Assembly: GCA_964554485.1 (NCBI GenBank) | Contig: CAZKOX010000001.1 | Location: forward strand, 75,363-126,896 | Source of the DNA: an uncultured Candidatus Saccharibacteria bacterium | Lineage (GTDB): Bacteria; Patescibacteriota; Saccharimonadia; Saccharimonadales; JAGQMS01 | Direction of reading: 5' to 3' | Length of the DNA: 51,534 nt | Shown here: positions 1-51,534 of the stretch, piece by piece | Numbering within the stretch: position 1 is the first letter of the stretch | Layout: each line of letters begins with the position of its first letter | Notes under the pieces: generated by a model | The model's input: the letters and a program-made list of their open reading frames with translations, nothing else | Databases searched by the model: none | What the model was told of the DNA's origin: nothing | Translations under genes and position numbers: made by a program

Positions 1-657
1 GGTATCATGCCAATGGGAGAACAGATTCAGGGCGAACGATATTACCCAAGCCAGCGACTAAAAGTTTATCTAAAAGAAATCGAACGCGGCTTTCGTGGTC
101 CACAGCTAATTGTTAGCCGTGGTTGTCCTGAACTCATTAAGCTTCTATTCCAAAACGAAGTTCCAGAAATGGAAAGCGGTGCAGTGGAGATTAAAGATAT
201 CGCTCGCGAGCCTGGTGTTCGTACTAAAATTGCTGTTGCTGCTAGCGCCCAAGGTGTTGACCCAGTTGGTACGTTTGTTGGTGGACACGGTACTCGTGTT
301 CAAGCTGTTACGGGCGAAATTGGCGAGCAAGAAAAAATTGACATCGTCGTTTGGGCATCGGAAATTACTGAATATATTTCAAATGCTCTAAGCCCAACAA
401 AGCCAACCCGCGTTCAGGTTGATGCCTCAACTAAGAAAGCTGCCGTTACTGTACCGGTTGATCAGCTAAGCATTGCTATTGGTAAAGCCGGCCAGAATGT
501 TCGTCTTGCTAGCAAGCTAACAGGTTACGAGATTGACATTGTTCCAGAAGCCGAAGTTGCACAAGTTCAGGAAGTGCCAAAAAGCAAACCAAAGCGAAAA
601 GAAGATCTTGAAGGTGGCTTGCTCGATGCAATTGCAGAGCATGGAACAAAAGAATAG
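1..657 (+). CDS. nusA: Transcription termination/antitermination factor NusA (5'-truncated by window edge)
   Basis: S1/KH-domain motifs (REPGVRTKIAV, DPVGTFVG..GTRVQAV, LSIAIGKAGQNVRLASKLTG); frame is open back to base 1. Confidence 0.95.
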   Translation, partial: GIMPMGEQIQGERYYPSQRLKVYLKEIERGFRGPQLIVSRGCPELIKLLFQNEVPEMESGAVEIKDIAREPGVRTKIAVAASAQGVDPVGTFVGGHGTRVQAVTGEIGEQEKIDIVVWASEITEYISNALSPTKPTRVQVDASTKKAAVTVPVDQLSIAIGKAGQNVRLASKLTGYEIDIVPEAEVAQVQEVPKSKPKRKEDLEGGLLDAIAEHGTKE

Positions 658-669
658 GTAGGAAATAAG

Positions 670-1020
670 ATGTCTGATTCTGGTGAAACTTTTAAGCACG
701 GAGAACTTCCCGTAGAAAAGCTTAAACATGAAACATTTGCTACTACTACCCATGAACCTCCGGTCATTGACCCTCTATGGAAAGTTACTAGATTTCTCGA
801 AACAGTCGTAGTATCAGGCCGTACCCAAACTCAGGCGTACGAAAAAGCCGCAAAGTTAGATGGAATTTCATTGACTAGTTTTTTTTCTGTACCTGTCTAT
901 GCGGTAAAGTTAGGCGAAGTACAACCAAGCAACAAAATCGTAGCGGTAGAAGATCCGCAAGAAGAAACCCCTCCAGAAGATCCAGAGCCAGACTTCGAGC
1001 TGCCACCGTATATGGATTAA
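670..1020 (+). CDS. Hypothetical protein, acidic/Pro-rich C-terminus
   Basis: 116-aa ORF 12 nt after the nusA stop, preceded by AGGA; no recognisable motif. Confidence 0.6.
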   Translation: MSDSGETFKHGELPVEKLKHETFATTTHEPPVIDPLWKVTRFLETVVVSGRTQTQAYEKAAKLDGISLTSFFSVPVYAVKLGEVQPSNKIVAVEDPQEETPPEDPEPDFELPPYMD

Positions 1021-1074
1021 ACCACTAAGCTATAGTTAGGTATCTTAAGCTAAAAAAATTAGTCTATTTTTTAA

Positions 1075-1101
1075 TTAGCACTCTTGACGCGAGACTGCTA
1101 A
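1075..1101. promoter_or_regulatory. CIRCE element (HrcA operator) upstream of clpC
   Basis: TTAGCACTC-ttgacgcga-GACTGCTAA; one mismatch to consensus TTAGCACTC-N9-GAGTGCTAA. Confidence 0.85.
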
Positions 1102-1112
1102 TTTGCGAAACT
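1084..1112 (+). promoter_or_regulatory. Putative sigma70 promoter of clpC overlapping CIRCE
   Basis: TTGACG-17nt-GAAACT with TG just upstream; same layout as the clpP promoter. Confidence 0.5.
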
Positions 1113-1148
1113 ATTAGTACTAAAGTTAAAAAGGGTACATATAAAGAA

Positions 1149-3626
1149 ATGTCGGACGCAAATGAATTCCAAGACTATCTTAATCACCTAACAGATAACG
1201 CGCTAGCAAGTCTTAAGCACGCTGATACTATTGCGCGTCAGACCGGCTCTGCGTATGTTGGAACGGAACATCTACTACTTGGTTTATTAGCTCAAGAAAA
1301 TAGTGTTGGGTCAAAAATGTTAAGCGCCAAAGGTGTTAACTTAGACCGTGCACGACTTGCTCTCGACTTAACACCGAAAGTTCTTAATATTTCTTTGGGG
1401 GCAAAGGGTTTAAGTGAAACTGCCAAACTGACACTTAAAATGAGTTGGGATATAGCTCAGGATTTTTCTCAAGACGTTTGCGGTACAGAACATATTCTGT
1501 ATAGCCTAATAAACCAAAAAAATGCTCGGGCTACCGAATTGCTTCGTAGTATGAGCGTTGATATCGATAAATTATGCTCAGAATTAGAACAGTTCTTGCA
1601 TCATCAGGCTAACGATGTAAATTCACGTGCTGAGAGCGCCGGTGTGCGTACAAAAAGAGGAAAGAATGGTCGTTCGGCTATTGAATATTACGGGACCGAC
1701 CTTACGGCGCTGGCTAAAAAAGGTAGTCTTGATCCAGTAGTTGGTCGAGATACGCAAATAACCAGAATTATCACAATTCTTAATCGAAGATCAAAAAACA
1801 ACCCTGTACTTATAGGAGAACCTGGTGTTGGTAAAACTGCAATTGTTGAAGGGCTGGCACAGCGCATTGCCAGCGAACAGGTTCCAGATAGTTTGTTAGA
1901 TAAAAGAGTAATAACTCTTGACCTTGCCGGTATGATAGCTGGCACAAAGTACCGCGGTGAGTTTGAAGATCGACTAAAAAAAGTTATCGCTGAGATCAGC
2001 GAAGACAAGAAAACCATTCTTTTTATTGATGAGCTTCACTTAATTGTTGGTGCCGGTGCTGCCGAGGGAGCTATCGATGCTGGTAATATGCTAAAACCGG
2101 CATTAGCTCGCGGTAAAATTCAGTTAATTGGTGCAACAACTACCGCTGAATACACTAAATATATTGAAAAAGACGCTGCCCTTGAGCGCCGACTTCAGCC
2201 GGTTAAGGTACCAGAAACAAACTCGCATGAAACACTTCAGATCGTAAAAGGGTTAAGAAAACACTATGAAGCGCACCACGGTGTTAAATTAAGTGATGAA
2301 GTCCTAGCCGATGCGGTTTATCTTTCTGGTCGATACGTTGCTGATCGTTTTATGCCTGACAAGGCGATTGATTTAATCGATGAAGCTTCTGCTATGGTTC
2401 GAACTGAAAAAAGCAAATCTAACCCCGAAGAACGAGCCATTATGAAGGATATCAAGCTTATTACTTTACAGATGGAAGATGCAGTGGATTCGGAAGACTA
2501 TGAACGTGCCGCTAAATATAAACAAAAAGTTAGCCAACTAACAAAAAAGCTAGAAGCTATAAGAGATAAAAGTCCACGCAAGGATCTAGAGCTGACTAGT
2601 GACGATTTAGCAAAAGTTATCGCCATGCAAAGTGGTATTCCGGTGTCTAAAATCATGAAGAGCGAGGCTAAGCAGCTTATGGAGCTAGAAAAGCATCTTG
2701 GTCAGTATATTATTGGTCAGTCTGAAGCTGTTACTGCAGTATCAAAGGCCGTTCGTCGCAACCGTGTTGGTTTGGCTAATGAGAATCGTCCGATAGGATC
2801 TTTCGTATTTCTTGGCCCTACCGGAGTAGGTAAAACCGAGCTTGCTAGAGTATTGGCAAGAGAGTTTTTTGGCAGCGAAAGAGCACTTATTAAGATTGAT
2901 ATGAGTGAATTCAGCGAGCGGCACACCGTTGCTCGGTTGGTTGGTGCGCCAGCTGGATATGTAGGATATGAAGACAGTGGTGAATTAACCGAAAAAATTC
3001 GACGGCAACCATATAGCTTGGTTCTTTTTGATGAAATCGAGAAAGCCCATCCTGATGTTTTCCATACTATGCTTCAAATTCTGGAAGATGGTAGGTTAAC
3101 AGACGCCAAAGGTCGAAAAATAGACTTTAGTAATACTATCGTGATCATGACCAGCAACCTTGGAGCTGACAAACTTCAAAAAGAAGCATCACTAGGCTTT
3201 AGTTCGGCAAGCACAAAAGACAAGGAATCGCTTGCCGAGTTGCACAACAAAAATACCGAACAAGTAACAGATGAGCTAAGACGTTTTATGCGACCAGAAC
3301 TACTTAATCGAATAGATAAGATTGTAGTCTTTCACTCACTTAGTCGTGATGATTTAAAGAAAATTGTTGATATCCAAATTAACGAACTAAAAGAACGAAT
3401 GCGAAAACAAAAACTTGGTTTGACGGTATCGACTAAAGCAAAAAACTGGTTACTGGATAAAGGCTATGATCCTAAGAATGGAGTAAGACCACTTCGTCGA
3501 TTAATCCAGGATACAATCGAAGATAAAGTTGCCGAAGGAATGTTAGACGAAACATTTTCGCCTGGTTCTGTAGTAGCGGTTGATTTAGAGAAAGACGCCT
3601 TAACCTATAAGCGTCTTGCCGAATAG
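1149..3626 (+). CDS. clpC: ATP-dependent Clp protease ATP-binding subunit ClpC
   Basis: Clp-N domain; two AAA+ modules (GEPGVGKT, GPTGVGKT); UVR middle domain (EDYERAAKYK); ClpP-docking LGF loop. Confidence 0.93.
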   Translation: MSDANEFQDYLNHLTDNALASLKHADTIARQTGSAYVGTEHLLLGLLAQENSVGSKMLSAKGVNLDRARLALDLTPKVLNISLGAKGLSETAKLTLKMSWDIAQDFSQDVCGTEHILYSLINQKNARATELLRSMSVDIDKLCSELEQFLHHQANDVNSRAESAGVRTKRGKNGRSAIEYYGTDLTALAKKGSLDPVVGRDTQITRIITILNRRSKNNPVLIGEPGVGKTAIVEGLAQRIASEQVPDSLLDKRVITLDLAGMIAGTKYRGEFEDRLKKVIAEISEDKKTILFIDELHLIVGAGAAEGAIDAGNMLKPALARGKIQLIGATTTAEYTKYIEKDAALERRLQPVKVPETNSHETLQIVKGLRKHYEAHHGVKLSDEVLADAVYLSGRYVADRFMPDKAIDLIDEASAMVRTEKSKSNPEERAIMKDIKLITLQMEDAVDSEDYERAAKYKQKVSQLTKKLEAIRDKSPRKDLELTSDDLAKVIAMQSGIPVSKIMKSEAKQLMELEKHLGQYIIGQSEAVTAVSKAVRRNRVGLANENRPIGSFVFLGPTGVGKTELARVLAREFFGSERALIKIDMSEFSERHTVARLVGAPAGYVGYEDSGELTEKIRRQPYSLVLFDEIEKAHPDVFHTMLQILEDGRLTDAKGRKIDFSNTIVIMTSNLGADKLQKEASLGFSSASTKDKESLAELHNKNTEQVTDELRRFMRPELLNRIDKIVVFHSLSRDDLKKIVDIQINELKERMRKQKLGLTVSTKAKNWLLDKGYDPKNGVRPLRRLIQDTIEDKVAEGMLDETFSPGSVVAVDLEKDALTYKRLAE

Positions 3627-3645
3627 TCCAGTATAATATTCCTAT

Positions 3646-4605
3646 ATGGGAAAGTTCGGAAAATATGCTGCGGTTGGACTTAGCGTTCTAACGATCGGTG
3701 GTTCAAGTTTAGCAATCATCAAGCGTCGCGATATTACAGACTGGTTAATTCTTCGGAATTACCATCCGTCTTCTGAGATAAAAAAACTATCCGAAAATAC
3801 AGAGCTTTCATCACTTGGCCAAAAGCTATTCTATGTTTATGATCCGCAACTTCTAAGCAAAGACGGTTTTAATACTCAGTGTACGGTTGGCGAACAAACC
3901 ATAGTTCTTGGTTGCTATGACGGCAAAGGAATATATTTATATGATATCTCCGACCCACAGCTTAATGGCGTCGAAGAGGTCACATCAGCGCATGAAATGC
4001 TGCATGCAGCTTATGATCGACTAAGCAAAGATGAACGGAAAGAAATTGATGCTTTAGTTAAAGAGGCCATCGATCAAAGCGGTGACGATCGTATCAAAAC
4101 TTTGGTGGAAGCATATCGCCAGCGTGATGCTAGTAGCCTGAATAATGAAATGCATTCGATTGTCGGCACGGAATTACGGAACATATCGCCACAGCTTGAA
4201 AAGTATTATTCGAAGTATTTTATTAACCGAATTAAGATAGTCGAATATTCAGAAAAATACGAACTGGTGTTTACGAATCTGCAAACACAGGTAAAGCAAA
4301 TTGATGCCGATTTGATATTACGCAAGTCTGAAATTGATTCACTGGAATCTAGTCTGCAATCTCAAGCTGCTTCTCTAAAGGAGTGGGTAGCCAGGCTTAA
4401 CAACTACAAAGCAACGGGTCAAATTGAACAATATAATTCAGAGGTAGAAGATTTTAATCAAAATATTAGAAGCTACAATAGACAGATTGAAACTCTGAGA
4501 ACTTTGATCGACGAATATAATCAAAAAGTCATTGAACGTAATAACCTAGCGTTGCAACAAAACGAATTAATTAAGCATCTAGACTCTAGGGCTGCGGAGT
4601 TGTAG
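3646..4605 (+). CDS. Membrane-anchored/secreted putative Zn-metallopeptidase with C-terminal coiled coil
   Basis: N-terminal hydrophobic anchor, AHEMLHAAY (HExxH), downstream Glu candidates (NEMHS..GTE), heptad-rich C-terminus. Confidence 0.55.
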   Translation: MGKFGKYAAVGLSVLTIGGSSLAIIKRRDITDWLILRNYHPSSEIKKLSENTELSSLGQKLFYVYDPQLLSKDGFNTQCTVGEQTIVLGCYDGKGIYLYDISDPQLNGVEEVTSAHEMLHAAYDRLSKDERKEIDALVKEAIDQSGDDRIKTLVEAYRQRDASSLNNEMHSIVGTELRNISPQLEKYYSKYFINRIKIVEYSEKYELVFTNLQTQVKQIDADLILRKSEIDSLESSLQSQAASLKEWVARLNNYKATGQIEQYNSEVEDFNQNIRSYNRQIETLRTLIDEYNQKVIERNNLALQQNELIKHLDSRAAEL

Positions 4606-4607
4606 CT

Positions 4608-5945
4608 ATGGCGAAAAAATCAAAAGTCCAATTTGTGTGTAGTAGTTGCGGTGCGGTTTATAGCTCTTGGGCAGGAAAATGTAGTCAGTGCGGCGAATGG
4701 AATACTCTGCAAGAGCAGCTAGCTATATCAAGTAGTTCAATAAAAGAAAGTGGTAATTCGCTAAAAGTTGCTAATTTAGCTACTCTCCAGGCCACTAAGC
4801 CGCAAGCTAGATTAAATACTGGCATGGAGGACGTTGACAATGTTTTAGGAGGCGGTGTGGTCCCTGGAAGTGTAATATTATTGGCTGGACAGCCAGGAAT
4901 CGGGAAGAGCACACTAGTGTTGCAGCTGGCTAATGCGCTTAGTCTAAAATCATCGGTTCTTTATATTAGTGGCGAGGAATCTGCCGAACAAATTGCTCTG
5001 CGCGCACGCCGACTTGGTGTGTCGTCTGATAAATTAACCGTCACCACGTCAACTGTCGCAAATGACATTGCTGCAACAATTGCTAGTCGTGAAGCCGATC
5101 TAGTAATTATTGATTCGATTCAAACATTGTCTTGCACTGAGATTAGTTCGGCTGCCGGCTCTGTCAGTCAAATCACCAATAGTACGCAGCTACTAACAGC
5201 TGCCGCTAAAGCTACAAACACTGCTTTGCTAATAATTGGGCACGTTACAAAAGAAGGTTCTATCGCTGGACCAAAACTTCTTGAGCATATGGTAGATGTG
5301 GTCCTGCAGCTTGAAGGTGATCGTTACGGAGGCTTCAAGGTACTTAGAGCTATTAAGAATCGTTTTGGATCAACAAGCGAAGCTGGTATTTTCGAAATGG
5401 AAGAAACGGGCCTAAAGACTGTAATTAACCCATCTGCAGCGCTTTTAGCTGAACGACAAGTTAGTGATGGCTCAATAGTACTCTCGACTCTTGAAGGCAC
5501 GCGTCCGTTGCTTGTAGAGGTTCAGGCGCTGGTTAATAAGACATCATATGGTTACCCCAAACGTGCAGCCTCTGGATTTGATCTAAATAGGCTAAATTTA
5601 TTGGTTGCTGTTTTAGAACGACGAACTAAACTGCAGCTTGCCGATAAAGACATATATATAAATATTGTAGGTGGGATTCGTCTAAATGATCCAGCCGCCG
5701 ACCTTGCAGTATGTATGGCAATTGGCTCTGCCGCAAAAGGTCTAAAGCTAAAAACTGATGCTGTAGTGTTTGGAGAGGTTGGACTAAGCGGTGAGGTTCG
5801 TCATGTCTCAGCTATCGACAAAAGGTTAGGTGAAGCAGAGAAGATGGGCTTTAAGTTAGCGGTTGGACCTCGTACAAAAACAAATAACAAGGTACTACAT
5901 CAGGTTGCAGATTTACGTGAGGCGTTGAACTCTTTTCTTAACTAG
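4608..5945 (+). CDS. radA: DNA repair protein RadA/Sms
   Basis: CxxC..CxxC zinc finger, GQPGIGKST Walker A, KNRFG motif, Lon-like C-terminus. Confidence 0.97.
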   Translation: MAKKSKVQFVCSSCGAVYSSWAGKCSQCGEWNTLQEQLAISSSSIKESGNSLKVANLATLQATKPQARLNTGMEDVDNVLGGGVVPGSVILLAGQPGIGKSTLVLQLANALSLKSSVLYISGEESAEQIALRARRLGVSSDKLTVTTSTVANDIAATIASREADLVIIDSIQTLSCTEISSAAGSVSQITNSTQLLTAAAKATNTALLIIGHVTKEGSIAGPKLLEHMVDVVLQLEGDRYGGFKVLRAIKNRFGSTSEAGIFEMEETGLKTVINPSAALLAERQVSDGSIVLSTLEGTRPLLVEVQALVNKTSYGYPKRAASGFDLNRLNLLVAVLERRTKLQLADKDIYINIVGGIRLNDPAADLAVCMAIGSAAKGLKLKTDAVVFGEVGLSGEVRHVSAIDKRLGEAEKMGFKLAVGPRTKTNNKVLHQVADLREALNSFLN

Positions 5946-8900
5946 GGTTTTGAGAAGCTCAAGGTTCCAGTCTTAACTACCTCTGAGTTCTTATAAGCAT
6001 CAACAGTTATCGTATAGCCAGGTGCGGGTGGTAAGATGGGAATGACCGTATTTATATTAACGTTTGTGCCGCTTCCGGTATTAGTGACAACGCCACCACT
6101 GTTCTTGATTTGCCATTGGTAGCTGTCTATCCAGCTTAATGATGCTGTGTTTGGCCAACTTATGGTACTGCCGCTCTTAGTAACGGTAACAGCTGGTACG
6201 GCATCGAAATTTTGACTAACAGGGCTGGTTGTATATTCGTAAAGTAGCGCATCTATTGCTTGGGCACTAACATCATGCGAGCCAGTTAACTCAGAAAAGT
6301 AATCCATAGATACTGTTCCGGGGTTTGTTGTTGCAAATGATCCACCGCTAACTGTTTGACCGTCAATTTTAAAGTTAAGGGTGGTTAGTGCAGCTAAACC
6401 TTGCGAAACATTGGCGCTGAAACGGTAGTAGCCTGTACCAAGTTTAGTGACATTGATTGTTGTAGCCGGCTTGGCATCGCTACATGAATGTTTATCATCT
6501 TTGTCGACAGGTAATGCAATACCTGCGAGACCGCTGTAGCGAGCGGCAATTGGCTCAAGCCAATTTTTGTAGTTTGGGTCGCTTGATGGAATCTCTGGCA
6601 TGATGTTTCCGCCGGTAACTTCTTTCTTTGCAAGCTCAGGTGTACATTCAGTTGCAAGTTTTCCAGAGATCGTATCAATAATAGCTTTTTTATCTTTAGA
6701 AGAGCTAACCGGTGAGTACCATGAAGGGTAGATGTCGCTTATTCCAAAACCACAAACATTTCCTACCTGTGAGCCTGTGCACTTAGCCTTTATTGCAGCA
6801 TAGAATTCAGGATCCAGTGATGCGGTTTTTATTCCTGCAGGGCGTGTCCAAGCCCCAGGTTTTTCTGGTAATAATTCATGCGCACGACGCATAAATTCAC
6901 CAAAAATAGGACCTGTTGCAGGTACGTAGTCGATTCCTCTAGAGGTTTTGTTTTCGTGGTTTCCCATCCAAACACCAGCAGCATATTTTTGAGTATAGCC
7001 AATCATCCAGCCATCTTTTCCTTCGCTGGTCGTACCAGTTTTAATGGAAGTTGGAATCTCCATAGTCTCAAATCCGTTTGTTACTTTCTGCCTGTAACCT
7101 TTGTTGGTTCGGAAGTAACTAGCGGCTCTATCGGCGAGCATATCGTTGACGATATAGGCAACTTCAGGGTTAAGCGCTTGCTCGCCAGCTTCGTCCTGCC
7201 ATTGTTGCAAAATCTTTCCTTTGGAATTTTCTATCTTCAAGATGTAGGTCATCGGCTTAACGACACCAAGTCGCGAAAAGGTTGCATAGCCATGTGTTTG
7301 CTCATCTAATCTTACTTGTCCACCGTCGCCAATTGCAGTTGCTAGAATTCCCTCACAATTTGGTGCTCCATCACATCCTGTTACTCCACTGTAGACACCC
7401 ATCTTTTTAGCTAAGTTGTGAACGTTCTCAACACCTGCAATGTACATAGCTTTTACTGCAGGAATATTTCGTGAGTTGCCAAGTGCATAGCGCATTGATA
7501 TTCCACCTGGCTCACGAATGTCGTAGTCATTTGGCGCATATTTCGCCGAAAACTTAGTCTTAACATCATACAAAATACTGCCTGCACCCCAGCTTGTTTC
7601 CTTGAGCATTAAAGCCGCATAATCAAACGGTTTGATAGTTGATCCTGGGCTTCTTGGTGTAGTTGCGATATTTAACTGGCCATAAACAGGTATATTAAAA
7701 TCTCGACTACCAACTTCTGCGACTATGTGACCATTTGTAACGTCTTCGGCTACAAATGCGGCGTTATCGAACACGCCGAGACAATTAATACCCAAACCGT
7801 TCTTACAAGGAAAACCATTCGTAACAGCTTCTTCAGCAATTTTTTGAAGCTCAATATCTAGTGTTGTTGTGACGCTAAGACCAAGCTTTGTTACGTCTTT
7901 TCCGTACGTTTCCTTTAGCTGTTTGTAAACTTCCAGCACAAAATGAGGTGCAATAATGTCCTTGTACTGGCTCTTGTTCTTAACGACTTTTGCTAATGTG
8001 TCTATGGCCTTAGCTTTCTTAGCTTCATCTTTTGTAATCGCACCAGATTTAGCCATTTCATCCAAAATGTAGTTTCGTCGCTCAACAAGTGCTTTTTGAT
8101 TTTGCACCCAATAATAATCTGGTGCAGGGATACCGGCTGCCATGATCGCAGCTTCGTCAAGTGTTATATCTTTTGCGGACTTATCGAACAGACCTTTAGA
8201 AGCCGCTTCTGCGCCATTATATTGATAGGCAAAGCCAATTTCATTAAGATATGCCTGAAGTATTTCATCTTTTTTATAGCTCGCATCAAGTTCCACGGAC
8301 AAAATCAATTCCTTGATTTTGCGAGTTAAGGAACGTTCAGGTGTTAATAGAGCTAATTTGACATATTGCTGCGTAATGGTTGAGCCACCACGACCACTAC
8401 CGCCGGTAGTTGCGTTTGAAATTGCAGCATTAAACAAGCCAACCGGGTCAAAACCGTGGTGTGAATAAAAGTTCTTATCTTCAGCAGTAACCACGGCCTT
8501 TTTTAGATACGGAGAAACCTGATCAAGTGCGACCGGTCGACAGTCGACATCGCCGGCACCCGACCACAACAGCACCTTACCGGTACGATCGTAGAACTTT
8601 ATAGTTTGACCAAGTGAACAAGCCTTAAGGTCGGTTATATTTTGCGGTAAATCTTTGCGGTAATATGCAAAAACCCCGGCAATCACAATTGAGAAGAAAA
8701 GAATTGAAATACCGGCAATCTTTAGCGCCATTATTGCCCCACGACGACTAAACCAATAATGAACTATGTTTCTGGGGTGTAAACGATAAAAAAAACGTCC
8801 CCAGCGTGATTTTGGAAGAGTTGATAGATATTCAGCGTGCTTTCTAGCACTAATGTCTCTCTTGTTTCTAATCTTTGCAGTCAAATTTTGATTTATCCTT

Positions 8901-9043
8901 AAGGTTTGGCTACCGATAGCCTGAGTTTTAGGAAATTTCTTTACTATAATTCGCTTACTTCGATGAAGGCCCTTTTTTAGTCCACGGGCTACGTTGCTAC
9001 GAAAACTAGTCAACTTATTCTGGACGTTGTCTTTTATATGCAT
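5942..9043 (-). CDS. Class A penicillin-binding protein (transglycosylase/transpeptidase) with C-terminal beta-rich extension
   Basis: GT51 motifs EDKNFYSHHG and GGSTITQQ; transpeptidase SxxK (STIK), SxN (SRN), KTG; single TM segment. Confidence 0.93.
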   Translation of the reverse strand: MHIKDNVQNKLTSFRSNVARGLKKGLHRSKRIIVKKFPKTQAIGSQTLRINQNLTAKIRNKRDISARKHAEYLSTLPKSRWGRFFYRLHPRNIVHYWFSRRGAIMALKIAGISILFFSIVIAGVFAYYRKDLPQNITDLKACSLGQTIKFYDRTGKVLLWSGAGDVDCRPVALDQVSPYLKKAVVTAEDKNFYSHHGFDPVGLFNAAISNATTGGSGRGGSTITQQYVKLALLTPERSLTRKIKELILSVELDASYKKDEILQAYLNEIGFAYQYNGAEAASKGLFDKSAKDITLDEAAIMAAGIPAPDYYWVQNQKALVERRNYILDEMAKSGAITKDEAKKAKAIDTLAKVVKNKSQYKDIIAPHFVLEVYKQLKETYGKDVTKLGLSVTTTLDIELQKIAEEAVTNGFPCKNGLGINCLGVFDNAAFVAEDVTNGHIVAEVGSRDFNIPVYGQLNIATTPRSPGSTIKPFDYAALMLKETSWGAGSILYDVKTKFSAKYAPNDYDIREPGGISMRYALGNSRNIPAVKAMYIAGVENVHNLAKKMGVYSGVTGCDGAPNCEGILATAIGDGGQVRLDEQTHGYATFSRLGVVKPMTYILKIENSKGKILQQWQDEAGEQALNPEVAYIVNDMLADRAASYFRTNKGYRQKVTNGFETMEIPTSIKTGTTSEGKDGWMIGYTQKYAAGVWMGNHENKTSRGIDYVPATGPIFGEFMRRAHELLPEKPGAWTRPAGIKTASLDPEFYAAIKAKCTGSQVGNVCGFGISDIYPSWYSPVSSSKDKKAIIDTISGKLATECTPELAKKEVTGGNIMPEIPSSDPNYKNWLEPIAARYSGLAGIALPVDKDDKHSCSDAKPATTINVTKLGTGYYRFSANVSQGLAALTTLNFKIDGQTVSGGSFATTNPGTVSMDYFSELTGSHDVSAQAIDALLYEYTTSPVSQNFDAVPAVTVTKSGSTISWPNTASLSWIDSYQWQIKNSGGVVTNTGSGTNVNINTVIPILPPAPGYTITVDAYKNSEVVKTGTLSFSKP

Positions 9044-9142
9044 ATTGCCAATACATTATACCAACTATCTTGTATTCCGCACCAGCAATAGGCTTAGGCT
9101 TACACCGTTACAGATTAAGTATAAATCTGGAAAAACGGTATT

Positions 9143-11185
9143 ATGAATACAATGAAGCTTTCAGATAGTCCCGAGGTATTAAAAGGCGTTGGTCCAGAGA
9201 CAGCCAAAAAATTAACCTCTGCCAAAATATTCACTATCGGCGATCTGTTAAATTATTGGCCCAGAAAGTATGAAGATTATTCGCAAATTGTATATATAAA
9301 GGATGTACGACCAGGCCTGGTGACCATAAAAGCCAAGATCGAAGACATTAATAGTCGATATTCTAGGCGAGGCTTGCATATCACTGAAGCAACAGCTACT
9401 GACAAGACCGGCAGTTTACACCTAACTTGGTTTAATCAACCTTATCGTTCGGCTGGCCTGAAGAGCTCGGTTGACTATTATATTTCAGGTACATTTGATC
9501 TTAATGCTCAGCGTCTGTCGATGGTTAATCCTTCTATACAGGTTGCTACCGATTTAAGTAGTGGCGGTAGAATACTGGCTGTTTATCCTGAAAATAAAAC
9601 AATAAACTCTAACCTTATAAGAAAAGCGGTGGCATCGGCTTTGCCGGTGACAAAATTAATACCAGAAACTTTACCGAAATGGCTGGTTGAAGAAGCTAAA
9701 TTAATGCCGTTAGGTCGTGCTATCGCCGCCCTTCATTCACCAGAAACGATAGATGAACTTAATGAAGCTAAGCTCCGACTCAGTTTTGAGGAGCTATTTG
9801 AACTACAGCTGGGGAGCTTACTAGCGAGCGCTGAGTTAGAACAAGAAAAAGCCAAGCCGATTGCGTTCGATGAATCTACAGCCGTGGAATTTACTAAACA
9901 TCTAAATTTCAAGTTAACAGACGACCAACGAAAAACCATCTGGCAGATATATAAAGACTTGTCTAAAGATACACCAATGAATAGGCTGGTCGAAGGTGAT
10001 GTCGGCTCTGGAAAAACAGTGGTTGCTGCTATGGCGGCAGTAATGACAATGCTTGCCGGGCATCAAGTCTTATATATGGCACCAACTGAAATTTTGGCTC
10101 GGCAACAGGCCGAAACTTTGGCTCAGGTTTTTGCGCATACAATCTGGAAAGATCAAATTGGTCTGTTGGTTGGTAGTCTAAAAACGTCGCAAAAAACAGC
10201 ACTCCACAAACGAATTGCCGATGGGTCCTGTCGGCTAGTTGTCGGCACCCATGCGCTTATTCAAGATACGGTCGCAACTGATAACGTGGCACTCGTAATA
10301 ATCGACGAGCAGCATCGCTTTGGTGTCGACCAGCGGCAGAAATTAAGATCAAAAGCCGGACTGTTTCCGCATGTTCTGTGCATGACAGCCACGCCAATTC
10401 CGCGAAGTCTTGCATTAACACTCTATGGTGAGCTCGACCTGTCAATTATTAGAGATAAGCCGCCTGGCCGAAAGTCGACAGAAACGAAGGTTGTGCCGTT
10501 TAGTGCGCGAGCCAGTTTATATCAAGATATTGATCAAGAGATTTCCAAAGGACGACAGGCATTTGTGGTCTGTCCGTTGATCAACGATTCTGACGCCCTG
10601 CAAGTTAAGGCCGCCGAATCGTTATATAAAGAACTTCAAACCAAACTTCTAAAAAACCGAAAAATTGGTATTGTTCACGGATCAATGAAGACACCAGAAA
10701 AAGAATCTGTAATGAAGGATTTTTCAGCTGGCAAAATAGATGTCCTGGTTGCTACGACTGTCATTGAGGTTGGCGTTAATGTTCCAAATGCCACAGTTAT
10801 GATTATTGAAGGCGCCGAACGTTTCGGTTTGGCGCAAATTCACCAACTGCGTGGCCGTGTTGGTCGCGCTGAGCATCAAAGCTACTGTTATCTTGTACCG
10901 AGCTTAGATATTGGCATGACGAGACGTCTGCGTGCAGTCGAAAGCACAAATGACGGCTTCAAACTAGCCGAGCTTGATCTTGAACTTCGCGGACCGGGCG
11001 CGATTTATGGTTCAAGGCAGAGTGGCTTACTTGATCTTAGAATTGCCAGCTTAAATGACCGTGATCAGGTTGAAAAAGCTCGTCATTATGCCGAGAAGTT
11101 TATTAAATCAGGCGAAAACTTGCTAAAATACAGCCAGCTAAACCGAAGAGTTGCGAACTTTCGGTCATTACAGAAACTCAATTAA
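9143..11185 (+). CDS. recG: ATP-dependent DNA helicase RecG
   Basis: Wedge/OB domain, GDVGSGKT, DEQH, MTATPIPR, QLRGRVGR. Confidence 0.97.
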   Translation: MNTMKLSDSPEVLKGVGPETAKKLTSAKIFTIGDLLNYWPRKYEDYSQIVYIKDVRPGLVTIKAKIEDINSRYSRRGLHITEATATDKTGSLHLTWFNQPYRSAGLKSSVDYYISGTFDLNAQRLSMVNPSIQVATDLSSGGRILAVYPENKTINSNLIRKAVASALPVTKLIPETLPKWLVEEAKLMPLGRAIAALHSPETIDELNEAKLRLSFEELFELQLGSLLASAELEQEKAKPIAFDESTAVEFTKHLNFKLTDDQRKTIWQIYKDLSKDTPMNRLVEGDVGSGKTVVAAMAAVMTMLAGHQVLYMAPTEILARQQAETLAQVFAHTIWKDQIGLLVGSLKTSQKTALHKRIADGSCRLVVGTHALIQDTVATDNVALVIIDEQHRFGVDQRQKLRSKAGLFPHVLCMTATPIPRSLALTLYGELDLSIIRDKPPGRKSTETKVVPFSARASLYQDIDQEISKGRQAFVVCPLINDSDALQVKAAESLYKELQTKLLKNRKIGIVHGSMKTPEKESVMKDFSAGKIDVLVATTVIEVGVNVPNATVMIIEGAERFGLAQIHQLRGRVGRAEHQSYCYLVPSLDIGMTRRLRAVESTNDGFKLAELDLELRGPGAIYGSRQSGLLDLRIASLNDRDQVEKARHYAEKFIKSGENLLKYSQLNRRVANFRSLQKLN

Positions 11186-11222
11186 TTGTTTATTTACGCT
11201 GGTTAGGTAAGAATTATAAAAT

Positions 11223-12050
11223 ATGTGGTCAGGATGGTTGCTAACTAATAAATCGGGCTCTATTTTTGGAGTCCACCAGCGCATCGACAGAGTGTCGAGG
11301 CGATATTTGGGCAGCCTAATAAAAAATCCGGCCGTCTTTCCCGACGTCAAACACATTTTGCATTTCGAAGGAAAAAACGGACCTGACGGTATAAAAGCCA
11401 AGTCGCCAGCTAACGATGAGCCTTGGCACTATTACGATCCGTTCGACCCTGAAGATTCGCTGCTTATTAAGTTAGTTACTGATCACTACAACAATCTGGT
11501 GGCAGCTTTAAGCAAACATAATATGCAAAAAGTTGCATTCGAAGCCGCCTGGTTGGCGCATGCCCTGGTAGACGGCCTAACCCCAGCGCATCATTATCCA
11601 TACGAACAAGAGCTTTCGAAATTACGGGAAGGTCGTCCTAAGGAATCTAGAGACACAATATTTAATAAAATTGTGATGCCCGGTAGCACCAAGATTAAGA
11701 TGCTAAAAAACAATTGGAAGATGTGGGGACCAAGGGGGCTTTTGGTTTCTCATGGATTCTTTGAATTCGGGGTTGCCTATATTATGGCGCCGATGCGTTT
11801 TCATCTTTGCGGTCCAACACCGTATGATCTAAAAATTGTTCGTGAAATCGGTGCGATTGAATATTTTAAGCGCGCAGCTCGTGAAGTAGCAGGGCTTGGT
11901 ATGTACGAAAAATATATAAAAACTGGTTGGACTTCAAAGCTTGCAAGGCAAACCAGAGATGAACTCGTCCCTATAATTATTAAAACCGTTACACTGACAT
12001 GGTATGAGGCGATAAACGAAGCTAGGCCAAAATTAATAAAAGAAATATAA
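11223..12050 (+). CDS. Zinc-dependent phospholipase C / S1-P1 nuclease-fold protein (putative)
   Basis: Motifs W2-S..H18, HYYDP, HALVDGLTPAH and HGFFE recapitulate the tri-zinc ligands of Bacillus PLC. Confidence 0.6.
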   Translation: MWSGWLLTNKSGSIFGVHQRIDRVSRRYLGSLIKNPAVFPDVKHILHFEGKNGPDGIKAKSPANDEPWHYYDPFDPEDSLLIKLVTDHYNNLVAALSKHNMQKVAFEAAWLAHALVDGLTPAHHYPYEQELSKLREGRPKESRDTIFNKIVMPGSTKIKMLKNNWKMWGPRGLLVSHGFFEFGVAYIMAPMRFHLCGPTPYDLKIVREIGAIEYFKRAAREVAGLGMYEKYIKTGWTSKLARQTRDELVPIIIKTVTLTWYEAINEARPKLIKEI

Positions 12051-12051
12051 G

Positions 12052-12576
12052 ATGCGAATAATCTCTGGTAACTTAGGTGGTCGAAACTTTACTGCACCGC
12101 ATGGACACAAAACTCATCCAATGAGTGAAAAGATTCGGGGAGCTATCTTTAATGCACTCGGTGATATTGACGGTCTTACTTTTTTAGATGCCTTTGGTGG
12201 AACAGGAGCAATTGGTTTTGAAGCTCTTAGCCGCGGTGCAAAATCTGTTATTGCGGTGGATATAAGCAAGGAAGCCCACGACTCTATGCAAAAGAGTATT
12301 AAGATGCTAGGGGTAGGGAATAGTTTTAAGGCTATTCGCGCCAACGTTGCTAGCTGGTGCGAGAATAATCCAGATGCAAGGTTCGACATAGTGGTAGCCG
12401 ATCCGCCATATGATGACGTACCTGAAAACATACTTAACGTGTTAAGTAATTTTGTTAAACCTGGTGGGTTATATATATTGTCGCTTCCAAAGTCCTGCGA
12501 ATTTGTGCCAAAAAATCTAGAACTTCTATCAAAAAAGATTTACGACGAAGCCACGGTCAGCTTTTATCGAGTATAG
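12052..12576 (+). CDS. rsmD: 16S rRNA m2G966 methyltransferase RsmD family
   Basis: MRIISG..G, LDAFGGTGAIGFEALSRGA, DPPY. Confidence 0.9.
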   Translation: MRIISGNLGGRNFTAPHGHKTHPMSEKIRGAIFNALGDIDGLTFLDAFGGTGAIGFEALSRGAKSVIAVDISKEAHDSMQKSIKMLGVGNSFKAIRANVASWCENNPDARFDIVVADPPYDDVPENILNVLSNFVKPGGLYILSLPKSCEFVPKNLELLSKKIYDEATVSFYRV

Positions 12577-12657
12577 GGGTCGACATTTTTAAGCGTACGA
12601 AGTAAAATAGCAAGCGTCGTTTATCCGAGTAGAAGAATCATTTACAATCAAAGATAT

Positions 12658-12796
12658 GCGCGGGTGGCGAAATGTGAAGAGTGCCGGTGGCACTATGCAA
12701 GACCGGAGCCCTGGATTGCGAATGCAACCAAGGCGAGGTGGGGGCGCGACCGATTTGGTGGCTAGCCACCAAGTAGAATCGTGCCAGACGCACTAG
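12658..12796 (+). pseudogene. 5' fragment of tRNA-Leu interrupted in the D-loop by a 111-nt structured element (copy 1)
   Basis: 12658-12674 equals the first 17 nt of the tRNA and 12786-12796 (AGACGCACTAG) equals tRNA nt 20-30; the intervening 12675-12785 replaces GT. Confidence 0.85.
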
Positions 12797-12856
12797 TAAA
12801 AAGAAATAGCGGCTGAAGTTGACGGGTGAGTAGGTATAATTAACAATCAAGAATAT

Positions 12857-12940
12857 GCGCGGGTGGCGAAATGGTAGACGCACTAGCCTTAGGAGCTAGC
12901 GAGGCAACTCATGGAGGTTCAAGTCCTCTCCCGCGCACCA
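12857..12940 (+). tRNA. tRNA-Leu(TAG)
   Basis: Acceptor GCGCGGG/CCCGCGC; D-loop GG; anticodon arm CTAGC-CTTAGGA-GCTAG; long variable arm; T-arm GGAGG-TTCAAGT-CCTCT; encoded CCA. Confidence 0.98.
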
Positions 12941-12949
12941 AAACAATAT

Positions 12950-12978
12950 GCCGACCCTTGTGGTCGGCTTGTTGCTTT
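12950..12978 (+). terminator. Intrinsic terminator after tRNA-Leu
   Basis: GCCGACC-CTTGT-GGTCGGC followed by TTGTTGCTTT. Confidence 0.7.
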
Positions 12979-12986
12979 GTAGCCGC

Positions 12987-13113
12987 AGGACTTGAACCGT
13001 AGGTGAGATGAGCCGGTGGCTCATCGCAAGGCAGCTTTTCAGATTCAAAGCTATGTTTTGAGTTTGAAAAGTGCGGGGGCGCAGAATGTGCCCAAGTCCT
13101 CTCCCGCGCACCA
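12987..13113 (+). mobile_element. Structured tRNA-associated element (copy 2) ending in a 21-nt duplication of the tRNA 3' end
   Basis: 13093-13113 equals tRNA 12920-12940; 12987-12998 is antisense to the tRNA T-arm; three internal hairpins; motifs shared with copy 1. Confidence 0.75.
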
Positions 13114-13182
13114 ACCAGTCGACTTTTAAAACCAAGTCATTATTGACTAGGGTATGTGTAAGATGAGATATAATTGCACATA

Positions 13183-13665
13183 ATGATACGCCGCACTACT
13201 GCCAGGCCTAAGATAGGCTCAGTGGCGGATAGCGCTGAGCCTGGTAGCACAGACCTTAGCCCAGTCACTGACCTTGACTCCTTCCGGAGACGAGGCCTAG
13301 AGCCGCAGTATCCACCGGATGAGCTGCTTGAGTCGGTTAAGCCAGCTACAGCATGGATGACCTACTTCGTTATAGAGCTACCGACTGCATCTGCCATCCA
13401 CCCAGCACTCTACGATTGTGTCGAAGAACTTCTCGTCGGGCGCCGTCCAGTACTTGATTGCCAGACAGAATCACTTCGTGTTGCTTGCTGGCTAGAGTCC
13501 GAGACACAGGCGACGGCCAATGAGGAGGCCTACGCGGTTGGTCAAGCAGTTGTTGATCTTCTCGGATTATCGCCGGCCTCGATAGTCGAACACGTTCATC
13601 GCTTCTGGACTCGCGCCGACGGAATGATCGACGAAGAGCTGCCGGTTTTGATTCCGTCACTCTGA
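13183..13665 (+). CDS. Hypothetical protein, high GC, probably horizontally acquired
   Basis: ORF 13174-13665 with first ATG at 13183; about 60% GC in two hand-counted 60-nt lines, visibly above the flanking core genes. Confidence 0.6.
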   Translation: MIRRTTARPKIGSVADSAEPGSTDLSPVTDLDSFRRRGLEPQYPPDELLESVKPATAWMTYFVIELPTASAIHPALYDCVEELLVGRRPVLDCQTESLRVACWLESETQATANEEAYAVGQAVVDLLGLSPASIVEHVHRFWTRADGMIDEELPVLIPSL

Positions 13666-13891
13666 CTATTCGCGAACACCCACGGCAATAGAGACAACGG
13701 CAGCCATCAGACGACCATATTAGACTAGGATGGTCAGGTAGCTGCCAACGGCGAGAAGTAGTAAAATATCTTCGGCTGGGTCAGTGGTTGTTCAGACGCT
13801 GATCAAATGAACCGGAGAGAGGCCGGGCACCCAGCCGCCTTGTAAGATGACAGGAGTAAGGTATATAGGCTTGACCTTAATAAACCCATAC

Positions 13892-14338
13892 CTATAGACC
13901 CAAAGGATGAAGAAGAATTGCGCCAACCTTGATTGCCAGATCCTGACGAGCAAGGGCGTGAAGTATTCCACTTTCCATGTCGGACACGGTCAAGCCATGA
14001 ACATCCGTCAATTCTTCTACGGTCTGATCATATGTAGCTTGATAATCTGGTGATGAGAAAACATAAAGGGCACTCAAATCATGGGCGATCCGGCATCCAC
14101 GAACCCATGTGGCCAGATTTGGGCCAACAGATTCGGGGTCTGAGACATAAAGAAAGCCGGTAGCATCCTGTATGTCGGTCCCTGGGAAATCAAACCCTCT
14201 TTCTAGCAGATGTTCAAGAATGGGTTTGCCTTCACCCGCAGCAATCTTGTCGTACAGAAATTGTGTACAACCGCGCGGATTGTGTCGTTGGAATGATGCT
14301 TCGAATTTGCTCCGGGTAATTACAGCCATCAGTGTCAT
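13892..14338 (-). CDS. Hypothetical protein
   Basis: 148-aa ORF with plausible globular composition, divergent from the WhiB-like gene. Confidence 0.6.
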   Translation of the reverse strand: MTLMAVITRSKFEASFQRHNPRGCTQFLYDKIAAGEGKPILEHLLERGFDFPGTDIQDATGFLYVSDPESVGPNLATWVRGCRIAHDLSALYVFSSPDYQATYDQTVEELTDVHGLTVSDMESGILHALARQDLAIKVGAILLHPLGL

Positions 14339-14500
14339 TATAAATTGCTTACCCTCGTTTTATGTGTTGTGGAATGCTCTACGACTGTCTAGAGCGGGGT
14401 TATCATTGGCTTGACTGTTAATAAACCACTAAGAGACCCCACTTGCCCTTGTAAACCTATGAACATGTTTTATTTCGTTAACATATATAATATGAATATT

Positions 14501-14806
14501 ATGAGCTTAGATAGTCAGCCTGATGGCTTAGGAAATAACTGGTGGGCAAATTGGGCGGCCTGCGAGCAGCCTGGTTATGTAATTGATGAAAACTTCATTG
14601 TTTCTCCAGAAGATATACTAAGATCACCAATTGATACATATCGTAGACGGAAAGCTGCAAGAGAAATATGTAATTTGTGCCCGTTTTTTGAGGAATGTGA
14701 ACAAAATGCCAAAAGTTTTAAGGGTGAAGAACATGGTCAATACGGCAGAATATACGCCGGTAGGATATCAGTTTTACTACCCTTGGTCGGTGTTGTGCGG
14801 CTTTAG
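14501..14806 (+). CDS. WhiB-like (Wbl) Fe-S transcription regulator
   Basis: W-A-A-C21-x35-C57-x2-C60-x5-C66 plus GRIYAG turn (canonical G[VI]WGG); likely start ATG 14501 within ORF 14411-14806. Confidence 0.7.
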   Translation: MSLDSQPDGLGNNWWANWAACEQPGYVIDENFIVSPEDILRSPIDTYRRRKAAREICNLCPFFEECEQNAKSFKGEEHGQYGRIYAGRISVLLPLVGVVRL

Positions 14807-14840
14807 ATACTTATAAAGAATCATAGGTTCAACTCTAACA

Positions 14841-14868
14841 TTGACAATACTGTTAAAGCTTATATAAT
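14841..14868 (+). promoter_or_regulatory. sigma70 promoter of the His leader / original hisS
   Basis: TTGACA-16nt-TATAAT. Confidence 0.75.
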
Positions 14869-14878
14869 ACTAAGCGTA

Positions 14879-14932
14879 ATGACAACTAATATCACCAGTC
14901 ATACACATCTGTCGCTCCGGTTGATCGGTTAA
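14879..14932 (+). CDS. Putative attenuator leader peptide MTTNITSHTHLSLRLIG
   Basis: 17-codon ORF right after the promoter, with His codons at positions 8 and 10, ending in the antiterminator arm. Confidence 0.6.
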   Translation: MTTNITSHTHLSLRLIG

Positions 14933-14953
14933 CTTTCGATTTATTCATATCTT

Positions 14954-14983
14954 AACGCTCCGATCTACGGAGCGTTTTTCTTT
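14954..14983 (+). terminator. Attenuator terminator
   Basis: AACGCTCCG-ATCTA-CGGAGCGTT followed by TTTCTTT. Confidence 0.85.
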
Positions 14984-15013
14984 ACAAAACAAACTAAATT
15001 ACTAAGGATGAGA

Positions 15014-15125
15014 TAAAATGAAAGCAAATATGTCACAAATTACACAAAGCTACAAAGGAACAAGAGATTTTTACCCCGAAGATAAACGCCTCCAGAAATG
15101 GATGTTTGGCGTAATGCGGTCGGCT
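15014..15125 (+). repeat. 112-bp perfect direct repeat of the hisS 5' end (left copy)
   Basis: Base-by-base identical to 18737-18848. Confidence 0.95.
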
Positions 15126-15158
15126 TGTTGTTTTGTAGCCGCAGGACTTGAACCGTAG
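15018..15158 (+). pseudogene. Truncated hisS fragment (36 HisS codons plus 10 element-derived codons)
   Basis: Same start as hisS; frame runs into element copy 3 and stops at TAG 15156-15158. Confidence 0.85.
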
Positions 15159-15177
15159 GTGAGAAGAGCCGGCGGCT
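15118..15177 (+). repeat. Partial copy 3 of the tRNA terminator arm plus structured element
   Basis: 57/60 nt identical to 12962-13021. Confidence 0.92.
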
Positions 15178-15251
15178 TACTAATGTATAGAATGTAGAAA
15201 AAATGCTAAAATTATCGTAAGAACTATGAGTTCAGATCATTTTGGGGTGAC

Positions 15252-18200
15252 ATGCAACAAAAAGTTATAAAAGCGATAAAAAACAAACTATTTCATTTGG
15301 CATTATTTGGTGCGCTACTGCTATTGGTACTGCTTAGCATTAATAATAAATCTGTGCATGCTACAACCTATAGGGACACTATCCTTGCCGAGCCTACGCT
15401 ACTGAACTATTGGCCGATGGATGAGGCTTCTGGTGCTACAAGCCTAAGTCCGGCAGCAGGTGGTACGGTAATTAATCTTACAGGGGCTACGGTAGGTTTA
15501 AGTGGTCAAGTCGACGGAACGGCAGTCTCGTTTAATGGCACAACAAACTTCGGTGTGACCGCATCAAATCTTGACTATACTTCGTACAGTAAACTTGTCG
15601 TTGAAGCACTAATCTTTGTTAGCAGTTACGATAACTCAATACGTATAACTTGGGAACTAAGTCCCTCGGCACTTTCTAATCAAGGAGCATTTTATTTTGC
15701 CCAGGATGTAGGCGGAACTAACAGCCCAACACTTAAGGGTGACGGGGGGTTTAATAACGCAGAATATACTAGACCATCTGCTGGGCAATGGCATCTTTTT
15801 ACGATGGTATACGACACAAGCCCTGGCTCCAATGAAGTAGAAGCATATATTGACGGCGACCTGCAGACTCCTACGAGTAGGCCATTTAACGTAAATAACA
15901 CAAATAACTTTGGAAACTTTGCCTTGTACTTAATGTCGCGAGGCGGTGGAAGTTTTTTTAGCGCTGGCAAGATGCAACACCTGGCAATATATAGTGACCT
16001 GAGTAGTAGCCAGATTGCATTGCATGCTCAAGCAGCGGGTTTGCGCGAACTTCTTCCTGGTACGCTTTCAGAAAGTTCTCGAACCACTACAAGTGCTACG
16101 GTCAGTTGGACTAGCGCAAGCAATGTGTTTAATCCACCTATTATCGCTCAACTACAGCGATCTGCCCATGGTGCGAACAGTTGGTCGAACGTTTCTGGTG
16201 CAACAAGTAGTCCGGCAGTAGACACAGGCTTGAGTGTAGATACAAGCTACGATTATCGAGTTGCTTATACGGACGCTACTGCAACAACTGTGTATTCAAA
16301 TACGCTCGTAGTTACGACCATGAAAGTCTATCCACCGTATACAGCAAATTCTGACACCGTAATTGTTGGTCCGTATGATACAGCCAGATCTGGTGCTGGC
16401 AATTGGAGCCCCGGAGCTGCCGGTTCTGTCCAGTGGCTTGTAGATGGTCATCAATATCGGGTCAGACAATCAGGAACAATCAATCGGCTTAGAATATATA
16501 CACCAAATAATACGAATCTCACTGGATTTTATCTACAAATATGGAGAAAAAATGGTACTACATACGATTTGGTCGGCCAAAGCAACAATATCGCTAGTAG
16601 TTTAGCAAATGCCAGCTTCTCAACTGTAGATTTATTAACCCCAATTTCGGGAGTTCAGATTGGCGATTTTTATGGGGCGCGTATGGAAACATCAGGTTCT
16701 GCTGCAAGTTTTTATGCATATAACCCTGGTAGCGTGGTTAGTAAATTTATCGTAAACCAAACTGCTTCGTTGACAGGGATGGATTGGGCAGCCCAATTTT
16801 CTTCAGCAACTGTCGTACCGATTGAAATGTATATGAGTCCTGCGCCACAAGTAGTGTTTATTGGTGACTCAATTTTCCAGGGCGTTCCTGGTAATTATAG
16901 TTTTTTGGATCCGACTGATACTACAAATTTAGCATCTTCGATCGAGGGTCAGTTTAGTGGTATAACGGGATATACCTATCAGAACATGGGTAAGGGAAGT
17001 GATACAACTGCGATTATAACCTCACGTTTTACCAATGACGTTATAAATTTGCACCCCAGAATCGTTGTTATGGAAGGTGGCGTGAATGATATATATGGTG
17101 GTGCGGTCACAAAGGCGCAATTTTTGGCTAACTGGACTACAAATCTTGCCGCCGCTCAAGCCAGCAGCAGCATTTCGAAAATATTGGTTTTAAAAATTTT
17201 GCCCTGGACTAATGGCACGAATGTACAGAATCAAACGAGAGATGATTGGAACGCTGCTTTAGAAACACTAGTTGCAAACTACTCTAAAGCTACAGTGGTG
17301 GACGCAAGCACATATGTAGGCCAATTTAGATCTGGGGGTGACGTAGGGAATCTATGGGATATACAAACAGCATTTAGCGCCGATGGCGTTCATTTTAACC
17401 AAACCGGACATGGCCAGATTGCTCAGGCGCTAGTGGATTCCATCGATACTACGATACCAACCATTACTAATATCTCTTCTAATAAGGTTAATGGTTATTA
17501 CAAAACAGGGGAAGTCATAGATATTGATATTACTTTTTCTGAAGCCGTAAGCTCGACTGGCGACGTGACAGTAACATTAGAAACTGGAGCAACCGACCGG
17601 ACTTGTACATTTACTGTCACTAGCAGCACAACCGGTACCTGCAACTATACTGTTCAAGCCGGGGATGCGTCAGATGACCTCACAGTTAGCTTAATTTCTG
17701 GTACTATCGCCGACGAAGTTGAAAACTCTATGTCCGTCTTTAGCCCTGTGACAAATCTTGCGGCGAATAAGACATTGATTATTGATACGAGAGCGCCAAC
17801 GATATCAGCCGTTACGCTAATATCATCCCCGACAAGTGATGTCACTCCAAGTTACGCCTTTACGACTGACGAGACTGGCACTGTCGGTTATGGCGGCGCT
17901 TGCAGCTCAACAACTACAACCGCGCTTGCTGGGGTTAACATCGTTACTTTTATATCATTAGCCGATGGAACATATACCAATTGTACGATTACAATTACCG
18001 ACACAGCTACAAATGTATCTAATACGCTAGCAGTAGCCAGCTTTACTATCGATACCTCTACGCCTGCATCAACATCAGCGCCTGCTCCTGTGACTGCAAC
18101 TTCTTCGACAATCGATGATATCCCTGAACCAGAAGTTGAGCAGGTAAGATATAACACAGTCACTTTCGCTAACTCTAGTAACGGTGCCGCTATCCAGCTT

Positions 18201-18686
18201 GAAACCCCTGAAGGCACTACAATAACTTGTTCTGCCTCAGTAGCTGAGAGTACGCTAAGTAACCAAGATTCTGAACATAGTTACCCCGTGGGACTAGTCG
18301 ACTTCTGCCTTACTGTACCTATCGGATCAACTAACACTATAAAACTAACATTTGTAACTAATCTTGCCCTAGATGACGTAATGGCGTTTAAATTCAGCAA
18401 CGAAGTCGGCACATATACAGAAGTGCGGAATGCAACTATTACAGAAACAATGTTAGGTAATCAGCGTGCCTTGTTGGTTGCTTACCAGGTAACAGATGGC
18501 GGCGAACTAGACGGCGACAGTACTGTAAACGGGACAATTCTTGATCCAATTGGGTTGGCTGCTTCTAATGATCCAGAGTCCAGTATCAGTACAACGACTC
18601 CACCGTATTTGTTGATTACGCTTAGCATAATTGGAGTTAGTGGGTTACTTATATTTATAGCAGCTAACATTAGGGCTAGGCGCTAG
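15252..18686 (+). CDS. Large surface protein: signal peptide, LamG/ConA-like, FN3, SGNH hydrolase, Ig-like repeats, choice-of-anchor-U-like domain, C-terminal TM
   Basis: Signal ending VHA; LLNYWPMDE..WHLFTMVYD..YIDG (LamG); FIGDSI, GGVND and DGVH (SGNH blocks); DGGELDGDSTVNGTILDP; hydrophobic tail plus RARR. Confidence 0.8.
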   Translation: MQQKVIKAIKNKLFHLALFGALLLLVLLSINNKSVHATTYRDTILAEPTLLNYWPMDEASGATSLSPAAGGTVINLTGATVGLSGQVDGTAVSFNGTTNFGVTASNLDYTSYSKLVVEALIFVSSYDNSIRITWELSPSALSNQGAFYFAQDVGGTNSPTLKGDGGFNNAEYTRPSAGQWHLFTMVYDTSPGSNEVEAYIDGDLQTPTSRPFNVNNTNNFGNFALYLMSRGGGSFFSAGKMQHLAIYSDLSSSQIALHAQAAGLRELLPGTLSESSRTTTSATVSWTSASNVFNPPIIAQLQRSAHGANSWSNVSGATSSPAVDTGLSVDTSYDYRVAYTDATATTVYSNTLVVTTMKVYPPYTANSDTVIVGPYDTARSGAGNWSPGAAGSVQWLVDGHQYRVRQSGTINRLRIYTPNNTNLTGFYLQIWRKNGTTYDLVGQSNNIASSLANASFSTVDLLTPISGVQIGDFYGARMETSGSAASFYAYNPGSVVSKFIVNQTASLTGMDWAAQFSSATVVPIEMYMSPAPQVVFIGDSIFQGVPGNYSFLDPTDTTNLASSIEGQFSGITGYTYQNMGKGSDTTAIITSRFTNDVINLHPRIVVMEGGVNDIYGGAVTKAQFLANWTTNLAAAQASSSISKILVLKILPWTNGTNVQNQTRDDWNAALETLVANYSKATVVDASTYVGQFRSGGDVGNLWDIQTAFSADGVHFNQTGHGQIAQALVDSIDTTIPTITNISSNKVNGYYKTGEVIDIDITFSEAVSSTGDVTVTLETGATDRTCTFTVTSSTTGTCNYTVQAGDASDDLTVSLISGTIADEVENSMSVFSPVTNLAANKTLIIDTRAPTISAVTLISSPTSDVTPSYAFTTDETGTVGYGGACSSTTTTALAGVNIVTFISLADGTYTNCTITITDTATNVSNTLAVASFTIDTSTPASTSAPAPVTATSSTIDDIPEPEVEQVRYNTVTFANSSNGAAIQLETPEGTTITCSASVAESTLSNQDSEHSYPVGLVDFCLTVPIGSTNTIKLTFVTNLALDDVMAFKFSNEVGTYTEVRNATITETMLGNQRALLVAYQVTDGGELDGDSTVNGTILDPIGLAASNDPESSISTTTPPYLLITLSIIGVSGLLIFIAANIRARR

Positions 18687-18736
18687 CTTAACCAGAAACT
18701 ACTATGCAAACCAGCTATAAATTACTAAATATGCAG

Positions 18737-18848
18737 TAAAATGAAAGCAAATATGTCACAAATTACACAAAGCTACAAAGGAACAAGAGATTTTTACCCC
18801 GAAGATAAACGCCTCCAGAAATGGATGTTTGGCGTAATGCGGTCGGCT
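18737..18848 (+). repeat. 112-bp direct repeat (right copy, start of intact hisS)
   Basis: Identical to 15014-15125. Confidence 0.95.
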
Positions 18849-20072
18849 GTTGAGAGATTTGGCTACGAAGAATATGATGCACCGGTATTGGAAAGCACTG
18901 AGCTTTTCAAAATGAAAGGTAGCGAAGAAATTATTGACGACCAAACCTATACCTTTGAAGATCGTGGTGGCCGTAGTGTTACGCTTCGCACCGAAATGAC
19001 CCCGAGCGTTAGTCGAATGGTAGCTGCCAAACGTCAAGAGCTGGCGTATCCGCTGCGTTGGTATTCAATTCCGAACCTGTGGCGCTATGAAAGACCGCAG
19101 CGTGGACGACTTCGCGAATTCTGGCAACTAAACGTTGATATTTTTGGTGTTGAAGGACTAGAAGCTGAATTTGAAGTTATTCAAGTGGCGGATTCGATCA
19201 TGCAAGCATTTAATGCAAAGCGCGCCAGCTACACAATCAAACTTAATAGCCGAGTATTTGTTGATGAATTATTAACGAAATACATCGGTCTTGACGGTGT
19301 AGAAGTAAACACTATTCGCAGATTAATTGATAAAAAAGACAAACTTGAGCAGACGGAATTTGCGGCCGGCGTCGATGCAGCCATGAATCCTACGCAGCGT
19401 GAAAGCGGTGCATCCGATAAGCTTTTAGCAGTTTTAGGTGCTAAGTCGGTTGCTGAATTGCCAGAGGATCTAAGAAATGTCGCAAGTCTTCAAAAACTAA
19501 CTAAACTACTCGGTCAGTTAAGAGATTCTGGAATCACCAATGTTGAGTTTGACGTGAGTTTAATGCGTGGGTTTGACTATTACACCGATATTGTTTTTGA
19601 AGTATTTGACGAAAACCCTGAAAATAATCGTTCGATGTTTGGCGGTGGTCGTTATGACGGCCTAGTTGGTCTGTTCGGTGTGGAACCTGTGCCGACGGTT
19701 GGTTTTGGAATGGGAGATGTGACTCTTGAGAACTTCTTGAGAGATAACGACCTAATACCAAAGCTAAAAACCGAAACTGAACTGTATATTGCACTAATCG
19801 GTGATGTGTTTGTCGATGCACAAAAACTAATTACAAAGCTTCGTGACGAGGGAGTAAGCGTTGCAGTTGATGTCACAGACCGAAAACTCGGTAAACAGAT
19901 AGAAACAGCCGTAAAAAAAGGCATTCAGTATCTGTTGGTAATTGGCGAAGAAGAGCTGAAAACCGAGAAGTTTAAGTTGAAAGATCTACAAACTGGCAAC
20001 GAGGATGAGCGCTCTCTAGAACGAATCGTTTCAATTGTGCGCGCTAGAGGTGACAAATCTTTAATTGATTGA
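18741..20072 (+). CDS. hisS: Histidine--tRNA ligase
   Basis: KGTRDF, LRTEMT, RYERPQRGRLREFWQ, RGFDYYT, GGGRYD, anticodon-binding domain. Confidence 0.97.
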   Translation: MKANMSQITQSYKGTRDFYPEDKRLQKWMFGVMRSAVERFGYEEYDAPVLESTELFKMKGSEEIIDDQTYTFEDRGGRSVTLRTEMTPSVSRMVAAKRQELAYPLRWYSIPNLWRYERPQRGRLREFWQLNVDIFGVEGLEAEFEVIQVADSIMQAFNAKRASYTIKLNSRVFVDELLTKYIGLDGVEVNTIRRLIDKKDKLEQTEFAAGVDAAMNPTQRESGASDKLLAVLGAKSVAELPEDLRNVASLQKLTKLLGQLRDSGITNVEFDVSLMRGFDYYTDIVFEVFDENPENNRSMFGGGRYDGLVGLFGVEPVPTVGFGMGDVTLENFLRDNDLIPKLKTETELYIALIGDVFVDAQKLITKLRDEGVSVAVDVTDRKLGKQIETAVKKGIQYLLVIGEEELKTEKFKLKDLQTGNEDERSLERIVSIVRARGDKSLID

Positions 20073-20086
20073 TAGACTAGCCTTCT

Positions 20087-21376
20087 ATGCAGGTAAAAAC
20101 TGAAAAAATTTCTGAGACTAAATATAAGTTAAACGTCGCAATTGACGAGGCGACCTTAAAGTTAGCAAAAACTCACACCATTACTAAACTTGGTCAAAAT
20201 GTTAAGGTTGCTGGGTTTAGAGCTGGCAATGCACCACTTCACCTAATTGAAAAAGCCATCGACCAACAACAGCTTCAAGCTGAATTTATTGATGACGCTC
20301 TAAACCACGCCTACCGACAAGCAATAACTGAAGCAAAACTACGACCAGTATTGCCACCTACAGTGAGCTTAACTAAGTTTGTACCATACTCGACTTTAGA
20401 ATTTACGGCTATGGTTGAGGTTTTGGGCAAGATCGTAGTTGCTGACTATAAGAAGCTTAAAATGACTCGCCCAATTGCAAAAGTTGAGGTTGAAGAGGTC
20501 GAAAAAGTCATTGCAAATATGCGCCGTCAAATGGCTGAAAAAACAGATGTTAAGCGTCCAGCCAAGAACGATGACGAAGTTTGGATCGATTTTGAGGGCG
20601 TTGACGACAAGAAAAAACCAGTAAAAGGAGCAGACGGCAAAGACTATCCATTACTTTTAGGTAGTAAAACCTTTATTCCTGGATTCGAAGAACAACTTGT
20701 TGGCGTCAGTGCCGGTGATGAAAAAACCTTTACCCTAACTTTTCCTAGCGATTATGGCGTTAAAGCCATGCAAGGCAAAAAAGTTACTTTCAAGGTAACT
20801 GTTGAAAACGTTAAAGAAGTTAAGCTTCCAGAACTTACTGACGAATTTGTTGCGAAAGTTAGCCCCGTAAAGACCGTTAAAGACTTAAAAGACGATATTA
20901 AAAAAGAACTTGGTGTTGAGAAACAGAAGCAGGCAGACAATGATTTCGAGGCCGAAATTATTAATGCCGTCACGCTAAAGTCAAAATTGGACATTCCAGA
21001 AGGACTACTTGAAGAGCAAGCAAGCGCAATATTAGCTGAGCTCCAGCGCAACATTACCTACCGTGGTCTTACTATGCAAGAATATCTAGACGACGCCGGA
21101 ATGACTGCCGAAGAGCAAAAAGCTAAAGAGATAATGCCGGAGGCCGAACGCCGCTTAAAAGCCGGTTTAGTCTTATCTGAGATTGCCGACCAAGAGAATA
21201 TTACCGTTACAGACGAAGAAATAGAAAGTCGCCTGCAGAATCTAAAAAGCCAGTATCATAATGACCCTAAGATGATTGCAGAACTTGAAAAACCAGAAAA
21301 CCGCGGTGATATCGCCGCCCGACTTCTAACTGAAAAAACCATCGTCTACCTAGTCAAACAAGTTTCAAATAATTAG
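20087..21376 (+). CDS. tig: Trigger factor
   Basis: GFRAGNAP ribosome-binding motif, FKBP domain (FIPGFEEQLVG). Confidence 0.96.
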   Translation: MQVKTEKISETKYKLNVAIDEATLKLAKTHTITKLGQNVKVAGFRAGNAPLHLIEKAIDQQQLQAEFIDDALNHAYRQAITEAKLRPVLPPTVSLTKFVPYSTLEFTAMVEVLGKIVVADYKKLKMTRPIAKVEVEEVEKVIANMRRQMAEKTDVKRPAKNDDEVWIDFEGVDDKKKPVKGADGKDYPLLLGSKTFIPGFEEQLVGVSAGDEKTFTLTFPSDYGVKAMQGKKVTFKVTVENVKEVKLPELTDEFVAKVSPVKTVKDLKDDIKKELGVEKQKQADNDFEAEIINAVTLKSKLDIPEGLLEEQASAILAELQRNITYRGLTMQEYLDDAGMTAEEQKAKEIMPEAERRLKAGLVLSEIADQENITVTDEEIESRLQNLKSQYHNDPKMIAELEKPENRGDIAARLLTEKTIVYLVKQVSNN

Positions 21377-21399
21377 CACTCTTGACACTAAAGTGCCAA
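21373..21399. promoter_or_regulatory. CIRCE element upstream of clpP (overlaps the tig stop)
   Basis: TTAGCACTC-ttgacacta-AAGTGCCAA; two mismatches in the right arm. Confidence 0.8.
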
Positions 21400-21410
21400 T
21401 TATATAAACT
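21382..21410 (+). promoter_or_regulatory. sigma70 promoter of clpP
   Basis: TTGACA-17nt-TAAACT, with the -35 box inside the CIRCE spacer. Confidence 0.75.
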
Positions 21411-21436
21411 TATAACTATTAAATACAGGGGTAAAT

Positions 21437-22015
21437 ATGTTGATTCCTACAGTTATTGAGACAGATGGTAGAGGTGAGCGAGCGTATGATATTTATTCTC
21501 GTCTTTTAAAAGACCGTATTGTTTTTGTCGGTGAAGATATCGAACCGCATACCGCTAATCTGATTATTGCTCAAATTCTTTTCCTAGAAAACGAAGATCC
21601 CAAAAAAGACATAATTATGTATATCAACAGCCCGGGCGGTTCGATTTATGATGCTTTGGCGATCTATGACACGATGCAATACGTTAAGCCGGATATCCAG
21701 ACCGTTGGTATTGGCCTACAAGCCAGTGCTGCCGCCTTCTTACTATGCTCTGGAACTAAAGGCAAAAGATCAATTTTACCTAATGGAACAGTCATGATTC
21801 ATCAGCCACGATCTGGAACTAAAGGCGTTATTACAGACATGGAAATTAGCCTAAAAGAAGGTCTTAGACTTAAGAAGCGCATGAACGAGATAATGTCGCA
21901 AAATACCGGTCAGCCAATTAAGAAGATTACTGAAGATATGGAACGTGATCTTTGGATGAGCCCAGAAGATGCTAAAAAGTACGGTCTTGTTGATAAAATT
22001 ATTACCAAGAGATAG
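21437..22015 (+). CDS. clpP: ATP-dependent Clp protease proteolytic subunit
   Basis: [19 protein letters not shown]; catalytic Ser (ASAA), His (IHQP), Asp (ERD). Confidence 0.97.
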
Positions 22016-22041
22016 TAAAACTTATTACCTCAAATTTTCTG

Positions 22042-22070
22042 TTGACAAAGTATAATCACTAGGGCACAAT
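22042..22070 (+). promoter_or_regulatory. Putative rpoBC promoter
   Basis: TTGACA-17nt-CACAAT. Confidence 0.65.
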
Positions 22071-22201
22071 ACTACGCGAAGAAGTAGGGTAAGTGGGCCT
22101 TTGCTCGAGACCGTCTGAATCTCGGGCTTTTAGGTTCTGCTAGTTAGCTTCACTCAAAGCATTATCAACTATTTAAGCAGAACGAATGGAGTCTTTTTAA
22201 C

Positions 22202-25200
22202 TTGAAGGCACAAGCTAAAACTACGACAAAAACAAAAAACTTAAATGTATTAACTAACTCTGGTCGAGTTAGTTTTACTGACGCAAAAGATATTGACCTA
22301 CCAAATTTAGTAGATCATCAAACAAAATCGTTCCAATGGTTCGTTGACGAAGGTCTTGGCGAGCTTTTCGCTGAAATTTATCCGATCGACGACTATACTG
22401 GTACAAAACTATCCCTACGTTTTAAAAGTTATCACTTTGAGCCGCCAAAGATCTCAGAAGCTGAGGCTCGAGAAAACAATGTTAGCTACGACGCTCCACT
22501 AAAAGCTATTGTTGAGTTAACAAATAAGGTTACGGGCGAAGTTAAAGAACAAGAAATCTACCTTGGTGACTACCCATGGATGACAGAGCGCGGTACTTTT
22601 GTAATTAATGGTGCTGAACGCGTTGTTGTTAGCCAGCTGATTCGATCATCTGGCGTTTTCTTTACTTCAACGACTCACGGAGCTAAAAACCTCTATGGTG
22701 CAAAAGTTATTCCTGGACGTGGTGCATGGTTAGAATTTGAAACAGCCGCATCTGGAGCTTTGTACGTCAAGATTGACCGCCGTCGCAAACTTCCAGTTAC
22801 AACTCTACTTCGCGCTCTTGGTATGAGCGACCAACAGATGAAAGAAGCCTTCAAGCACGTCGATAGCGGCGAAGTAAGCTTACTTGATATAACTCTTGAA
22901 AAAGATCCTGCTAAAGGGGCTAATGAAGCTCTAATCGAAGTTTATAGACGACTTCGACCAGGCGATCTTGCAACTGTAGATAACGCCCGTGGTCTTATTG
23001 AAAACATGTTTTATAACTACAAGCGCTTCGACTTCAGTCGAGTTGGTCGTTATAAGCTAAACAAGCGACTTGACCTTGATGTGCCTAACACTGCCGAAAA
23101 CCGAGTTATGCGACTCGATGATCTTACAGCTATCATTGCTGAGATTATTCGCCTTCATAACACTCAGGAAGCAGCTGATGATATTGATTCATTAGACTCA
23201 CGACGCGTCAAACTTGTTGGTGAACAGGTTCAAAGACAATTTAGAATTGGTTTACTTCGAATGGAGCGCAATGCTAAGGATCGAATGAGCATGTGCGAAA
23301 TCGAAACAGTTATGCCAGCTCAGCTTATTAACGCCCGACCAGTGGTTGCGGCCGTTCGTGAGTTTTTTGCTAGCTCACAACTTAGCCAGTTCATGAAACA
23401 GGTTAACCCATTGAGCGAACTAGCTCACAAGCGACGTCTTAGTTCTATGGGACCAGGTGGTCTTAGCCGAGAACGTGCAGGTTTCGAAGTGCGAGATGCG
23501 CACGCTACTCACTACGGTCGTATCTGTGTCATTGAAACTCCGGAAGGTGCAAACATCGGTCTAGTACTTAACCTTGCTGCATATGCACGAGTTAACGACT
23601 ACGGATTTATCGAAACTCCTTACCGAAAAGTAATTAACGCCGTAACTGCCAAAAATGCTGTTGGACATATTGCCAGCGTCAACCTAGAAGACGAAAAAGG
23701 TAAAATCCTTGTAAAAGCTGGAAATAAAATTACTGCAGATGATGCTAAAAAACTTGCGGCTATTAAAACTCAGGTTACATGGCCTGTTAAAGCCAAAGTT
23801 TCAAATGAAATTGTTTATGTAGATGCTTCAGAAGAAAAAAGTGCAGTTATCGCCGGCGCAGGCAACAAAGTCGACAAAGATGGTTACTTCGTTGAAGATC
23901 GAGTTTCGGCGCGCAATCGCCTAGTTGCCGGTGAAGTTGACGCTAATGAAGTTACTCACATCGATGCTTCAGACAAACAAATTGCTGGAACTAGCGCTGG
24001 ACTTATTCCGTTTATCGAAAAAGACTACGTGCTTCGTTCACTTATTGGTTCAAACCAGCAACAACAGGCTGTGCCACTACTACGACCACAGTCACCGATT
24101 GTGGCATCCGGACTTGAAGAAGCTGTTGCTCGAAACTCTGGCCAGTTAATCTTAGCTGAGGCGGATGGAGTTGTCGAAAAAGCAACTGCCGATGATGTAG
24201 TTGTTAAATACGGTAAAAACTCTGTTCACTATCACCCGCTGCACTATGTACGCAGTAACGAAGGCACAAGCATTACTCAGCGTCCAGTTGTTAATACTGG
24301 CGATAAAGTAAAAGCTGGTGACCCAATTATTGAAGGTATGTCAGTCGAGAATGGTGAATTAGCACTTGGTAAAGACGTTACTGTGGCATTTATGCCATGG
24401 GCTGGATACAACTTTGAAGACGCCATCGTTATTTCTAACCGTCTAGTCTCTGAAGATGTTTTAACGAGCATTAATATTGTAGATTACATGACAGAGGTTC
24501 GCGAGACAAAGCTTGGCCCTGAAATTGTTACACGAGATATCCCAAATGTGTCTGAAGACGCTCTTCGACATCTTGACGAAGAAGGTATTGTTCGCATCGG
24601 TGCCGAAGTACATCCTGGCGATATCCTTGTCGGAAAAATTACTCCAAAAGGTGAACAAGAGCTTTCGAGTGAAGAGCGTTTGCTCCGAGCTATCTTTGGC
24701 GAAAAAGCTAAAGAAGTCCGAGATACTTCACAACGCATGAGTAACGGCAAACACGGTAAAGTTGTCGGAGTTAAGATCTTTAGTCGTGCCAATGGTCACG
24801 AGCTAAAAGCTGGAGTTTTGATGCAAGTTCAGGTTTTCGTTGCTCAAATGCGCAAAATTCAGGTTGGTGACAAATTAGCTGGACGACACGGTAACAAAGG
24901 TGTTATTGCTCGCGTACTACCTGCTGAAGACATGCCATTCATGGAAGACGGAACTCCGGTTGATGTAGTACTTAACCCACTTGGTGTGCCGTCACGTAGA
25001 AACATCGGACAGTTGTTCGAAGTTCACCTTGGCATGGCCGCTGCCGCACTTGGTATGAAGGTTGTCTCTCCTCCATTTAACGGTGTTCCTGGCGACAAGA
25101 TTAAAGAACTTCTTGTTCAAGCAGGTCTACCGGAAGATGGCAAGATTCAGCTATATGACGGCCGAACTGGCGATGTTTTCAAAGAGAAAACTGCAGTCGG

Positions 25201-25792
25201 TAAGATGTACATGATTAAACTTGACCACATGGTTACTGATAAGATCCATGCCCGATCAACTGGTCCTTACACAATGGTTACCCAACAGCCACTTGGCGGA
25301 AAAGCTCAAAATGGTGGTCAACGATTTGGAGAAATGGAAGTCTGGGCGTTGGAGGCTTACGGTGCTGCAAATACACTTCAAGAAATGCTTACTATCAAGT
25401 CAGACGACGTTTACGGACGAAGCAAGGCCTACGAAAGCATCATCAAGCGCACACAGATCGAAGGACCAAAAGTTCCGGAAAGCTTTAACGTGCTTGTTAA
25501 AGAGCTTCAAGGTCTTAGCCTGCGAGTTGACTTAGTCGACTCAAAAGAGGGGCAGTTAGTTGATGCCGAAGCAGTGCTTGAGGCAAATATCAAAGACGAG
25601 GCTGCACATCTAGCAGCTGTCGATATGCCAAAAGACTCAATATCTGACATTGATGTTACTGAAGAAGCCGTAGCTGACGAATTTGAAATATTAGATACCG
25701 ATGCTACTGGAGTTCCGATAATCGTTGATGAAGACGATGACACTGACGACACAACAACTACCGATGAAACGAACGAAGGAGAAAACGAATAA
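22202..25792 (+). CDS. rpoB: RNA polymerase beta subunit (TTG start)
   Basis: FIINGAERV-like motif, rif-cluster SSQLSQF..HKRR, GDKLAGRHGNKG, GGQRFGEME. Confidence 0.98.
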   Translation: MKAQAKTTTKTKNLNVLTNSGRVSFTDAKDIDLPNLVDHQTKSFQWFVDEGLGELFAEIYPIDDYTGTKLSLRFKSYHFEPPKISEAEARENNVSYDAPLKAIVELTNKVTGEVKEQEIYLGDYPWMTERGTFVINGAERVVVSQLIRSSGVFFTSTTHGAKNLYGAKVIPGRGAWLEFETAASGALYVKIDRRRKLPVTTLLRALGMSDQQMKEAFKHVDSGEVSLLDITLEKDPAKGANEALIEVYRRLRPGDLATVDNARGLIENMFYNYKRFDFSRVGRYKLNKRLDLDVPNTAENRVMRLDDLTAIIAEIIRLHNTQEAADDIDSLDSRRVKLVGEQVQRQFRIGLLRMERNAKDRMSMCEIETVMPAQLINARPVVAAVREFFASSQLSQFMKQVNPLSELAHKRRLSSMGPGGLSRERAGFEVRDAHATHYGRICVIETPEGANIGLVLNLAAYARVNDYGFIETPYRKVINAVTAKNAVGHIASVNLEDEKGKILVKAGNKITADDAKKLAAIKTQVTWPVKAKVSNEIVYVDASEEKSAVIAGAGNKVDKDGYFVEDRVSARNRLVAGEVDANEVTHIDASDKQIAGTSAGLIPFIEKDYVLRSLIGSNQQQQAVPLLRPQSPIVASGLEEAVARNSGQLILAEADGVVEKATADDVVVKYGKNSVHYHPLHYVRSNEGTSITQRPVVNTGDKVKAGDPIIEGMSVENGELALGKDVTVAFMPWAGYNFEDAIVISNRLVSEDVLTSINIVDYMTEVRETKLGPEIVTRDIPNVSEDALRHLDEEGIVRIGAEVHPGDILVGKITPKGEQELSSEERLLRAIFGEKAKEVRDTSQRMSNGKHGKVVGVKIFSRANGHELKAGVLMQVQVFVAQMRKIQVGDKLAGRHGNKGVIARVLPAEDMPFMEDGTPVDVVLNPLGVPSRRNIGQLFEVHLGMAAAALGMKVVSPPFNGVPGDKIKELLVQAGLPEDGKIQLYDGRTGDVFKEKTAVGKMYMIKLDHMVTDKIHARSTGPYTMVTQQPLGGKAQNGGQRFGEMEVWALEAYGAANTLQEMLTIKSDDVYGRSKAYESIIKRTQIEGPKVPESFNVLVKELQGLSLRVDLVDSKEGQLVDAEAVLEANIKDEAAHLAAVDMPKDSISDIDVTEEAVADEFEILDTDATGVPIIVDEDDDTDDTTTTDETNEGENE

Positions 25793-28700
25793 TGATGCGA
25801 CGTTACGACCACGGAACAAACATTGCCGACTTTGATGCGGTACGACTAACAATTGCTAGTTCAGAAGATATTTTGGACTGGAGCCATGGTGAAGTTCTAA
25901 AACCAGAAACAATTAACTATCGTACTCAGAAACCTGAGCGCGACGGATTGTTCTGCGAAAGAATCTTCGGACCTGCAAAAGATCTAACTCAGCACGATGC
26001 CAAACTTAAAGGTATTAGGTCTCGTGAAGTTGCTGTCGATAAAAAAGGTGAAATTGTCACCAAAACTATAGTTCGACGCGAACGTATGGGTCATATTACG
26101 CTTGCCGCTCCAGTTTCTCACATCTGGTTCCTTCGTGGCACTCCTAGTCCAATCGGTCTAGTCCTAAACATGACTGTTAAAAACCTTGAAAGAATCGCTT
26201 ACTTTGCTAGCTATGTTTTCCTAAAAGTCGACGAAGCAAAACGCGACCAAATGCTTGCTGACAAAGAAGCTGAATTCGAAGCAGCAAAAGTTGCTATCAA
26301 GGCTCGTTTTGAAAAAGAAGCTTCCGATGAAAAAGCCGACGTTAAGGCGCTTGCTGAAGCTCAGACAAAAGAAATTGAAGAGCTAACAGAAAATTACTTA
26401 CAAACCAAAGAACAGCTATCCAGCCTTGTACTTCACGCACTTGTTCCTGAAACTGACTTCCGAAACATGCCTGACGATATTCAGGATCTTGTCGAAGTTG
26501 GAATGGGTGGTTCTGCTATTAAGGCTATGCTTGATACTGTCGATCTTGGAAAACTAATCGAGGACCTAAATAAAGAAGCAATTGAAGCTAAAGGTCAACG
26601 CAAAAAGAAGATCATGAAGCGACTTCGAATGCTTGAAAACATGCATCGTTCTGGCATCAAGCCGAACAGCATGTGCGTGACGGTTCTTCCTGTAATTCCT
26701 CCAGACCTTCGTCCTATGGTTCAGCTGACTGGAGGTCGGTTTGCTACTTCAGATCTAAACGACCTTTATCGTCGAGTTATTAACCGAAATAACCGTCTTA
26801 AGAAGTTGGTTGATCTAAATGCACCAGAAATTATTCGTCGTAATGAACAGCGAATGCTTCAAGAAGCCGTTGATGCACTAATCGACAATAGCTCGGCTCG
26901 CAGTGGACGTGCTGTTAGCACCACTGGACAACGCCGACGTCTAAAATCGCTTAGCGACATGCTAAAAGGCAAGCAAGGCCGATTCCGACAGAACTTGCTT
27001 GGAAAGCGTGTTGACTACTCTGGTCGTTCGGTAATCGTAGCTGGCCCAGAACTTAACATCCACCAGTGTGGTCTTCCAAAAATGATGGCTCTCGAACTAT
27101 TTAAACCTTTTGTGATTGGTCTTCTAATTGAACAAGACATTGCCCATAACATTCGTGCGGCAACAAGAATGATTGAACTTGGTGAAACAGTTGTTTGGGA
27201 TGCACTTGACGAAGTCATTAAAGGAAAATACGTACTTCTAAACCGTGCACCAACACTTCACCGACTTGGTATTCAAGCTTTTCAGCCAAAGCTGATCGAA
27301 GGAAAAGCTATCCAACTTCACCCGCTGGTTTGTAAGGGCTTCAACGCCGACTTCGATGGTGACCAAATGGCCGTGCACTTGCCGCTAAGCGACGCAGCGC
27401 AGGCCGAAGCTCGTGACCTTATGAGTGCTAGCCGCAATATTCTAAAACCTGCCGACGGTACTCCTGTACTACACATTACTCAAGATATTGTGCTTGGTTC
27501 TTACTACATTACTTACGACCGCTATCCAGATAAGAAGCGTCGAGCATTCTCGTCAGTTGACGAAGCTTTCTTCGCCTACGAAGCCGGTAATCTACTAATT
27601 CAGGATCCAATCCGAGTTAGTTTCAGAGGTGAGGTTTTAGAAACTTCACTTGGTCGAGTTCTATTTAACGAAATCTTCCCAGAAGAATTCCCATTCCAAA
27701 ACGAAGCTATGACCGCCAAAAAACTTCAAAAAGTTATGGCATTGGTTTATAGAACTCTTGGACAGGAAAAAACTGCTGAAATTGCCGACGAACTAAAGAA
27801 CATTGCCTTTTACTATGCAACACTTTCTGGCCTATCGATGGGTATGGAAGACTTTGTTCCTATTGACGGTCTTAGTGACGTAATTAAAGAAGGTGAAAAA
27901 CAAGCTGCTTTGATTTCTGTTCAGTATGATCAAGGCTTCATTACCAATGAAGAACGTGCTCGTTTGACTATCGATAACTGGGAAGCGATCGACGCACGTG
28001 TTCAGAAGATGCTTAACACTCAAATGGAAGGCATCGACAATAGCATGTCAATTAGCGTTACTTCTGGTGCTCGTGGATCGCTTTCAGAAATGAAAAACAT
28101 CGTAGGTATGCTTGGAATTCTTTCTGACGCTACTGGACGCGAGATTGAGCTACCAGTTAAGAACGGCTTCAAACAAGGTCTTACGACTTTGGAATACTTT
28201 ACAGGTGCTCGTGGAACACGTAAATCGCTAGTCGACATTGCTCTTCGTACTGCCGACTCAGGTTACCTAACAAGACGATTGGTTGATGTTTCGCAAGATG
28301 TCTTTACTGTTGAAGACGAAGATCACGATCCAGGCTTTACAATGCACAAATCCGATGCTGCCGAACTTGGAATTACTCTAGGAACTCGTCTGCTCGGACG
28401 TTACCTTGCTGAAACTCTAAAGATTGACGGCAAAATGATTGCCCGCCGCGGTGATCTTGTAACTAGCGAGCTTGCAGAAAAGATCGATGCCTCAGAAATA
28501 GAATCTATTAAGATCATGAGTGTACTTTCGACCTCATTGGTTCGTGGAATCCCACGTAAGAGCTATGGACTTGATCCGGCAAATGGTCAGCTTGTTGTTA
28601 CGTCTCATCCGATTGGCGTTATTGCTGCTCAAAGTATTGGTGAACCTGGTACACAGCTAAGCCTTGACTCTAAGCACCGTATTTCGGTTATTGAGGATAA

Positions 28701-29601
28701 CACCGCTCAGGGTCTTACTCGTATCGAAGAGCTTTTCGAAGCTCGAACTCCAAAAGGTCAGGCGTATCTTACTGATATTGCAGGTAAGGTTAAGCTTTGG
28801 GAAGAAGGCGAAAACTACGTCGTTCAGATTACAGGAAAAGATCAAAAACAGACTGTGCTTGAAATCGGTGGACGTGTGCCTAAAGTTAAGGCCGGCACAG
28901 AAGTTTCAATCGGTGATGTCGTAGCTTCAGGTGATGGCGGCGAAAACCCACTTGTCACGCCAGTTTCTGGATCTGTCGAAATATCGGCAACTGAAATTAT
29001 TGTCACTCCACACGAAACAGCCTCTGTAAAATACGAAATCCCAGGATTTAAACAATTGTTAGTTAAAGACGGCGATATTGTTGCTCAGGGAGATCGCCTA
29101 ACCAGTGGTTCGATTAACCTACAGGAACTAATGCGCCTTAAAGGTGTCGAAGAAACTCAGCGCTATATTGTCAACGAAGTTAGCCGTATCTTCGCTAACC
29201 AGGGTCAGCTGATTTCTGACAAACACCTTGAAATTGTTATCCGGCAAATGTTTAGTCGGGTTCAGGTTGAGGATGCTGGAGATAGTCAGTTCGTTATTGG
29301 TGATATTGCTTCCCGTGCTGCGGTTGTTGAAGAGAACCTTCGTCTAATCGAAGCCAAGCAAGAACCAGTTGTCTACACACAGTTACTTCTAGGAATTACC
29401 AAGGTTTCGATCTGGTCAGACAGCTTCCTATCGGCGGCTAGCTTCCAGGATACAACAAGAGTGTTAATCTCAGCTGCAACTAGTGGAAAGCTAGATCAAC
29501 TCCACGGTCTAAAGGAAAACGTCATCTTAGGTCGCAAGATTCCAGTTGGAACTGGAGTAGTAAAAGAAGAAGTCGTAACTTCGGTTGCGGAAGAAGCTTA
29601 A
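25792..29601 (+). CDS. rpoC: RNA polymerase beta' subunit
   Basis: NADFDGD catalytic motif, [11 protein letters not shown], bridge helix [11 protein letters not shown]. Confidence 0.98.
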
Positions 29602-29621
29602 ATCTGTTAAAGTAGGAGAAC

Positions 29622-30035
29622 ATGCCAACAATCAACCAACTAATTCGCAAACCAAGAAAGATGCCCGGTCTTAAGACAAAAAGCCCGGCACTGCTTGATG
29701 TTGTAAACAACTTAAAAAATAAGACTTACGAAAAGAACTCACCGTTTAAAAGAGGAGTTTGCGTCAAAGTAACTACCAAAACTCCAAAGAAGCCTAACTC
29801 GGCACTTCGAAAAGTTGCTCGTGTTCGCTTAAGTAACGGCAACGAAGTTTGGGCCTACATTGGTGGCGAAGGTCACAACCTACAGGAACACGCCGTTGTG
29901 CTGGTTCGTGGAGGTCGTGTACCGGATCTTCCAGGTGTACGTTACCACATTGTTCGCGGATCACTTGACCTTCAGGGTGTTTCTGGCCGCAAACGAGGAC
30001 GTTCAAAGTACGGTACAAAGAAAGAAAGTAAATAA
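29622..30035 (+). CDS. rpsL: 30S ribosomal protein S12
   Basis: [24 protein letters not shown]. Confidence 0.98.
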
Positions 30036-30511
30036 TGCCACGAAAAACTACCAAAGCACTAGTTCGAGAAGTCGCACCAGATCGAAAATATAAGTCGGTA
30101 ATGGTTCAACGATTAATCAACAAGATTATGCTTGCTGGCAAAAAACAAATTGCCGAAGCAATTGTTTATGATGCTATCGAAGATGCTGCAAAGCGCTTAA
30201 AACAAGAAAACCCACTAGAGGTTTTTGAAAAGGCACTTGCCAATATTCGACCAGCACTTGAAACCCGCTCACGCCGAGTAGGTGGCGCAAACTACCAAAT
30301 CCCTTTTGAAGTAAAAGGTCAGCGACAAATGCACCTTGCCATGATGTGGCTTGTGGCTGCTTCACGTTCACGTAAAGGTATGCCGATGAGCCAGCGTCTT
30401 AGCCTAGAACTTGTTGATGCTTTCAATAACACCGGAACGGCTGTTAAGAAGAAAGAAGACACACACAAAATGGCCGAATCTAACCGAGCCTTCGCTCACT
30501 TCGCGAGATAG
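30035..30511 (+). CDS. rpsG: 30S ribosomal protein S7
   Basis: RSRRVGGANYQIP, HKMAESNRAFAH. Confidence 0.98.
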   Translation: MPRKTTKALVREVAPDRKYKSVMVQRLINKIMLAGKKQIAEAIVYDAIEDAAKRLKQENPLEVFEKALANIRPALETRSRRVGGANYQIPFEVKGQRQMHLAMMWLVAASRSRKGMPMSQRLSLELVDAFNNTGTAVKKKEDTHKMAESNRAFAHFAR

Positions 30512-30513
30512 AT

Positions 30514-30822
30514 ATGTCAGTATCGGAGAGATTACTTTGTCCGACAACTGGTTTAGAGTGTAGCTACAGAGTTCACTTAGATGAACTATATTCACCGATC
30601 GGGCAAGAACACGTACCAGAAGAGTTTAATCCAGTAACTGATGGCATAAAACTTGCTGCAAGATTTGCAGAACATAGTGCCGTAGCTCGAGTACTTAGCT
30701 GTGAAGGCCCGGGCGATGATTTAAGTTGCCCGACCGCAGAAACGATGGCTAATAGTCGAACTAGAACTGCATCAAGATCAGTAGTAAAAAAAGTAATTAG
30801 TTTTATTAGAGGAACAAAATAA
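30514..30822 (+). CDS. Orphan Cys-containing protein inserted in the str operon
   Basis: 102-aa ORF 2 nt after the rpsG stop; its TAA overlaps the fusA ATG; 4 Cys (CPTTGLEC ... [10 protein letters not shown]). Confidence 0.7.
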
Positions 30823-32906
30823 TGGCAGAAAAAAAATACAAATTAGAAGACGTTCGAAACATTGGGATTATTGCTCATATTGATGCTGGAAAAACCACAA
30901 CTACCGAAGGTATTTTGTTTCGAACCGGCTTAAAGCACAAAATTGGTGCTGTCCATGACGGTGCAACCACGACCGACTGGATGGAGCAAGAGCGCGAGCG
31001 TGGAATTACTATTACTGCCGCTGCAGTGACTTGTTTTTGGCAGAACCGCAAAATTAACATCATCGACACACCGGGGCACATTGACTTCACCGCTGAGGTA
31101 GAACGCTCTCTGCGCGTCTTAGACGGCGCTGTAGTCGTTTTTGACGGTAAGATGGGTGTTGAGGCCCAAACCGAGACAGTATGGCGTCAGGCCGACAAAT
31201 ATCGCACACCGCGCATTTGTTTTATTAATAAGATTAACCAAACCGGTGGTGATTTTTATAAGAGTCTTGATTCGTTACATGCACGACTTAATAAAAACGC
31301 ATTTCCTATCCACCTGCCTATTGGTTTTGAACAGTCAATTAACGGTGTCGTTGACCTCATTACGATGAAGTCGTACACCTACAAAGAATTTACCGATAAG
31401 AGTCTTGTTGAAGGCGAAATTCCTGAAGATATGATGGAAAAGGTCAAGCGCTACCGAAGTCTGCTTATCGAGAACGCTGTTTCAGAAGATGAAGCAATGC
31501 TAGAGAAATATCTTGAAGTTGGTGAAGATGGTTTGAGTGTTGATGAAATCAAGCAAGCTGTTCGTACTGCAACGTTGAATGGTAACTTCTATCCTGTAAC
31601 CGGTGGTGATGGACGCGGTGTTATTGTCGAAAAACTGCTCGATGCCATGGTCGAATTCCTACCAAGCCCACTAGATCGTGGTTCAACTTGGGGAACACAA
31701 CCAAAAACTGGTGATGAGATCGAACGAAAACCAGAAGAATCAGAGCCATTTGCTGGCCTAGCTTTCAAGATTGCAACCGACCCATTTGTCGGAAAACTTG
31801 CATTCTTCCGCGTTTACTCTGGAAAGATTGTTGCCGGAAGCTACATCTTAAACAGCTCAACCGGCGAAAAGGAACGAGTTGGTCGAATTGTGCGTATGTT
31901 TGCTGATCAGCGTGAAGATGTTACCGAAGTTGGCGCTGGAGATATCGCTGCTATCGTTGGGCTAAAAGGTACTACAACCGGAAATACTCTTTGCGATGTC
32001 GCTCACCCAATTGTGCTTGAAAGCATTACTTTTGCTGAACCACCAGTTTCGATTGCAATCGAACCAGCTACAAAAGCCGACCAAGAAAAGATGAGTATTG
32101 CCTTGCAGCGTCTTGCTGAAGAAGATCCAACTTTCCGAGTTTCTTCAAATGCCGAAACTAACCAGACTATAATTTCTGGAATGGGTGAGCTACACCTCGA
32201 AATCATTGTTGATCGTATGAAGCGTGAATTTGGTGTTATGGCTAATGTTGGTGCGCCACAGGTTGCCTACCGTGAAACAATCCGCAAAGACGGCGTTGAA
32301 GCAGAAGGTAAGTTTGTTCGCCAATCAGGTGGACGTGGTCAATATGGTCACGTTTGGTTGCGACTTAGCCAAAACGAGACTGGTAAAGGTTTTGAGTTTA
32401 TTAACTCCATTAAGGGTGGAACAGTCCCTAGTGAATACATCAAACCTGTACAAGAAGGTGTTGCTGAAGCATTGCAAAACGGTGTTTTGGCCGGCTACCC
32501 GGTTGTAGACGTAAAAGTCGAACTTTACGATGGTAGCTACCACGATGTTGACTCCTCAGAAATGGCCTTCAAGATTGCCGGAAGCATGGGTATTCAGGCT
32601 GGTGTTAAGAAAGCCAATCCGGTTATCTTAGAGCCGATCATGAACCTAGAAGTTGTTACACCGGAAGAGTTCATGGGTGACATCATCGGCGACTTGAGCG
32701 CCCGCCGCGGACGAGTTGAATCGATGGACGACCGCTTTGGCGCAAAGGTAATTAAAGCCTACGTACCTCTTGCCGAACTATTTGGTTACACCACAGATAT
32801 CCGTAGCATGACCCAAGGTCGAGCCGCAAGCACTATGGAACTTGACCACTATGCTGACGTACCGAACAACGTTGCTGAAGCCATCATCGCCAAAAACGGC
32901 AAATAA
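30822..32906 (+). CDS. fusA: Elongation factor G
   Basis: [20 protein letters not shown]; domain IV-V motifs. Confidence 0.98.
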
Positions 32907-33034
32907 TCTTTACAAACAGATTGAAGACTGTTAATATTGACAGGTAACTCGCGTGAGGGCTTTTGCTTTTGACGCAAAAATGGAACGCGAAAAACACTAA
33001 TATAACGATAAATAAACCAAGGAGAACCCTCTAA

Positions 33035-34216
33035 ATGGCAGATTTTAAGCGAGACAAACCGCATGTTAACGTTGGTACTATGGGTCATGTCGACCACGGT
33101 AAGACCAGCCTAACAGCAGCTATCACTATGGTGCTTGCAAAGCGCCTCCCAAGTGAAGTTAACAAACCAGTTAAGTACGACCAAATCGACAACGCACCTG
33201 AAGAAAAAGCACGTGGTATAACCATTGCTACTTCTCACCAGGAGTATGAATCAGAAAAGCGTCACTACGCGCATGTTGATATGCCTGGTCACGCCGACTA
33301 CGTTAAGAACATGATTACTGGTGCCGCTCAAATCGACGGTGCTATCTTGGTTGTGTCTGCTGCAGACGGTCCAATGCCTCAAACTCGTGAGCACGTTTTG
33401 CTTGCTAAGCAGGTAGGTGTTCCATCGGTTCTTGTTTTCTTGAACAAGATGGATCTTGCCGATGCTGAACTTGTCGACCTAGTCGAAGAAGAAGTTCGCG
33501 ACCTACTAGCTAAGTACGAATTCGACCGCAATGCACCTATCATTCGTGGTTCTGCAACAAAAGCTATTGAAGGCGACAGCGCCAACGAAGATGCAATTAT
33601 GGAACTTGTTAAAGCTATGGACGACTTCATTCCAGAGCCTAAGCGTGAGCTAGACAAGCCATTCCTAATGCCAATCGAAGACGTTTTCTCAATCAAGGGT
33701 CGTGGCACAGTTGCTACTGGCCGTGTTGAGCAAGGAATCGTCAAAGTTAACGAGGAAGTTGAAATTGTCGGTATCCGCCCAACTTCAAAATCTGTTGTAA
33801 CTGGTGTTGAGATGTTTAAAAAGAATCTTGACCAAGGTCAAGCTGGCGACAATGTTGGTATCTTGCTTCGAGGAATCGAACGTGACGACATCGAACGTGG
33901 TCAAGTTTTGGCCAAAACTGGTTCGATCACTCCACACACTGAATTTGACGCTGAAGTTTACATCCTAAACAAAGAAGAAGGCGGTCGCCACACTCCATTC
34001 TTCAAGGGTTACAAGCCACAGTTCTACTTCCGTACTACGGACGTAACTGGTGAGGTTGAACTTCCTGCTGACAAAGAAATGGTTATGCCTGGTGACACTG
34101 TTACTTTCAAGGTAAAGCTACTTTCTCCAATTGCTATGGATCAAGGTCTTCGCTTCGCTATTCGCGAAGGTGGTAAGACTGTTGGTGCTGGTGTTGTGAC
34201 TAAAATTACCAAATAA
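33035..34216 (+). CDS. tuf: Elongation factor Tu
   Basis: [27 protein letters not shown]. Confidence 0.99.
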
Positions 34217-34242
34217 AACAAAACAGTTTACTAAAAAATAAA

Positions 34243-34272
34243 AAAGCGCTAGAGCTATCTGGCGCTTTCTTA
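34243..34272 (+). terminator. Intrinsic terminator after tuf
   Basis: AAAGCGCTAGA-GCTA-TCTGGCGCTTT followed by a T-rich tail. Confidence 0.8.
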
Positions 34273-34315
34273 TTAATACTTGTACAAATACATAAAATGT
34301 ATCATTATATAAGCC

Positions 34316-34636
34316 ATGCCTAAATATACAATTTCAGTAGAAAAACGACCGGGAATTAATGGTGGCAGTATCGCCTGGATTGAGCCACGTCTTGAACCAA
34401 CAGACAAAGAATTATTATCAGAAGATCCTCGAACTGCAAGTCTGGTCGGAGGGTTAAAGCTTGATTTGTTCTCCCAGAGCGAAGGTTACTTTCTTTCAGT
34501 TGAAGAGCTGACGGGACGTGGTGTTTTTGGAGATGTACACAAAACTGTCCACGAAGTAGTTCACTCGATTAGCGGAAGACTTGCCGGCGTGTTGCAGGAT
34601 GCGGGTATTGAAGTGGATGTTGAATTTGTCAGCTAA
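34316..34636 (+). CDS. Hypothetical protein between tuf and rpsJ
   Basis: 106-aa ORF with a putative own promoter (TTGTAC-17nt-CATTAT, 34280-34308). Confidence 0.65.
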   Translation: MPKYTISVEKRPGINGGSIAWIEPRLEPTDKELLSEDPRTASLVGGLKLDLFSQSEGYFLSVEELTGRGVFGDVHKTVHEVVHSISGRLAGVLQDAGIEVDVEFVS

Positions 34637-34785
34637 TCTCTTGCAAAGGGGGTAGTTTTCTAAATGGTTTTGTTGTAGAATAGGCCTGTAAATTAATGGT
34701 GCTGACTAAAAGTCGTTACGATTGTTCTCTATAACAGCGTAAAGATGTTACAGCGCAAACGTAAGTAGATAGAAAGGTTTTTAAT

Positions 34786-35181
34786 ATGGCAGAAGCCAAA
34801 AAAGTAAAAAAAGAAGTAGAGATAGTAGAGCCAAAGGTTGTAGTTAAAGCTGATGATGCACCAAAAGCGCCAGAAGGTAAGCAACGCATTAGAATTCGTC
34901 TGAAAGCTTTTGACCACAAAGTAATCGATGTTTCAACAAAGCAGATCGTAGAAACCGCTTTGCGTACTGGCGCTACAATTGCCGGTCCTATTCCTCTTCC
35001 TACAAAAAAGACAGTTTATACGGTTGTTACAAGCCCGCACGTCTTCAAAAAGGGTCGTGAACAGTTCGAAATGCGAATTCATAAGCGTATCATCGATGTT
35101 TTTGAGCCAACACCAAAGACTATCGACAGTTTGATGAACTTGTCCTTACCAGCCGGCGTTGAAGCTGAAATCAAGATGTAG
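34786..35181 (+). CDS. rpsJ: 30S ribosomal protein S10 with N-terminal extension
   Basis: [28 protein letters not shown]. Confidence 0.97.
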
Positions 35182-35950
35182 CTACGACAGTAGATGCATG
35201 ATCTTCATGGCTATCTAGTCTTGAAGATGCTTCGCGTTTTTCACGTTCTCGAGTTACGGATTGCCTAAAAGCTTCCATAAAGGTTGCAAGCTTGTCGTCG
35301 TCAATTTCTCCAAAAGATGATTCAAGACTTGTCGCAACCAAAACAGCGTCTACTAACGGTACATAACTGCCAACGTTCTCGGCATTAACTCCACTTGCAA
35401 CGGCTAGTTTTGAACGATTTATGGCTGCACGCATAGCTGTCAATTTTTCCAATGATGCTGGTGAACCTGTTCTCGGACCAGTGGTAGTTACAAAATCAAC
35501 ATAAGGGTCTGCCTTTTGGGCCATCAATGCACTCTGCTCTGGATTTTCGGTATAATTTGCTGCTTTGTGAGAAACCCCAGCAAATAGTTTTGTTTCTTTT
35601 GTACTATCCCTGGGCGTTAATTCTTGTAAATATTCCATACAATCTTGATCAAATGGATACCAATCTGTCCAAAGAGCATCTGGCACTAATCCAGAAACTA
35701 CTAGTATTTGATATGCGTCAAAAGGATGACGCATATCTAGAAAGTTGAGTCCGATAAAGGCATCTGGAAACGCTGCTGTTACCGCTTCGTAACGTCGCAG
35801 TAAGGAGGCAGCATTAAATTCATGGTTAATTAAAAAAGCGCCGTCTGCTCCGGCGCTGATTACTCGCTCAACTGCGTTTAATGTTCCTGCTACTCGTTCG
35901 TTATGAATAACTGGATACAGTTTTGGTCCACCAAATTCGACATTCGACAT
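35171..35950 (-). CDS. BtpA/SgcQ-like TIM-barrel protein
   Basis: [47 protein letters not shown] pattern. Confidence 0.7.
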
Positions 35951-36043
35951 TTTATACCCCTCTTGTTTAAAAGTACTGTACTACAAAATATTGAATAACA
36001 ACATTATTATGTTAAACACAAGCTTTTTGCTAAACTGTTAATA

Positions 36044-36310
36044 ATGAAAAAACAACAACAAAGAGCCAAAGAATCAGACAGTGCTTATGTACTAAAGTTA
36101 ATACTTTATATATTCCTAGGGTCATTATGGTTACGGGTCGGAGTGAATAATTCAGATTGGTTTGTTCCGATGCCTTTGGGCTTTGTAGTAGGTCTTCTAC
36201 TTACTTCACATGAACATTTTCGAATAGATAAAAAAATAGAATACGCAATATTGGTCTGCGTAATGTTTATTAGCTTTTTCTTACCGTTCGGAATAGTCCT
36301 TGGTCTTTAA
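36044..36310 (+). CDS. Small membrane protein (3 TM)
   Basis: 88 aa with three hydrophobic segments around HEHFRIDKKIEYA. Confidence 0.7.
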   Translation: MKKQQQRAKESDSAYVLKLILYIFLGSLWLRVGVNNSDWFVPMPLGFVVGLLLTSHEHFRIDKKIEYAILVCVMFISFFLPFGIVLGL

Positions 36311-36315
36311 ACTTC

Positions 36316-36344
36316 TTGACCATAAGAGGTAGAGCTGGTACAAT
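36316..36344 (+). promoter_or_regulatory. Promoter of the rplC operon
   Basis: TTGACC-17nt-TACAAT with extended -10 TG. Confidence 0.8.
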
Positions 36345-36345
36345 T

Positions 36346-36447
36346 GCACGGTAATTTGATTATCGCTAGGCGAATATCTGCTTGGTGAGTTAGCAAGTCT
36401 TATTGGCAAGCCCTTAGGAAACTGCTAGACACCAAGTGTTTTTGTGC
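36346..36447 (+). ncRNA. Structured 5' leader of rplC (candidate r-protein autoregulatory leader)
   Basis: Nested stems GCAC/GTGC, TCGC/GCGA, CTTGGTG/CACCAAG, TTAGCA/TGCTAG. Confidence 0.55.
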
Positions 36448-36487
36448 CTTAAAGATAACTATAAATAACAGAGGTAAAACGTTAGCT

Positions 36488-37114
36488 GTGAAAGCATTAA
36501 TCACAAGAAAAGTTGGAATGGCCAGTATCGTATCCGAAGACGGTGCTATGCTACCTGTTACTCTACTTTCAGCTAGCCCAAATGTTATTTCTCAAGTCAA
36601 AACCGTCGAAAAAGATGGTTATAACGCTCTACAACTTGGCTTTGAAAACAAAGCAAAGCTTGGCAAAGCAGCAGCCGGACACTTCAAAAACTCTGGTAAA
36701 ACACCAAAAGTCGTCCGCGAATTCCGTATTGACGAAGCAAACGAAGAAGAAAAAGTCGGTCTTGAAATCAAGGCCGACGTTTTTGAAGTCGGTGACGTTG
36801 TTAACGTTACCGGCACTAGTAAGGGTAAAGGTTTTGCCGGTACGATCAAGCGCTATAACTTCGGTCGTGGTCGTAAGACGCACGGTGGTCGTAGCTATCG
36901 CCGACCTGGATCAATTGGTTCAATGTATCCTCAGAAGATTTTTAAGGGTAAACGAATGGCCGGCCAGATGGGTAACGTTCGAGTAAATGTCCGAAACCTA
37001 AAAGTAGCCTTAGTAGATGTTGAGAATAATGTTATCGGTTTGGTAGGTGCAGTACCTGGTCCTCGCAAAAGTATTGTTCTTGTCCAGTCTGCTAACAAAA
37101 AGGGAGTTAAATAA
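36488..37114 (+). CDS. rplC: 50S ribosomal protein L3 (GTG start)
   Basis: SKGKGFAGTIKRYNF, RRPGSIG, KRMAGQMG. Confidence 0.97.
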   Translation: MKALITRKVGMASIVSEDGAMLPVTLLSASPNVISQVKTVEKDGYNALQLGFENKAKLGKAAAGHFKNSGKTPKVVREFRIDEANEEEKVGLEIKADVFEVGDVVNVTGTSKGKGFAGTIKRYNFGRGRKTHGGRSYRRPGSIGSMYPQKIFKGKRMAGQMGNVRVNVRNLKVALVDVENNVIGLVGAVPGPRKSIVLVQSANKKGVK

Positions 37115-37752
37115 TGGCAGTCCCAACATTCACTAACACTGGCGCTAAAGCCACTGTTGCCGCAACTCTACCAAAGGAAATCTTTGGTCTTGAGGTTAAA
37201 AATCATGAACTAGTTAAGGCTGCTTATGTCGGTTATCTTGCTAACGGCCGAAGCAATAATGCTGTAACTCTAAAACGCGGTGAAGTTCGTGGTGGTGGTA
37301 AGAAACCTTGGCGTCAAAAAGGTACAGGTCGGGCACGTTTTGGCTCAAGCCGTAACCCAATCTGGCGTGGTGGTGGTATAGCTTTTGGTCCAACTGGTGT
37401 TGAAAATTACTCAATGGGACTTAGTACCGCTAGTCGTCGACAGTCTCTTCGACAAGCACTTAGCTTAAAAAACACTGCTGGTGCAGTTTCAGTGATCGAA
37501 AAATTCAACTTTAAAGAAGCTAAGACTAAAGAAGCAGCAAAATTATTAGAAAAACTAGGCGCTAAACGAAACACCGTTATTGTTGTAGCGGCTCCAGATG
37601 TAAACCTAGCGAAGGTAATGAACAACTTACCAAATGTAATGGTTGTCACTGTTTCAAGACTTAGCACTTATCATGTCATGAACGCCGATATGCTACTGAT
37701 TGTATCTGATGCTATCGCAGGACTTACTACTCGACTAGGAGCGAAAAAATGA
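37114..37752 (+). CDS. rplD: 50S ribosomal protein L4
   Basis: KPWRQKGTGRARFGS. Confidence 0.97.
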   Translation: MAVPTFTNTGAKATVAATLPKEIFGLEVKNHELVKAAYVGYLANGRSNNAVTLKRGEVRGGGKKPWRQKGTGRARFGSSRNPIWRGGGIAFGPTGVENYSMGLSTASRRQSLRQALSLKNTAGAVSVIEKFNFKEAKTKEAAKLLEKLGAKRNTVIVVAAPDVNLAKVMNNLPNVMVVTVSRLSTYHVMNADMLLIVSDAIAGLTTRLGAKK

Positions 37753-38087
37753 CTTTAGTTATTTCTCCACGAGTTTCAGAGAAGGCCTATGCAGCAGCTG
37801 CTAACGTCGATAATGGTGTTTACACATTCGTCGTTCCAAAAACAACTAATAAGCATGAAGTTAAACTAGCTGTTGAGAAACTTTATGACGTTACTGTTAC
37901 GAATATCAATATCTCTATTCTTAAGGGAAAGACTAAGCGATTTGCGCAAAAGCGCGGCCGATCAAGCATTGGTACTCGTCAAAGTGTCAAAAAAGCCTAC
38001 GTCACTCTAAAAAGCGGTGACAGCATCCCAGTATTTAACCCAGAAGCTGCCGATGAAGCACCGGCTAAGATTAAGGGGAGTAAATAA
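37749..38087 (+). CDS. rplW: 50S ribosomal protein L23
   Basis: SEKA..YTFVV..KKAYVTL; operon position. Confidence 0.94.
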   Translation: MTLVISPRVSEKAYAAAANVDNGVYTFVVPKTTNKHEVKLAVEKLYDVTVTNINISILKGKTKRFAQKRGRSSIGTRQSVKKAYVTLKSGDSIPVFNPEAADEAPAKIKGSK

Positions 38088-38926
38088 TGGCTATTAAATC
38101 CTACCGACCAATGACACCTGGTACTCGCGGTATGACCACTCAGGATATGTCTGAAATTACTACCAAAAAGCCTGTAAAATCTCTGATTGTCGCTAAAAAG
38201 ACTATTACTGGTCGAAACAACCAAGGTCGCATTACAACACGTCACAAGGGTGGCGGTGTTCGACGTAATTACCGAATTATCAACTTCACTATGCCAGTTG
38301 GTATCGATGCTGTTGTTGAGCACATCGAGTACGACCCAAACCGTTCAGCTCGAATTGCTCGATTACATGATACAAACGGCAAGTACCACTACATTATTGC
38401 TGCACAGGGTATGAAGCAGGGTGATAAAATCTCAAGCCAAGAAGATGCTGCTGTTGAGAACGGCAACCGACTTTCTCTTCGATCAATTCCTACTGGTAGT
38501 ACGATTTATGCTATCGAATTACAGCCAGGACGAGGTTCACAGATGGTGCGCAGCGCCGGTGCGGGTGCTCAGCTAGTCGCTAAAGATGAAACCTATGCGC
38601 AAGTACGTCTACCTAGTGGCGAAGTTCGCATGGTTCACCTTGATTGTATGGCGCACATTGGTAATGTTGGTAACGTGCAACATCAGAACGTCAAAATTGG
38701 TAAAGCCGGTCGCAGTCGACGTAAGGGTATTCGTCCTACGGTTCGTGGTGTAGTTATGAACGCTGTTGATCACCCACACGGTGGTGGAGACGGTGGACGT
38801 CACCGCATGGCTAGAGCTCCAGTTACGCCTTGGGGTCAAAAGACACTTGGCTTTAAGACTAGAACTCGCAAGAGTACGAGCAAATTTATTGTTAAAAACC
38901 GCCACCAGGCAAAGAGGGGTAACTAA
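38087..38926 (+). CDS. rplB: 50S ribosomal protein L2
   Basis: GRNNQGRIT, EYDPNRSARIA, RGVVMNAVDHPHGGG. Confidence 0.98.
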   Translation: MAIKSYRPMTPGTRGMTTQDMSEITTKKPVKSLIVAKKTITGRNNQGRITTRHKGGGVRRNYRIINFTMPVGIDAVVEHIEYDPNRSARIARLHDTNGKYHYIIAAQGMKQGDKISSQEDAAVENGNRLSLRSIPTGSTIYAIELQPGRGSQMVRSAGAGAQLVAKDETYAQVRLPSGEVRMVHLDCMAHIGNVGNVQHQNVKIGKAGRSRRKGIRPTVRGVVMNAVDHPHGGGDGGRHRMARAPVTPWGQKTLGFKTRTRKSTSKFIVKNRHQAKRGN

Positions 38927-38929
38927 ACC

Positions 38930-39211
38930 ATGTCCAGATCTCTAAAAAAAGGTATGTTTATCGATCCAAAACTTATGAAAAAAGTTTCAGCACTTGGTGC
39001 AGAAGACCGAACAATCATAAAGACTTGGGCGCGAGCTTGTACGATTACGCCAGAATTTGTTGGCCGTACTATTGCTGTTCACAATGGTCGAGTTCACGTA
39101 CCTGTTTTTGTTACTGAGAACATGGTTGGGCACAAACTAGGTGAGTTTTCACCAACCCGAAAGTTCAGATCACACGGCGGTAAAATGGCTAAATCAGAAG
39201 GGGCTAAATAA
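38930..39211 (+). CDS. rpsS: 30S ribosomal protein S19
   Basis: [21 protein letters not shown]. Confidence 0.98.
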
Positions 39212-39603
39212 TGGCAGTTCTAGCTCAAGCTAAAGGTGTGCAGATGAGCACTAGAAAAGTCGCGACTGTCGCTTCATTAGTTCGTGGTCGCATGGTTTCT
39301 GATGCACTTGTTATTCTTGCTCACACACCACGTTTCTCAGCTGAGGCTGTTGCTAAGGTTGTTAGAAGCGCTCAAGCTAACGCCGAGCATAATCATGGCT
39401 ACAAGCCAGACACACTTCGAATCGTTGAGATTTCCGTTACTTCTGGACCACGTTTAAAGCGCTACCGACCTGCAGCAAAGGGTTCTGCTAATAAGTTCCA
39501 GCACAAAAGCAGCCACATTCGTGTTATGGTTGACGGCGAAAAACGAGAAATTAAGAAAGTTGCCGCAAAACCTGCTGCTAAAACTACAAAGGAGAGCAAA
39601 TAA
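39211..39603 (+). CDS. rplV: 50S ribosomal protein L22
   Basis: SAQANAEHN, GPRLKRYRPAAKG, SHIRVMV. Confidence 0.96.
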   Translation: MAVLAQAKGVQMSTRKVATVASLVRGRMVSDALVILAHTPRFSAEAVAKVVRSAQANAEHNHGYKPDTLRIVEISVTSGPRLKRYRPAAKGSANKFQHKSSHIRVMVDGEKREIKKVAAKPAAKTTKESK

Positions 39604-40235
39604 TGGGTCACAAAGTTAATCCAATCAGCATGCGACTGCAAATCAACAAGCAGTGGCAGAGCAAATGGTTCGCTGGAAAGCGTGACTATACTACTTATTT
39701 GACTCAAGATTTAAGCGTTCGTCGCATGATTCAAGATAAACTTGGCTCAAGAGCGAGCATTAATCGTGTCGAAATCGAACGATCACAGAATTCTGTGACA
39801 GTTACGATCTTTACAGCAAAAGCTGGTGTTGTCATCGGACGAGGTGGTACGGGTGCCCAGGAACTAAAAGCCGATATTGAAAAGATTTATGGTGTACCTG
39901 TTCGCGTTAATATCGAAGAAGTTAAGAAACCTGAACTTCAGGCTAAGATCGTAGCAGAAAACATCGCTCATCAATTAGAACGACGTATCGCATTCCGACG
40001 AGCTGTAAAGCAAGCTCTAGGATCTACGATGCGTGCTGGTGCTAAAGGTATTCGTATCGAAGTTGCCGGACGTTTGAATGGCAATGATATGTCGCGTCGT
40101 GAAAAAGTGATTGAAGGTAGCGTACCGCTACATACTCTTCGTGCAGATATTGATTTTGCAAAAGCTCGAGCCGCTTATCCTGGCTCTGGCATTATTGGTG
40201 TTAAGGTTTGGATTTATAAAGGCGAGGTTCAGTAA
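39603..40235 (+). CDS. rpsC: 30S ribosomal protein S3
   Basis: [27 protein letters not shown]. Confidence 0.98.
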
Positions 40236-40651
40236 TGTTGTTACCTAAGAAAATGACCTATCGCCGACACTTCAAAGGCCGCACACGCGGACCAGCTACT
40301 TCTATGAATGAACTTAGTTTTGGTACTTTTGGCCTTCAGTCGCAAGAGCTGGGACGAATTACAAGCCGTCAAATCGAGGCTTCACGTCAAGCTATGACTC
40401 GATACGTAAAACGTGGTGGTAAGATCTGGATTCGAATATTTCCACACCTTCCAGTTACTAGAAAGCCACAGGATGTAAAAATGGGCGGTGGTAAGGGTTC
40501 TCCTGAGTATTTTGCAGCACGAGTATTTCCTGGAACTGTAATGTTTGAGATTGATGGTGTCACGCCTGAGATTGCTCACGAAGCGTTACGTCTTGCTGCA
40601 CATAAGTTACCAGTAAAAACAAAGGTACTTTCAAAGGTAAATCAGATATGA
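40235..40651 (+). CDS. rplP: 50S ribosomal protein L16
   Basis: [28 protein letters not shown]. Confidence 0.98.
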
Positions 40652-40917
40652 AAAAGCACATGGAACATTTATTAAAATTAGATAACTCTGCCTTAACAAA
40701 AAAGAGGATAGAGCTAATGACTGAGATTACTGAAAGCCGGCGTGGAATTATTGGTGGTGAGATTCAGAACACCCAGGTTGTTAAGACAAAACGAAAAGAG
40801 CTCGCAAGGGTTAATACATTACTTAACGCGTCAAGTAATTCAGTTGAATCTACAGAAATAGTTAAGGCTGTAAAGACAAAACCAAAGACCGCCACTAAGA
40901 CTAAGGAGACAAAATAA
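40648..40917 (+). CDS. rpmC: 50S ribosomal protein L29 with basic tail
   Basis: RKELARVNT; position between rplP and rpsQ. Confidence 0.88.
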
Positions 40918-41231
40918 TGGCTAAGATTTTAACTGGTGTGGTTGTTTCAAAGAAAACCGACAAAACCATTATTGTACTTGTCGAAACTCGTAAGACTCAT
41001 CCAATCTATAAGAAGCAATATACTATTTCGCAGCGTATCGCCGCCCATGATGAAACTAATCAGGCAAAAACCGGCGACAAGGTCACTATTGTTGAGACAC
41101 GACCGATAAGTGCAACAAAACGCTTTAAATTAGAGAATATTGTAGCTAAAGCAGGCATTGAGCACGTTGATGAAGCTGACGTTCTTGAGGTTATTAAAGC
41201 AAAGAAAGTAGCCAAGGAAGAAACCAAATGA
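40917..41231 (+). CDS. rpsQ: 30S ribosomal protein S17
   Basis: [28 protein letters not shown]. Confidence 0.97.
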
Positions 41232-41596
41232 TACAGCAAGAATCAAGACTAGTCGTATGCGACAACAGTGGTGCAAAAGAAATACTTTGCATCCGTGTTC
41301 TTGGTGGCACGCGTCGACGATATGCTTTCATTGGTGATGTTATCGTAGCTACCGTCAAAACAGCCAACCCAAGCGGTAACGTCAAGCGCAAACAAGTTGT
41401 TAAAGCCGTCGTTGTTCGTACGACAAATGCGATTCACCGAAAAGATGGCACAACTCTACGCTTTGACGAAAATGCAGCAGTAATTGTTGATGATTCGAAA
41501 GAGCCAAAAGGAACCCGTATTTTTGGACCAGTTCCTCGAGAATTACGAGAACTTGGCTATTCAAAGATCATTAGCTTAGCTCCGGAGGTACTCTAA
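41228..41596 (+). CDS. rplN: 50S ribosomal protein L14
   Basis: [26 protein letters not shown]. Confidence 0.98.
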
Positions 41597-41597
41597 A

Positions 41598-41954
41598 ATG
41601 AGTCAACTAAAAAATAAGAATTTGCCAAAGAAAGTATTTAAGGTTCGCCTTAAGAAAAACGACTCGGTCGTTGTTATCTCAGGTAAATATAAAGGCAAGA
41701 CTGGCAAAGTAACCGCCGTTCATCCAAGCCTAAACAAGGTTACGGTAGAAGGAATAAATATCGTCAAACGACATGTAAAATCTTCTAAAGCTAACCCTCA
41801 AGGAGCAATTTTGGAAGTTACTAAACCTATTTGGGTTAGTAAGGTGTCGATTGTTGAGCCAACTAGCAAGAAGCCAAGTAAAATCGGTTACAAAATAGAT
41901 ACTAAAGGCACTAAAACACGCGTCTTTAAGCGAACAGGTAAGGAAATTAAATAA
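41598..41954 (+). CDS. rplX: 50S ribosomal protein L24
   Basis: KOW motif VVVISGKYKGKTG. Confidence 0.97.
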   Translation: MSQLKNKNLPKKVFKVRLKKNDSVVVISGKYKGKTGKVTAVHPSLNKVTVEGINIVKRHVKSSKANPQGAILEVTKPIWVSKVSIVEPTSKKPSKIGYKIDTKGTKTRVFKRTGKEIK

Positions 41955-42628
41955 TGACTACTGCAAAACTAGATACAGCTCGAATGCGAGAGCAATACAC
42001 CACAAAGTTCCAGAGTGAACTGTTGACTGATTTGAAGCTCGGAAATCTAAATGAAGTACCAAAACTTCAAAAGATTGTCCTAAACATCGGTCTTGGTCGT
42101 GCCAAAGAAGACAAGAAAATGATGGAAGTTGCTGCAAATACTCTTCGGAAGATCACTGGTCAACAGCCAGTTGAAACTTTTGCGCGCATGTCGATTGCAA
42201 CTTTCAAACTTCGTGAAGGCATGAAGATCGGTCTTAAGGTCACATTACGCGAAAATCAAATGTACGAATTCCTTGATCGTTTGATTACGGTTGTACTGCC
42301 ACGAGTACGTGACTTCCACGGTGTATCACTCAAAGCTTTTGACAAGCAAGGTAATTACAGCCTAGGTTTAACAGATCAGTCTGTTTTCCCTGAGTTAAGC
42401 TTTGAAGAAACGACTACACTTCATGGTCTACAGATAATTTTTGTTATCGATAATGGAAGCCCGGAAAACTCTAAGGCTCTACTTGAGAAATTTGGTATGC
42501 CTTTTGAGAAGCCAGTTGTCAAACAAGAGGCCGCAAAACCGCTTCCAGTAGCACCAGTGGTCGAAGAAGAGGTTGTGATAGAAGATAAAGCAGAAAATGA
42601 AGAAGACACTAAGGGAGAGGACAAATAA
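41954..42628 (+). CDS. rplE: 50S ribosomal protein L5 with acidic tail
   Basis: [25 protein letters not shown]. Confidence 0.97.
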
Positions 42629-42897
42629 TGGCCAAGAAATCTAGTCTCGCTAGAGACAAAAAACGACATCTTATGCATGATAAATATGCAGCGCTTCGTG
42701 CAGAACTTAAAGCTGTTGGTGATCTTGAAGGCTTACACAAATTGCCTCGCAATTCGAGCCCAACACGGTTAAACAACCGATGCAGCGAAACCGGCCGATC
42801 TCGGGGATACATGCGCCGATTTGGCCTTTCAAGATTGTCTTTCAGAGAACACGCCAGCAAAGGTGAGATACCTGGCATAACGAAGTCGAGTTGGTAA
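42628..42897 (+). CDS. rpsN: 30S ribosomal protein S14, Zn-independent (C-) form
   Basis: 89 aa; [25 protein letters not shown]; single Cys. Confidence 0.96.
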
Positions 42898-42905
42898 GGA
42901 GAAAT

Positions 42906-43307
42906 ATGATAACAACTACAGATCCAATAGCAGATATGCTAACAAGAATCCGCAACGCCGCCGCTGTATCAAAGCGCGAGGTTGTATTGCCATATAGCAA
43001 AATGAAAGAAACAGTCGCTAAAGTACTTGTTAGTGCTAATTTTGTTGACCGTGTTGAAGTTTCTCAGTCTGATTCCGGTTTTAAACAACTTAAGGTTGTT
43101 ATAAACCAAGAAGATACCAACTCTCGTATTACTAGCATTGAACGCATCAGCAAACCTGGACGCCGAGTTTACGTCGGAAGCGAAGGTATTCCTACTGTCC
43201 GACAAGGACGTGGCGTAGTGGTCGTGTCTACCTCAAGAGGAGTAATGACAGGGCGACAAGCACGCAAGGAAAAACTGGGCGGCGAATTAATTTGTAAGGT
43301 GTATTAA
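42906..43307 (+). CDS. rpsH: 30S ribosomal protein S8
   Basis: DPIADMLTRIRNA, SKPGRRVY, GGELICKVY; ATG at 42906 behind AGGAG. Confidence 0.97.
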   Translation: MITTTDPIADMLTRIRNAAAVSKREVVLPYSKMKETVAKVLVSANFVDRVEVSQSDSGFKQLKVVINQEDTNSRITSIERISKPGRRVYVGSEGIPTVRQGRGVVVVSTSRGVMTGRQARKEKLGGELICKVY

Positions 43308-43309
43308 TC

Positions 43310-43849
43310 ATGAGTCGAATAGGAAAACTACCAATCGAAATTCCAAACGGTGTGACAATCACTGTCGATTCTGATTTGATTTCTGTTACCGGACCAAAGG
43401 GTAATCTTAGCCAATTCACGATGCCTGGAGTAAAGGTTGAAGTCAAAGACAACCAAGTTATTGTCAGTCGCGAATCTGATGCCCGCGAACATCGCTCAAA
43501 GCATGGACTTATGCGTACTTTAATTAGCAATATGGTAGAAGGCGTAACAACCGGATTCACGAAACAGCTAGAACTAAATGGTGTAGGGTTTAGGGTGTCT
43601 GCTGAGGGTAACCGCTTGAAATTATCGCTAGGTTTTAGCCATGAAGTTATCTTTAGTATTCCAGAAGGTATTACAGCTTCAGTAGAAGGTAATATTATTA
43701 CCATCGCCGGAATTTCTAAGCAACAAGTCGGACAGATTGCAGCTGAAATACGATCACTTAAAAAACCTGAACCATACAAGGGCAAGGGTCTAAAATATGT
43801 CGGCGAACGAATTATTCGAAAGAGCGGCAAGTCAGGTAAGGAGAAATAA
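43310..43849 (+). CDS. rplF: 50S ribosomal protein L6
   Basis: MSRIGKLP, PEPYKGKG. Confidence 0.98.
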   Translation: MSRIGKLPIEIPNGVTITVDSDLISVTGPKGNLSQFTMPGVKVEVKDNQVIVSRESDAREHRSKHGLMRTLISNMVEGVTTGFTKQLELNGVGFRVSAEGNRLKLSLGFSHEVIFSIPEGITASVEGNIITIAGISKQQVGQIAAEIRSLKKPEPYKGKGLKYVGERIIRKSGKSGKEK

Positions 43850-44202
43850 TGAACAGACTTAGTAAAAAAGTAGATAGCTTAAAGGCTCGAAAACAGCGTA
43901 TTCGAGCAAAGCTTAGTGGTACCGCACAGCGACCGCGGTTGACAGTTACTATTAGTAACACTCACGTATCGGCTCAGCTAATTGACGACGAAAGCAAATG
44001 TACCTTAGTGCAGGCAACGACTGTTGGCGGCAAGATCACTGGAACTATGACCGAAAAAGCAACCGCTATTGGTACCGAAGTTGCCAAGAGAGCAAAAGCT
44101 GCTAAGATAAGCCAAGCTATATTTGATCGTAATGGTCGCTTGTATCATGGACGCGTAAAAGCTCTAGCTGAAGCCGCTCGTGCGGAAGGACTTAAGTTTT
44201 AA
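43849..44202 (+). CDS. rplR: 50S ribosomal protein L18
   Basis: RPRL, FDRNGRLYHGRVKALAEAAR. Confidence 0.97.
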   Translation: MNRLSKKVDSLKARKQRIRAKLSGTAQRPRLTVTISNTHVSAQLIDDESKCTLVQATTVGGKITGTMTEKATAIGTEVAKRAKAAKISQAIFDRNGRLYHGRVKALAEAARAEGLKF

Positions 44203-44204
44203 TT

Positions 44205-44780
44205 ATGAAACCAAATCGAGACATGCCAGAAAAAGATACCGGATTCACAGAAAATGTGATCTCTATTGACCGTGTTGCCCGTGTTGTCAAAGGTGGACGT
44301 CGTTTCCGTTTTAGAGCGCTTGTAGTTGTTGGTGACAAATCAAACAAAGTCGGTATTGGAATTGCAAAAGGAGCAGACGTTACGACAGCAGTTTCAAAAG
44401 CAACAGATATTGCTAAAAAAAATCTAGTAGCTATCTCAGTTGTTAACGGTACTTTAGCTCATGATGTATACGCCAAGGTTGGTGGAGCAAAGATATTAAT
44501 CAAACCAGCGTCAGCCGGTACAGGTTTAATCGCTGGTGGTGTTGTTCGTTCTCTGCTAGAAGCGGTTGGCATTAATAATGCAATTTCTAAATCACTTGGT
44601 TCAAGTAATAAAATCAACATGGCCTATGCTTCACTTGAAGCACTTGCCAGTATTCAACCAAGAGAATCTTGGGTAACAACTAAAAACTACAAAGCTAACA
44701 AACCAATGTCAGAAAAGAAACAAAGTCCAGTAGCGCCAAAAACTACTGCTGGAAAGGCTAAAGCTGGAGTCGCAAAATGA
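44205..44780 (+). CDS. rpsE: 30S ribosomal protein S5
   Basis: [30 protein letters not shown]. Confidence 0.98.
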
Positions 44781-45247
44781 AATTTAACGAACTAAAAGTA
44801 ACGCGTACTAAAAAATCAAACCGTGTCGGTCGCGGAATTTCTGCTGGTCAGGGAAAAACAGCTGGCCGAGGTACTAAAGGTCAAAATTCAAGAACTGGTG
44901 GTGGCGTTCGTCCTGGATTTGAAGGTGGCCAAATGCCGCTGGCTATGCGCATACCAAAACTTCGCGGTTTTAATAGCAAGCGACCATTGGTTGAAGAAGT
45001 TTACACTTCACACCTGAAGTCTCTTAAAACTAAAACTGTAGACAATCTTGTTCTTGCCGAAGCTGGGCTTATTACTAATGAAAAGTCTTTAGTGAAGCTA
45101 ATTTTTGACAAAGATCTAGAGCAGGCCTATAAGATCAGTCTTCAAGGTGCGTCGAAAAATGCGATCGCCGCCGTCAGTAAAGCTGGTGGTAGTTTTACGA
45201 AAGTTGCTAGAATTCGCAGCAAGTCTAGTAAAATTAAAGCTGATTAA
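44777..45247 (+). CDS. rplO: 50S ribosomal protein L15 (directly overlaps rpsE; no rpmD)
   Basis: [24 protein letters not shown]. Confidence 0.97.
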
Positions 45248-45269
45248 TATCTAATAGGAGGGTAACAAC

Positions 45270-46775
45270 GTGAAGTGGCGACTGATATGGCGTTCACTAA
45301 AAAACCGCGAAATGCAGAAGAAGATTTTCGCTGTTCTTTTTATGATCGTTGTTTTCCGTGTGCTCTCACAAATTCCGATTCCTTTCGCTGAACCCGCTCA
45401 ATTACGCCAAGTTTTAGATAATATTTTTAGCTCTCAAGACACCCCGCAGCTGCTTAGTTTTATGAATGTACTTAGCGGCGGAGCAATAGCCAATTTCTCG
45501 ATAATGTTAGTCGGTCTTGGCCCTTACATTACATCGTCGATCATTATTCAGCTTTTGACCAAAGCTTTTCCAAAACTTGAGCAACTACAGAAGGAAGAGG
45601 GCGAGATGGGTCGCAAAAAAATTAGTCAGTACACTCGAATGCTGACACTTCCCTTAGCAATTATTCAGTCAATTGGAACGATTTTTATCGTTCGCCAATC
45701 AGCCAATCAGTTTGGCGGTTTGGGAGACGTACTATCTGGTGCAACTATGGGACGCTGGGTATTGATGGTTGCAGCACTGACGGGAGGCGCGATGATACTG
45801 ATGTGGTTAGGCGAACTCCTTACAGAAAGTGGACTTGGCAACGGTATCTCGCTACTAATCACAGTAGGTGTCGTTAGTAGCCTGCCTGGGATTGCCGGCA
45901 CACTAGTTAGTTCGACAGTAAAAGAAGGGTCTAAGTTTGAGATTTTTGGTCGCACCTTGCCAATCGACGGACGTGGATTGTCGGTAAGTTTGACGATTTT
46001 AGCTCTAACTTTGGCCCTAATTCTAATTGTTGTATGCCTTAATGAGGCTCAGAGACGTATCTCGATCTCATATGCAAAGCGAGTCCAAGGTAATCGTAAT
46101 TACGGCGATGTAAGCTCAGTATTGCCTATTAAAATGATTTTAGCAGGAGTAATTCCGATTATCTTTGCACTGGCATTTTTGTCGATACCATCATTTATCG
46201 GTGGACTAATTCAGAACTCATCTAATCCAACTTGGGCAAATTTAGGCCAGAACCTAACAACATTGTTCCAGCAGCCACAAGCTCAGGCGTATTTATCGGG
46301 CGGCTGGCAGCCATATCTATACCCAGTTGCGTATTTTGTACTGGTTTTTACCTTCACGTTCTTCTATACCAACATTACTTTCAATGCCAAGGATATTGCC
46401 GAAAACCTTCAAAAACAAGGTGGATTTGTAGCTGACAAACGTCCTGGTGGAGAGACAGAGAGGTACTTGTCGAAAGTCGTTAACAGTTTAACCTTATATG
46501 GTGCGTTTGCTTTGAGCTTCTTGGCGGTAATGCCTTATGCATTGTTAATTCTGGCAGTGAAGTTCCCGAATCTTCCACTTCCTACTAACCAAATTCAAAT
46601 TGGTGGCACCAGTATGCTGATTTTAGTGTCCGTGGCACTTGAAACATTAAGACAAGTTGAGTCAAAAGCCTTAATGTTAACTTATGACGACTACAGCATA
46701 TCTACAGAGGTAGAAAATATAAAATCTAAAAAAAGTAAAAACTTCTTGAAAAAAGTCTTTACAAGAGGTCGATAA
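45270..46775 (+). CDS. secY: Preprotein translocase subunit SecY (GTG start)
   Basis: LGPYITSSIIIQLL, GLGNGISLLI, AGVIPIIFA, GGTSMLILVSV. Confidence 0.97.
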   Translation: MKWRLIWRSLKNREMQKKIFAVLFMIVVFRVLSQIPIPFAEPAQLRQVLDNIFSSQDTPQLLSFMNVLSGGAIANFSIMLVGLGPYITSSIIIQLLTKAFPKLEQLQKEEGEMGRKKISQYTRMLTLPLAIIQSIGTIFIVRQSANQFGGLGDVLSGATMGRWVLMVAALTGGAMILMWLGELLTESGLGNGISLLITVGVVSSLPGIAGTLVSSTVKEGSKFEIFGRTLPIDGRGLSVSLTILALTLALILIVVCLNEAQRRISISYAKRVQGNRNYGDVSSVLPIKMILAGVIPIIFALAFLSIPSFIGGLIQNSSNPTWANLGQNLTTLFQQPQAQAYLSGGWQPYLYPVAYFVLVFTFTFFYTNITFNAKDIAENLQKQGGFVADKRPGGETERYLSKVVNSLTLYGAFALSFLAVMPYALLILAVKFPNLPLPTNQIQIGGTSMLILVSVALETLRQVESKALMLTYDDYSISTEVENIKSKKSKNFLKKVFTRGR

Positions 46776-46786
46776 GTCGGTATAAT
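46758..46786 (+). promoter_or_regulatory. Promoter of the infA-alpha operon inside the secY 3' end
   Basis: TTTACA-17nt-TATAAT. Confidence 0.75.
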
Positions 46787-46803
46787 CCACCCCTGTTGCA
46801 CCT

Positions 46804-47022
46804 ATGGCTAATAATAAGGAAGTAATCGAACTCGCAGGCGTGATTGTAGAAACGCTTCCAGGAACACAATTTGTTGTGGAACTAGAAAATGGCCATAGAA
46901 TCATCGCTCATGTCTCAGGACGAATGCGCAAGAATTACATTCGCTTAGTACCCGGAGACGGCGTGACGGTAGAATTGACACCTTATGATCTTACAAAGGG
47001 TCGGATTACCTATCGCAAGTAG
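46804..47022 (+). CDS. infA: Translation initiation factor IF-1
   Basis: [25 protein letters not shown]. Confidence 0.98.
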
Positions 47023-47049
47023 AAAATTTAATTGCACGAGGAAGAGTTT

Positions 47050-47166
47050 ATGAAGGTACGCGCTAGCGTCAAAAAAATTAGTCCAGACGACCAGATAGTA
47101 CGACGTAAAGGTCGTGTCTACGTAATTAATAAACTTAAGCCTCGACATAAGCAGAGACAAGGTTAA
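47050..47166 (+). CDS. rpmJ: 50S ribosomal protein L36, Zn-independent (C-) form (not in the ORF track)
   Basis: Manual translation [38 protein letters not shown]. Confidence 0.97.
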
Positions 47167-47169
47167 TAA

Positions 47170-47556
47170 ATGGCTCGAATTAGCGGCATCACCATTCCTA
47201 GCGAAAAACAAGTCCACATCGCGTTGACTTACGTTTACGGTATTGGTCCAAAAACTAGTCTATCGATCCTTGAGATGGCAAAGATTGAACCGACAGTTCG
47301 AGTTAAGCAGCTAACAGAGGATGAAATTAGTCGAATCCAGTCAACAATTGACAATAATTACATGGTTGAAGGTGATCTTCAGAGAATCGTCACAACTAAC
47401 ATTAAGCGTCTTAAGGACATCGGTGCGTATCGTGGTCTTCGACACAAAGCTAATCTTCCATCACGCGGTCAAAGAACACGTACAAATGCCCGTACACGAC
47501 GTGGTAAGAAGATTACAGTCGGTGGTACAGCTAAAAAAGTAGCTGCTAAGACGTAA
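47170..47556 (+). CDS. rpsM: 30S ribosomal protein S13
   Basis: MARISG, YRGLRH..LPSRGQRTRTNART. Confidence 0.98.
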   Translation: MARISGITIPSEKQVHIALTYVYGIGPKTSLSILEMAKIEPTVRVKQLTEDEISRIQSTIDNNYMVEGDLQRIVTTNIKRLKDIGAYRGLRHKANLPSRGQRTRTNARTRRGKKITVGGTAKKVAAKT

Positions 47557-47570
47557 AAAACAGGAAAATT

Positions 47571-48032
47571 ATGAATAAAGAACAATCAACTCCAGAAATT
47601 ATTGAAACACCGGATACAGCATTAGCTACCGATGTTGTTGACGCTCCAAAAGTCACAGCAAAGAAGAAAAAGCTAAAAAGAACAGTTCCAAACGGTCAAG
47701 TTCATATCAATGCCACATTTAATAACACTATTGTTACAGTCACAGATTCTAACGGTGGTGTTATTGCTGCAGCTAGCGCTGGAGCAGTTGGTTTTCGTGG
47801 TAGTAAAAAAGGCACTGCATATGCAGCGCAAGTTGCTGTCGACAAGGCAATTACTGCTGCCAAACAAAATAACGGCATGAGTCGAGTTGACGTATTTATC
47901 AGAGGTATAGGACAAGGACGCGATTCAGCTATTCGTGCTATTTCAGCACAGAATATGCAAATCGAATCTATTAAAGATCGTACCAGCATGCCGCATGCTG
48001 GTTGTCGCCCACGAAAGGCTCGTAGAGGTTAA
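47571..48032 (+). CDS. rpsK: 30S ribosomal protein S11 with N-terminal extension
   Basis: ATFNNTIVT, GFRGSKKGT, PHAGCRP. Confidence 0.97.
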   Translation: MNKEQSTPEIIETPDTALATDVVDAPKVTAKKKKLKRTVPNGQVHINATFNNTIVTVTDSNGGVIAAASAGAVGFRGSKKGTAYAAQVAVDKAITAAKQNNGMSRVDVFIRGIGQGRDSAIRAISAQNMQIESIKDRTSMPHAGCRPRKARRG

Positions 48033-48034
48033 TA

Positions 48035-48655
48035 ATGGCACGAAATACATCTTCAATCACTAAGCAGAGTCGCCGCGAAGGCTATGCACTACATCCAAAA
48101 GCTCACAAATACTTGGCTAAGCGAACAGCTATGCCTGGCGAAAAGGCAGGTCGTGGACGTCGAGCAACTTCAAGCCAGTATTCTTTGCAACTTCGAGAAA
48201 AACAAAAGGTAAGACGACTATATGGTCTCCTAGAACGACAATTTGCGAAACTTATGAACGAAGCTTCACGTCGCCAAGGTGAATCCGGTGCAGTGTTACT
48301 TCAATACCTAGAACAGCGTATCGATAATGTTGTGTACCGTAGTGGATTTTCTGTTTCTCGACAAGGTGCTCGACAGCTTGTTAACCACGGTCATTTTGAG
48401 CTAAATGGTGTGCGTGTTGATATTCCATCAATCCGCTTAAAGGTTGGCGACGAAGTCGTATTACGAGAAGGCAGTAAAAAACGAGAATACTTTACAAGAA
48501 TCGATGACTTGAGTCCGGCAAATCCAGACATGATACCTAACTGGCTTACAGTCGATCGAAAGAAGATGAAGATCACAGTCAAGAGTCTTCCAACCCGCGA
48601 AGATGCTGAATCTGATATTAACGAGCAATTAATAGTTGAGTATTACTCAAGATAA
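48035..48655 (+). CDS. rpsD: 30S ribosomal protein S4, Cys-free form
   Basis: QLREKQKVRRLYG, ARQLVNHGH, IVEYYSR. Confidence 0.97.
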   Translation: MARNTSSITKQSRREGYALHPKAHKYLAKRTAMPGEKAGRGRRATSSQYSLQLREKQKVRRLYGLLERQFAKLMNEASRRQGESGAVLLQYLEQRIDNVVYRSGFSVSRQGARQLVNHGHFELNGVRVDIPSIRLKVGDEVVLREGSKKREYFTRIDDLSPANPDMIPNWLTVDRKKMKITVKSLPTREDAESDINEQLIVEYYSR

Positions 48656-48668
48656 GGGAGATTTTACA

Positions 48669-49616
48669 GTGTCAAAAACAATACATACACCAATACTAGC
48701 CAAGATCGACGAACATAGCCCAGTAAGCGCTACTTTTGTTATCGAACCTCTTCACACAGGTTACGGCATGACTTTAGGTAATAGCTTACGACGTGTTTTG
48801 CTTTCAAGCATTTCCGGCGCTGCTGTAACTGCTTTCAAAGTAGAGGGTGCAACTCATGAGTTCACCACTATTCCTGGTGTTAAGGAAGATATCGTTGATA
48901 TCATGCTTAACCTCAAAGGAATTCGGTTTAAGGTATATTCCGAAGAGCCTGTCGACCTTCGTATCGAGAAAAAGGGCAAAGGCGTCGTAACTGCTGCAGA
49001 CATTGTTAAGCACGCTGATGTTGAAGTTGTTAATCCAAAGCACGTCATTTGTACTATTGATGACGACAAATCAAAAGTCGTCTTGGACCTTATCGTCGAA
49101 GTAAGCCGTGGCTATCGCTCAATCGAAGAAAGCGCCAACAAAAAACCATCAGACATGATTGCTATTGATTCGATCTTTAGCCCAGTGCATCGAGTGCGCT
49201 ACAGAGTAGAAGACACTCGTGTTGGTCAAATCACCGACCTAGACAAGCTAAGCATTACTGTTGATACAGATGGCTCAATGACTCCAAAAGAAGCTTTTGA
49301 AGAAGCTGCAGCCATTTTGGTTAACCAATATACTGCTCTTGCCGGTTCAACAACCGTAGAAGCAGGTGCACCTCTAACTGCAAAGACCATTAACGAAGAC
49401 GGTACACTTGGCGGCGATGATGACGCTAGCGAACTAATGGTTCCAATTGAAGACTTGAATCTTTCAGCACGAACAACCAATGCCCTAATCAATAATGAAA
49501 TCCATACTCTAAAAGATCTATTTTCACTAAGTGACATAGAGCTAAAGGAGCTAAAGGGCTTTGGTAGCAAAGCTTTGGACGAAGTTAAAGAGAAGATGGC
49601 GGAACTAGAGATTTAA
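48669..49616 (+). CDS. rpoA: RNA polymerase alpha subunit (GTG at 48669 behind AGGGAG)
   Basis: EPLHTGYGMTLGNSLRRVLLSS, alpha-CTD LSARTTNAL. Confidence 0.97.
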   Translation: MSKTIHTPILAKIDEHSPVSATFVIEPLHTGYGMTLGNSLRRVLLSSISGAAVTAFKVEGATHEFTTIPGVKEDIVDIMLNLKGIRFKVYSEEPVDLRIEKKGKGVVTAADIVKHADVEVVNPKHVICTIDDDKSKVVLDLIVEVSRGYRSIEESANKKPSDMIAIDSIFSPVHRVRYRVEDTRVGQITDLDKLSITVDTDGSMTPKEAFEEAAAILVNQYTALAGSTTVEAGAPLTAKTINEDGTLGGDDDASELMVPIEDLNLSARTTNALINNEIHTLKDLFSLSDIELKELKGFGSKALDEVKEKMAELEI

Positions 49617-49618
49617 AG

Positions 49619-50140
49619 ATGCACAGGCACGGATATAAAGGTCGCAAATTCGGCCGCGAGAATGATCAGAGACGAGCTCTTTTAAAGGGTCTTGCTGCTA
49701 ATCTAATCGAACACGAAGAAATCATCACGTCCTTGCCAAAAGCTAAGGAGCTCGTGCCGTATGTAGAAAAGCTAATCACTAAAGCTAAAATTGGTGATTT
49801 GCATAACCGACGTCAAATAATTTCAAAAGTAGCTCATGTTGATGCTGCACATAAATTGGTTGATGAACTTGCTCCAAAATTGGCTGGTCGAAATAGTGGT
49901 CACCTAAGCGTCAAGCGAGACGGCTATCGTCGTGGTGATAACTCAACAATGGCTAAGGTTAGTTTTGTTGGCTTAACTGCCGTGCACAATGTTAAGAAGA
50001 GTGCTAAAAAGGTTGAGGAAACCGTAGAAGACAAGAAGGCTGAAAAACTAGCTAAGAAAACTACAGTAGTTGCTAAAAAACCTAAGCTTAAAGGCACAAA
50101 AGTAGTCGCTAAAAGAACAGGCGTAAGAGGTAATAAATAA
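49619..50140 (+). CDS. rplQ: 50S ribosomal protein L17 with Lys-rich tail
   Basis: MHRHG..RKFGR, KAKELVPYVEKLIT, RRGDN. Confidence 0.97.
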   Translation: MHRHGYKGRKFGRENDQRRALLKGLAANLIEHEEIITSLPKAKELVPYVEKLITKAKIGDLHNRRQIISKVAHVDAAHKLVDELAPKLAGRNSGHLSVKRDGYRRGDNSTMAKVSFVGLTAVHNVKKSAKKVEETVEDKKAEKLAKKTTVVAKKPKLKGTKVVAKRTGVRGNK

Positions 50141-50571
50141 TGAAGACTTATAATGCTAAACCTACAGAAGTAACTCGTGAATGGTATGTCCTTGACGCTT
50201 CTAGCGCTCCACTGGGACGACTTTCAACCAAAATCGCAACTCTACTAACTGGTAAAGGTAAGCCAATGTTTACGGCACACATCGACTGTGGCGACAATGT
50301 TGTGGTTATAAATGCTGAAAACCTAATCGTAACTGGCGCAAAACTTGAAGACAAAAAATACTACCGACACAGTCAGTACCCAGGAAATCTAAAAACTGCT
50401 ACCTTGACTGAAAAAATGGCAAAAGATCCAACCGAAGTTATTCGTTTGGCAGTAAAAGGAATGTTACCTAAAAATAAATTAATGAACGATCGCATGCTTC
50501 GTCTACGTGTATTCGCTGGCGAATCACATGGTCATGAAGCTCAAACACCAAAGAAAGTGGAAGTTAAATAA
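50140..50571 (+). CDS. rplM: 50S ribosomal protein L13
   Basis: WYVLDA..LGRLS, DCGDNVVVINA, GMLPKN. Confidence 0.98.
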   Translation: MKTYNAKPTEVTREWYVLDASSAPLGRLSTKIATLLTGKGKPMFTAHIDCGDNVVVINAENLIVTGAKLEDKKYYRHSQYPGNLKTATLTEKMAKDPTEVIRLAVKGMLPKNKLMNDRMLRLRVFAGESHGHEAQTPKKVEVK

Positions 50572-50975
50572 TGGCTACAAAATCTGCAACTTATTTTTAT
50601 GGTATCGGTCGACGAAGTTCTTCAATCGCAAAAGTTCGATTAATTCCAGGAAAAGGCGATATCATCATTAATGACATGCCGGCAGCAGAATACTTTGCCG
50701 ATAGCGAATATCTACTACACCGGCTTGGAGCTGGTTTTACGACATTAGACCTTGAAAACAAGTATGATGTAACAGTCAAAGTTAGTGGCGGTGGCCACTC
50801 TGGTCAAGCTGATGCTATCAAACTTGGTGTTGCTCGAGCCCTTGCAATCATAAATGAGGATTACAAGAGCACCCTAAAACGCGCCGATCTTCTAGGACGC
50901 GACCCACGCGAAAAAGAACGCAAACACTTTGGTCTTAAGAAAGCTCGCAAGCAACGCCAGTTTACGAAGCGTTAA
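50571..50975 (+). CDS. rpsI: 30S ribosomal protein S9
   Basis: GGGHSGQADAI, RDPREKERK, KKARKQRQFTKR. Confidence 0.98.
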   Translation: MATKSATYFYGIGRRSSSIAKVRLIPGKGDIIINDMPAAEYFADSEYLLHRLGAGFTTLDLENKYDVTVKVSGGGHSGQADAIKLGVARALAIINEDYKSTLKRADLLGRDPREKERKHFGLKKARKQRQFTKR

Positions 50976-51040
50976 AAAGTTTGTTTACCACAATTTAGGT
51001 TTATCTGTAGACTATTGTAGTGCTCTAATTAGAGGAATTT

Positions 51041-51534
51041 ATGACAGATAAAGTAGAAATGCTAGACCTAGTCGATGCTGATGACAAAGTTATTAAGACT
51101 ATGAGTCGCGATGATATTTACGCTCAGGATCTTAAGTTCGTGAGAGTCGTCGAAGTGTTTATTAGAAACAGCAGTGGTAAGTTATGGATTCCTGTTCGTT
51201 TAGGCAGTAAAAGGATAGCTCCAGGGGGCTATGATGTCGGTATAGGTGGACACGTAGAGCACGGAGAGACTGCACTTGAGGCGTTTCGCAAAGAAGTTAG
51301 TGAAGAAGCTGGTTGGGATATAGATGACCTTAAGTGGCGTAAGTTAGGTAAATTTGGACCTAAAGAGAAGCTAAACACGATATCGCATGTTTATGAGATA
51401 ACTACTGATACCGCGCCGATGCTAAGCGCTGACGACTTTAAATCAGCAGAATGGCTTTATCCTGAAGAAGTTATTTGTAATATTAACGCGGGCCACCCTG
51501 CTAAAATGAACTTAGTGCCGCTACTTAGAATAAT
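51041..51534 (+). CDS. Nudix hydrolase (IDI/YfcD-like), 3'-truncated by window edge
   Basis: Manual translation MTDKVEMLDLVDADDKVI...GGHVEHGETALEAFRKEVSEEAG (Nudix box). Confidence 0.85.
   Translation, partial: MTDKVEMLDLVDADDKVIKTMSRDDIYAQDLKFVRVVEVFIRNSSGKLWIPVRLGSKRIAPGGYDVGIGGHVEHGETALEAFRKEVSEEAGWDIDDLKWRKLGKFGPKEKLNTISHVYEITTDTAPMLSADDFKSAEWLYPEEVICNINAGHPAKMNLVPLLRI

Follow-up and report, generated by a model that had tools for sequence, protein, structure and literature searches.

A large, apparently undescribed family of tightly folded inserts at the tRNA genes of Saccharimonadales

Short, gene-free, multi-copy and strongly structured repeats, including the Rickettsia palindromic elements (RPE) and the REP/BIME, BOX, RUP and Correia elements, can lie inside protein or RNA genes, and their mover is either unknown or acts in trans. 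IS200/IS605-type elements enter on the 3′ side of a constant motif of four or five nucleotides and remove no target bases, while R2-type non-LTR retrotransposons are eukaryotic and need a reverse transcriptase. Archaeal BHB tRNA introns are small structured inserts found at the D-loop, the T-loop and other positions, with signs of transposition between tRNA genes. Saccharibacteria have tiny genomes and few recognised mobile elements. Deletion derivatives of tRNA-targeting integrative elements are known as CIMEs. Repeats linked to tRNA genes in Escherichia coli are named in PMC8144298.

Here, we analysed a window of 51,534 nt from an uncultured Candidatus Saccharibacteria bacterium (GCA_964554485.1 CAZKOX010000001.1:75363-126896), in which an intact tRNA-Leu gene is accompanied by partial copies of itself and by two copies of a small folded insert, referred to as E. 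The parts of the locus are as follows:

12580-12608: promoter-like site at region U (promoter scan)
12590-12657, + strand: region U, 5′ of the tRNA-Leu pseudo-copy, about 65-70% homologous to spacer S (alignment; repeats D3 and D9)
12658-12673, + strand: tRNA-Leu 5′ fragment, nt 1-16 (acceptor 5′ strand and first part of the D-arm), matching the real gene exactly
12674-12785, + strand: E copy 1, subtype A, with a 3-nt replacement (covariance model E = 5.4e-15; folding against shuffles, z = -4.3)
12786-12796, + strand: tRNA-Leu fragment, nt 20-30 (repeat D4)
12797-12856, + strand: spacer S, 5′ of the intact tRNA-Leu, with a promoter-like site, TTGACG, at 12819
12857-12940, + strand: intact tRNA-Leu(UAG), CCA encoded (ARAGORN; Rfam tRNA, 58.6 bits)
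12942-14839, no strand: block missing in close strains (contigs X4 and X6 skip it; GC profile; Pfam)
12950-12968, + strand: bidirectional terminator hairpin, 3′ arm GGTCGGCT
12980-13002, + strand: tRNA-Leu 3′ half in inverted and degenerate form, TAGCCGCAGGACTTGAACC, then GTAG, a 4-nt T-stem remnant (sequence)
13003-13092, + strand: E copy 2, subtype B (covariance model E = 4.6e-20; folding against shuffles, z = -6.0)
13093-13113, + strand: tRNA-Leu nt 64-84, comprising the remaining T-loop, the 3′ strands of T-stem and acceptor, and CCA (repeat D5, 22/22)
14995-15125, + strand: duplicate of the hisS 5′ end (-23 to +108), 96% identical to 18718-18848 (repeat D1, ORFs)
15115-15177, + strand: ‘copy 3’, which duplicates 12959-13021 at 59/63 positions and meets the hisS duplicate at the shared GGTCGGCT

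E is a gene-free sequence of 87-112 nt that folds on the tRNA-sense strand into three hairpins with the layout GUGAGA-P1-YGCAAGG-P2-GGGG-P3, and the single-stranded motifs that link these hairpins (5′-GUGAGA, YGCAAGG and GGGG) are conserved. A first-pass annotation of this DNA had located copies 1 and 2 and outlined their layout correctly; covariance model hits lie at 12674-12785 and 13003-13092 (E = 5e-15 and 5e-20). Sequence and fold also confirm three of its structural observations, namely the compensatory first stems (AGTGCC/GGCACT in copy 1, GATGAGCC/GGCTCATC in copy 2), a 17-bp stem in copy 2 with exactly three G·U pairs, and an 18-nt palindrome, TTGGTGGCTAGCCACCAA, which gives copy 1 an additional palindromic hairpin within P3. 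Across 46 E copies, 97.9% of cells pair and double-sided changes are seen in 16/20 pairs, a level matched by none of 500 shuffles, and pairing falls to 24-53% when partners are slid. A G·U pair occupies a fixed place in P3 in 41/46 copies, both covariation and G·U pairs are restricted to the + strand, and the folding energy of copy 2 is -43.4 kcal/mol on the + strand versus -29.5 kcal/mol on the - strand. The covariation and the G·U pairs support the earlier suggestion that selection acts on the fold of a single strand, here the + strand. A repeat search of the window revealed no inverted repeat connecting the ends of copy 1 or copy 2.

The covariance model search that the first-pass annotation had proposed shows how widely this fold is distributed. 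Model R1, built from 14 E copies, scores copies 1 and 2 at 68 and 88 bits and finds 8 copies in this genome; membership of the two window copies is further indicated by the D-loop GGT replacement of the former and the T-loop remainder beside the latter. Among sampled Saccharimonadales, E is present in 177/301 genomes and 138/218 genera, with 0 to at least 14 copies per genome and often at least 14, and occupancy is patchy even inside one genus. In an evenly sampled phylum, matches came from Saccharimonadales only, together with one weak match in the same class, and E is confined to this order (Candidatus Saccharibacteria) and found almost nowhere else in the phylum. At the gathering score of Rfam 15, tRNA alone reaches threshold in the window, and at E <= 10 over 12500-15300 no family overlaps the E copies; a chance microRNA match of 17.5 bits lies on the other strand (12917-12996) and ends 5′ of copy 2. 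A full-text literature search found no description of E. A metagenome pattern scan for E gave nine loci. A viral origin was considered and rejected, the same kind of scan giving 0 matches in IMG/VR and phage records yielding two chance 37-nt matches only. E is a large, apparently undescribed family of tightly folded inserts, and the earlier proposal of a non-autonomous, tRNA-associated mobile family outside Rfam gains support.

In 24/24 E copies with both flanks alignable to the neighbouring tRNA, exactly 3 tRNA nt are missing, and the flanks record this loss with no target duplication. The replaced triplet follows the pattern G-N-N, being GGT or GTT in 22 of these copies, GTA in one and GAA in one; the base context upstream of E varies (AAT, AAC, GTT, GAG, GGG). 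In these cases, E sits within a loop (D, T, variable or anticodon) of an incomplete tRNA copy that adjoins an intact gene. Its orientation is always that of the tRNA-sense strand, and each listed tRNA of the same identity as the fragment lies on the strand of E. According to the flank alignment, copy 1 stands in place of GGT (G18 G19 U20) of the tRNA-Leu D-loop, and copy 2 occupies the T-loop of a 3′ partial copy. The interrupted tRNA copies that were inspected are all truncated, nt 1-16 and 20-30 being kept around copy 1 and nt 64-84 only beside copy 2. A short inverted, E-less copy of the target is often found beside E, and the layout seen 5′ of copy 2 recurs in 13 or more down-type copies. 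Less common sites lie outside tRNA loops, in topA and in a tRNA-Glu promoter. Resemblance to the RPE, REP, BOX, RUP and Correia elements extends to being short, gene-free, multi-copy and structured, but E has neither terminal inverted repeats nor target duplication (both MITE/Correia features are missing from copies 1 and 2), keeps one fixed orientation relative to the host gene, replaces exactly 3 nt and strongly prefers tRNA-gene loops with a regenerated tRNA copy alongside.

Several readings of the sequences around E were tried and set aside. The motif TTGAACC/TTCGAACC, which follows up-type copies, is not a promoter, given its wrong spacing to -10-like boxes; its sequence is that of the T-arm 5′ half in reverse complement, and it changes together with the tRNA T-loop. 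Guide-like pairing (GAC/GTC) of the flank with the final 3 nt of E is inconsistent across copies. A tmRNA or permuted tRNA was discarded, as ARAGORN finds tRNA-Leu only and the fragments lack the anticodon region. An intron fails because the interrupted copies are truncated and have lost 3 nt. In spite of a likeness to archaeal BHB tRNA introns as small structured inserts at D- and T-loop positions, E differs from them in its bacterial host, in having no BHB motif, in the loss of 3 target nt and in the truncation of the interrupted copies, from which splicing cannot yield a tRNA. Of a group II intron, with its six domains, domain V and reverse transcriptase, no trace was found by Rfam intron or RVT_1 matching, and E is set apart by its length of 87-112 nt, its three hairpins and the loss of 3 target nt, only GUGAGA resembling GUGYG.

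The 11-21 nt of tRNA sequence found 3′ of the intact copies, next to a structured and conserved scaffold, had led the first-pass annotation to suggest a scaffold-plus-guide RNA (omega-RNA/bridge-RNA-like), whose tRNA-matching 3′ tail would guide a nuclease or recombinase. The match itself is present, but copy 1 has tRNA sequence on both sides, and because the tRNA sequence on the two sides of E is continuous bar 3 nt, the flanks are the remnant of the target. The copies in topA, the tRNA-Glu promoter and genome G005 have no tRNA tail, and the first two lack a tRNA flank on either side. The candidate partners are missing as well. TnpB is absent from 21/21 relatives and from this genome, as is IS110 (PF01548), for which positive controls matched and whose DEDD transposase, the companion of a bridge RNA, therefore co-occurs with E in none of the 21 genomes. 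Reverse transcriptase and Y1 transposase are absent here and do not track E. With no RT, TnpB, IS110 or Y1 transposase in the genome, the guide-RNA idea is not supported, and we consider it very improbable.

Movement as single-stranded DNA by a Y1 HUH transposase acting in trans, which would make E a derivative of IS200/IS605 or of REP/RAYT-type palindromes, accords with a strand-specific, hairpin-defined element without terminal inverted repeats or target duplication. As in the IS200/IS605 family and its palindrome-associated derivatives (PATE), with the TnpB omega-RNA, E is defined by such hairpins, and a structured RNA at the element end is followed by flanking target sequence. RAYT-sized Y1_Tnp reading frames are also carried by 7/21 relatives. 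However, a profile search gave 0 Y1_Tnp matches in this genome, and among the 21 genomes the domain does not follow E, being absent from the E-rich G003, G005, G010 and G015 and present in the E-free G006; neither Y1 transposase nor TnpB co-occurs with E, the latter being found in 0/21 genomes. E also deletes exactly 3 nt and has no constant upstream motif, in contrast to IS200/IS605 PATE. This derivation is hence improbable. The site-specific R2-type retrotransposons and their ORF-less derivatives resemble E in that they take a defined place in a conserved structural RNA gene, with a small fixed base loss and in one orientation, but E lacks poly(A) or 3′ tail features, and RVT_1 gave 0 matches in this genome and was found in 3/21 relatives, none of them E-rich. 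A Y2/IS91 search gave no match in the control genomes themselves.

In copy 2, the arrangement has the classical look of an integration site, with an intact tRNA, a short insert and then the tRNA 3′ end repeated directly from the T-loop onward, as in CIMEs and tRNA-targeting elements, and a strain-specific island adjoins it. The tRNA fragments might accordingly be attL/attR scars of integrase islands, with E as cargo beside att (CIME-like). However, E interrupts the repeated segment and removes 3 nt from it, other copies occupy the D-, variable or anticodon loop or sit in 5′ fragments, and many copies adjoin an inverted E-less target copy. No full-length island with an integrase and E-containing att sites as its bounds was seen at the loci inspected. 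The ‘integrated’ DNA amounts to about 150 nt only, the island lies outside the tRNA-to-fragment interval, and in topA and the tRNA-Glu promoter the inserted unit is E alone. None of the ORFs in the window encodes an integrase, in agreement with the first-pass annotation, and the single tyrosine recombinase of the genome is Xer-like and located outside the window. We give this explanation hardly any credence. The need for a trans-acting activity, which had been proposed earlier, is supported.

The island just mentioned belongs to the block 12942-14839, which also includes the terminator, copy 2 and the 3′ fragment; the island is higher in GC and has three ORFs, of which one is WhiB-like. At the junction on contigs X4 and X6, sequence to the left matches the window without a difference, whereas sequence to the right has diverged by 7%, which places a recombination breakpoint there; the allele without copy 2 may be ancestral or a deletion. 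The third copy that the first-pass annotation had counted, as a truncated 57/60 match to copy 2, is of another nature. Its E sequence is restricted to 15159-15177 (19 nt, the first 19 nt of P1). The remainder corresponds to sequence 5′ of copy 2, namely half of the terminator plus the piece of inverted tRNA, and model R1 gives no match at this stub. Copy 3 is not an insertion event, and the window thus holds two intact copies and a passenger stub of another rearrangement. The stub came in when a block with a 1144-aa surface-protein gene joined hisS at an 8-nt microhomology, and GGTCGGCT, the 3′ arm of the terminator, is the microhomology at the junction.

Comparison of orthologous sites reveals turnover. 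The tRNA-Glu promoter is empty in the congener G001 (GGTGT-GTT-AGTAT) and E-occupied in this genome, and at the same tRNA-Glu locus, G002 carries an E in the D-loop and a partial duplication, neither of which is present in the empty G001 allele. A topA allele without E was found on one low-depth metagenome contig of ~88% identity. At the tRNA-Leu and tRNA-Pro loci of congeners, different E subtypes occupy different positions, and one orthologous copy is internally deleted, with the loss of P2. No two of the 8 copies in this genome are the same, so the genome itself shows no sign of recent transposition. In a strain that is ~10% diverged, the copy 1 block (a-E-b) differs at 1/143 positions, compared with 18/166 in the upstream gene and 11/60 in the spacer. 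Copy 1 therefore looks more like a constrained functional RNA, or the product of a recent exchange, than drifting junk.

This conservation, like that of the tRNA itself between diverged strains whose flanks vary, is an argument for a host-useful ncRNA module with, for instance, a processing, decoy or regulatory role, which would be expressed from tRNA transcription units and have spread as a side effect of tRNA duplication and conversion, not by transposition. In the same direction point the strong conservation of structure in nearly every copy, the occurrence of E in the majority of genera of Saccharimonadales, whose genomes are very small, and the co-orientation and probable co-transcription of E with tRNAs; contigs from metatranscriptome runs begin in the upstream gene, cross copy 1 and reach the 3′ end of the tRNA. 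On the other hand, copy number ranges from 0 to at least 14 with patchy occupancy within a genus, orthologous sites exist as empty and occupied alleles, and P2 has been lost from an orthologous copy. One E copy cuts the topA reading frame short and another splits a tRNA promoter, and an exact exchange of 3 nt, repeated at many different sites, is the mark of an insertion process. A useful module is accordingly an unlikely explanation, and E would be selfish rather than useful.

Because three tRNA-loop bases are replaced beside a working gene, E resembles a new small mobile element. We think it probable that E is a non-autonomous, structure-defined mobile element targeting exposed loops of tRNA genes, whose hits survive only beside a rebuilt intact gene. 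E behaves as a discrete unit that enters in one orientation and takes the place of exactly three nt, usually in a cloverleaf loop. Such a loop requires a folded single strand, and E itself is conserved as a fold of this kind; we therefore infer that element and target are both recognised as folded single strands; the recognised strand may be the displaced or lagging sense DNA strand, or RNA. The recognising activity would act in trans and be none of the usual suspects. Disruption of a tRNA gene present only once would kill the cell, and the surviving hits would hence all be in a partial copy beside a regenerated gene. The patch that rebuilds the gene would repeat the missing part of the tRNA in direct orientation, together with a promoter or terminator of its own, and often comes with a short inverted, E-less target copy. 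No demonstrated pathway accounts for the origin of this patch, with its direct and inverted re-copy and foreign-looking promoter or terminator. More tentatively, and with considerable doubt, E could represent a new class of mobile element consisting of a folded strand only, inserted by a host-encoded activity through a pathway that itself restores the tRNA gene. A widespread host activity, and not a dedicated transposase, would then insert E into folded sense-strand loops, exchanging three nt, and the direct-plus-inverted patch would result from strand switching at the hairpins of the T-arm, D-arm or terminator.

Over half of the sampled Saccharimonadales genomes carry E at their tRNA genes, with up to a dozen or more copies. 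As E creates tRNA pseudo-fragments and breaks assemblies at tRNA loci, annotation pipelines should take it into account. As a functional RNA, E would count among the unassigned RNA families with the widest distribution in the candidate phyla radiation. A mobile E would have found a safe route into essential genes, and would point to an insertion activity that reads folded single strands and might attract interest as a tool for site-specific insertion. Should the host-driven pathway prove true, E could spread into essential genes that are present only once, in genomes that rank among the smallest known.

The element family, referred to as E, is a discrete unit that is inserted in one orientation, exchanges a fixed three nucleotides of its target and takes the loops of the tRNA cloverleaf as target sites. 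It is gene-free, spans about 87–112 nt and contains three hairpins, P1 to P3. Two intact members flank a tRNA-Leu(UAG) gene in the window, where the following features are found:

12658–12673, second copy of tRNA-Leu nt 1–16, 5′ of the intact gene
12674–12785, copy 1, a 112-nt insert
12786–12796, tRNA nt 20–30, directly after copy 1
12857–12940, intact tRNA-Leu(UAG)
12950–12968, bidirectional terminator downstream of tRNA-Leu
12980–12998, degenerate inverted copy of the tRNA 3′ half, with the T-stem remnant GTAG coming next
13003–13092, copy 2
13093–13113, tRNA nt 64–84 (T-loop to CCA), 22/22 identical

A diverged upstream region of about 60 nt precedes the second copy of the tRNA-Leu start, and the bases exchanged for copy 1 are GGT, corresponding to G18, G19 and U20 of the D-loop. 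On the 3′ side of the intact gene, terminator, inverted tRNA piece, GTAG, copy 2 and tRNA nt 64–84 follow one another in this order. Folding compared with shuffles gave z = −4.3 for copy 1 and −6.0 for copy 2, the + strand of copy 2 folding far better than its − strand. The first-pass annotation had described compensatory first stems in the two copies, a 17-bp stem with three G·U pairs and an 18-nt palindrome; the 17-bp stem was recovered by the fold, and the other two features held on checking. Upstream of the pseudo-copy, the 38 nt at 12616–12653, which resemble the promoter region of the real tRNA, are replaced by ATTGTCT in a diverged strain seen in sequencing runs X41–X44, and the duplicated promoter piece is therefore polymorphic.

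Homologues of copy 2 detected by BLAST in relatives adjoin tRNA-Leu, -Trp, -Lys and -Arg genes. Fourteen copies align to the common layout GUGAGA-P1-YGCAAGG-P2-GGGG-P3, for which RNAalifold returned 20 pairs and compensatory changes at 14. A covariance model of E finds eight copies in the window's own 660-kb genome. Within the order it matches 177 of 301 genomes, representing 138 of 218 genera, often with at least 14 matches per genome. When the phylum was sampled evenly, matches fell inside the order only, plus one weak match in the same class, and the organisms hosting E are Candidatus Saccharibacteria (Saccharimonadales). Across 46 further copies, 97.9% of cells were paired and both-side changes occurred in 16 of the 20 pairs; this pairing level was reached by no shuffle and was lost when partners were slid, and a G·U pair at one position of P3 was kept in 41 of the 46. 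Pairing, covariation and the retained P3 G·U pair therefore indicate that the fold is under selection on one strand only, the tRNA-sense strand. No family in Rfam 15 matches E, and no description of it was found in the searchable literature, to both of which the family is new.

Conservation of copy 1 bears on an alternative reading, in which E is a functional RNA. In contigs from metatranscriptome runs, a strain about 10% diverged differs at one of 143 positions of the tRNA(1–16)-E-tRNA(20–30) block, and this single change keeps the pair as G·U; the same contigs show 18 differences over 166 positions of the upstream gene and 11 over 60 of the spacer. They extend from the upstream gene across copy 1 and stop at the tRNA 3′ end; the region is probably transcribed, with DNA carry-over possible, and the block reflects either strong constraint or recent exchange. 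Because of this conservation and probable transcription, a functional RNA is kept as an unlikely explanation beside that of a mobile element.

The reading of E as a mobile element draws on its sites. About 44 of the 51 copies examined are located within tRNA gene fragments or abut them, and a nearby tRNA of the fragment's own identity is always on E's strand. In all 24 copies with both flanks alignable to the adjacent intact tRNA, the tRNA sequence lacks precisely three nucleotides: GGT or GTT in 22, GTA in one and GAA in one. The D-, T-, variable and anticodon loops are all occupied, and one further site, read by eye, lies at the acceptor/D junction. Two tightly spaced layouts recur. The up type comprises the tRNA start, E, a few target nucleotides, a short, E-less repeat of the target arm in inverted orientation, an AT-rich linker and the intact tRNA, which in T-loop hits begins 38–48 nt after E. 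In the down type, the intact tRNA is followed by a terminator, the inverted tRNA 3′ half, the T-stem, E (beginning 64–80 nt after the tRNA), the T-loop to CCA and a second terminator.

Individual loci vary these layouts. At one tRNA-Leu(UAG) locus (CALRAM010000001.1, L111, 1289–1986) there are four copies, two sharing one upstream pseudo-copy, in its anticodon loop (GCT replaced) and T-loop (GTT replaced), and two forming tandem down-type units with one terminator apiece. In a distant genome, whose hisS protein is 63% identical, the sequence downstream of tRNA-Leu (CAZPVS010000010.1, L070, 2740–2915) has a terminator and inverted tRNA piece that read as nearly identical, about 90%, to window 12941–13113, and the enclosed E is very different from copy 2; either elements were exchanged at a fixed site or the whole unit was transferred. 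At 43389–43660 of contig C1 of the same genome, beyond the window, two tRNAs adjoining tRNA-Val were called by ARAGORN, one of undetermined identity and one with a UCA anticodon (labelled SeC). This assembly has only 31 tRNAs, several at contig ends, and assemblies seem to break at tRNA loci.

Evidence of movement comes from tRNA-Glu(CUC), which has three alleles within the genus. The congener G001 is empty (GAGGTGT-GTT-AGTATC, then tRNA-Glu); in the window's genome E replaces the same GTT, in the promoter and with no duplication; in the congener G002, E sits in a partial copy, at its D-loop, and is accompanied by a new linker and an inverted piece of the D-arm. The duplication of part of the gene therefore accompanies a hit in the tRNA body and did not precede it. 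In the window's genome, E also interrupts the 3′ end of topA (contig C3:37868–37972, or L012:869–973, minus strand), truncating the basic C-terminal tail, which survives as a 31-aa ORF just downstream. The site without E appears in one low-depth metagenome contig of a relative, and is moderate evidence of movement. In congeners, other E subtypes are found at other positions of the tRNA-Leu(UAG) and tRNA-Pro loci, and one orthologous copy has lost P2.

The first-pass annotation had counted a third copy. Positions 15115–15177 are a 59/63 repeat of 12959–13021; of E they include no more than the initial 19 nt, the remainder being half of the terminator and the inverted tRNA piece. At the octamer GGTCGGCT they are fused to 131 nt duplicated from the 5′ end of hisS (14995–15125, 96% identical to 18718–18848). 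The octamer is common to hisS and the tRNA-Leu terminator and joins the block 14995–18848. Copy 3 is best read as passenger DNA of an illegitimate join at microhomology and not as an insertion of E. Contigs from two metagenome runs (X4, X6) show zero differences to the window over 12300–12941, skip 12942–14839, contain 14840–15125 and continue directly into intact hisS. Close strains therefore keep copy 1 and the tRNA, without copy 2 and its tRNA fragment; they also lack a three-ORF island of higher G+C and the 15126–18717 block with the copy-3 stub and a 1144-aa protein. Given the duplicate and block at GGTCGGCT and the direct hisS in close strains, the essential hisS was hit, and a carried copy of its own start then made it whole again, a logic that parallels that of the tRNA genes. 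The 1144-aa protein, between the hisS duplicate and the real hisS, is secreted-looking with a GDSL/SGNH hydrolase domain; in close strains hisS comes directly after tRNA-Leu. The island (13114–14839), strain-specific and absent from the close strains of X4 and X6, has a G+C of 0.52–0.55 versus about 0.42 and three small ORFs, one of which (14411–14806) is borderline WhiB-like, scoring 23.5 bits in Pfam, just under the 23.6 cut-off. A WhiB-like gene, if such it is, would be notable in a Saccharibacterium with Actinobacteria as hosts.

Candidate movers were sought by profile. The window's genome, 97% complete, has no reverse transcriptase (RVT_1) and one tyrosine recombinase. Among 21 relatives, TnpB and IS110 were each found in none, reverse transcriptase in three, no E-rich genome among them, and Y1 transposase in seven, being absent from the window's genome and four E-rich genomes and present in an E-free one. 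In the Y2/IS91 search, control genomes gave no match, and no copy of E was found in IMG/VR and phage records. The Y1-like frames (194–242 aa, at most six per genome, in G001, G002, G006, G011, G013, G016 and G017) match only the C-terminal two-thirds of the profile, are about the size of REP-associated (RAYT-like) transposases and have a distribution unrelated to that of E. The partners first suggested (reverse transcriptase, TnpB, IS110, HUH/Y1) are thus excluded as far as these search tools reach, and with TnpB and IS110 absent from the 21 relatives the scaffold-plus-guide RNA mechanism is not supported. What stands of the original proposal is a structured, non-autonomous, tRNA-associated mobile family; the guide mechanism and the suggested enzymes lack support.

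A tRNA loop forms only once a single strand folds, which makes it probable that E and its target are both recognised in that folded, single-stranded state, as sense-strand DNA or as RNA; with no reverse transcriptase in the window's genome, the DNA route is the more likely. Inverted E-less pieces and terminator-centred palindromes point to strand switching in the course of repair or replication. In the patch, the regenerated tRNA part beside E, promoters and terminators differ from the native ones, and the patch may derive from diverged DNA, because the regions upstream of the pseudo-copy and of the intact tRNA-Leu are about 65–70% identical while the tRNA parts are identical. The regenerated tRNA gene would be needed for survival, and the patch would be either a product of the insertion pathway or the result of later selection.

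What the first reader, a model, noticed from the sequence alone, without database searches (positions are those of the whole stretch)
12658..13113. Both element junctions map to the tRNA elbow (D-loop G18/G19 and T-loop C56)
Seen: copy 1 keeps the tRNA up to the first G of the D-loop GG, replaces the next GT and resumes at AGACGCACTAG. Copy 2 ends in GTGCC and resumes exactly at T-loop C56 (CAAGTCC...ACCA, 21 nt). Established: G18-U55 and G19-C56 form the D/T elbow and are adjacent only in the folded tRNA; tyrosine-integrase att sites usually leave one tRNA fragment per island. Inference: the same element end fused at two sequence-unrelated but spatially adjacent positions suggests structure-based target recognition, such as reverse splicing or template switching on folded tRNA, or cleavage of folded ssDNA.
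Basis: partly seen in the sequence, partly recalled or inferred. Interest (0 to 1): 0.8.

Follow-up and report, generated by a model that had tools for sequence, protein, structure and literature searches.

The report
tRNA-loop-invading structured mobile element
The two junctions belong to an apparently undescribed family of about 90-115-base folded, non-coding insertion elements of Saccharibacteria that land almost only in the unpaired loops of spare tRNA gene fragments, by a mechanism for which no known enzyme is visible in the genome.

Summary
Copy 1 (12675-12785) interrupts a 5' tRNA-Leu fragment between G18 and A21. Copy 2 (13003-13092) is followed by tRNA-Leu C56-A76.

Both are members of a three-hairpin element family, "E" (subtypes A and B):
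- On 102 distinct copies, 96.7% of cells are paired and 31 of 34 pairs show compensatory changes.
- E has no Rfam match.
- E is present in 143 of 251 sampled Saccharimonadales genomes, with 12-22 matches in each of eight genomes searched sensitively.
- Copies 98% identical occur in different families at different tRNAs.

Of 130 mapped junctions, 89 lie in the T-loop, 18 in the D-loop, 12 at the 22-30 hinge, 6 in the variable loop, 4 in the anticodon loop and 1 at positions 7/8. E also occurs nested in E, and one copy sits alone in the 3' end of topA.

E always follows a G. It replaces exactly two bases in 101 of 130 cases, mostly GT or TT. It always lies in sense orientation. It never sits in a helix or in a complete tRNA.

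The predicted elbow enrichment is therefore real. The simpler reading is an exposed G-(G/T)-T on a folded single strand. G18G19U20 and G53T54T55 are, in standard tRNA numbering, the conserved unpaired G-G/T-T triplets.

This genome has no reverse transcriptase, Y1 transposase or TnpB, and its only tyrosine recombinase is a Xer type. The enzymology is unknown.

The parts
12637..12657 (+). Diverged duplicate of the tRNA-Leu upstream (promoter-proximal) flank.
   Evidence: 38-nt repeat D2, 12637-12674 versus 12836-12873, 89% identity.
12658..12674 (+). 5' fragment of tRNA-Leu(UAG), bases 1-17, ending at G18.
   Evidence: 17/17 identical to 12857-12873.
12675..12785 (+). Element E, subtype A (copy 1), 111 nt. 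It takes the place of G19-U20 of the D-loop.
   Evidence: Sequence. Fold z = -3.9. Subtype-A relatives were aligned. The orthologous copy in genus g3 sits at the same site.
12786..12796 (+). Short inner 3' flank, tRNA-Leu bases 20-30 (A21 onward). The tRNA sequence then stops.
   Evidence: 11/11 identical to 12876-12886.
12857..12940 (+). Intact tRNA-Leu(UAG), the working gene.
   Evidence: ARAGORN. Rfam tRNA 58.6 bits.
12941..12978 (+). Terminator-like hairpin GCCGACC-CTTGT-GGTCGGC followed by a T-rich run.
   Evidence: Sequence. A like hairpin follows the tRNA at the empty locus of congener G002. Its function as a terminator is inferred.
12979..13002 (+). Antisense copy of the T-arm (AGGACTTGAACC) directly 5' of copy 2. 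It can pair with the CAAGTCCT that follows the element.
   Evidence: Inverted repeat I17, 12/12 complementary. The MFE fold clamps the element in this way. The same feature occurs in many downstream modules.
13003..13092 (+). Element E, subtype B (copy 2), 90 nt, with three hairpins P1-P3.
   Evidence: Covariance model R1, 88.9 bits at 13003-13093. Covariation.
13093..13113 (+). 3' fragment of tRNA-Leu, C56 to A76.
   Evidence: 21/21 identical to 12920-12940; 22/22 with the next A.
13115..15013 (.). Small island between the full downstream module and its truncated second copy. It holds three ORFs (13174-13665 +, 13892-14338 -, 14411-14806 +).
   Evidence: GC 0.48-0.54 over 13150-14349, falling to about 0.40 beyond, against about 0.43 genome-wide. 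ORFs. Only a weak WhiB-like hit, 23.5 bits against a cut-off of 23.6.
15118..15177 (+). Truncated second copy of the downstream module: the terminator 3' arm, the antisense T-arm and the first 19 nt of E. It is fused by GGTCGGCT microhomology to a duplicated hisS 5' end.
   Evidence: Repeat D1, 94% identity over 63 nt. 112-bp exact hisS duplication 15014-15125 = 18737-18848.

Best explanation
E is a non-coding, non-autonomous mobile element that also spreads between lineages. It has two subtypes: B of about 88 nt and A of about 90-115 nt. Its function depends on a three-hairpin fold of the sense strand.

How it sits in the target:
- It becomes inserted immediately 3' of a G and takes the place of the next two bases, usually GT or TT.
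- The site lies in an unpaired stretch closed by a helix.
- In tRNA sequence the preferred sites are G53|T54T55|C56 or G52|G53T54|T55 in the T-loop, and G18|G19U20|A21 in the D-loop.
- From standard tRNA knowledge, these are the conserved unpaired G-G/T-T triplets of tRNA. They are also the bases that build the elbow, which is why both junctions in this window look elbow-directed.

Only insertions in dispensable sequence are found. Every tRNA-borne copy sits in a partial tRNA copy:
- An upstream module has the form promoter + 5' part - E - about 10 nt.
- A downstream module has the form terminator - antisense T-arm - about 10 nt - E - 3' end.
- Each module lies beside the intact gene.
- The retained 10 nt are just enough to keep a T-stem closed around E.

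Shown: the fold, the copy number, the mobility, the site spectrum, the orientation, the two-base replacement, and the absence from helices and from complete tRNAs.

Inferred:
- The target is read as folded single-stranded nucleic acid. I favour DNA of the sense strand over RNA.
- A trans-acting enzyme not recognised here performs the insertion.
- Spread between genomes is helped by DNA uptake and recombination through conserved tRNA flanks.
For: Fold:
- On 102 distinct copies, 96.7% of cells are paired, against 26-47% when partners are slid.
- 31 of 34 pairs carry compensatory changes.
- A G.U pair is kept in 92 of 102 copies, so the sense strand is the folded one.

Family and spread:
- E occurs in 143 of 251 genomes of the order, with 12-22 matches per genome in eight genomes.
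- A motif scan of 185,579 species genomes hit almost only Saccharibacteria MAGs.

Mobility:
- Congener G002 has an empty tRNA-Leu locus. G001 carries a subtype-B copy at positions 7/8 where this genome carries subtype A in the D-loop.
- A 105-nt E lies alone in topA here and is absent from topA of G001 and G002. It is present in three metagenome runs.
- E is found nested inside E.
- Copies 98% identical occur in different families at tRNA-Pro and tRNA-Leu.

Sites:
- 130 junctions mapped: T-loop 89, D-loop 18 (10 of 23 subtype-A copies), hinge 22-30 12, variable loop 6, anticodon loop 4, positions 7/8 1.
- The minimal gap is exactly 2 nt in 101 of 130. The replaced bases are GT in 55, TT in 37 and CG in 6.
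- 0 of 96 GT/TT insertions lie in helices, against 21% expected.
- 0 of 130 lie in a full-length tRNA.
- The T-stem halves flanking E still pair in 46 of 53 copies.
Against: - No enzyme is identified. This genome (96.9% complete) has no RT, no Y1 transposase and no TnpB, and its single tyrosine recombinase is a Xer type.
- A constant two-base target loss is not what the classic DNA transposases or site-specific recombinases leave.
- The regular module architecture is not explained by simple insertion. It includes a direct repeat of the tRNA 3' end plus terminator, an antisense T-arm, and inner flanks of a tight 8-15 nt. Duplication and insertion may be coupled.
- The very strong conservation could also mean a cellular function.
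- No empty and filled allele pair was caught within one population.
- Transcription could not be tested.
- 65 of 195 copies could not be mapped under the strict rule.
Confidence: 0.55

Rival explanations
1. RNA-level insertion. E RNA reverse-splices or is template-switched into folded tRNA at the elbow, and the chimera is copied into DNA and recombined beside the gene.
For: - Orientation is strictly sense, including in topA and in nested copies.
- Sites are loops only.
- A conserved G.U pair is retained.
- From memory, a fixed 2-bp target loss is known for the R2 retrotransposon.
- RT is slightly commoner in E-bearing genomes (39 of 58 against 104 of 193; odds ratio 1.76, p = 0.096).
Against: - This genome has no RT although it carries a lineage-specific insertion.
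- 104 of 143 E-bearing genomes lack RT, including genomes with 12-22 copies.
- Sites occur outside the elbow and outside tRNA.
- The duplicated flanks include promoter-proximal sequence, and downstream modules repeat beyond the terminator.
- Two bases are lost, so this is not a true intron.
Confidence: 0.12
2. Ordinary attachment-site scars. Integrase-type islands that target the tRNA T-loop left repeated tRNA ends, and E is simply the conserved end of such islands.
For: - The 21-22-nt repeat from the T-loop to the 3' end is the classic shape of a tRNA att site (known from memory).
- Whole downstream modules flank cargo: a 1.08-kb insert in G145 and the 13115-15013 island here.
- Modules can be iterated in tandem.
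Against: - E alone is inserted in topA and inside other E copies.
- Insertions also occur in the D-loop, hinge, variable loop and anticodon loop, with 5' fragments upstream.
- A T-stem half is kept on the island side of E.
- No integrase lies in the modules or islands. The only tyrosine recombinase of the genome is a Xer type.
- No true E match in viral contigs: one motif scan gave no hits, and the five hits of a looser scan were rejected by the covariance model.
Confidence: 0.12
3. Domesticated RNA module. E together with its tRNA-derived arms is a functional RNA kept by selection beside tRNA genes, for example in processing, decoy or regulatory roles, and is not a selfish element.
For: - Covariation is extreme and bit scores are near 100 across more than 60 families.
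- The flanks stay identical to the neighbouring tRNA even in another genus whose acceptor stem differs.
- A hairpin 5' of E shows compensatory changes relative to the real tRNA.
- Inner flanks are just long enough to close the T-stem.
Against: - The modules are present or absent, and differ, among species of one genus.
- 108 of 251 genomes have none.
- Insertions disrupt a reading frame and other E copies.
- Near-identical copies sit at unrelated tRNAs in different families.
Confidence: 0.1
4. No dedicated enzyme. E spreads by DNA uptake plus short-homology recombination or gene conversion between T-arms, or by replication template switching. The loop preference only reflects the conserved T-arm homology that travels with E.
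For: - T-arm halves accompany nearly every copy.
- The P3 stem of E (GGGGTCGCGGAAC) resembles a T-arm and is itself a target.
- A microhomology junction (GGTCGGCT) is visible at 15118.
- A module's two terminator copies differ, as expected if one came from a donor genome.
- No mobility enzyme of the families tested (RT, Y1 transposase, TnpB) is found.
Against: - The D-loop, hinge, variable-loop, anticodon-loop and topA sites share no homology with T-arms beyond G-N-N.
- The boundaries of E and the two-base replacement are too constant for illegitimate events.
Confidence: 0.1

Closest known systems
Small structured non-autonomous repeats: Rickettsia palindromic elements, REP/REPIN, Correia and other MITE-like elements.
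   Same: They are short, non-coding, multi-copy and folded. They encode no transposase and can land inside genes, including in frame. Other agents reported further such families in this same genome.
   Different: - E targets tRNA loops.
- E inserts in one orientation only.
- E replaces two target bases and makes no target duplication.
- E has three hairpins and no terminal inverted repeats.
- The genome has no RAYT/Y1 enzyme.
Non-canonical archaeal tRNA introns (bulge-helix-bulge introns at D-loop and T-loop positions, proposed to transpose in Thermoproteales). Recalled from memory.
   Same: They are insertions of tens of bases at many tRNA positions, including the D- and T-loops.
   Different: - Those introns sit in working genes and are removed by the splicing endonuclease.
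- Here the organism is a bacterium and the host copies are truncated (0 of 130 complete).
- Two bases are missing.
- No bulge-helix-bulge motif is evident on reading the junction sequences.
Elements that recognise hairpins rather than sequence: group IIC introns at terminator stems, IS1397 and IS110-family insertions in REP loops, and integron attC sites. The attC sites are folded single strands of 57-141 nt with crossover after G in G|TT or GWT secondary sites. Recalled from memory.
   Same: - The target choice depends on structure and strand.
- For attC, the size range, the covariation and the G|TT-like crossover point are strikingly similar.
   Different: - Those systems encode or need an RT, a DEDD transposase or IntI, and none is found here.
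- E is a three-helix junction, not one imperfect hairpin.
- Integron recombination loses no bases.
tRNA-targeting tyrosine-integrase islands with a T-loop crossover.
   Same: The tRNA 3' end is repeated from the T-loop onward, and islands lie between the repeats.
   Different: See the second rival explanation: E occurs alone, in other loops, upstream of genes, and without an integrase.
R2-type target-primed retrotransposition. Recalled from memory.
   Same: The insertion is site-specific, has a fixed 2-bp target deletion, and is co-oriented with the host RNA gene.
   Different: It needs an RT-endonuclease, which is absent here.

Membership tests
Any described RNA family (Rfam 15) | A covariance-model match at or near the gathering score. 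| tested here: not met
   Only tRNA is found in the window. At E <= 10 over 12500-13300, only a chance-level rpfG hit of 13.6 bits overlaps E. In seven further E-bearing loci, only tRNAs matched.
Self-splicing or enzyme-spliced tRNA intron | It sits in a complete gene, and its removal restores the tRNA. | tested here: not met
   0 of 130 copies are flanked by both complete tRNA parts. Two tRNA bases are missing in 101 of 130.
Self-splicing or enzyme-spliced tRNA intron | A group I or group II core, or a bulge-helix-bulge motif. | tested here: not met
   E is 88-115 nt with three simple hairpins, and no Rfam intron model matches. The absence of a bulge-helix-bulge motif was judged by eye only.
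IS200/IS605-derived or REP-type element (Y1 HUH transposase) | A Y1 transposase or RAYT in the genome, with subterminal hairpins and a fixed tetranucleotide target. | tested here: not met
   PF01797 is absent and the TnpB zinc-ribbon domain PF07282 is absent. The target is G|NN with two bases lost.
Integrase attachment-site remnant | A direct repeat of the tRNA 3' end bounds an element that encodes, or once encoded, an integrase. | tested here: inconclusive
   The repeat is present and islands lie between modules. No integrase is present, and E also occurs without any tRNA repeat.
Retroelement (SINE-like or R2-like) | A reverse transcriptase is available in the host. | tested here: not met
   PF00078 is absent from this genome and from 104 of 143 E-bearing genomes.
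MITE | Terminal inverted repeats and a target-site duplication. | tested here: not met
   The ends are GTGAGAA... and ...GTGAC, which are direct rather than inverted. The target loses two bases.
Integron attC-like site | A single imperfect hairpin with R''/R' core sites, and an IntI integrase. | tested here: not met
   E has a three-helix fold. The only tyrosine recombinase scores as XerC/D (260 bits) and lies far below the integron-integrase cut-off (132 against 265 bits).

The most novel reading that the evidence does not exclude
E reveals a new insertion chemistry. In this reading, a folded single strand (E) is joined into exposed G-(G/T)-T triplets of other folded single strands (tRNA-gene loops, E itself, mRNA-like DNA) with excision of two bases. 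The reaction would be carried out by a housekeeping or still unknown Saccharibacteria enzyme, or by E itself, without a transposase, integrase or reverse transcriptase of any known family. The partial tRNA duplication would be an obligatory product of the reaction.
Probability: 0.2. Interest if true: 0.9.

Novelty: new variant of a known kind. Interest (0 to 1): 0.7.

Why it matters
- Saccharibacteria have some of the smallest free-standing bacterial genomes, yet many carry a dozen or more copies of this element. About half of the tRNA genes in this genome are accompanied by partial tRNA copies that host E or a second insert family.
- If the target is indeed an exposed G-(G/T)-T in a folded single strand, E is a natural probe of when tRNA genes are single-stranded and folded in vivo.
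- E would also be a case of mobility without any recognised mobility enzyme.
- Practically, E and its tRNA fragments coincide with contig ends: many copies lie 130-220 nt from one. They probably break assemblies, confuse tRNA and island prediction in genomes of this group, and offer conserved landing pads for genetic tools in the transformable cultured strains.

Tried and rejected
- Rfam at gathering and at permissive thresholds gave nothing for E.
- tmRNA, SRP RNA, T-box and known small self-cleaving ribozymes were rejected from the sequence and the lack of Rfam hits.
- TnpB/IscB-type guide RNA (a scaffold followed by a 21-nt tRNA "guide") was rejected. There is no TnpB, and upstream-type copies have only about 10-nt 3' flanks.
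- Viral contigs: two motif scans gave five hits, and none matched the covariance model.
- Metatranscriptomes holding 30% of the sampled words covered only the conserved tRNA parts of other organisms.
- Metagenome contigs from four runs showed the same arrangement and no alternative joints. For topA::E no empty allele was seen.
- Literature: four full-text searches found no description. A paper on rRNA insertions in these bacteria has no tRNA case.
- My first junction map over-assigned 3' junctions, because the intact downstream tRNA could be matched. It was redone with a limit on element length.
- A simple paired-versus-unpaired test by the first replaced base was uninformative. One T-loop register replaces G53, the closing base pair of the T-stem. 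The helix-versus-loop test on motif availability was used instead.
- A test for inner flanks imported from another tRNA type was inconclusive.

Full report
**Observation.** The window holds one intact tRNA-Leu(UAG) at 12857-12940.
- Its first 17 bases recur at 12658-12674, together with a diverged copy of about 21 nt of its upstream flank.
- Bases 20-30 recur at 12786-12796, and its last 21 bases recur at 13093-13113.
- Between the first two fragments lie 111 nt where the tRNA has GT.
- In front of the last fragment lies a related 90-nt sequence.
- The two inserts share the layout GTGA(A/G)A, then hairpin GCC-GGTG-GGC, then (U/C)GCAAG, then a variable hairpin, then GGGGGCGC...GTGCC. Their stem differences are compensatory, and both fold far better than shuffles.
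The 5' side of copy 2 abuts an antisense T-arm copy rather than tRNA sense sequence.

**What the inserts are.** Relatives of the same order carry the same element ("E") beside tRNAs of many specificities (Pro, Glu, Gln, Trp, Lys, Arg, Val, Met, His, Ala, Gly, Ile).
- I built a covariance model from eight subtype-B copies. It finds E in 143 of 251 sampled genomes of the order, with bit scores of 90-104 across dozens of families.
- Sensitive searches give 12-22 matches in each of eight genomes.
- This genome has at least eight copies, seven beside a tRNA gene and one in topA.
- On 102 distinct copies the three-hairpin structure is paired in 96.7% of cells, against 26-47% when partners are slid. 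31 of 34 pairs show compensatory changes. One G.U pair is kept in 92 copies, which means the tRNA-sense strand is the folded one.
- Subtype A (copy 1) is the same scaffold with a different second arm and an extra hairpin in the loop of the third.
- Rfam has no match.
- A motif scan of one genome per prokaryotic species hit almost only Saccharibacteria MAGs. Four hits in MAGs labelled otherwise are true E copies, through mis-binning or a wider range.

**E is mobile.**
- A congener (G002) has the bare locus: rsmD, promoter, tRNA-Leu, terminator. Another congener (G001) has a subtype-B copy at tRNA position 7/8 of the upstream fragment where this genome has subtype A in the D-loop. A different genus (G004) has this genome's arrangement, with flanks matching its own, different, acceptor stem.
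- A 105-nt subtype-A copy lies alone, in sense, in the lysine-rich 3' end of topA in this genome, but not in topA of G001 or G002. The reading frame shows that two bases, or 3n+2, are missing at the site. The insertion is present in three metagenome runs.
- E is found nested inside the third stem of other E copies.
- Copies 98% identical occur in different families, one at tRNA-Pro and one at tRNA-Leu(CAG). Nearest neighbours are mostly in other genomes and at other tRNAs.

**Where it lands.** I mapped 195 unique copies (33 of subtype A, 162 of subtype B) against 253 distinct tRNAs, requiring both flanks to match one tRNA and the insert to have the length of E.
- 130 copies were resolved.
- T-loop: 89, in two registers, 52|55 (37 copies) and 53|56 (36 copies).
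- D-loop 18|21: 18, including 10 of the 23 resolved subtype-A copies.
- The 22-30 hinge: 12. Variable loop: 6. Anticodon loop, 3' side: 4. Position 7/8: 1.
- The base before TGAGAA is G in every copy examined.
- The flank match cannot be extended closer than two bases in 101 of 130 copies.
- The replaced bases are GT (55), TT (37) and CG (6).
- All are in sense orientation. Among the unresolved copies, none has antisense tRNA sequence on both flanks.
- G|(G/T)T motifs inside true helices make up 272 of 1272 such motifs in these tRNAs, yet host 0 of 96 such insertions (p about 9e-11).

The two sites are not unrelated in sequence, however. Here they are ATG|GT|AGA and AGG|TT|CAA. The elbow is also not the only target.

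**The hosts are never working genes.** Of the 130 mapped copies, none has both a complete 5' and a complete 3' tRNA part. 41 have only the 5' part, 44 only the 3' part and 45 neither.
- Upstream modules read: promoter, tRNA 5' part, E, about 9-18 nt, spacer, intact tRNA.
- Downstream modules read: intact tRNA, terminator, antisense T-arm, about 8-15 nt, E, tRNA 55/56-76. This is often followed by a second copy of the terminator.
- The short inner flank is what is needed to keep a T-stem closed around E. The two halves pair in 46 of 53 copies.
- Whole downstream modules can bracket cargo: a 1.08-kb insert in G145, and here the 13115-15013 island, followed by a truncated second module at 15118-15177.

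**Enzymes.** This genome (96.9% complete) has no reverse transcriptase, no Y1 transposase and no TnpB domain. Its single tyrosine recombinase is a Xer type. Across the order RT is present in 58 of 251 genomes and correlates only weakly with E. The counts are 39 RT+E+, 19 RT+E-, 104 RT-E+ and 89 RT-E-, giving p = 0.096.

**Interpretation.** The best-supported reading is a selfish, structured, non-autonomous insertion element.
- Its target is an exposed G-N-N, preferably G-(G/T)-T, in a loop or hinge of a folded single strand.
- The elbow pattern follows because, from established tRNA knowledge, G18G19U20 and G53T54(psi)55 are the conserved unpaired triplets of that kind.
- I favour single-stranded DNA of the sense strand over RNA because RT is lacking, but this is inference.
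- The constant two-base loss, the sense-only orientation and the coupled partial duplications are not explained by any family I could test. The mechanism is therefore open.
- The rivals each account for part of the data and are contradicted by other parts. They are RNA-level retro-insertion, integrase scars, a domesticated RNA module, and enzyme-free recombination. Details are in their sections.

**Novelty.** I found no description in Rfam or in four literature searches. Other agents reported further small structured repeat families in this genome, and tRNA-Ser 3' ends with split T-arms. I confirmed the split T-arms and found them to belong to a second insert family. I file E as a new variant of the small structured mobile repeats, with an unusual loop-specific target and unknown chemistry.

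Noticed in passing
genome.fa (G000): C5 downstream of 23193 (tRNA-Val GAC) and of 28412 (Asp); C8 downstream of 27751 (Met); C9 downstream of 19567 (Asn, three tandem copies); C19 downstream of 7855 (Lys UUU); C2 downstream of 46636 (Ser CGA) and of 48225 (Ser UGA); C18 downstream of 7757 (Glu UUC): A second insert family, "F" (GTC, one long hairpin, GTGCA; 23-60 nt), sits in the T-loop of downstream tRNA 3' fragments. It lies after TTCG (position 57), again right after a G. A plain 20-nt hairpin occupies the same place at tRNA-Ser(CGA). About half of the tRNA genes of this genome have such partial copies.
   Followed up: partly
window 15014-15125 and 18737-18848: An exact 112-bp duplication of the hisS start. 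The first copy breaks at GGTCGGCT, a microhomology with the 3' arm of the tRNA-Leu terminator, and runs into a truncated downstream module. A 1144-aa surface-protein gene (15252-18686) lies between this and the intact hisS.
   Followed up: partly
window 13174-14806: Three small ORFs lie in a stretch that is GC-richer over 13150-14349 (0.48-0.54) than the genome (about 0.43). Two have no Pfam match. The third (131 aa) is weakly WhiB-like, 23.5 bits against a cut-off of 23.6.
   Followed up: partly
genome.fa C3:37868-37972 (minus strand): Subtype-A E is inserted in the 3' end of topA. It replaces the last 30 or so residues with about 20 element-encoded ones. It is absent from two congeners and present in three metagenome runs.
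   Followed up: yes
L102 (G002:C11) 522-607: E follows a duplicated 5' arm (ACAAAGAACCTCCAGAG) of a conserved non-tRNA hairpin. The intact copy of that hairpin lies 63 nt downstream. This is the same partial-duplication pattern as at tRNAs. The hairpin has no Rfam match.
   Followed up: partly
L119, L130, L133, L185: True E copies (88-94 bits) lie on contigs of MAGs labelled Nevskiaceae, Parcubacteria, Calothrix and Woesebacteria. This is probably mis-binning or mislabelling, possibly a wider host range.
   Followed up: no
genome.fa C1:43163-43660 (about 31 kb before the window): ARAGORN calls a tRNA of undetermined type and a "tRNA-SeC(TCA)" next to tRNA-Val.
   Followed up: no
table, many genomes: Many E copies lie 130-220 nt from a contig end. 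E and its tRNA fragments therefore probably break short-read assemblies of these genomes.
   Followed up: no

What the first reader, a model, noticed from the sequence alone, without database searches (positions are those of the whole stretch)
12987..13100. Antisense T-arm copy clamps element 2 into a closed multi-branch structure
Seen: AGGACTTGAACC (12987-12998) is the perfect 12-nt reverse complement of the tRNA T-arm (12916-12927), and its first 8 nt also complement CAAGTCCT (13093-13100) of the duplicated 3' end. It can therefore either close the element or invade the real tRNA in a read-through transcript. Inference: terminal inverted repeats of a MITE-like unit derived from the T-loop, a switch affecting pre-tRNA processing, or a decoy att site absorbing tRNA-targeting integrases.
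Basis: partly seen in the sequence, partly recalled or inferred. Interest (0 to 1): 0.6.

Follow-up and report, generated by a model that had tools for sequence, protein, structure and literature searches.

The report
tRNA-linked fold-back element in Saccharibacteria
The antisense T-arm is real: it is the best-kept part of a decayed inverted copy of the tRNA-Leu 3' half, and belongs to a widespread, apparently undescribed family of small folded gene-less modules beside tRNA genes of Saccharibacteria.

Summary
AGGACTTGAACC (12987-12998) is a perfect reverse complement of the tRNA-Leu(TAG) T-arm (12916-12927), and its first 8 nt pair with the duplicated tail at 13093-13100. This is far more than chance gives.

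It is not an isolated oddity. The layout is: tRNA, bidirectional terminator, decayed antisense copy of the tRNA 3' half, a short sense stub (GTAGGT), a ~90-nt three-hairpin core (E2, 13002-13093), then a 22-nt tRNA tail copy.

- The same layout follows Leu, His, Arg, Lys, Gln and Glu tRNAs in many Saccharimonadales families.
- The antisense piece tracks its own tRNA: best match in 12 of 15 modules, p <= 5e-5.
- The core shows compensatory base changes in all three hairpins. It occurs in 27 of 41 related genomes (up to 19 copies), matches no Rfam family, and gave no hit in phage or plasmid collections.
- A longer relative (E1, 12673-12785) splits a 5' tRNA-Leu fragment upstream.

Best reading: a gene-less DNA insertion module that recombines with tRNA genes and rebuilds them. 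The antisense strand acts as a splint that loops the core out. The enzyme and the mechanism are unproven.

Earlier follow-ups of this scan described the same family in at least eight other genomes.

The parts
12637..12674 (+). Displaced 5' fragment of the tRNA-Leu locus: 21 nt of upstream flank plus tRNA positions 1-17
   Evidence: 38-nt direct repeat with 12836-12873, 89% identical (D1). The 17-nt tRNA start is repeated exactly.
12673..12785 (+). E1, a long-type member of the structured element family, sitting in the D-loop of the 5' tRNA fragment
   Evidence: Aligns with 7 relatives (A2). The consensus fold has 23 pairs, 15 of them with compensatory changes. It shares the 5' hairpin and the GCAAG and GGGG motifs with E2.
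12786..12796 (+). Short continuation of the tRNA (AGACGCACTAG, the 3' side of the D-arm) directly after E1
   Evidence: Identical to 12876-12886 of the tRNA (D3).
12857..12940 (+). Functional tRNA-Leu(TAG)
   Evidence: ARAGORN; Rfam tRNA, 58.6 bits.
12939..12979 (+). Bidirectional intrinsic terminator: stem-loop 12950-12968 with A- and T-rich flanks. It is the centre of the palindrome formed by the tRNA 3' half and its antisense copy.
   Evidence: Terminator scan finds it on both strands; inverted repeat I2. It resembles the terminator behind tRNA-Leu(TAG) in G002, which has no module.
12977..12998 (+). Decayed antisense copy of the tRNA-Leu 3' half. Its well-kept core, AGGACTTGAACC (12987-12998), is the finding.
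   Evidence: The reverse complement of the spacer aligns with the tRNA 3' half at 21/27, z = 4.0 (L053). Perfect 12-nt inverted repeat (I6).
12999..13004 (+). Sense stub GTAGGT, the remnant of the tRNA stretch just 5' of the T-loop (GGAGGT). Relatives have an 8-10-nt stub.
   Evidence: Comparison of 16 modules.
13002..13093 (+). E2, a short-type three-hairpin core element
   Evidence: Alignment A1 of 13 copies: 32 consensus pairs, 22 with compensatory changes. Covariance model R1 matches here at 94.5 bits.
13093..13114 (+). Displaced tRNA-Leu tail, from the T-loop CAAGTCC through CCA plus 1 nt
   Evidence: 22/22 identical to 12920-12941 (D4).
15115..15177 (+). Second, truncated copy of the terminator arm, the antisense T-arm (15143-15154), the stub and the first ~20 nt of the core. 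It is fused to a hisS 5' fragment.
   Evidence: 63-nt direct repeat with 12959-13021, 94% identical. The fusion runs through the 8-nt microhomology GGTCGGCT.

Best explanation
The region is one copy of a family of gene-less, tRNA-linked insertion modules confined, so far, to Saccharibacteria. The organism is a Saccharimonadales (TM7) bacterium with a 0.66-Mb genome.

Each downstream-type module reads, after the intact tRNA and its terminator:
1. an inverted copy of that tRNA's 3' half;
2. a short loop;
3. a sense stub ending ...GGT;
4. a conserved ~90-nt three-hairpin core;
5. the tRNA tail from the T-loop to CCA.

A mirror-image upstream type, here E1, has a 5' tRNA fragment, the core, a short continuation of the tRNA, a new promoter and then the intact tRNA.

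Both layouts are what results if a unit of about 170-200 nt carrying a core-interrupted tRNA fragment recombines with the resident tRNA gene. The gene is rebuilt and one of its ends is displaced.

Shown here: the family, its structure, its tRNA linkage, the tracking of the cognate tRNA, replacement of tRNA-end alleles, presence and absence among close relatives, and near-identical spacer DNA shared between families.

Inferred: the antisense T-arm works at the level of a single strand, most likely DNA. It pairs with both the sense stub and the tail. The module then mimics the intact duplex T-arm of the target gene, with the core looped out exactly at the crossover point. This is comparable to the folded attP of phage CTX or to integron attC sites, and a host recombinase would act on it.

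In the integrated double-stranded state the antisense copy is no longer needed and decays. This is why only 12 nt remain perfect here.
For: Observation and folds.

Core element as a structured family:
- 22 of 32 pairs (short type) and 15 of 23 pairs (long type) show compensatory changes.
- The model finds 1-19 copies in 27 of 41 genomes of the order.
- The motif scan of species genomes hits almost only Saccharibacteria or Saccharimonadales MAGs.

tRNA linkage:
- Eight of the nine copies or fragments in the own genome lie on the same strand as, and beside, a tRNA or tRNA fragment. The ninth is inside topA.
- At least 24 of 30 fetched loci have a same-strand tRNA or tRNA end within about 90 nt (sequences).
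- The 3' flank equals the cognate tRNA tail in 15 of 16 modules.

Antisense piece:
- It is an inverted copy of the whole 3' half (z > 2 in 13 of 15).
- It tracks the cognate tRNA (12 of 15 best, p <= 5e-5).

Mobility:
- G002, of the same genus, has rsmD, tRNA-Leu(TAG) and a terminator with neither E1 nor E2.
- G032, of another family, shares 92-97% identity over the 62-nt terminator-plus-antisense spacer, with the same left boundary and the same start of the displaced tail but a different core.
- Displaced tails differ from the resident tRNA ends (own genome C13; L062, L065 and L070).
- A long-type core sits alone in the 3' end of topA in this genome but not in G001 or G002.

Plausibility of a single-strand stage: Saccharibacteria are naturally competent (PMC10633639, found).
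Against: - No enzyme is tied to the modules. TnpB and reverse transcriptase were not found in the own genome. Y1 transposases do not correlate with copy number.
- Large serine recombinases are common at tRNA 3' ends. However, they were not found in some genomes that have the element, including the complete G008.
- No free circular or single-stranded form was or could be observed.
- The motif scan found no full copy in viral contigs, and the E2 module gave no meaningful match in phage or plasmid records.
- The topA and intergenic copies show that the core can also sit without tRNA parts. This fits an independently mobile core better than a central att module.
- Copies at the same tRNA in different families, such as tRNA-Pro(UGG) in G000 and G015 at ~80% identity, could mean old, retained, possibly functional RNA rather than recent mobility.
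Confidence: 0.5

Rival explanations
1. The core is an independent miniature insertion element that targets ...GGT in the loops of tRNA-like DNA. It survives only in dispensable partial tRNA copies. Those partial copies, and the antisense piece, are left by other integrative elements, chiefly islands with large serine recombinases, whose att sites are dyad-symmetric.
For: - Core-only insertions exist in topA and in intergenic DNA.
- Insertions lie after GGT or GT in D-, anticodon- and T-loops.
- Large serine recombinase genes are found in 32 of 41 genomes. They often lie convergent with, or overlap, tRNA 3' ends.
- A tandem 4.1-kb recombinase element in G010 has the module at its junction.
Against: - The module is stereotyped: 46-91 nt from tRNA to core, with the same order of parts behind seven kinds of tRNA. 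Random remnants of large islands would not look like this.
- No transposase correlates with the element.
- The recombinase-side junction (tRNA followed by the recombinase gene) has no terminator or antisense copy.
- No partial tRNA copy with the antisense layout but without a core was seen.
Confidence: 0.22
2. The module is a functional RNA made from tRNA operon transcripts, comparable to RtT of the E. coli tyrT operon. The antisense piece would regulate folding or processing of the tRNA precursor or of the core RNA.
For: - All hairpins show compensatory changes.
- The element always has the same orientation as the tRNA.
- It is retained in 0.6-1.3-Mb streamlined genomes, and at the same tRNAs across families.
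- A promoter-like site lies upstream of the E1 fragment.
- In silico, the antisense piece pairs either with the real T-arm or with the tail.
Against: - A strong bidirectional terminator separates the tRNA from E2.
- The antisense copies are decayed.
- The distribution is patchy: no copy was found in 14 of 41 relatives, and neither E1 nor E2 is at the orthologous locus in G002.
- There is no Rfam match, RtT included, even at E <= 10.
Confidence: 0.15
3. The sense-antisense-sense arrangement is a passive scar of replication template switching, or fold-back repair, at the terminator palindrome. The antisense T-arm has no role.
For: - The palindrome is centred on the terminator.
- Elsewhere in the same region there is a microhomology junction of the illegitimate-recombination type.
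Against: - The terminator behind the tRNA and the sequence behind the displaced tail differ, which is not expected from a simple template switch.
- The same layout recurs independently at many tRNAs, always with a conserved core at the same T-loop position.
- Near-identical spacers are shared between families.
Confidence: 0.08
4. Decoy att site: the interrupted tRNA tail absorbs tRNA-targeting integrases and so protects the real gene.
For: Integrases that target tRNA 3' ends are abundant in these genomes. In G010 a recombinase element abuts the tail copy of a module.
Against: The core splits the copy in the T-loop, so one half-site of any att site centred there is lost. No enrichment of islands behind modules was shown.
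Confidence: 0.05

Closest known systems
Genomic islands and prophages integrated in tRNA or tmRNA genes (Islander-type islands, PMC4383910; tycheposons, bioRxiv 10.1101/2020.12.28.424599)
   Same: The target tRNA is regenerated, and a displaced fragment of it forms a direct repeat at the other end of the insert. The displaced end can be a different allele. Arrays of partial tRNA copies build up.
   Different: The insert is only ~150-200 nt and carries no integrase or cargo. It holds an inverted copy of the tRNA half, and a conserved structured core sits exactly at the junction. A 5'-end version also exists.
Folded single-strand recombination sites: phage CTX attP(+) used by XerCD, and integron attC sites (my own knowledge, not tested here)
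   Same: Inverted repeats let one strand fold into a duplex that imitates the target, with an unpaired central part. Structure is conserved more than sequence. An inverted copy remains next to the junction after integration.
   Different: The target here is a tRNA gene, not dif or attI. The unpaired part would be a 90-nt three-hairpin module. No recombinase has been linked and no single-strand stage shown.
RtT repeats behind tyrT/tyrV of E. coli (Rfam RF00391).
   Same: Units of under 200 nt lie behind a tRNA gene, each ending in a copy of the tRNA's 3' end.
   Different: There is no sequence or structure match. RtT has no reported antisense tRNA copy, and it is a single-locus feature rather than a multi-tRNA, multi-genome family.
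Miniature non-autonomous elements with hairpins (IS200/IS605-derived PATEs, REP/REPIN-RAYT elements, Rickettsia palindromic elements)
   Same: Small, multi-copy, hairpin-rich and patchily distributed. There are no terminal inverted repeats of their own. One copy is tolerated inside a protein-coding gene (topA).
   Different: No correlated Y1 transposase and no TnpB. The element is strictly linked to and co-oriented with tRNAs. The arms are derived from the target.

Membership tests
tRNA-integrating genomic island or att scar | Regenerated tRNA plus a displaced 3' fragment as a direct repeat | tested here: met
   22-nt exact repeat 12920-12941 / 13093-13114.
tRNA-integrating genomic island or att scar | An integrase gene and cargo between the repeats | tested here: not met
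   Only 151 nt lie between the repeats, with no plausible gene. The own genome has one tyrosine recombinase, on C15, and one large serine recombinase, on C4; both lie elsewhere.
MITE (transposase-derived miniature element) | Terminal inverted repeats that belong to the element and are the same in all copies | tested here: not met
   The inverted 8-12-mers change with the neighbouring tRNA. The conserved core starts GGTGAG and ends GTGAC/GTGCC, with no matching inverted ends.
MITE (transposase-derived miniature element) | Short target-site duplication of fixed length | tested here: not met
   The repeats are 22 and 38 nt here and vary between loci. The topA copy shows no evident duplication.
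IS200/IS605-derived PATE or TnpB omega-RNA | A cognate Y1 transposase or TnpB in genomes that carry the element | tested here: not met
   PF07282 was found in 1 of 41 genomes, and that genome has no copy. PF01797 was found in 12 of 41, with no relation to copy number.
RtT RNA (RF00391) and other Rfam families | A match to the covariance model | tested here: not met
   No hit other than tRNA at gathering score. Nothing relevant at E <= 10 over 12300-13500.
Group I / group II or other self-splicing tRNA intron | The element interrupts an otherwise complete, sole copy of the gene, with both exons whole | tested here: not met
   In every tRNA-linked module examined, one exon is a stub. In nearly all of them an intact tRNA copy lies alongside.
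Folded single-strand att site (CTX attP / attC type) | Inverted repeats that fold into a mimic of the duplex target with an unpaired centre | tested here: inconclusive
   In silico, the antisense piece pairs with the tail and, in relatives, with the sense stub, so the core is looped out. This is only a prediction.
Folded single-strand att site (CTX attP / attC type) | A recombinase acting on the folded strand; a single-stranded intermediate | not testable with these tools
   This needs biochemistry or genetics. Natural competence of Saccharibacteria (PMC10633639) only makes single-stranded DNA in the cell plausible.

The most novel reading that the evidence does not exclude
The modules are a new class of enzyme-less integrative element. 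An ~170-200-nt single strand folds, by means of the antisense tRNA copy, into an imitation of the T-arm (or D-arm) duplex of a tRNA gene, with a three-hairpin core at the crossover. A host recombinase of these naturally competent, ultra-small bacteria then inserts it. This would be a tRNA-gene counterpart of CTX-phage or attC recombination.
Probability: 0.25. Interest if true: 0.85.

Novelty: new variant of a known kind. Interest (0 to 1): 0.62.

Why it matters
Saccharibacteria have some of the smallest bacterial genomes, yet they keep up to 19 copies of this element next to essential single-copy tRNA genes.

If the modules are mobile, they are the smallest known units that integrate into tRNA genes while rebuilding them. 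They would show how tRNA ends, promoters and terminators are swapped between lineages that have few classical mobile elements.

If the core is instead a functional RNA, it is an uncatalogued, lineage-wide RNA class.

Either way, the family explains assembly breaks and odd partial tRNAs in TM7 genomes. The folded, target-mimicking architecture can be tested in the cultivable, naturally transformable strains.

Tried and rejected
1. Remnant of an antisense tRNA gene. On the minus strand the flanks of GGTTCAAGTCCT do not form a T-stem (read).
2. The 12-mer as coding sequence. The copy at 15143-15154 reads AGLEP* at the end of a short ORF that begins like HisRS. That ORF is a chimera: the first 107 nt of hisS joined to a module copy.
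3. Guide-RNA scaffold with the tRNA tail as guide (TnpB or IscB type). TnpB was found in only 1 of 41 genomes.
4. IS200/IS605 miniature element. The Y1 transposase does not correlate with the element.
5. Retroelement or primer-binding site. No reverse transcriptase in the own genome.
6. Known RNA family or ribozyme. Rfam gives nothing.
7. Phage or plasmid origin. The E2 module gave only two short, marginal hits to Salmonella phages and none to plasmid records. The motif scan of IMG/VR viral contigs gave only matches to the first ~35 nt, in unrelated contigs.
8. Large serine recombinase as the obligatory partner. It is often nearby, but it was not found in several genomes that carry the element.
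9. Literature searches for a description of the family found nothing.

Full report
OBSERVATION

The window holds one tRNA gene, tRNA-Leu(TAG), at 12857-12940. AGGACTTGAACC at 12987-12998 is a perfect 12-nt reverse complement of its T-arm at 12916-12927 (I6). The last 22 nt of the tRNA, plus one base, are repeated exactly at 13093-13114 (D4). The first 8 nt of the antisense piece therefore also pair with 13093-13100. With one mismatch allowed, the 12-mer occurs three times in the window against 0.13 expected, and no shuffle reaches three. The third copy is at 15143-15154.

ANATOMY AROUND THE tRNA

Upstream, 12637-12674 repeats the 21 nt before the tRNA and its first 17 nt (D1). A 113-nt insert, E1 (12673-12785), follows, and then 11 nt that continue the tRNA (12786-12796).

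Downstream come, in order:
- a bidirectional terminator, stem-loop 12950-12968;
- the antisense piece;
- GTAGGT;
- a 92-nt insert, E2 (13002-13093);
- the tail copy.

E1 and E2 share a 5' hairpin with compensatory differences and the motifs GCAAG and GGGG.

A FAMILY, NOT A ONE-OFF

The genome has 0.66 Mb in 23 contigs. A motif scan of species genomes places the element almost only in Candidatus Saccharibacteria or Saccharimonadales MAGs, so this is a TM7 bacterium.

DNA searches in 40 relatives of the order found E1- and E2-like inserts beside many tRNAs.
- Thirteen short-type copies fold into three hairpins with 32 consensus pairs, 22 of them with compensatory changes.
- Eight long-type copies give 23 pairs, 15 compensatory.
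- A covariance model finds 1-19 copies in 27 of 41 genomes, a patchy distribution.
- Rfam has no matching family.

In the own genome, eight of the nine copies or fragments lie beside, and on the same strand as, a tRNA or tRNA fragment: Leu-TAG (three, counting the truncated copy at 15115-15177), Glu-CTC, Leu-CAA, Pro-TGG, Gln-CTG and Glu-TTC. The ninth lies in the 3' end of topA.

TWO STEREOTYPED LAYOUTS

Downstream type, 16 loci behind Leu, His, Arg, Gly, Lys, Gln and Glu tRNAs: intact tRNA, terminator, about 10 nt, an antisense stretch, a 4-11-nt loop, a sense stub of 8-10 nt ending GGT, the core, then the tRNA tail from the T-loop to CCA.

Upstream type: a 5' tRNA fragment up to the D-, anticodon- or T-loop, the core, 9-31 nt that continue the tRNA, a promoter-like stretch, then the intact tRNA. 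The window has both types around one tRNA, as does G004.

WHAT THE ANTISENSE PIECE IS

The reverse complement of the post-terminator spacer aligns with the whole 3' half of the cognate tRNA, in several cases through CCA. The z-score exceeds 2 in 13 of 15 modules and reaches 10. The 12-mer is therefore the best-preserved part of a decayed inverted copy of tRNA positions ~43-76, mirrored about the terminator.

It does. The own tRNA is the best match in 12 of 15 modules, and a permutation test gives p <= 5e-5.

The inverted 8-12-mers change with the tRNA, so they are target-derived. They are not the terminal repeats of a transposon.

The antisense strand is complementary to an uninterrupted T-arm. 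It can therefore pair with the sense stub on one side of the core and with the tail on the other, looping the core out. Folding the window's module alone gives exactly this closed structure (z = -4.4). With the tRNA included, the antisense piece pairs with the real T-arm.

EVIDENCE FOR DNA-LEVEL INSERTION AND TRANSFER

- G002, of the same genus, has rsmD, tRNA-Leu(TAG) and a similar terminator, with neither E1 nor E2.
- G039 has hisS about 0.9 kb behind tRNA-Leu(TAG). Window 12941-18717 is therefore inserted DNA.
- G032, of another family, shares 92-97% identity with the 62-nt terminator-plus-antisense spacer. The left boundary (GGACTTGAACCGTAG) and the start of the displaced tail (CAAGTCCTCTC) are the same, but the core between them is different. 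The same variant core is also seen in G010 and in G037. G037 is unpublished, and no claim here rests on it alone.
- Displaced tails can differ from the resident tRNA end, as expected if the incoming unit brings its own tRNA end.
- In contig C13 a core that is intact in G001 has been deleted, leaving GGTGAA.
- The topA copy is absent from G001 and G002. The ancestral C-terminal tail is still in frame if the 106 nt are removed.

WHAT MOVES IT IS NOT SETTLED

TnpB and reverse transcriptase were not found in the own genome. TnpB was found in only 1 of 41 genomes, and Y1 transposases are uncorrelated with copy number.

Large serine recombinases are frequent (32 of 41 genomes). They typically lie convergent with, or overlap, a tRNA 3' end, including tRNA-Pro(UGG) on contig C4 of this genome. 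G010 holds a tandem 4.1-kb recombinase element whose junction is a complete module. Even so, several genomes with the element, among them the complete G008, show no such recombinase.

Phage, plasmid and viral-contig collections hold no full copy.

MOST LIKELY MECHANISM

Both layouts equal the product of one crossover between the resident tRNA gene and a ~170-200-nt unit carrying a core-interrupted tRNA fragment. The crossover would fall in the longer tRNA arm.

A double-stranded circle of that size is hard to bend. The antisense copy is also complementary to the uninterrupted target. I therefore favour a folded single strand as the active form. The antisense arm would splint stub and tail into a mimic of the T-arm duplex, and the core would be the unpaired centre at the crossover. 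This is analogous to CTX-phage attP or integron attC, which I cite from my own knowledge.

Natural competence of Saccharibacteria makes intracellular single-stranded DNA plausible (PMC10633639). This step is inference. I give the family-level, DNA-module reading about 0.8 and the folded-strand mechanism about 0.3.

Rivals are an independently mobile core landing in leftover tRNA pieces, an RtT-like RNA function, a template-switch scar, and a decoy att site.

COMPARISON AND NOVELTY

The closest known things are tRNA-integrating islands and their scars, folded single-strand att sites, RtT repeats, and hairpin-rich miniature elements. The module fails a defining feature of each one that could be tested. 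It has no integrase or cargo, no own terminal repeats or fixed duplication, no correlated transposase, no Rfam match, and no complete exon pair. Literature searches found no description.

Earlier follow-ups of this scan described the same family in at least eight other genomes. I reached the same picture before reading them. New here, as far as those short notes show:
- the upstream (5'-end) layout and the long-type core;
- the topA insertion;
- the quantitative tracking test;
- the finding that the antisense piece spans the whole 3' half;
- the recombinase context.

Noticed in passing
window 14995-15125 and 18718-18848: The first 107 nt of hisS, plus 23 nt upstream, are duplicated at 96% identity. 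The two copies flank a 3.7-kb segment carrying a 1144-aa GDSL-lipase-like gene (15252-18686). The upstream copy is fused at 15117-15125 to a module copy through the 8-nt microhomology GGTCGGCT. This looks like homology-facilitated illegitimate recombination after DNA uptake.
   Followed up: partly
window 13115-14840: A GC-rich segment (52% against ~43%) lies between the displaced tRNA tail and the old hisS leader. It has three small ORFs: 13174-13665, 13892-14338 (minus strand) and 14411-14806, the last weakly WhiB-like. It looks like foreign cargo. Two of the ORFs have no Pfam match.
   Followed up: partly
L076 369-474 (own genome, contig C3:37868-37973, minus strand): A 106-nt long-type core is inserted in the 3' end of topA. 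Read through, it gives a new basic 21-residue tail. The ancestral tail (…TTKRxV…KKK*) remains in frame downstream. G001 and G002 lack the insert.
   Followed up: yes
L111 410-2318 (own genome, contig C4): In order: a 5' fragment of tRNA-Pro(UGG), a core, the intact tRNA-Pro, then a 565-aa large serine recombinase. The last codons of the recombinase (…GRG*) are encoded on the strand opposite the tRNA's 3' end. G015 (another family) has the same arrangement at ~80% identity, and G030 has it at tRNA-Leu(TAG).
   Followed up: partly
L013 1591-1800; L073 1660-1760; L111 9960-10100 (minus strand): Other core types occupy the same slot between the sense stub and the tRNA tail. One variant keeps only the GCC-NGT-GGC-topped 5' hairpin. 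A ~63-nt variant lies behind a tRNA at the end of contig C4.
   Followed up: partly
L110 1-8260 (G010 contig C16): A 4101-bp unit is duplicated in tandem. It holds a large serine recombinase, two ORFs without Pfam matches, a decayed tRNA, a terminator, an antisense piece, a core and a tRNA tail.
   Followed up: partly
own genome contig C1:43163-43660 (about 32 kb before the window): A GC-rich cluster of three tRNA-like genes without encoded CCA. ARAGORN calls one of them anticodon TCA ('SeC') and leaves one undetermined.
   Followed up: no

What the first reader, a model, noticed from the sequence alone, without database searches (positions are those of the whole stretch)
13892..14806. WhiB-like Fe-S regulator in a CPR accessory island, divergent from an orphan gene
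Seen: WAAC-x35-CxxC-x5-C and GRIYAG, with no AT-hook; the first Cys spacing is longer than the usual ~20 residues. The gene is transcribed divergently from the 148-aa orphan at 13892-14338. Established: WhiB proteins are characteristic of Actinobacteria and their phages and bind region 4 of the primary sigma factor through a 4Fe-4S cluster; cultured Saccharibacteria are epibionts of Actinobacteria. Inference: a host- or phage-derived regulator repurposed for the epibiont's own sigma70, for redox/NO sensing, or for host manipulation.
Basis: partly seen in the sequence, partly recalled or inferred. Interest (0 to 1): 0.7.

Follow-up and report, generated by a model that had tools for sequence, protein, structure and literature searches.

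The report
Divergent WhiB-like gene in a Saccharibacterium
A small gene in a wastewater Saccharibacterium encodes a real but very unusual relative of the WhiB iron-sulfur regulators, which papers describe as exclusive to Actinobacteria and their phages; it is a long-standing resident beside a tRNA gene, not cargo of the foreign genes next to it.

Summary
ORF 14492/14501-14806 (+) encodes a 101-104 aa protein with C24-x35-C60-x2-C63-x5-C69, GRIYAG and no AT-hook. It is divergent from the orphan ORF 13892-14338 (-).

It is a Wbl homologue at the edge of the family. Pfam PF02467 gives 24.2 bits against a cut-off of 23.6, PHROG WhiB gives 1.6e-6, and hhalign against 21 Wbl domains of the same order gives 94.5% (E 7.8e-8). 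Structure prediction was uninformative.

Only one other lineage carries it among 1.84 billion representative proteins and 400 genomes of the order. Those copies are 60% identical, keep all four Cys and show strong purifying selection. There the order is tRNA-Leu, wbl, hisS, packed tightly. So wbl is a native resident, and ORF163/ORF148 and a 3.7-kb surface-protein gene are later insertions.

Wbl domains occur in 60% of genomes of this order and almost nowhere else in the phylum. The primary sigma factor lacks the canonical Wbl-binding His-Pro (KLRKHKD). Only a sigma70-Wbl fusion protein elsewhere in the genome keeps it.

Most likely function, inferred: a cluster-binding modulator that docks on sigma region 4 and has no DNA-binding tail. 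A phage origin is weakly supported.

The parts
14492..14806 (+). wbl: 104-aa divergent WhiB-like protein (alternative start ATG 14501 gives 101 aa; stop TAG 14804-14806)
   Evidence: ORF. Pfam Whib 24.2 bits against cut-off 23.6. PHROG 472 E 1.6e-6. hhalign 94.5%. Homologue P0002 60% identical, E 5e-40. Identity by codon position 71/80/41%.
14561..14698 (+). Four-Cys motif C24-x35-C60-x2-C63-x5-C69
   Evidence: Read from the sequence. Invariant in P0001, P0002 and P0036 and in all aligned Wbls.
14744..14761 (+). GRIYAG, a degenerate counterpart of the Wbl G[V/I]WGG turn (DRVFAG in the homologue)
   Evidence: MAFFT aligns it with GIWAG/GVWGG. hhalign instead puts Y84 on the Trp. Both positions keep an aromatic residue in the homologue.
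14762..14803 (+). Conserved hydrophobic C-terminal tail (RISVLLPLVGVVRL) in place of the basic SERERRR-type tail
   Evidence: mean Kyte-Doolittle 2.1.
13892..14338 (-). ORF148: divergently oriented orphan, GC 0.48, not linked to wbl in other organisms
   Evidence: Absent from L011 and L115.
13174..13665 (+). ORF163: orphan with foreign composition (GC 0.55, GC3 0.53)
12857..12940 (+). tRNA-Leu(TAG), the left anchor of the locus
   Evidence: ARAGORN and Rfam. The same tRNA lies 5 nt upstream of wbl in L115.
13093..13114 (+). Exact 22-nt duplicate of the tRNA-Leu 3' end (att-like)
   Evidence: the repeat finder family D5.
12959..13021 (+). Left copy of a 63-nt direct repeat (right copy 15115-15177, 94% identical) that brackets ORF163, ORF148, wbl and the hisS fragment
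   Evidence: the repeat finder family D1.
14841..14976 (+). Perfect TTGACA-16-TATAAT promoter (14841-14868) and terminator hairpin (14954-14976): the hisS leader downstream of wbl
15014..15125 (+). Truncated hisS 5' fragment, a 112-bp exact copy of 18737-18848
15252..18686 (+). 1144-aa GDSL-domain surface protein gene, a strain-specific insertion between wbl and hisS
   Evidence: Pfam. A contig from run X5 joins 15013 directly to 18737.
18741..20072 (+). Intact hisS, the right anchor of the locus
   Evidence: Pfam. hisS follows wbl by 24 nt in L011 and L115.

Best explanation
The gene encodes a genuine, selected, stand-alone member of the WhiB-like (Wbl) superfamily at the far edge of that family.

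Shown:
- Homology to Wbl domains.
- Four invariant Cys in Wbl order.
- Aromatic residues at the Wbl aromatic-patch positions by alignment: W18 for AP1, F35 for AP2/3, Y84 or Y88 for AP4.
- Purifying selection.
- Native base composition.
- A fixed place between tRNA-Leu and hisS in a narrow lineage.

Inferred:
- The four Cys hold a [4Fe-4S] cluster.
- The protein docks on region 4 of a sigma factor next to the cluster, as all studied Wbls do.
- It has a conserved hydrophobic tail instead of a basic or AT-hook tail. It would therefore modulate the polymerase without reading DNA itself, like WhiB1 or the minimal actinophage Wbls. It would respond to O2, NO or redox state through cluster loss.
- Partner: the primary sigma has KLRKHKD instead of KLRHPS. 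The likeliest partner is therefore the genome's sigma70-Wbl fusion protein, the only sigma here with His-Pro. The alternative is the primary sigma through its shifted His.
- Origin: an old capture of a minimal phage-type Wbl at the tRNA-Leu site. It was later separated from the tRNA by insertion of ORF163/ORF148.
For: - Family match: Pfam PF02467 24.2 bits against 23.6, E 5e-5; five WhiB-annotated PHROGs below E 0.002, best 1.6e-6; hhalign against 21 Wbl domains of the order gives 94.5%, E 7.8e-8, collinear from W18 to Y84.
- All 19 weak tblastn hits in phages fall in actinophage WhiB genes. The top PDB sequence hits are WhiB4 and WhiB3.
- Conservation and selection: P0002 is 60% identical; all four Cys, W17/W18, F35 and the tail are invariant. 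pN 0.22 against pS 0.87.
- The sequence is identical in independent wastewater and activated-sludge studies.
- Synteny tRNA-Leu/wbl/hisS in L011 and L115.
- Composition matches the genome, while ORF163 and ORF148 do not.
- Sigma data. A second sigma-Wbl fusion also keeps KLRHPS.
- Wbl is a normal part of this order's repertoire: 90 of 151 genomes.
- Tree: the target clade (99/97) joins Gordonia phage Jumbo gp47 and an actinophage-like contig at 96/95.
Against: - The Pfam score is marginal, and the homologue P0002 scores 20.0 bits, below the cut-off.
- The canonical G[V/I]WGG turn and the basic tail are absent.
- AlphaFold models were poor (pLDDT 43.7 and 57.0), and Foldseek found no WhiB structure. 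The fold is therefore unconfirmed.
- The primary sigma lacks canonical His-Pro.
Only a YrvO/IscS-type desulfurase next to mnmA was found.
- There are no RNA data, and no consensus promoter lies upstream.
- The phage grouping rests on long branches and on taxa picked by similarity.
Confidence: 0.55

Rival explanations
1. The gene is the last surviving gene of a degraded phage or integrative element at tRNA-Leu. It acts as phage Wbls do, for example as a sigma-directed takeover or exclusion factor against phages of the Saccharibacterium, and not as a housekeeping redox regulator.
For: - It lies 5-20 nt after tRNA-Leu in L115 and L011.
- There is a 22-nt tRNA 3'-end duplicate and other repeats at the site.
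- It groups with two actinophage minimal Wbls. Like Jumbo gp47, it lacks the basic tail.
- It is absent from 400 other genomes of the order.
Against: - There is no integrase or other phage gene nearby.
- Composition is fully native.
- Its divergence (60%) matches that of the neighbouring HisS (64%), as expected for vertical descent.
- PADLOC gives no hit.
Confidence: 0.15
2. The protein is an effector aimed at the actinobacterial host. The epibiont delivers this minimal Wbl into the host, where it captures host SigA region 4 as actinophage Wbls do.
For: - The organism's own primary sigma lacks the canonical His-Pro, which actinobacterial SigA carries.
- The nearest relatives in the tree are actinophage Wbls.
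- Cultured Saccharibacteria live on Actinobacteria (PMC10633639, abstract).
Against: - There is no signal peptide or recognisable secretion tag in the sequence.
- The gene is packed between a tRNA and hisS, in what looks like an operon with them in L115.
- The host of this organism is unknown.
- An in-cell partner with His-Pro exists: the sigma-Wbl fusion.
Confidence: 0.07
3. It is a four-Cys metal or thiol-disulfide protein that does not work through sigma. It could be a small redox or Zn protein whose Wbl ancestry no longer reflects its function.
For: - The Gly turn is degenerate, the DNA tail is lost, and there is a new hydrophobic tail and a conserved N-terminal SQPxxLG segment.
- No U-type Fe-S scaffold was found.
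- The primary sigma lacks His-Pro.
Against: - The aromatic-patch positions that serve sigma binding are kept under selection.
- Every Wbl tested so far binds sigma region 4.
Confidence: 0.15
4. It is a decaying or spurious ORF with no function.
For: - It has almost no homologues.
- The codon score is about 2 SD below that of long genes.
- There is no promoter call and no RNA data.
Against: - pN 0.22 against saturated pS, with a third-position identity of 41%.
- The frame is intact in three contigs from different samples.
Confidence: 0.03

Closest known systems
Actinobacterial Wbl proteins, e.g. M. tuberculosis WhiB1 (PDB 6ONO), WhiB3 (8CWR), WhiB4 (7F7N)
   Same: Small size. Cys motif C-Xn-C-X2-C-X5-C. 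Trp six residues before the first Cys. A hydrophobic/aromatic stretch after it. The KAAxxIC..CP..EC core. An aromatic residue in the turn region. These are the top PDB sequence hits.
   Different: The x35 loop (x27 in the WhiB1-like L014; x22 is typical in the order). GRIYAG/DRVFAG instead of G[V/I]WGG. No basic C-terminal helix or AT-hook. A conserved hydrophobic tail. The host is a Saccharibacterium whose primary sigma lacks the canonical His-Pro.
Minimal actinophage Wbls (Gordonia phage Jumbo gp47, YP_009291012.1; the uncultured actinophage-like protein P0020)
   Same: Best full-length pairwise matches (32% over 74 aa, 36 bits). CPVF.(D/E)C core. A GIWAG-type turn. No basic tail: gp47 ends right after the turn. 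They group with the target clade at 96/95.
   Different: Very long branches. The phage proteins keep the Trp and Gly of the turn. They lie in phage genomes of 60% or higher GC, and not next to a tRNA in a 43% GC cellular genome.
'GIWAG' Wbls of Saccharimonadales (P0004 = DYH10_03530 of Candidatus Saccharibacteria bacterium CPR2; P0005-P0007)
   Same: Same order of bacteria. An Ala in the turn (G-I-W-A-G). Long first loops (x28-x44). Non-basic tails with a Pro-x-x-Gly pattern (FPSPITGRIRIR against LLPLVGVVRL).
   Different: Only 20-30% identical. They pass Pfam comfortably and keep the Trp. They do not group with the target in the tree.
Sigma70-Wbl fusion proteins of Saccharibacteria (own genome C11:10002-11402; P0023)
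   Same: They show that the Wbl/sigma-region-4 partnership operates in this lineage. They are the only sigma factors found here with KLRHPS.
   Different: In them the Wbl domain is canonical (67 bits, GIWGG, SERERRG) and covalently tethered. The target is free-standing and divergent.

Membership tests
Wbl / WhiB-like family (Pfam PF02467) | Four conserved Cys, C-Xn-C-X2-C-X5-C | tested here: met
   C24, C60, C63 and C69. They are invariant in P0001, P0002 and P0036 and align with the Cys of 21 and 19 other Wbls.
Wbl / WhiB-like family (Pfam PF02467) | Score at or above the Pfam gathering threshold (23.6 bits) | tested here: inconclusive
   P0001 scores 24.2 bits as the 104-aa form and 23.5 as the 131-aa ORF. 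P0002 scores 20.0 bits. The profile-profile comparison is clear: 94.5%, E 7.8e-8.
Wbl / WhiB-like family (Pfam PF02467) | Gly-rich beta-turn G[V/I]WGG | tested here: not met
   GRIYAG and DRVFAG. Trp is replaced by Tyr or Phe, and one or two Gly are lost. GIWAG variants exist in the order and in phages.
Wbl / WhiB-like family (Pfam PF02467) | Aromatic patch AP1-4 (W3, F17, F18, W60 of WhiB1): at least two aromatics, with at least one at AP2-3 (10.1101/2025.06.05.653497) | tested here: met
   By sequence alignment only: W18 (AP1), F35 in DENFIV aligned to DPxIFF (AP2/3), Y84 or Y88 (AP4). All are conserved or aromatic in P0002. No structural alignment was possible.
Wbl / WhiB-like family (Pfam PF02467) | WhiB1-like four-helix fold around the cluster | tested here: inconclusive
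   AlphaFold pLDDT was 43.7 (single sequence) and 57.0 (21-row alignment). The helices at 14-20, 46-62 and 66-75 fit h1-h3, but Foldseek found nothing in PDB or BFVD.
Wbl / WhiB-like family (Pfam PF02467) | Binds a [4Fe-4S] cluster | not testable with these tools
   This needs anaerobic purification or reconstitution. An IscS/YrvO-type desulfurase is encoded (C14:2263-3405). No IscU/SufU hit was found, and SUF was not checked.
Wbl / WhiB-like family (Pfam PF02467) | Binds region 4 of the primary sigma factor at His516-Pro517 | tested here: inconclusive
   Binding itself cannot be tested here. On the partner side, the primary sigma has KLRKHKD, so no canonical His-Pro (30 of 30 genomes of the order). 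The sigma-Wbl fusion has KLRHPSQS.
WhiB7 subclass | C-terminal AT-hook (RGRP) | tested here: not met
   No such motif is present, and the tail is hydrophobic.
tRNA-integrated genomic island or prophage remnant | Integrase or other mobility gene, direct repeats of the tRNA 3' end, foreign composition | tested here: not met
   The repeats are present (22 nt and 63 nt). There is no integrase or other phage domain. wbl has native composition, and only ORF163/ORF148 look foreign.

The most novel reading that the evidence does not exclude
This minimal, tail-less Wbl of actinophage type is used by the epibiont against a sigma factor that is not its own housekeeping sigma. In the boldest form it is delivered into the actinobacterial host and captures host SigA at its His-Pro site. 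The epibiont's own primary sigma (KLRKHKD) would be naturally immune to it.
Probability: 0.06. Interest if true: 0.85.

Novelty: new variant of a known kind. Interest (0 to 1): 0.48.

Why it matters
Reviews and a 2025 preprint still state that Wbl proteins occur only in Actinobacteria and actinophages (PMC6282962; 10.1101/2025.06.05.653497).

Here a 660-kb Saccharibacterium carries three Wbl modules, and 60% of genomes in its order carry at least one. The housekeeping sigma of the order lacks the canonical Wbl docking residues.

This gene is the most divergent of the three. It tests how far the Wbl scaffold can drift (turn, tail, loop length) and still be kept by selection. With the sigma-Wbl fusion in the same genome, it offers a compact system for asking which sigma a free Wbl binds when the primary sigma has lost His-Pro.

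The gene itself remains one rare family member without functional data.

Tried and rejected
**Searches for more relatives**
- Word-index search with P0001: singleton.
- The search for related loci and a back-translated CNLCPxFEECE pattern in genome and metagenome contigs: nothing.
- A1 profile over 400 genomes of the order: only a 19-bit hit.

**Structure**
- Two AlphaFold runs gave low confidence. Foldseek against PDB returned no matches, and against BFVD only meaningless ones.

**Expression and regulation**
- No RNA runs hold the stretch.
- There is no sigma70-type promoter upstream of wbl. By eye there is only a TATAAT at 14486-14491, without a -35 at a proper spacing.

**ORF148 as a functional partner, toxin-antitoxin pair or defence gene**
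- No family, PADLOC, PDB or phage hit. It is absent beside wbl in L011 and L115. Rejected.

**WhiB7-like AT-hook regulator**
- Rejected: there is no AT-hook.

**Fresh horizontal import of wbl together with the island**
- Rejected on composition and synteny.

**Similarity scores as a guide to origin**
- Phage and plasmid Wbls score 31-37 bits and order Wbls up to 33 bits. This is too close to discriminate.

**Upstream of hisS in close relatives**
- The region upstream of hisS in genomes of the same genus and family holds no tRNA and no wbl.

**Fe-S assembly check**

Full report
**1. Observation**

The + strand ORF listed as 14411-14806 contains WAAC, then 35 residues, then CNLC, PFFEE and C, and further on GRIYAG. 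Counted from ATG 14492 (protein P0001, 104 aa, 11.9 kDa, pI 5.1) the cysteines are C24, C60, C63 and C69.

There is no AT-hook. The last 14 residues are hydrophobic (RISVLLPLVGVVRL).

The 148-aa ORF 13892-14338 lies on the opposite strand, about 155 nt away.

The upstream TTG start is unlikely. Conservation with the homologues starts at S-x-[DE]-SQP, and in one homologous contig the gene begins 5 nt after a tRNA.

**2. Is it a Wbl?**

- Pfam PF02467 gives 24.2 bits (E 5e-5) for the 104-aa form against a gathering score of 23.6. The 131-aa ORF gives 23.5, and the homologue P0002 only 20.0.
- Five WhiB-annotated PHROGs match below E 0.002, the best at 1.6e-6.
- A two-sequence profile of the family was aligned to 21 Wbl domains from the same bacterial order. 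hhalign gave 94.5% probability, E 7.8e-8, collinear over 57 columns from W18 to Y84.
- All 19 weak tblastn hits in 50,697 phage records lie in actinophage WhiB genes.
- The best PDB sequence hits are WhiB4 and WhiB3, but only at E about 0.75.
- The structure check failed. AlphaFold gave pLDDT 43.7 without an alignment and 57.0 with 21 rows. Foldseek found no relevant match in PDB or BFVD. The predicted helices (14-20, 46-62, 66-75) are compatible with Wbl helices h1-h3 but prove nothing.

A 2025 preprint names the family's features: four Cys, a Gly-rich turn, and an aromatic patch W3/F17/F18/W60 that contacts sigma His516-Pro517. By sequence alignment the protein keeps the following:

- the Cys;
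- a Trp six residues before the first Cys (W18);
- an aromatic residue in DENFIV where other Wbls have DPxIFFP (F35);
- an aromatic residue in the turn region (Y88 by MAFFT; Y84 by hhalign).

The canonical G[V/I]WGG turn is not kept (GRIYAG, and DRVFAG in the homologue). The basic SERERRR-type tail seen in almost all Wbls of the order is replaced by the hydrophobic tail.

I file it as a divergent variant of the family, not a standard member.

**3. Is it a real gene?**

An exhaustive phmmer search over 1.84 billion representative proteins found one true homologue: P0002, 101 aa, 60% identical, E 5e-40. A near-copy of it, P0036, lies on a second contig.

Between P0001 and P0002, identity by codon position is 71, 80 and 41%. 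pN is 0.22 and pS is 0.87, which is saturated. This is strong purifying selection.

Contigs from independent wastewater and activated-sludge studies carry the identical sequence.

No further member was found:
- in JGI metagenome contigs or GTDB species genomes;
- in 400 genomes of the same order;
- in genomes of the same genus or family.

**4. Context**

In the two homologous contigs the order is tRNA-Leu, wbl, hisS, with 5-20 nt and 24 nt spacers. Upstream in L115 is a UPF0259 membrane protein gene.

The window has the same anchors: tRNA-Leu(TAG) at 12857-12940 and hisS at 18741-20072. Two insertions separate them from wbl.

*Insertion between the tRNA and wbl (about 1.56 kb).* It holds repeat elements, an exact 22-nt duplicate of the tRNA 3' end, and the two orphans ORF163 and ORF148. 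ORF163 has GC 0.55 and ORF148 has GC 0.48. wbl has GC 0.42 and the genome 0.43.

*Insertion between wbl and hisS.* A 1144-aa GDSL surface-protein gene is flanked by a 112-bp exact duplication of the hisS 5' end. A contig in run X5 lacks this 3.7-kb insert. It joins an identical wbl segment to a hisS allele that is 14% diverged, mostly at third codon positions. That is either recombination at this locus or an assembly chimera.

Wbl divergence (60%) is close to that of the adjacent HisS (64%). This fits joint vertical descent.

So wbl is a resident of a recombination-prone tRNA/hisS junction. It is not cargo of the foreign ORFs, and ORF148 is not a conserved partner.

**5. The wider setting**

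The genome (660 kb, 23 contigs) shares a GTDB order with 'Candidatus Saccharibacteria bacterium CPR2'.

PF02467 matches occur in 90 of 151 genomes of that order, with one to four copies each. They occur in 1 of about 280 other genomes of the phylum. Current papers call the family exclusive to Actinobacteria and actinophages. No open paper in the library links WhiB to Saccharibacteria themselves.

This genome has two further Wbl domains, both canonical. One ends a 445-aa protein. The other is fused to the C-terminus of a complete sigma70 factor with regions 1.2, 2, 3 and 4. A second such fusion, P0023, exists elsewhere.

**6.

The primary sigma (C2:77370-78515) ends …AKALAKLRKHKDAKRLLDYIR. The canonical KLRHPSRS is replaced. 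The same KLRKH[KR]D is found in 30 of 30 orthologues of the order.

Across the phylum this site varies, and the canonical form appears in only 2 of 29 sampled genomes.

Both sigma-Wbl fusions keep KLRHPS, 14-16 residues before the Wbl Trp.

A free Wbl in this cell therefore meets either a sigma with a shifted His and no Pro, or a sigma whose docking site already has a tethered Wbl.

**7. Origin**

In a 57-row maximum-likelihood tree, P0001 and P0002 (99/97) group at 96/95 with two proteins:
- Gordonia phage Jumbo gp47, which like the target ends right after the turn;
- P0020, which lies on a 62% GC contig with actinophage-type tail genes.

The branches are long, and the phage rows were chosen by similarity. 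Pairwise scores do not separate phage Wbls from order Wbls. A phage-type origin is therefore only weakly supported.

**8. Mechanism**

The best reading (confidence about 0.55) is a cluster-binding Wbl module without a DNA-contacting tail. It would dock on sigma region 4 and tune transcription in response to redox state, O2 or NO.

Homology, conservation, selection and context are shown. Cluster binding, the sigma partner and the signal are inferred.

One caveat concerns cluster assembly. 

**9. Verdict**

The gene is a rare, divergent variant of a known family. The more notable facts are the lineage-wide ones: Wbl is common in Saccharimonadales, the primary sigma lacks His-Pro, and sigma-Wbl fusions keep it. 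This scan has already met these facts in other genomes.

Noticed in passing
own genome C11:10002-11402 (locus L002:340-1737), outside the window: A 466-aa sigma70 factor (regions 1.2, 2, 3, 4) is fused at its C-terminus to a canonical Wbl domain. KLRHPSQS is kept 14 residues before the Wbl Trp. A second example, P0023 (446 aa), has KLRHPSSS.
   Followed up: partly
own genome C2:77370-78515 (L045) and loci L046-L074, L085-L113: The primary sigma of 30 of 30 genomes of the order ends KLRKH[KR]D instead of KLRHPSRS. Across the phylum the site varies, and the canonical His-Pro appears in only 2 of 29 sampled genomes.
   Followed up: yes
order- and phylum-wide: PF02467 domains occur in 90 of 151 genomes of the order, with one to four copies each. 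They occur in about 1 of 280 other genomes of the phylum. Many of them end proteins of 300-450 aa.
   Followed up: partly
own genome C14:8892-10229 (L001:376-1713): A 445-aa protein has a canonical C-terminal Wbl domain (70 bits) and an N-terminal 370 aa without any Pfam match.
   Followed up: no
L014 (G037:C1:495210-495416): An 80-aa protein is almost actinobacterial WhiB1 in sequence (MMDWRHRAACRDEDPELFFP…GVWGGMTEDERRALKRR) and lies in a Saccharimonadales genome. This is either host contamination or very recent transfer.
   Followed up: no
window 15014-15125 and 18737-18848; 15252-18686: A 112-bp exact duplication of the hisS 5' end flanks a 1144-aa GDSL surface-protein gene. A contig in run X5 lacks the 3.7-kb insert. 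It joins an identical wbl segment to a hisS allele that is 14% diverged.
   Followed up: partly
window 12637-13114: There is a pseudo-copy of the tRNA-Leu 5' part with a ~110-nt insert, and a related element after the real tRNA. That element ends in an exact 22-nt copy of the tRNA 3' end.
   Followed up: no
L011:1-64 against L115:933-1016: Two closely related contigs share the 3' half of the tRNA upstream of wbl but differ in the anticodon arm. L115 reads TAG. By eye L011 reads GAG, but only the 3' part of that tRNA lies on the contig.
   Followed up: no
G422:C3:61383-62854; L005 (G006:C2:9354-9965): There are clusters of Wbl genes in other genomes of the order: four in a row in G422 and two in tandem in G006.
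   Followed up: no
own genome C14:1188-3405: An IscS/YrvO-type cysteine desulfurase has NGGK in place of SGHK at the PLP lysine and lies next to mnmA.
   Followed up: partly
window 14841-14983: A perfect TTGACA-16-TATAAT promoter and a terminator hairpin lie between wbl and the truncated hisS copy. In L011 and L115 hisS follows wbl after only 24 nt.
   Followed up: no

Follow-up and report, generated by a model that had tools for sequence, protein, structure and literature searches.

We consider the interval between a tRNA-Leu gene and hisS in the window (the whole stretch of DNA that was analysed, 51,534 nucleotides), where a long surface-protein gene stands between a short copy of the hisS 5' end and the intact hisS gene. 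The features that the argument needs are the following.

12857 to 12940, + strand: tRNA-Leu(TAG), the left anchor of the variable interval (ARAGORN; Rfam tRNA, 58.6 bits)
12950 to 12968, both strands: bidirectional terminator hairpin of tRNA-Leu (terminator scan on both strands)
12959 to 13021, + strand: D2-left, the terminator 3' arm and the first third of the tRNA-Leu-linked RNA element (59/63 identical to 15115-15177)
12986 to 13114, + strand: the full structured RNA element 3' of tRNA-Leu (genome hits; RNAalifold)
13115 to 14839, no single strand: island X, with ORF163, ORF148 (- strand) and a WhiB-like gene (ORFs, Pfam)
14841 to 14983, + strand: the ancestral hisS control region, or left context (sigma-70 promoter, short leader ORF, terminator)
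15014 to 15039, + strand: candidate 26-nt segment for a homologous crossover between X-side DNA and the unit (the match of L080 ends at 15039; the R copies diverge upstream of 15014)
15014 to 15125, + strand: R-left, a 112-nt copy of the hisS 5' end (4 nt of UTR and codons 1-36), identical to R-right and carrying the allele linked to the surface gene
15018 to 15158, + strand: chimeric 46-aa ORF, 36 hisS codons and 10 codons from the D2 fragment (translation)
15115 to 15177, + strand: D2-right, a truncated element copy that retains only the 5' strand of the closing stem and the 5' arm and loop of hairpin 1
15118 to 15125, + strand: microhomology GGTCGGCT (three-way comparison of joint, hisS and tRNA trailer), with the joint J at 15125|15126
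15126 to 18848, + strand: the 3723-bp unit, comprising the D2 fragment, the surface gene, a 54-nt spacer and 112 nt of the hisS 5' end (the X8/L029 contig, head-to-tail contigs, depth)
15252 to 18686, + strand: Y, the surface protein gene, 1144 aa, with a GDSL lipase/esterase domain (Pfam Lipase_GDSL_2)
18687 to 18736, + strand: UTR', or right context, a diverged upstream region proximal to hisS, without attenuator or SD (alignments)
18737 to 18848, + strand: R-right, the beginning of the intact hisS, identical to R-left
18741 to 20072, + strand: intact hisS, 443 aa (Pfam tRNA-synt_His, 1.7e-45, and HGTP_anticodon)

The order recG-PLC-rsmD-tRNA-Leu ... hisS is also found in the same-genus genome G002. 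The left context, with a promoter (TTGACA-16-TATAAT) that scores 12/12 and a terminator at 14954-14976, is conserved 5' of hisS both in G002 and in an insert-free haplotype of the population. On the tRNA side, the 3' arm of the terminator hairpin, GGTCGGC(T), is the source of the microhomology. The RNA element ends with a 22-nt copy of the tRNA 3' end (13093-13114); it has hits in 203 of the 301 genomes of the order, many of which are merely the match to these 22 nt, and full-length copies lie 3' of tRNA-Leu in G001, G172, G099 and G130. RNAalifold applied to eight element copies gives 42 pairs, 23 of them with compensatory changes, and an invariant G-U favours the + strand; Rfam holds no family for the element or for the leader. 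The left part of island X is GC-rich (GC 0.50-0.55 against about 0.42 elsewhere).

The Y protein has an N-terminal hydrophobic segment (signal or anchor), a Lipase_GDSL_2 domain at residues 536-720 (2.9e-17) and a C-terminal hydrophobic tail with RARR as its last residues, and the intact hisS gene follows it, as the preliminary description of this locus had it. Its closest homologue, 63% identical and one of the multidomain proteins of Patescibacteria/Saccharibacteria, is located in an unrelated island beside serine recombinases in another CPR genome, and no full-length homologue is present in 40 relatives; the synteny of the relatives therefore cannot reveal a donor arrangement. A scan of JGI metagenome contigs with the surface protein gives just relatives of 48-57%, without useful context. 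Exact look-ups of hisS, the trigger factor, ORF163 and the TTG-start WhiB ORF return no match, and that of ORF148 returns a single result, a 1-kb contig.

By direct sequence comparison the two R copies are identical at 112/112 bases, in agreement with the perfect duplication noted earlier. Just 5' of them, 14995-15013 and 18718-18736 are related, with five clustered mismatches, and the UTRs immediately 5' of the copies differ at 5/8 positions. Other hisS alleles of this population have 7 and 10 differences from these 112 nt, so the absence of any difference between the R copies is more than mere conservation. At J the hisS fragment switches to a copy of the tRNA-Leu terminator arm and the element start. 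The identity of 57/60 to 12962-13021 reported before is re-found, becoming 59/63 when counted from 12959 (E = 7.8e-22 in a search across the whole 660-kb genome), with differences between D2-right and D2-left at 15117, 15131, 15164 and 15172. The microhomology proposed for the joint is also present: the overlap is exact over 8 nt (10/11 with flanks), TG lies 5' of GGTCGGCT on both sides, and GTTG follows 3' after a slip of 1 nt. The probability of an 8-nt exact overlap at a given joint by chance is about 1.5e-5. An insertion sequence or transposon was considered for the unit and rejected: no transposase domain and no inverted ends at 15126/18736 were found, and target-site duplications are all much shorter than 112 nt.

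The next question is which haplotypes occupy this interval in related populations. Strains exist without the insert, with island X only and apparently with the surface gene only. In the insert-free haplotype, H0 (L073-L075), 12942-14839 is absent, so that 12941 is followed by 5 nt and then by 14840. The HX haplotype (L080) has island X, the left context and an intact hisS; these two together provide the empty site that the preliminary description called for. The HY haplotype is seen in run X24 as one contig from the tRNA into 15118-15267 and another from 17920 to 18921, through R into hisS; neither island X nor the left context nor the joint is present in the X24 contigs. The HY path in X24, assembled at k=31, has a hybrid D2 (C at 15131), and it may have arisen from the composite form by deletion and not be its parent. 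Island X is likewise not seen in the X6 contigs.

The alleles in these haplotypes place both sides of the joint. L080 has no mismatch to the window over 14459-15039, 10/86 over 15040-15125 and 83% identity beyond; over R, L073 differs at 7/112 positions and L080 at 10/112, and five states are common to the two. Since L080 and the insert-free haplotype have these five states in common against R, R-left carries the hisS allele linked to the surface gene, unlike the attenuator-linked L080 and L073, a pattern that could also result from gene conversion or from an unseen allele. By this pattern both sides of J would be of the HY type, the R copies being identical despite the differing L080 and L073 alleles. 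Gene conversion between the R copies would equally yield 112/112 identity.

We turn to the public metagenomes, where the population data are assembler contigs, either from Logan at k=31 or from MEGAHIT, which reuses lower-k contigs. Contigs of neither kind demonstrate that a single molecule crosses the 112-nt repeat, which exceeds k=31, or the 32-nt identical D2 core, and at depths of 3-10x the pruning of weaker branches can yield false paths. Runs of study P3 that duplicate runs of P4 (X7 = X6; probably X25 = X24 and X26 = X14) were left out of the independent counts. With this scope, the joint is found in the contigs of 14 or more public runs, which come from at least seven studies, and in three ENA MEGAHIT assemblies: 31-mers pass over 15125|15126 in the contigs of X1-X6, X8-X12, X14, X18 and X20, and three MEGAHIT k141 contigs contain the joint. 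The joint is physically real and is not a one-off misassembly.

The same contigs contain a head-to-tail joint, in which the distal end of the unit runs into its proximal end, as assembler contigs and not as single reads. L051 (18584..18848|15126..18500), L052 (16721..18848|15126..16631) and L053 (17783..18848|15126..15344) each pass from unit end to unit start. In X10 and X11 the path goes from 18736 to 15014, that is, back by 3723, and likewise in X9, while the X8/L029 contig covers 15096-18848, whose 3753 nt equal 3723 and a 30-nt overlap. The contig k-mer depth of the unit exceeds that of its flanks in X8 (10.7 against 3.4-5.0, a ratio of about 2.5), in X11 (10.1 against 4.6-6.8, about 1.9) and in X2 (8.5-9.5 against 4.8-7.9, about 1.4). 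By these contig depths, to which strain mixtures may contribute, the copy number of the unit lies above that of the flanking chromosome and varies between populations; the excess could come in part from a second strain with the same unit and diverged flanks. In X11 the joint contig has a depth of 7.2, against 2.9 for the path from the tRNA to D2. In contigs of 13/16 data sets examined, the path from R to the joint is kept and that from R to hisS is lost. In X3 the flanks are about 2% diverged, and the unit and hisS up to 19321 have no mismatch.

From the observed joint, repeats, head-to-tail contigs, depth excess, alternative haplotypes and allele pattern, we propose the following explanation. 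Between tRNA-Leu(TAG) and hisS there would be a hot spot of recombination, for which the wastewater and sludge populations of this CPR (Saccharibacteria-like) species carry several haplotypes, and in one of these, HY, Y would lie between a truncated tRNA-Leu trailer (D2) and hisS. Illegitimate recombination in HY at the 8-nt GGTCGGCT would have fused codon 36 of hisS with the tRNA-Leu terminator at its 3' arm, and thereby the 3723-bp unit (D2-Y-spacer-hisS 5') would have had its ends placed head to tail. This junction would be that of a tandem duplication, which is the same as that of an excised circle. From then on, RecA-type homologous recombination across the repeated unit or the 112-bp hisS repeat could alter the copy number to 0, 1, 2 or more, and could let the unit move between strains along with flanking homology. 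The window genome would have one unit left between two R copies, linked to a different left haplotype (the element, island X and the hisS attenuator) by a homologous crossover in 15014-15039. Judged from the alignments, this putative crossover is placed left of the repeat body and not further into hisS, and the location within hisS first suggested for it finds no support in that form.

Because R-left carries the surface-gene-linked allele, the joint would connect the two ends of one haplotype's 3723-bp unit, and such a self-joined unit agrees with the contigs L051-L053, X9, X10 and X11 and with the depth excess of 1.4 to 2.5 times. Most likely, then, the microhomology joined the unit's own two ends, as the junction of a tandem duplication or of a circle, and a fusion of the hisS of a recipient with the terminator of a donor is improbable. 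We infer the order of the events, the dependence on RecA and the tandem over the circular topology. For the explanation as a whole, an HY unit self-joined at the microhomology followed by RecA-type recombination and the X-side crossover, we estimate a probability of about 0.55.

Three other explanations have to be weighed against it. The first follows the donor allele of the preliminary description, with the order tRNA-Leu terminator, partial element, Y and hisS: as worked out here, a linear fragment of this kind would have entered a recipient with island X, attenuator and hisS by a homologous anchor in hisS, its other end being joined to hisS codon 36 through 8-13 nt of microhomology; extra copies would follow by unequal crossing-over at R. 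Its donor-type arrangement does appear in X24, the same genome has both recA and comEC (RecA 467.7 bits, ComEC 150.4 bits), the microhomology is of typical length, and several strains have window-type R attached to the left context. This model, however, predicts that R-left is the recipient allele, and R-left equals R-right, with L080 and L073 differing at 10 and 7 of the 112 positions; the joint would tie two ends of one haplotype, the UTRs directly upstream of the R copies differ as described, and a separate step is required for the head-to-tail contigs and the depth excess. We regard the donor model as unlikely, and an attenuator-linked hisS allele identical to that of the window would rescue it. 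Somewhat less probable still is that the single integrated copy of the window is an assembler path in a mixed graph, so that the order X - hisS' - J - Y - hisS exists in no cell, and that the real molecules are a unit-less chromosome (X - attenuator - R - hisS) with free 3723-bp circles, or an HX strain together with an HY strain that has a tandem array. All k=31 graph edges fit several genomes, the unit is deeper than the chromosome, all three joint-bearing k141 contigs (3/3) have the unit end and not the left context before R, and an X18 contig pairs the joint with the full element. Against this path stand an X20 contig of read length, 15012-15162 (151 nt), which covers the left-specific bases, R and J, and an X6 contig, 14944-15472, which runs from the left context through R into the joint. 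The left-context contigs, in addition, reach 15043 with no mismatch before they stop, and the left-specific bases 15012-13 are thus joined to T15040 by real 31-mers, which tie the left context to window-type R. A stable free circle is made less likely by the lack of a replication gene in the unit, and the window is part of a 127-kb contig whose genome has a rated completeness of 97% and a contamination of 0.3%. The assembly chimera of two strains that had to be excluded at the outset is made unlikely, with the single integrated copy as the part that could still be an artefact.

The third explanation, a site-specific capture in which the tRNA-Leu-linked element acts as an attC- or att-like site and the Y unit is a recombinase-inserted cassette, had been offered before as an element-mediated alternative, and we consider it very improbable. 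It would account for the element fragment at the left end of the unit, the element family is widespread and located at tRNA-Leu genes, and the Y homologue in another CPR genome adjoins serine recombinases. No recombinase is found in the unit or the window, though, the one Xer-like tyrosine recombinase of the genome being on another contig; the element does not define the site of the joint, which falls in the terminator arm and within hisS, and the unit lacks inverted ends. Many BLAST hits to the element stop at 13020/21, and a recurrent recombination site at 13021 was rejected, as those copies in other genomes are not truncations and continue as full elements with a covarying hairpin arm. No integron integrase is found in the window, and the borders of the unit, in the terminator arm and in hisS, are not of the attC type; an integrase-borne tRNA island does not fit a unit with a single gene whose repeats are hisS 5' sequence and not tRNA. 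A free plasmid was judged unlikely for a unit of one gene and about 180 nt of non-coding DNA.

The proposed self-joined unit can be compared with known systems. The process would be of a known kind, ordinary duplication and amplification in wild populations, here in a CPR genome. Bacterial amplifications with microhomology junctions, variable copy number and one end in an rRNA-tRNA cluster have been described (PMC11721125). As in the tandem duplication and amplification of E. coli lac (PMC1428787) and S. aureus sdrM (reviewed in PMC11721125), a unit of a few kb is linked, downstream end to upstream end, at a homology of a few bases, the copy number is variable and population-dependent, and the unit can be lost by recombination of the repeats; with sdrM (PMC11721125) it also shares an end adjoining a tRNA gene. 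Unlike those cases, the populations here are uncultured CPR bacteria without any known selection, the downstream end lies in the 5' end of an essential gene and leaves a 36-codon hisS stub per unit, and recombination has later brought the array or unit onto another left haplotype, its tandem topology being putative. Homology-facilitated illegitimate recombination (de Vries and Wackernagel 2002, cited in PMC8116780) is similar in that, as summarized there, a homologous anchor and a microhomology joint can add foreign DNA, and competence genes are present here; it does not predict head-to-tail copies, and by the alleles found here one and the same haplotype would flank the microhomology joint on either side. 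A Campbell-type circle likewise integrates as a unit between direct repeats of a common segment (R), and its excision would produce exactly the observed end-to-start joint and an empty site; here, in contrast, there is no replicon, integrase or att site, and the common segment is 112 nt of hisS. With tRNA-linked island hot spots the locus shares a variable cargo directly 3' of the tRNA that differs among close strains (H0, HX, HY, the composite and G002), whereas here there is no integrase and the borders of the Y unit are not the tRNA 3' end.

From an uncultured ultra-small bacterium in nature, the locus illustrates how a cell may gain, multiply and lose accessory surface genes without the machinery of mobile elements: a single microhomology joint and ordinary homologous recombination, at the 5' end of an essential gene and at a tRNA trailer, would be sufficient ingredients. 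For genome-resolved metagenomics it is a caution, as behind the assembled single linear path there are four or more haplotypes side by side and a unit whose copy number exceeds one. Should the surface lipase have a role in host contact, variation in the copy number of its gene would give episymbionts a simple means of becoming phenotypically heterogeneous. More speculatively, and we think this doubtful, the 3723-bp unit might be a recombinase-free, self-joined circle or amplicon that persists in natural CPR populations and moves back and forth between strains and between two regions of homology at which it can dock, the tRNA-Leu trailer and the 5' end of hisS. It would then switch the copy number of a giant surface lipase, and its integrated form would put Y and hisS under the hisS leader and attenuator.

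The joint has a coding consequence as well: from the ATG of the hisS fragment at 15018 the reading passes codon 36 into 15126 onward, and the same 46-aa chimeric ORF is called on three ENA contigs.

The window lies on a contig of 127 kb, in a genome of 660 kb that comprises 23 contigs and is rated 97% complete; the relatives of its proteins are Patescibacteria/Saccharibacteria. The interval between rsmD and tig has the following order.

Features of the tRNA-Leu-hisS interval (window positions)
Upstream genes, in order: recG, a PLC-like gene, rsmD
Between rsmD and tRNA-Leu(TAG): a tRNA-Leu 5' fragment interrupted by a 110-nt insert
12857-12940: tRNA-Leu(TAG) with its own terminator
12986-13114, after tRNA-Leu(TAG): structured element of 129 nt, whose last 22 nt copy the 3' end of the tRNA
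13115-14839: island X, three small ORFs, one of them WhiB-like
14841-14983: perfect promoter, short leader ORF and terminator
After the leader: a hisS stub, then Y (15252-18686, 1144 aa, GDSL domain), an intact hisS and tig

The partial tRNA-Leu copy spans 12637-12796 and consists of 21 nt of upstream flank with tRNA bases 1-17, a 110-nt element-related insert and 11 nt of the D-arm. A similar structure stands upstream of tRNA-Leu(TAG) in the related genome G001, and the copy is missing from the strain of metagenome run X3, in which 12611 leads to 12857 across 16 other letters. On the left of island X, the ORF163 region (12900-14100) has a GC content of 0.50-0.55, compared to about 0.42 in the surrounding genome, while that of Y equals the genome's.

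The perfect 112-bp duplication of the hisS 5' end (R) proves to have been described accurately base for base: 15014-15125 equals 18737-18848 at 112 of 112 positions. In the 19 nt 5' of R the two copies are related with five clustered mismatches, which leave the right copy without the Shine-Dalgarno-like AAGGATGAG. At 15125/15126 (the joint J) the hisS stub passes, as had been noticed, into a copy of the tRNA-Leu terminator and element start (D2), matching 12959-13021 at 59 of 63 positions. The microhomology at J is also confirmed, the overlap being the 8-nt GGTCGGCT. Read on past J, the stub gives a chimeric ORF of 46 aa. The 3723-bp unit that follows (15126-18848) carries a single gene, and its non-coding DNA amounts to about 180 nt; it contains no recombinase, transposase or replication gene and no inverted ends.

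Is the joint real? The population evidence consists of assembler contigs from public runs, in which every 31-mer is read-derived; study P3 repeats some runs of P4, and these are counted once. Since J has an overlap of just 8 nt, any contig crossing J shows that the joint is present in DNA. The preliminary description held that a misassembly would leave no reads across J. Contigs do cross it, in 14 runs (X1, X2, X3, X4, X5, X6, X8, X9, X10, X11, X12, X14, X18 and X20) from wastewater, activated-sludge, aquatic and sediment samples of at least seven studies, and in three ENA MEGAHIT k141 contigs, all with the identical 46-aa ORF. The duplication and its joint are genuine, and the earlier observation was accurate.

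The pattern of contigs departs from that predicted for a single integrated copy. The three k141 contigs match the window at about 100% identity. Each leaves the end of Y, passes the spacer, R and J and enters the start of Y, and two of them make nearly a full turn of the unit.

Paths of the three k141 contigs (window positions)
L051: 18584-18848 joined to 15126-18500
L052: 16721-18848 joined to 15126-16631
L053: 17783-18848 joined to 15126-15344

The same end-to-start path, scored as going back 3723, is found in X9, X10 and X11, and one contig of X8 covers exactly 15096-18848, its length of 3753 nt being made up of the 3723 nt of the unit and a k-1 overlap of 30 nt; SRR30303806 yields an identical contig. 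Of the 16 data sets examined, 13 keep the branch from R to J and lose that from R to hisS, the latter appearing only in X4, X18 and X24. Contig depth of the unit is 10.7 against 3.4-5.0 for flanking contigs in X8, 10.1 against 4.6-6.8 in X11, and 8.5-9.5 against 4.8-7.9 in X2. In X11 the J-bearing contig has a depth of 7.2 and the edge from tRNA to D2 one of 2.9, which argues against an excess contributed by a second strain with Y directly after the tRNA. On this contig-level evidence, therefore, the unit exists joined end to start, and in some samples its copies outnumber the chromosome.

Two repeats, R and a 32-nt identical core inside D2, exceed k=31, so the assembly graph fits several genomes, and one may ask whether the single integrated copy of the window is present in any cell. 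None of the k141 contigs has the left context (the hisS leader region) before J, and a contig of X18 that carries J together with the full element reflects either the reciprocal arrangement or an assembly path that wrongly crosses the 32-nt core. That no cell carries the window's arrangement is nevertheless quite unlikely. Left-context contigs end at 15043 in X1, X2 and X4 without mismatch, and also in X3, X5 and X15, there with two mismatches that necessarily lie upstream of R; real 31-mers thus link the left-specific bases 15012-13 to the window-type T15040. A 151-nt contig of X20 (depth 2, the length of a read) covers 15012-15162 with no mismatch, including the left-specific bases, all of R and 37 nt beyond J, and X6 has a contig of 14944-15472. 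The chromosome flanks of X3 diverge by about 2%, but the unit, J and hisS to 19321 are free of mismatches, a pattern that would fit transfer of the block together with chromosomal hisS.

The next question is which sequences the joint connected. Contig L080, which has the leader region and an intact hisS, equals the window at all 581 nt of 14459-15039; it differs at 10 positions in 15040-15125 and is 83% identical deeper into hisS. L073, from a haplotype without insert, differs from R at seven positions, five of them with states common to L080. The hisS alleles found behind the leader region are thus unlike the window's R, the two copies of which are mutually identical; at 6-9% allelic divergence the probability of 0 differences in 112 is at most 1e-3. 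In the simplest reading, which we take from these allele comparisons, both R copies, the D2 fragment and Y would belong to one haplotype. J would then have joined codon 36 of that haplotype's hisS to its own tRNA-Leu terminator arm, as the join point of a tandem duplication or the junction of a circle. The left-hand haplotype, with element, X and leader, would have been attached afterwards by a homologous crossover within the 26-nt identical stretch 15014-15039, between the UTR mismatch cluster and the first allelic difference. Such a history would explain directly the head-to-tail contigs, and also why diverged sequence turns abruptly into identical sequence at 15014. The preliminary description instead joined a recipient hisS to a donor terminator. 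Its joint and microhomology stand, its donor-type arrangement is probably present in one run, and the recipient-donor assignment is weakened by R copies that are identical and leader-linked alleles that differ. That assignment, which would need either an unseen attenuator-linked allele equal to R or gene conversion that homogenised the copies, we consider unlikely.

The donor-type arrangement (tRNA-Leu terminator, partial element, Y, hisS) is seen in X24, where one contig passes from the 3' end of tRNA-Leu and its terminator into 15118-15267, Y is covered, and a 1002-nt contig (17920-18921) passes through R into hisS; the X24 contigs contain no X, left context or J. The sighting is weakened by being a k=31 path with a hybrid D2 (C at 15131), and D2 x D2 recombination that deleted part of the composite form would account for the arrangement equally well. 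L080, with the WhiB-like gene, leader region and intact hisS and without J or Y, represents the empty site. In the insert-free haplotype (Logan contigs L073-L075), rsmD to the tRNA 3' end (12941) is 100% identical to the window; 5 nt later comes the hisS promoter (14840), followed by an intact hisS at 90-95% identity, with no terminator, element, X or Y between tRNA-Leu and that promoter. This makes the whole stretch 12942-14839, with terminator, element and island X, accessory, and the contrast between the two identities makes the locus a recombination mosaic. G002, a different species of the same genus, has the same flanks with unrelated ORFs between them. The interval is a hot spot. The strains of X3, X5 and X15 have other sequence in place of everything left of 14878, and runs X35-X37 contain the flank from hisS to tig with few words of Y. 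Behind identical upstream DNA, hisS alleles (18741-19200 against L080 and L073) differ by 5% to 17% in DNA, yet the protein hardly changes, with 3-4 differences among its first 60 residues; for an essential gene, such allelic diversity inside a single population is unusually deep.

The element, whose first third is D2, is a conserved structured RNA found 3' of tRNA-Leu genes across the order. It has no match in Rfam. On eight copies RNAalifold predicts 42 consensus pairs, of which 23 show compensatory changes; an invariant G-U favours the plus strand. The element starts as the antisense of the tRNA T-arm (GGACTTGAACC), forms three hairpins and closes with a copy of the 3' end of the local tRNA-Leu; besides the window, loci include L046 (1494-1635), L047, L048-L050 and L055-L072, in many genomes of the order and with anticodons TAG and GAG. 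It is absent from the insert-free haplotype of the same species and so is dispensable here. The copy at J is truncated in hairpin 1, at a point that is not a recurrent site in other genomes, which leaves the suggested element-mediated capture of a cassette unsupported. In the X3 strain, AACAACTAAAAGACCTTTTATGGGTCGTTC comes after the element's tRNA-like 3' end (13114/13115); it is a second trailer-plus-terminator and resembles the one at the tRNA-Leu(GAG) gene of G001. Such modules may be arrayed.

The genome encodes RecA and ComEC, and its single Xer-like tyrosine recombinase lies on another contig. Bacterial amplifications have junctions with microhomology or no homology and an unstable, heterogeneous copy number, and one documented case ends inside an rRNA-tRNA cluster (PMC11721125; PMC1428787). 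The present process fits them in its microhomology junction, variable copy number and tRNA-adjacent end. A duplication join point combined with homologous recombination is a mechanism already known; here it is documented in natural CPR populations in which empty, single-insert and multi-copy forms coexist.

Upstream of the ancestral hisS start (14841-14983) lie a sigma-70 promoter matching the consensus at 12 of 12 positions, a 17-codon leader ORF (MTTNITSHTHLSLRLIG) and a terminator. With the unit integrated, the promoter would be followed by the stub ORF, Y and hisS; the intact hisS would have lost its leader and SD-like sequence, and Y probably has an SD of its own (GGGGTG). The insert-free haplotype has Asn for the second His codon of the leader (HTN), which weakens a simple His-codon attenuator reading. 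The arrangement is kept in G002 (L026, 8230-8397), where the leader reads ..IHTHLLLRLIG. The closest homologue of Y (63% identity, 1357 aa) is in another CPR genome (L081, 12459-23428 of a contig of GCA_964409615.1), where its neighbours are a ThsB-TIR gene and two genes for serine recombinases, a setting which suggests that surface lipase genes like Y are common cargo of mobile or defence islands.
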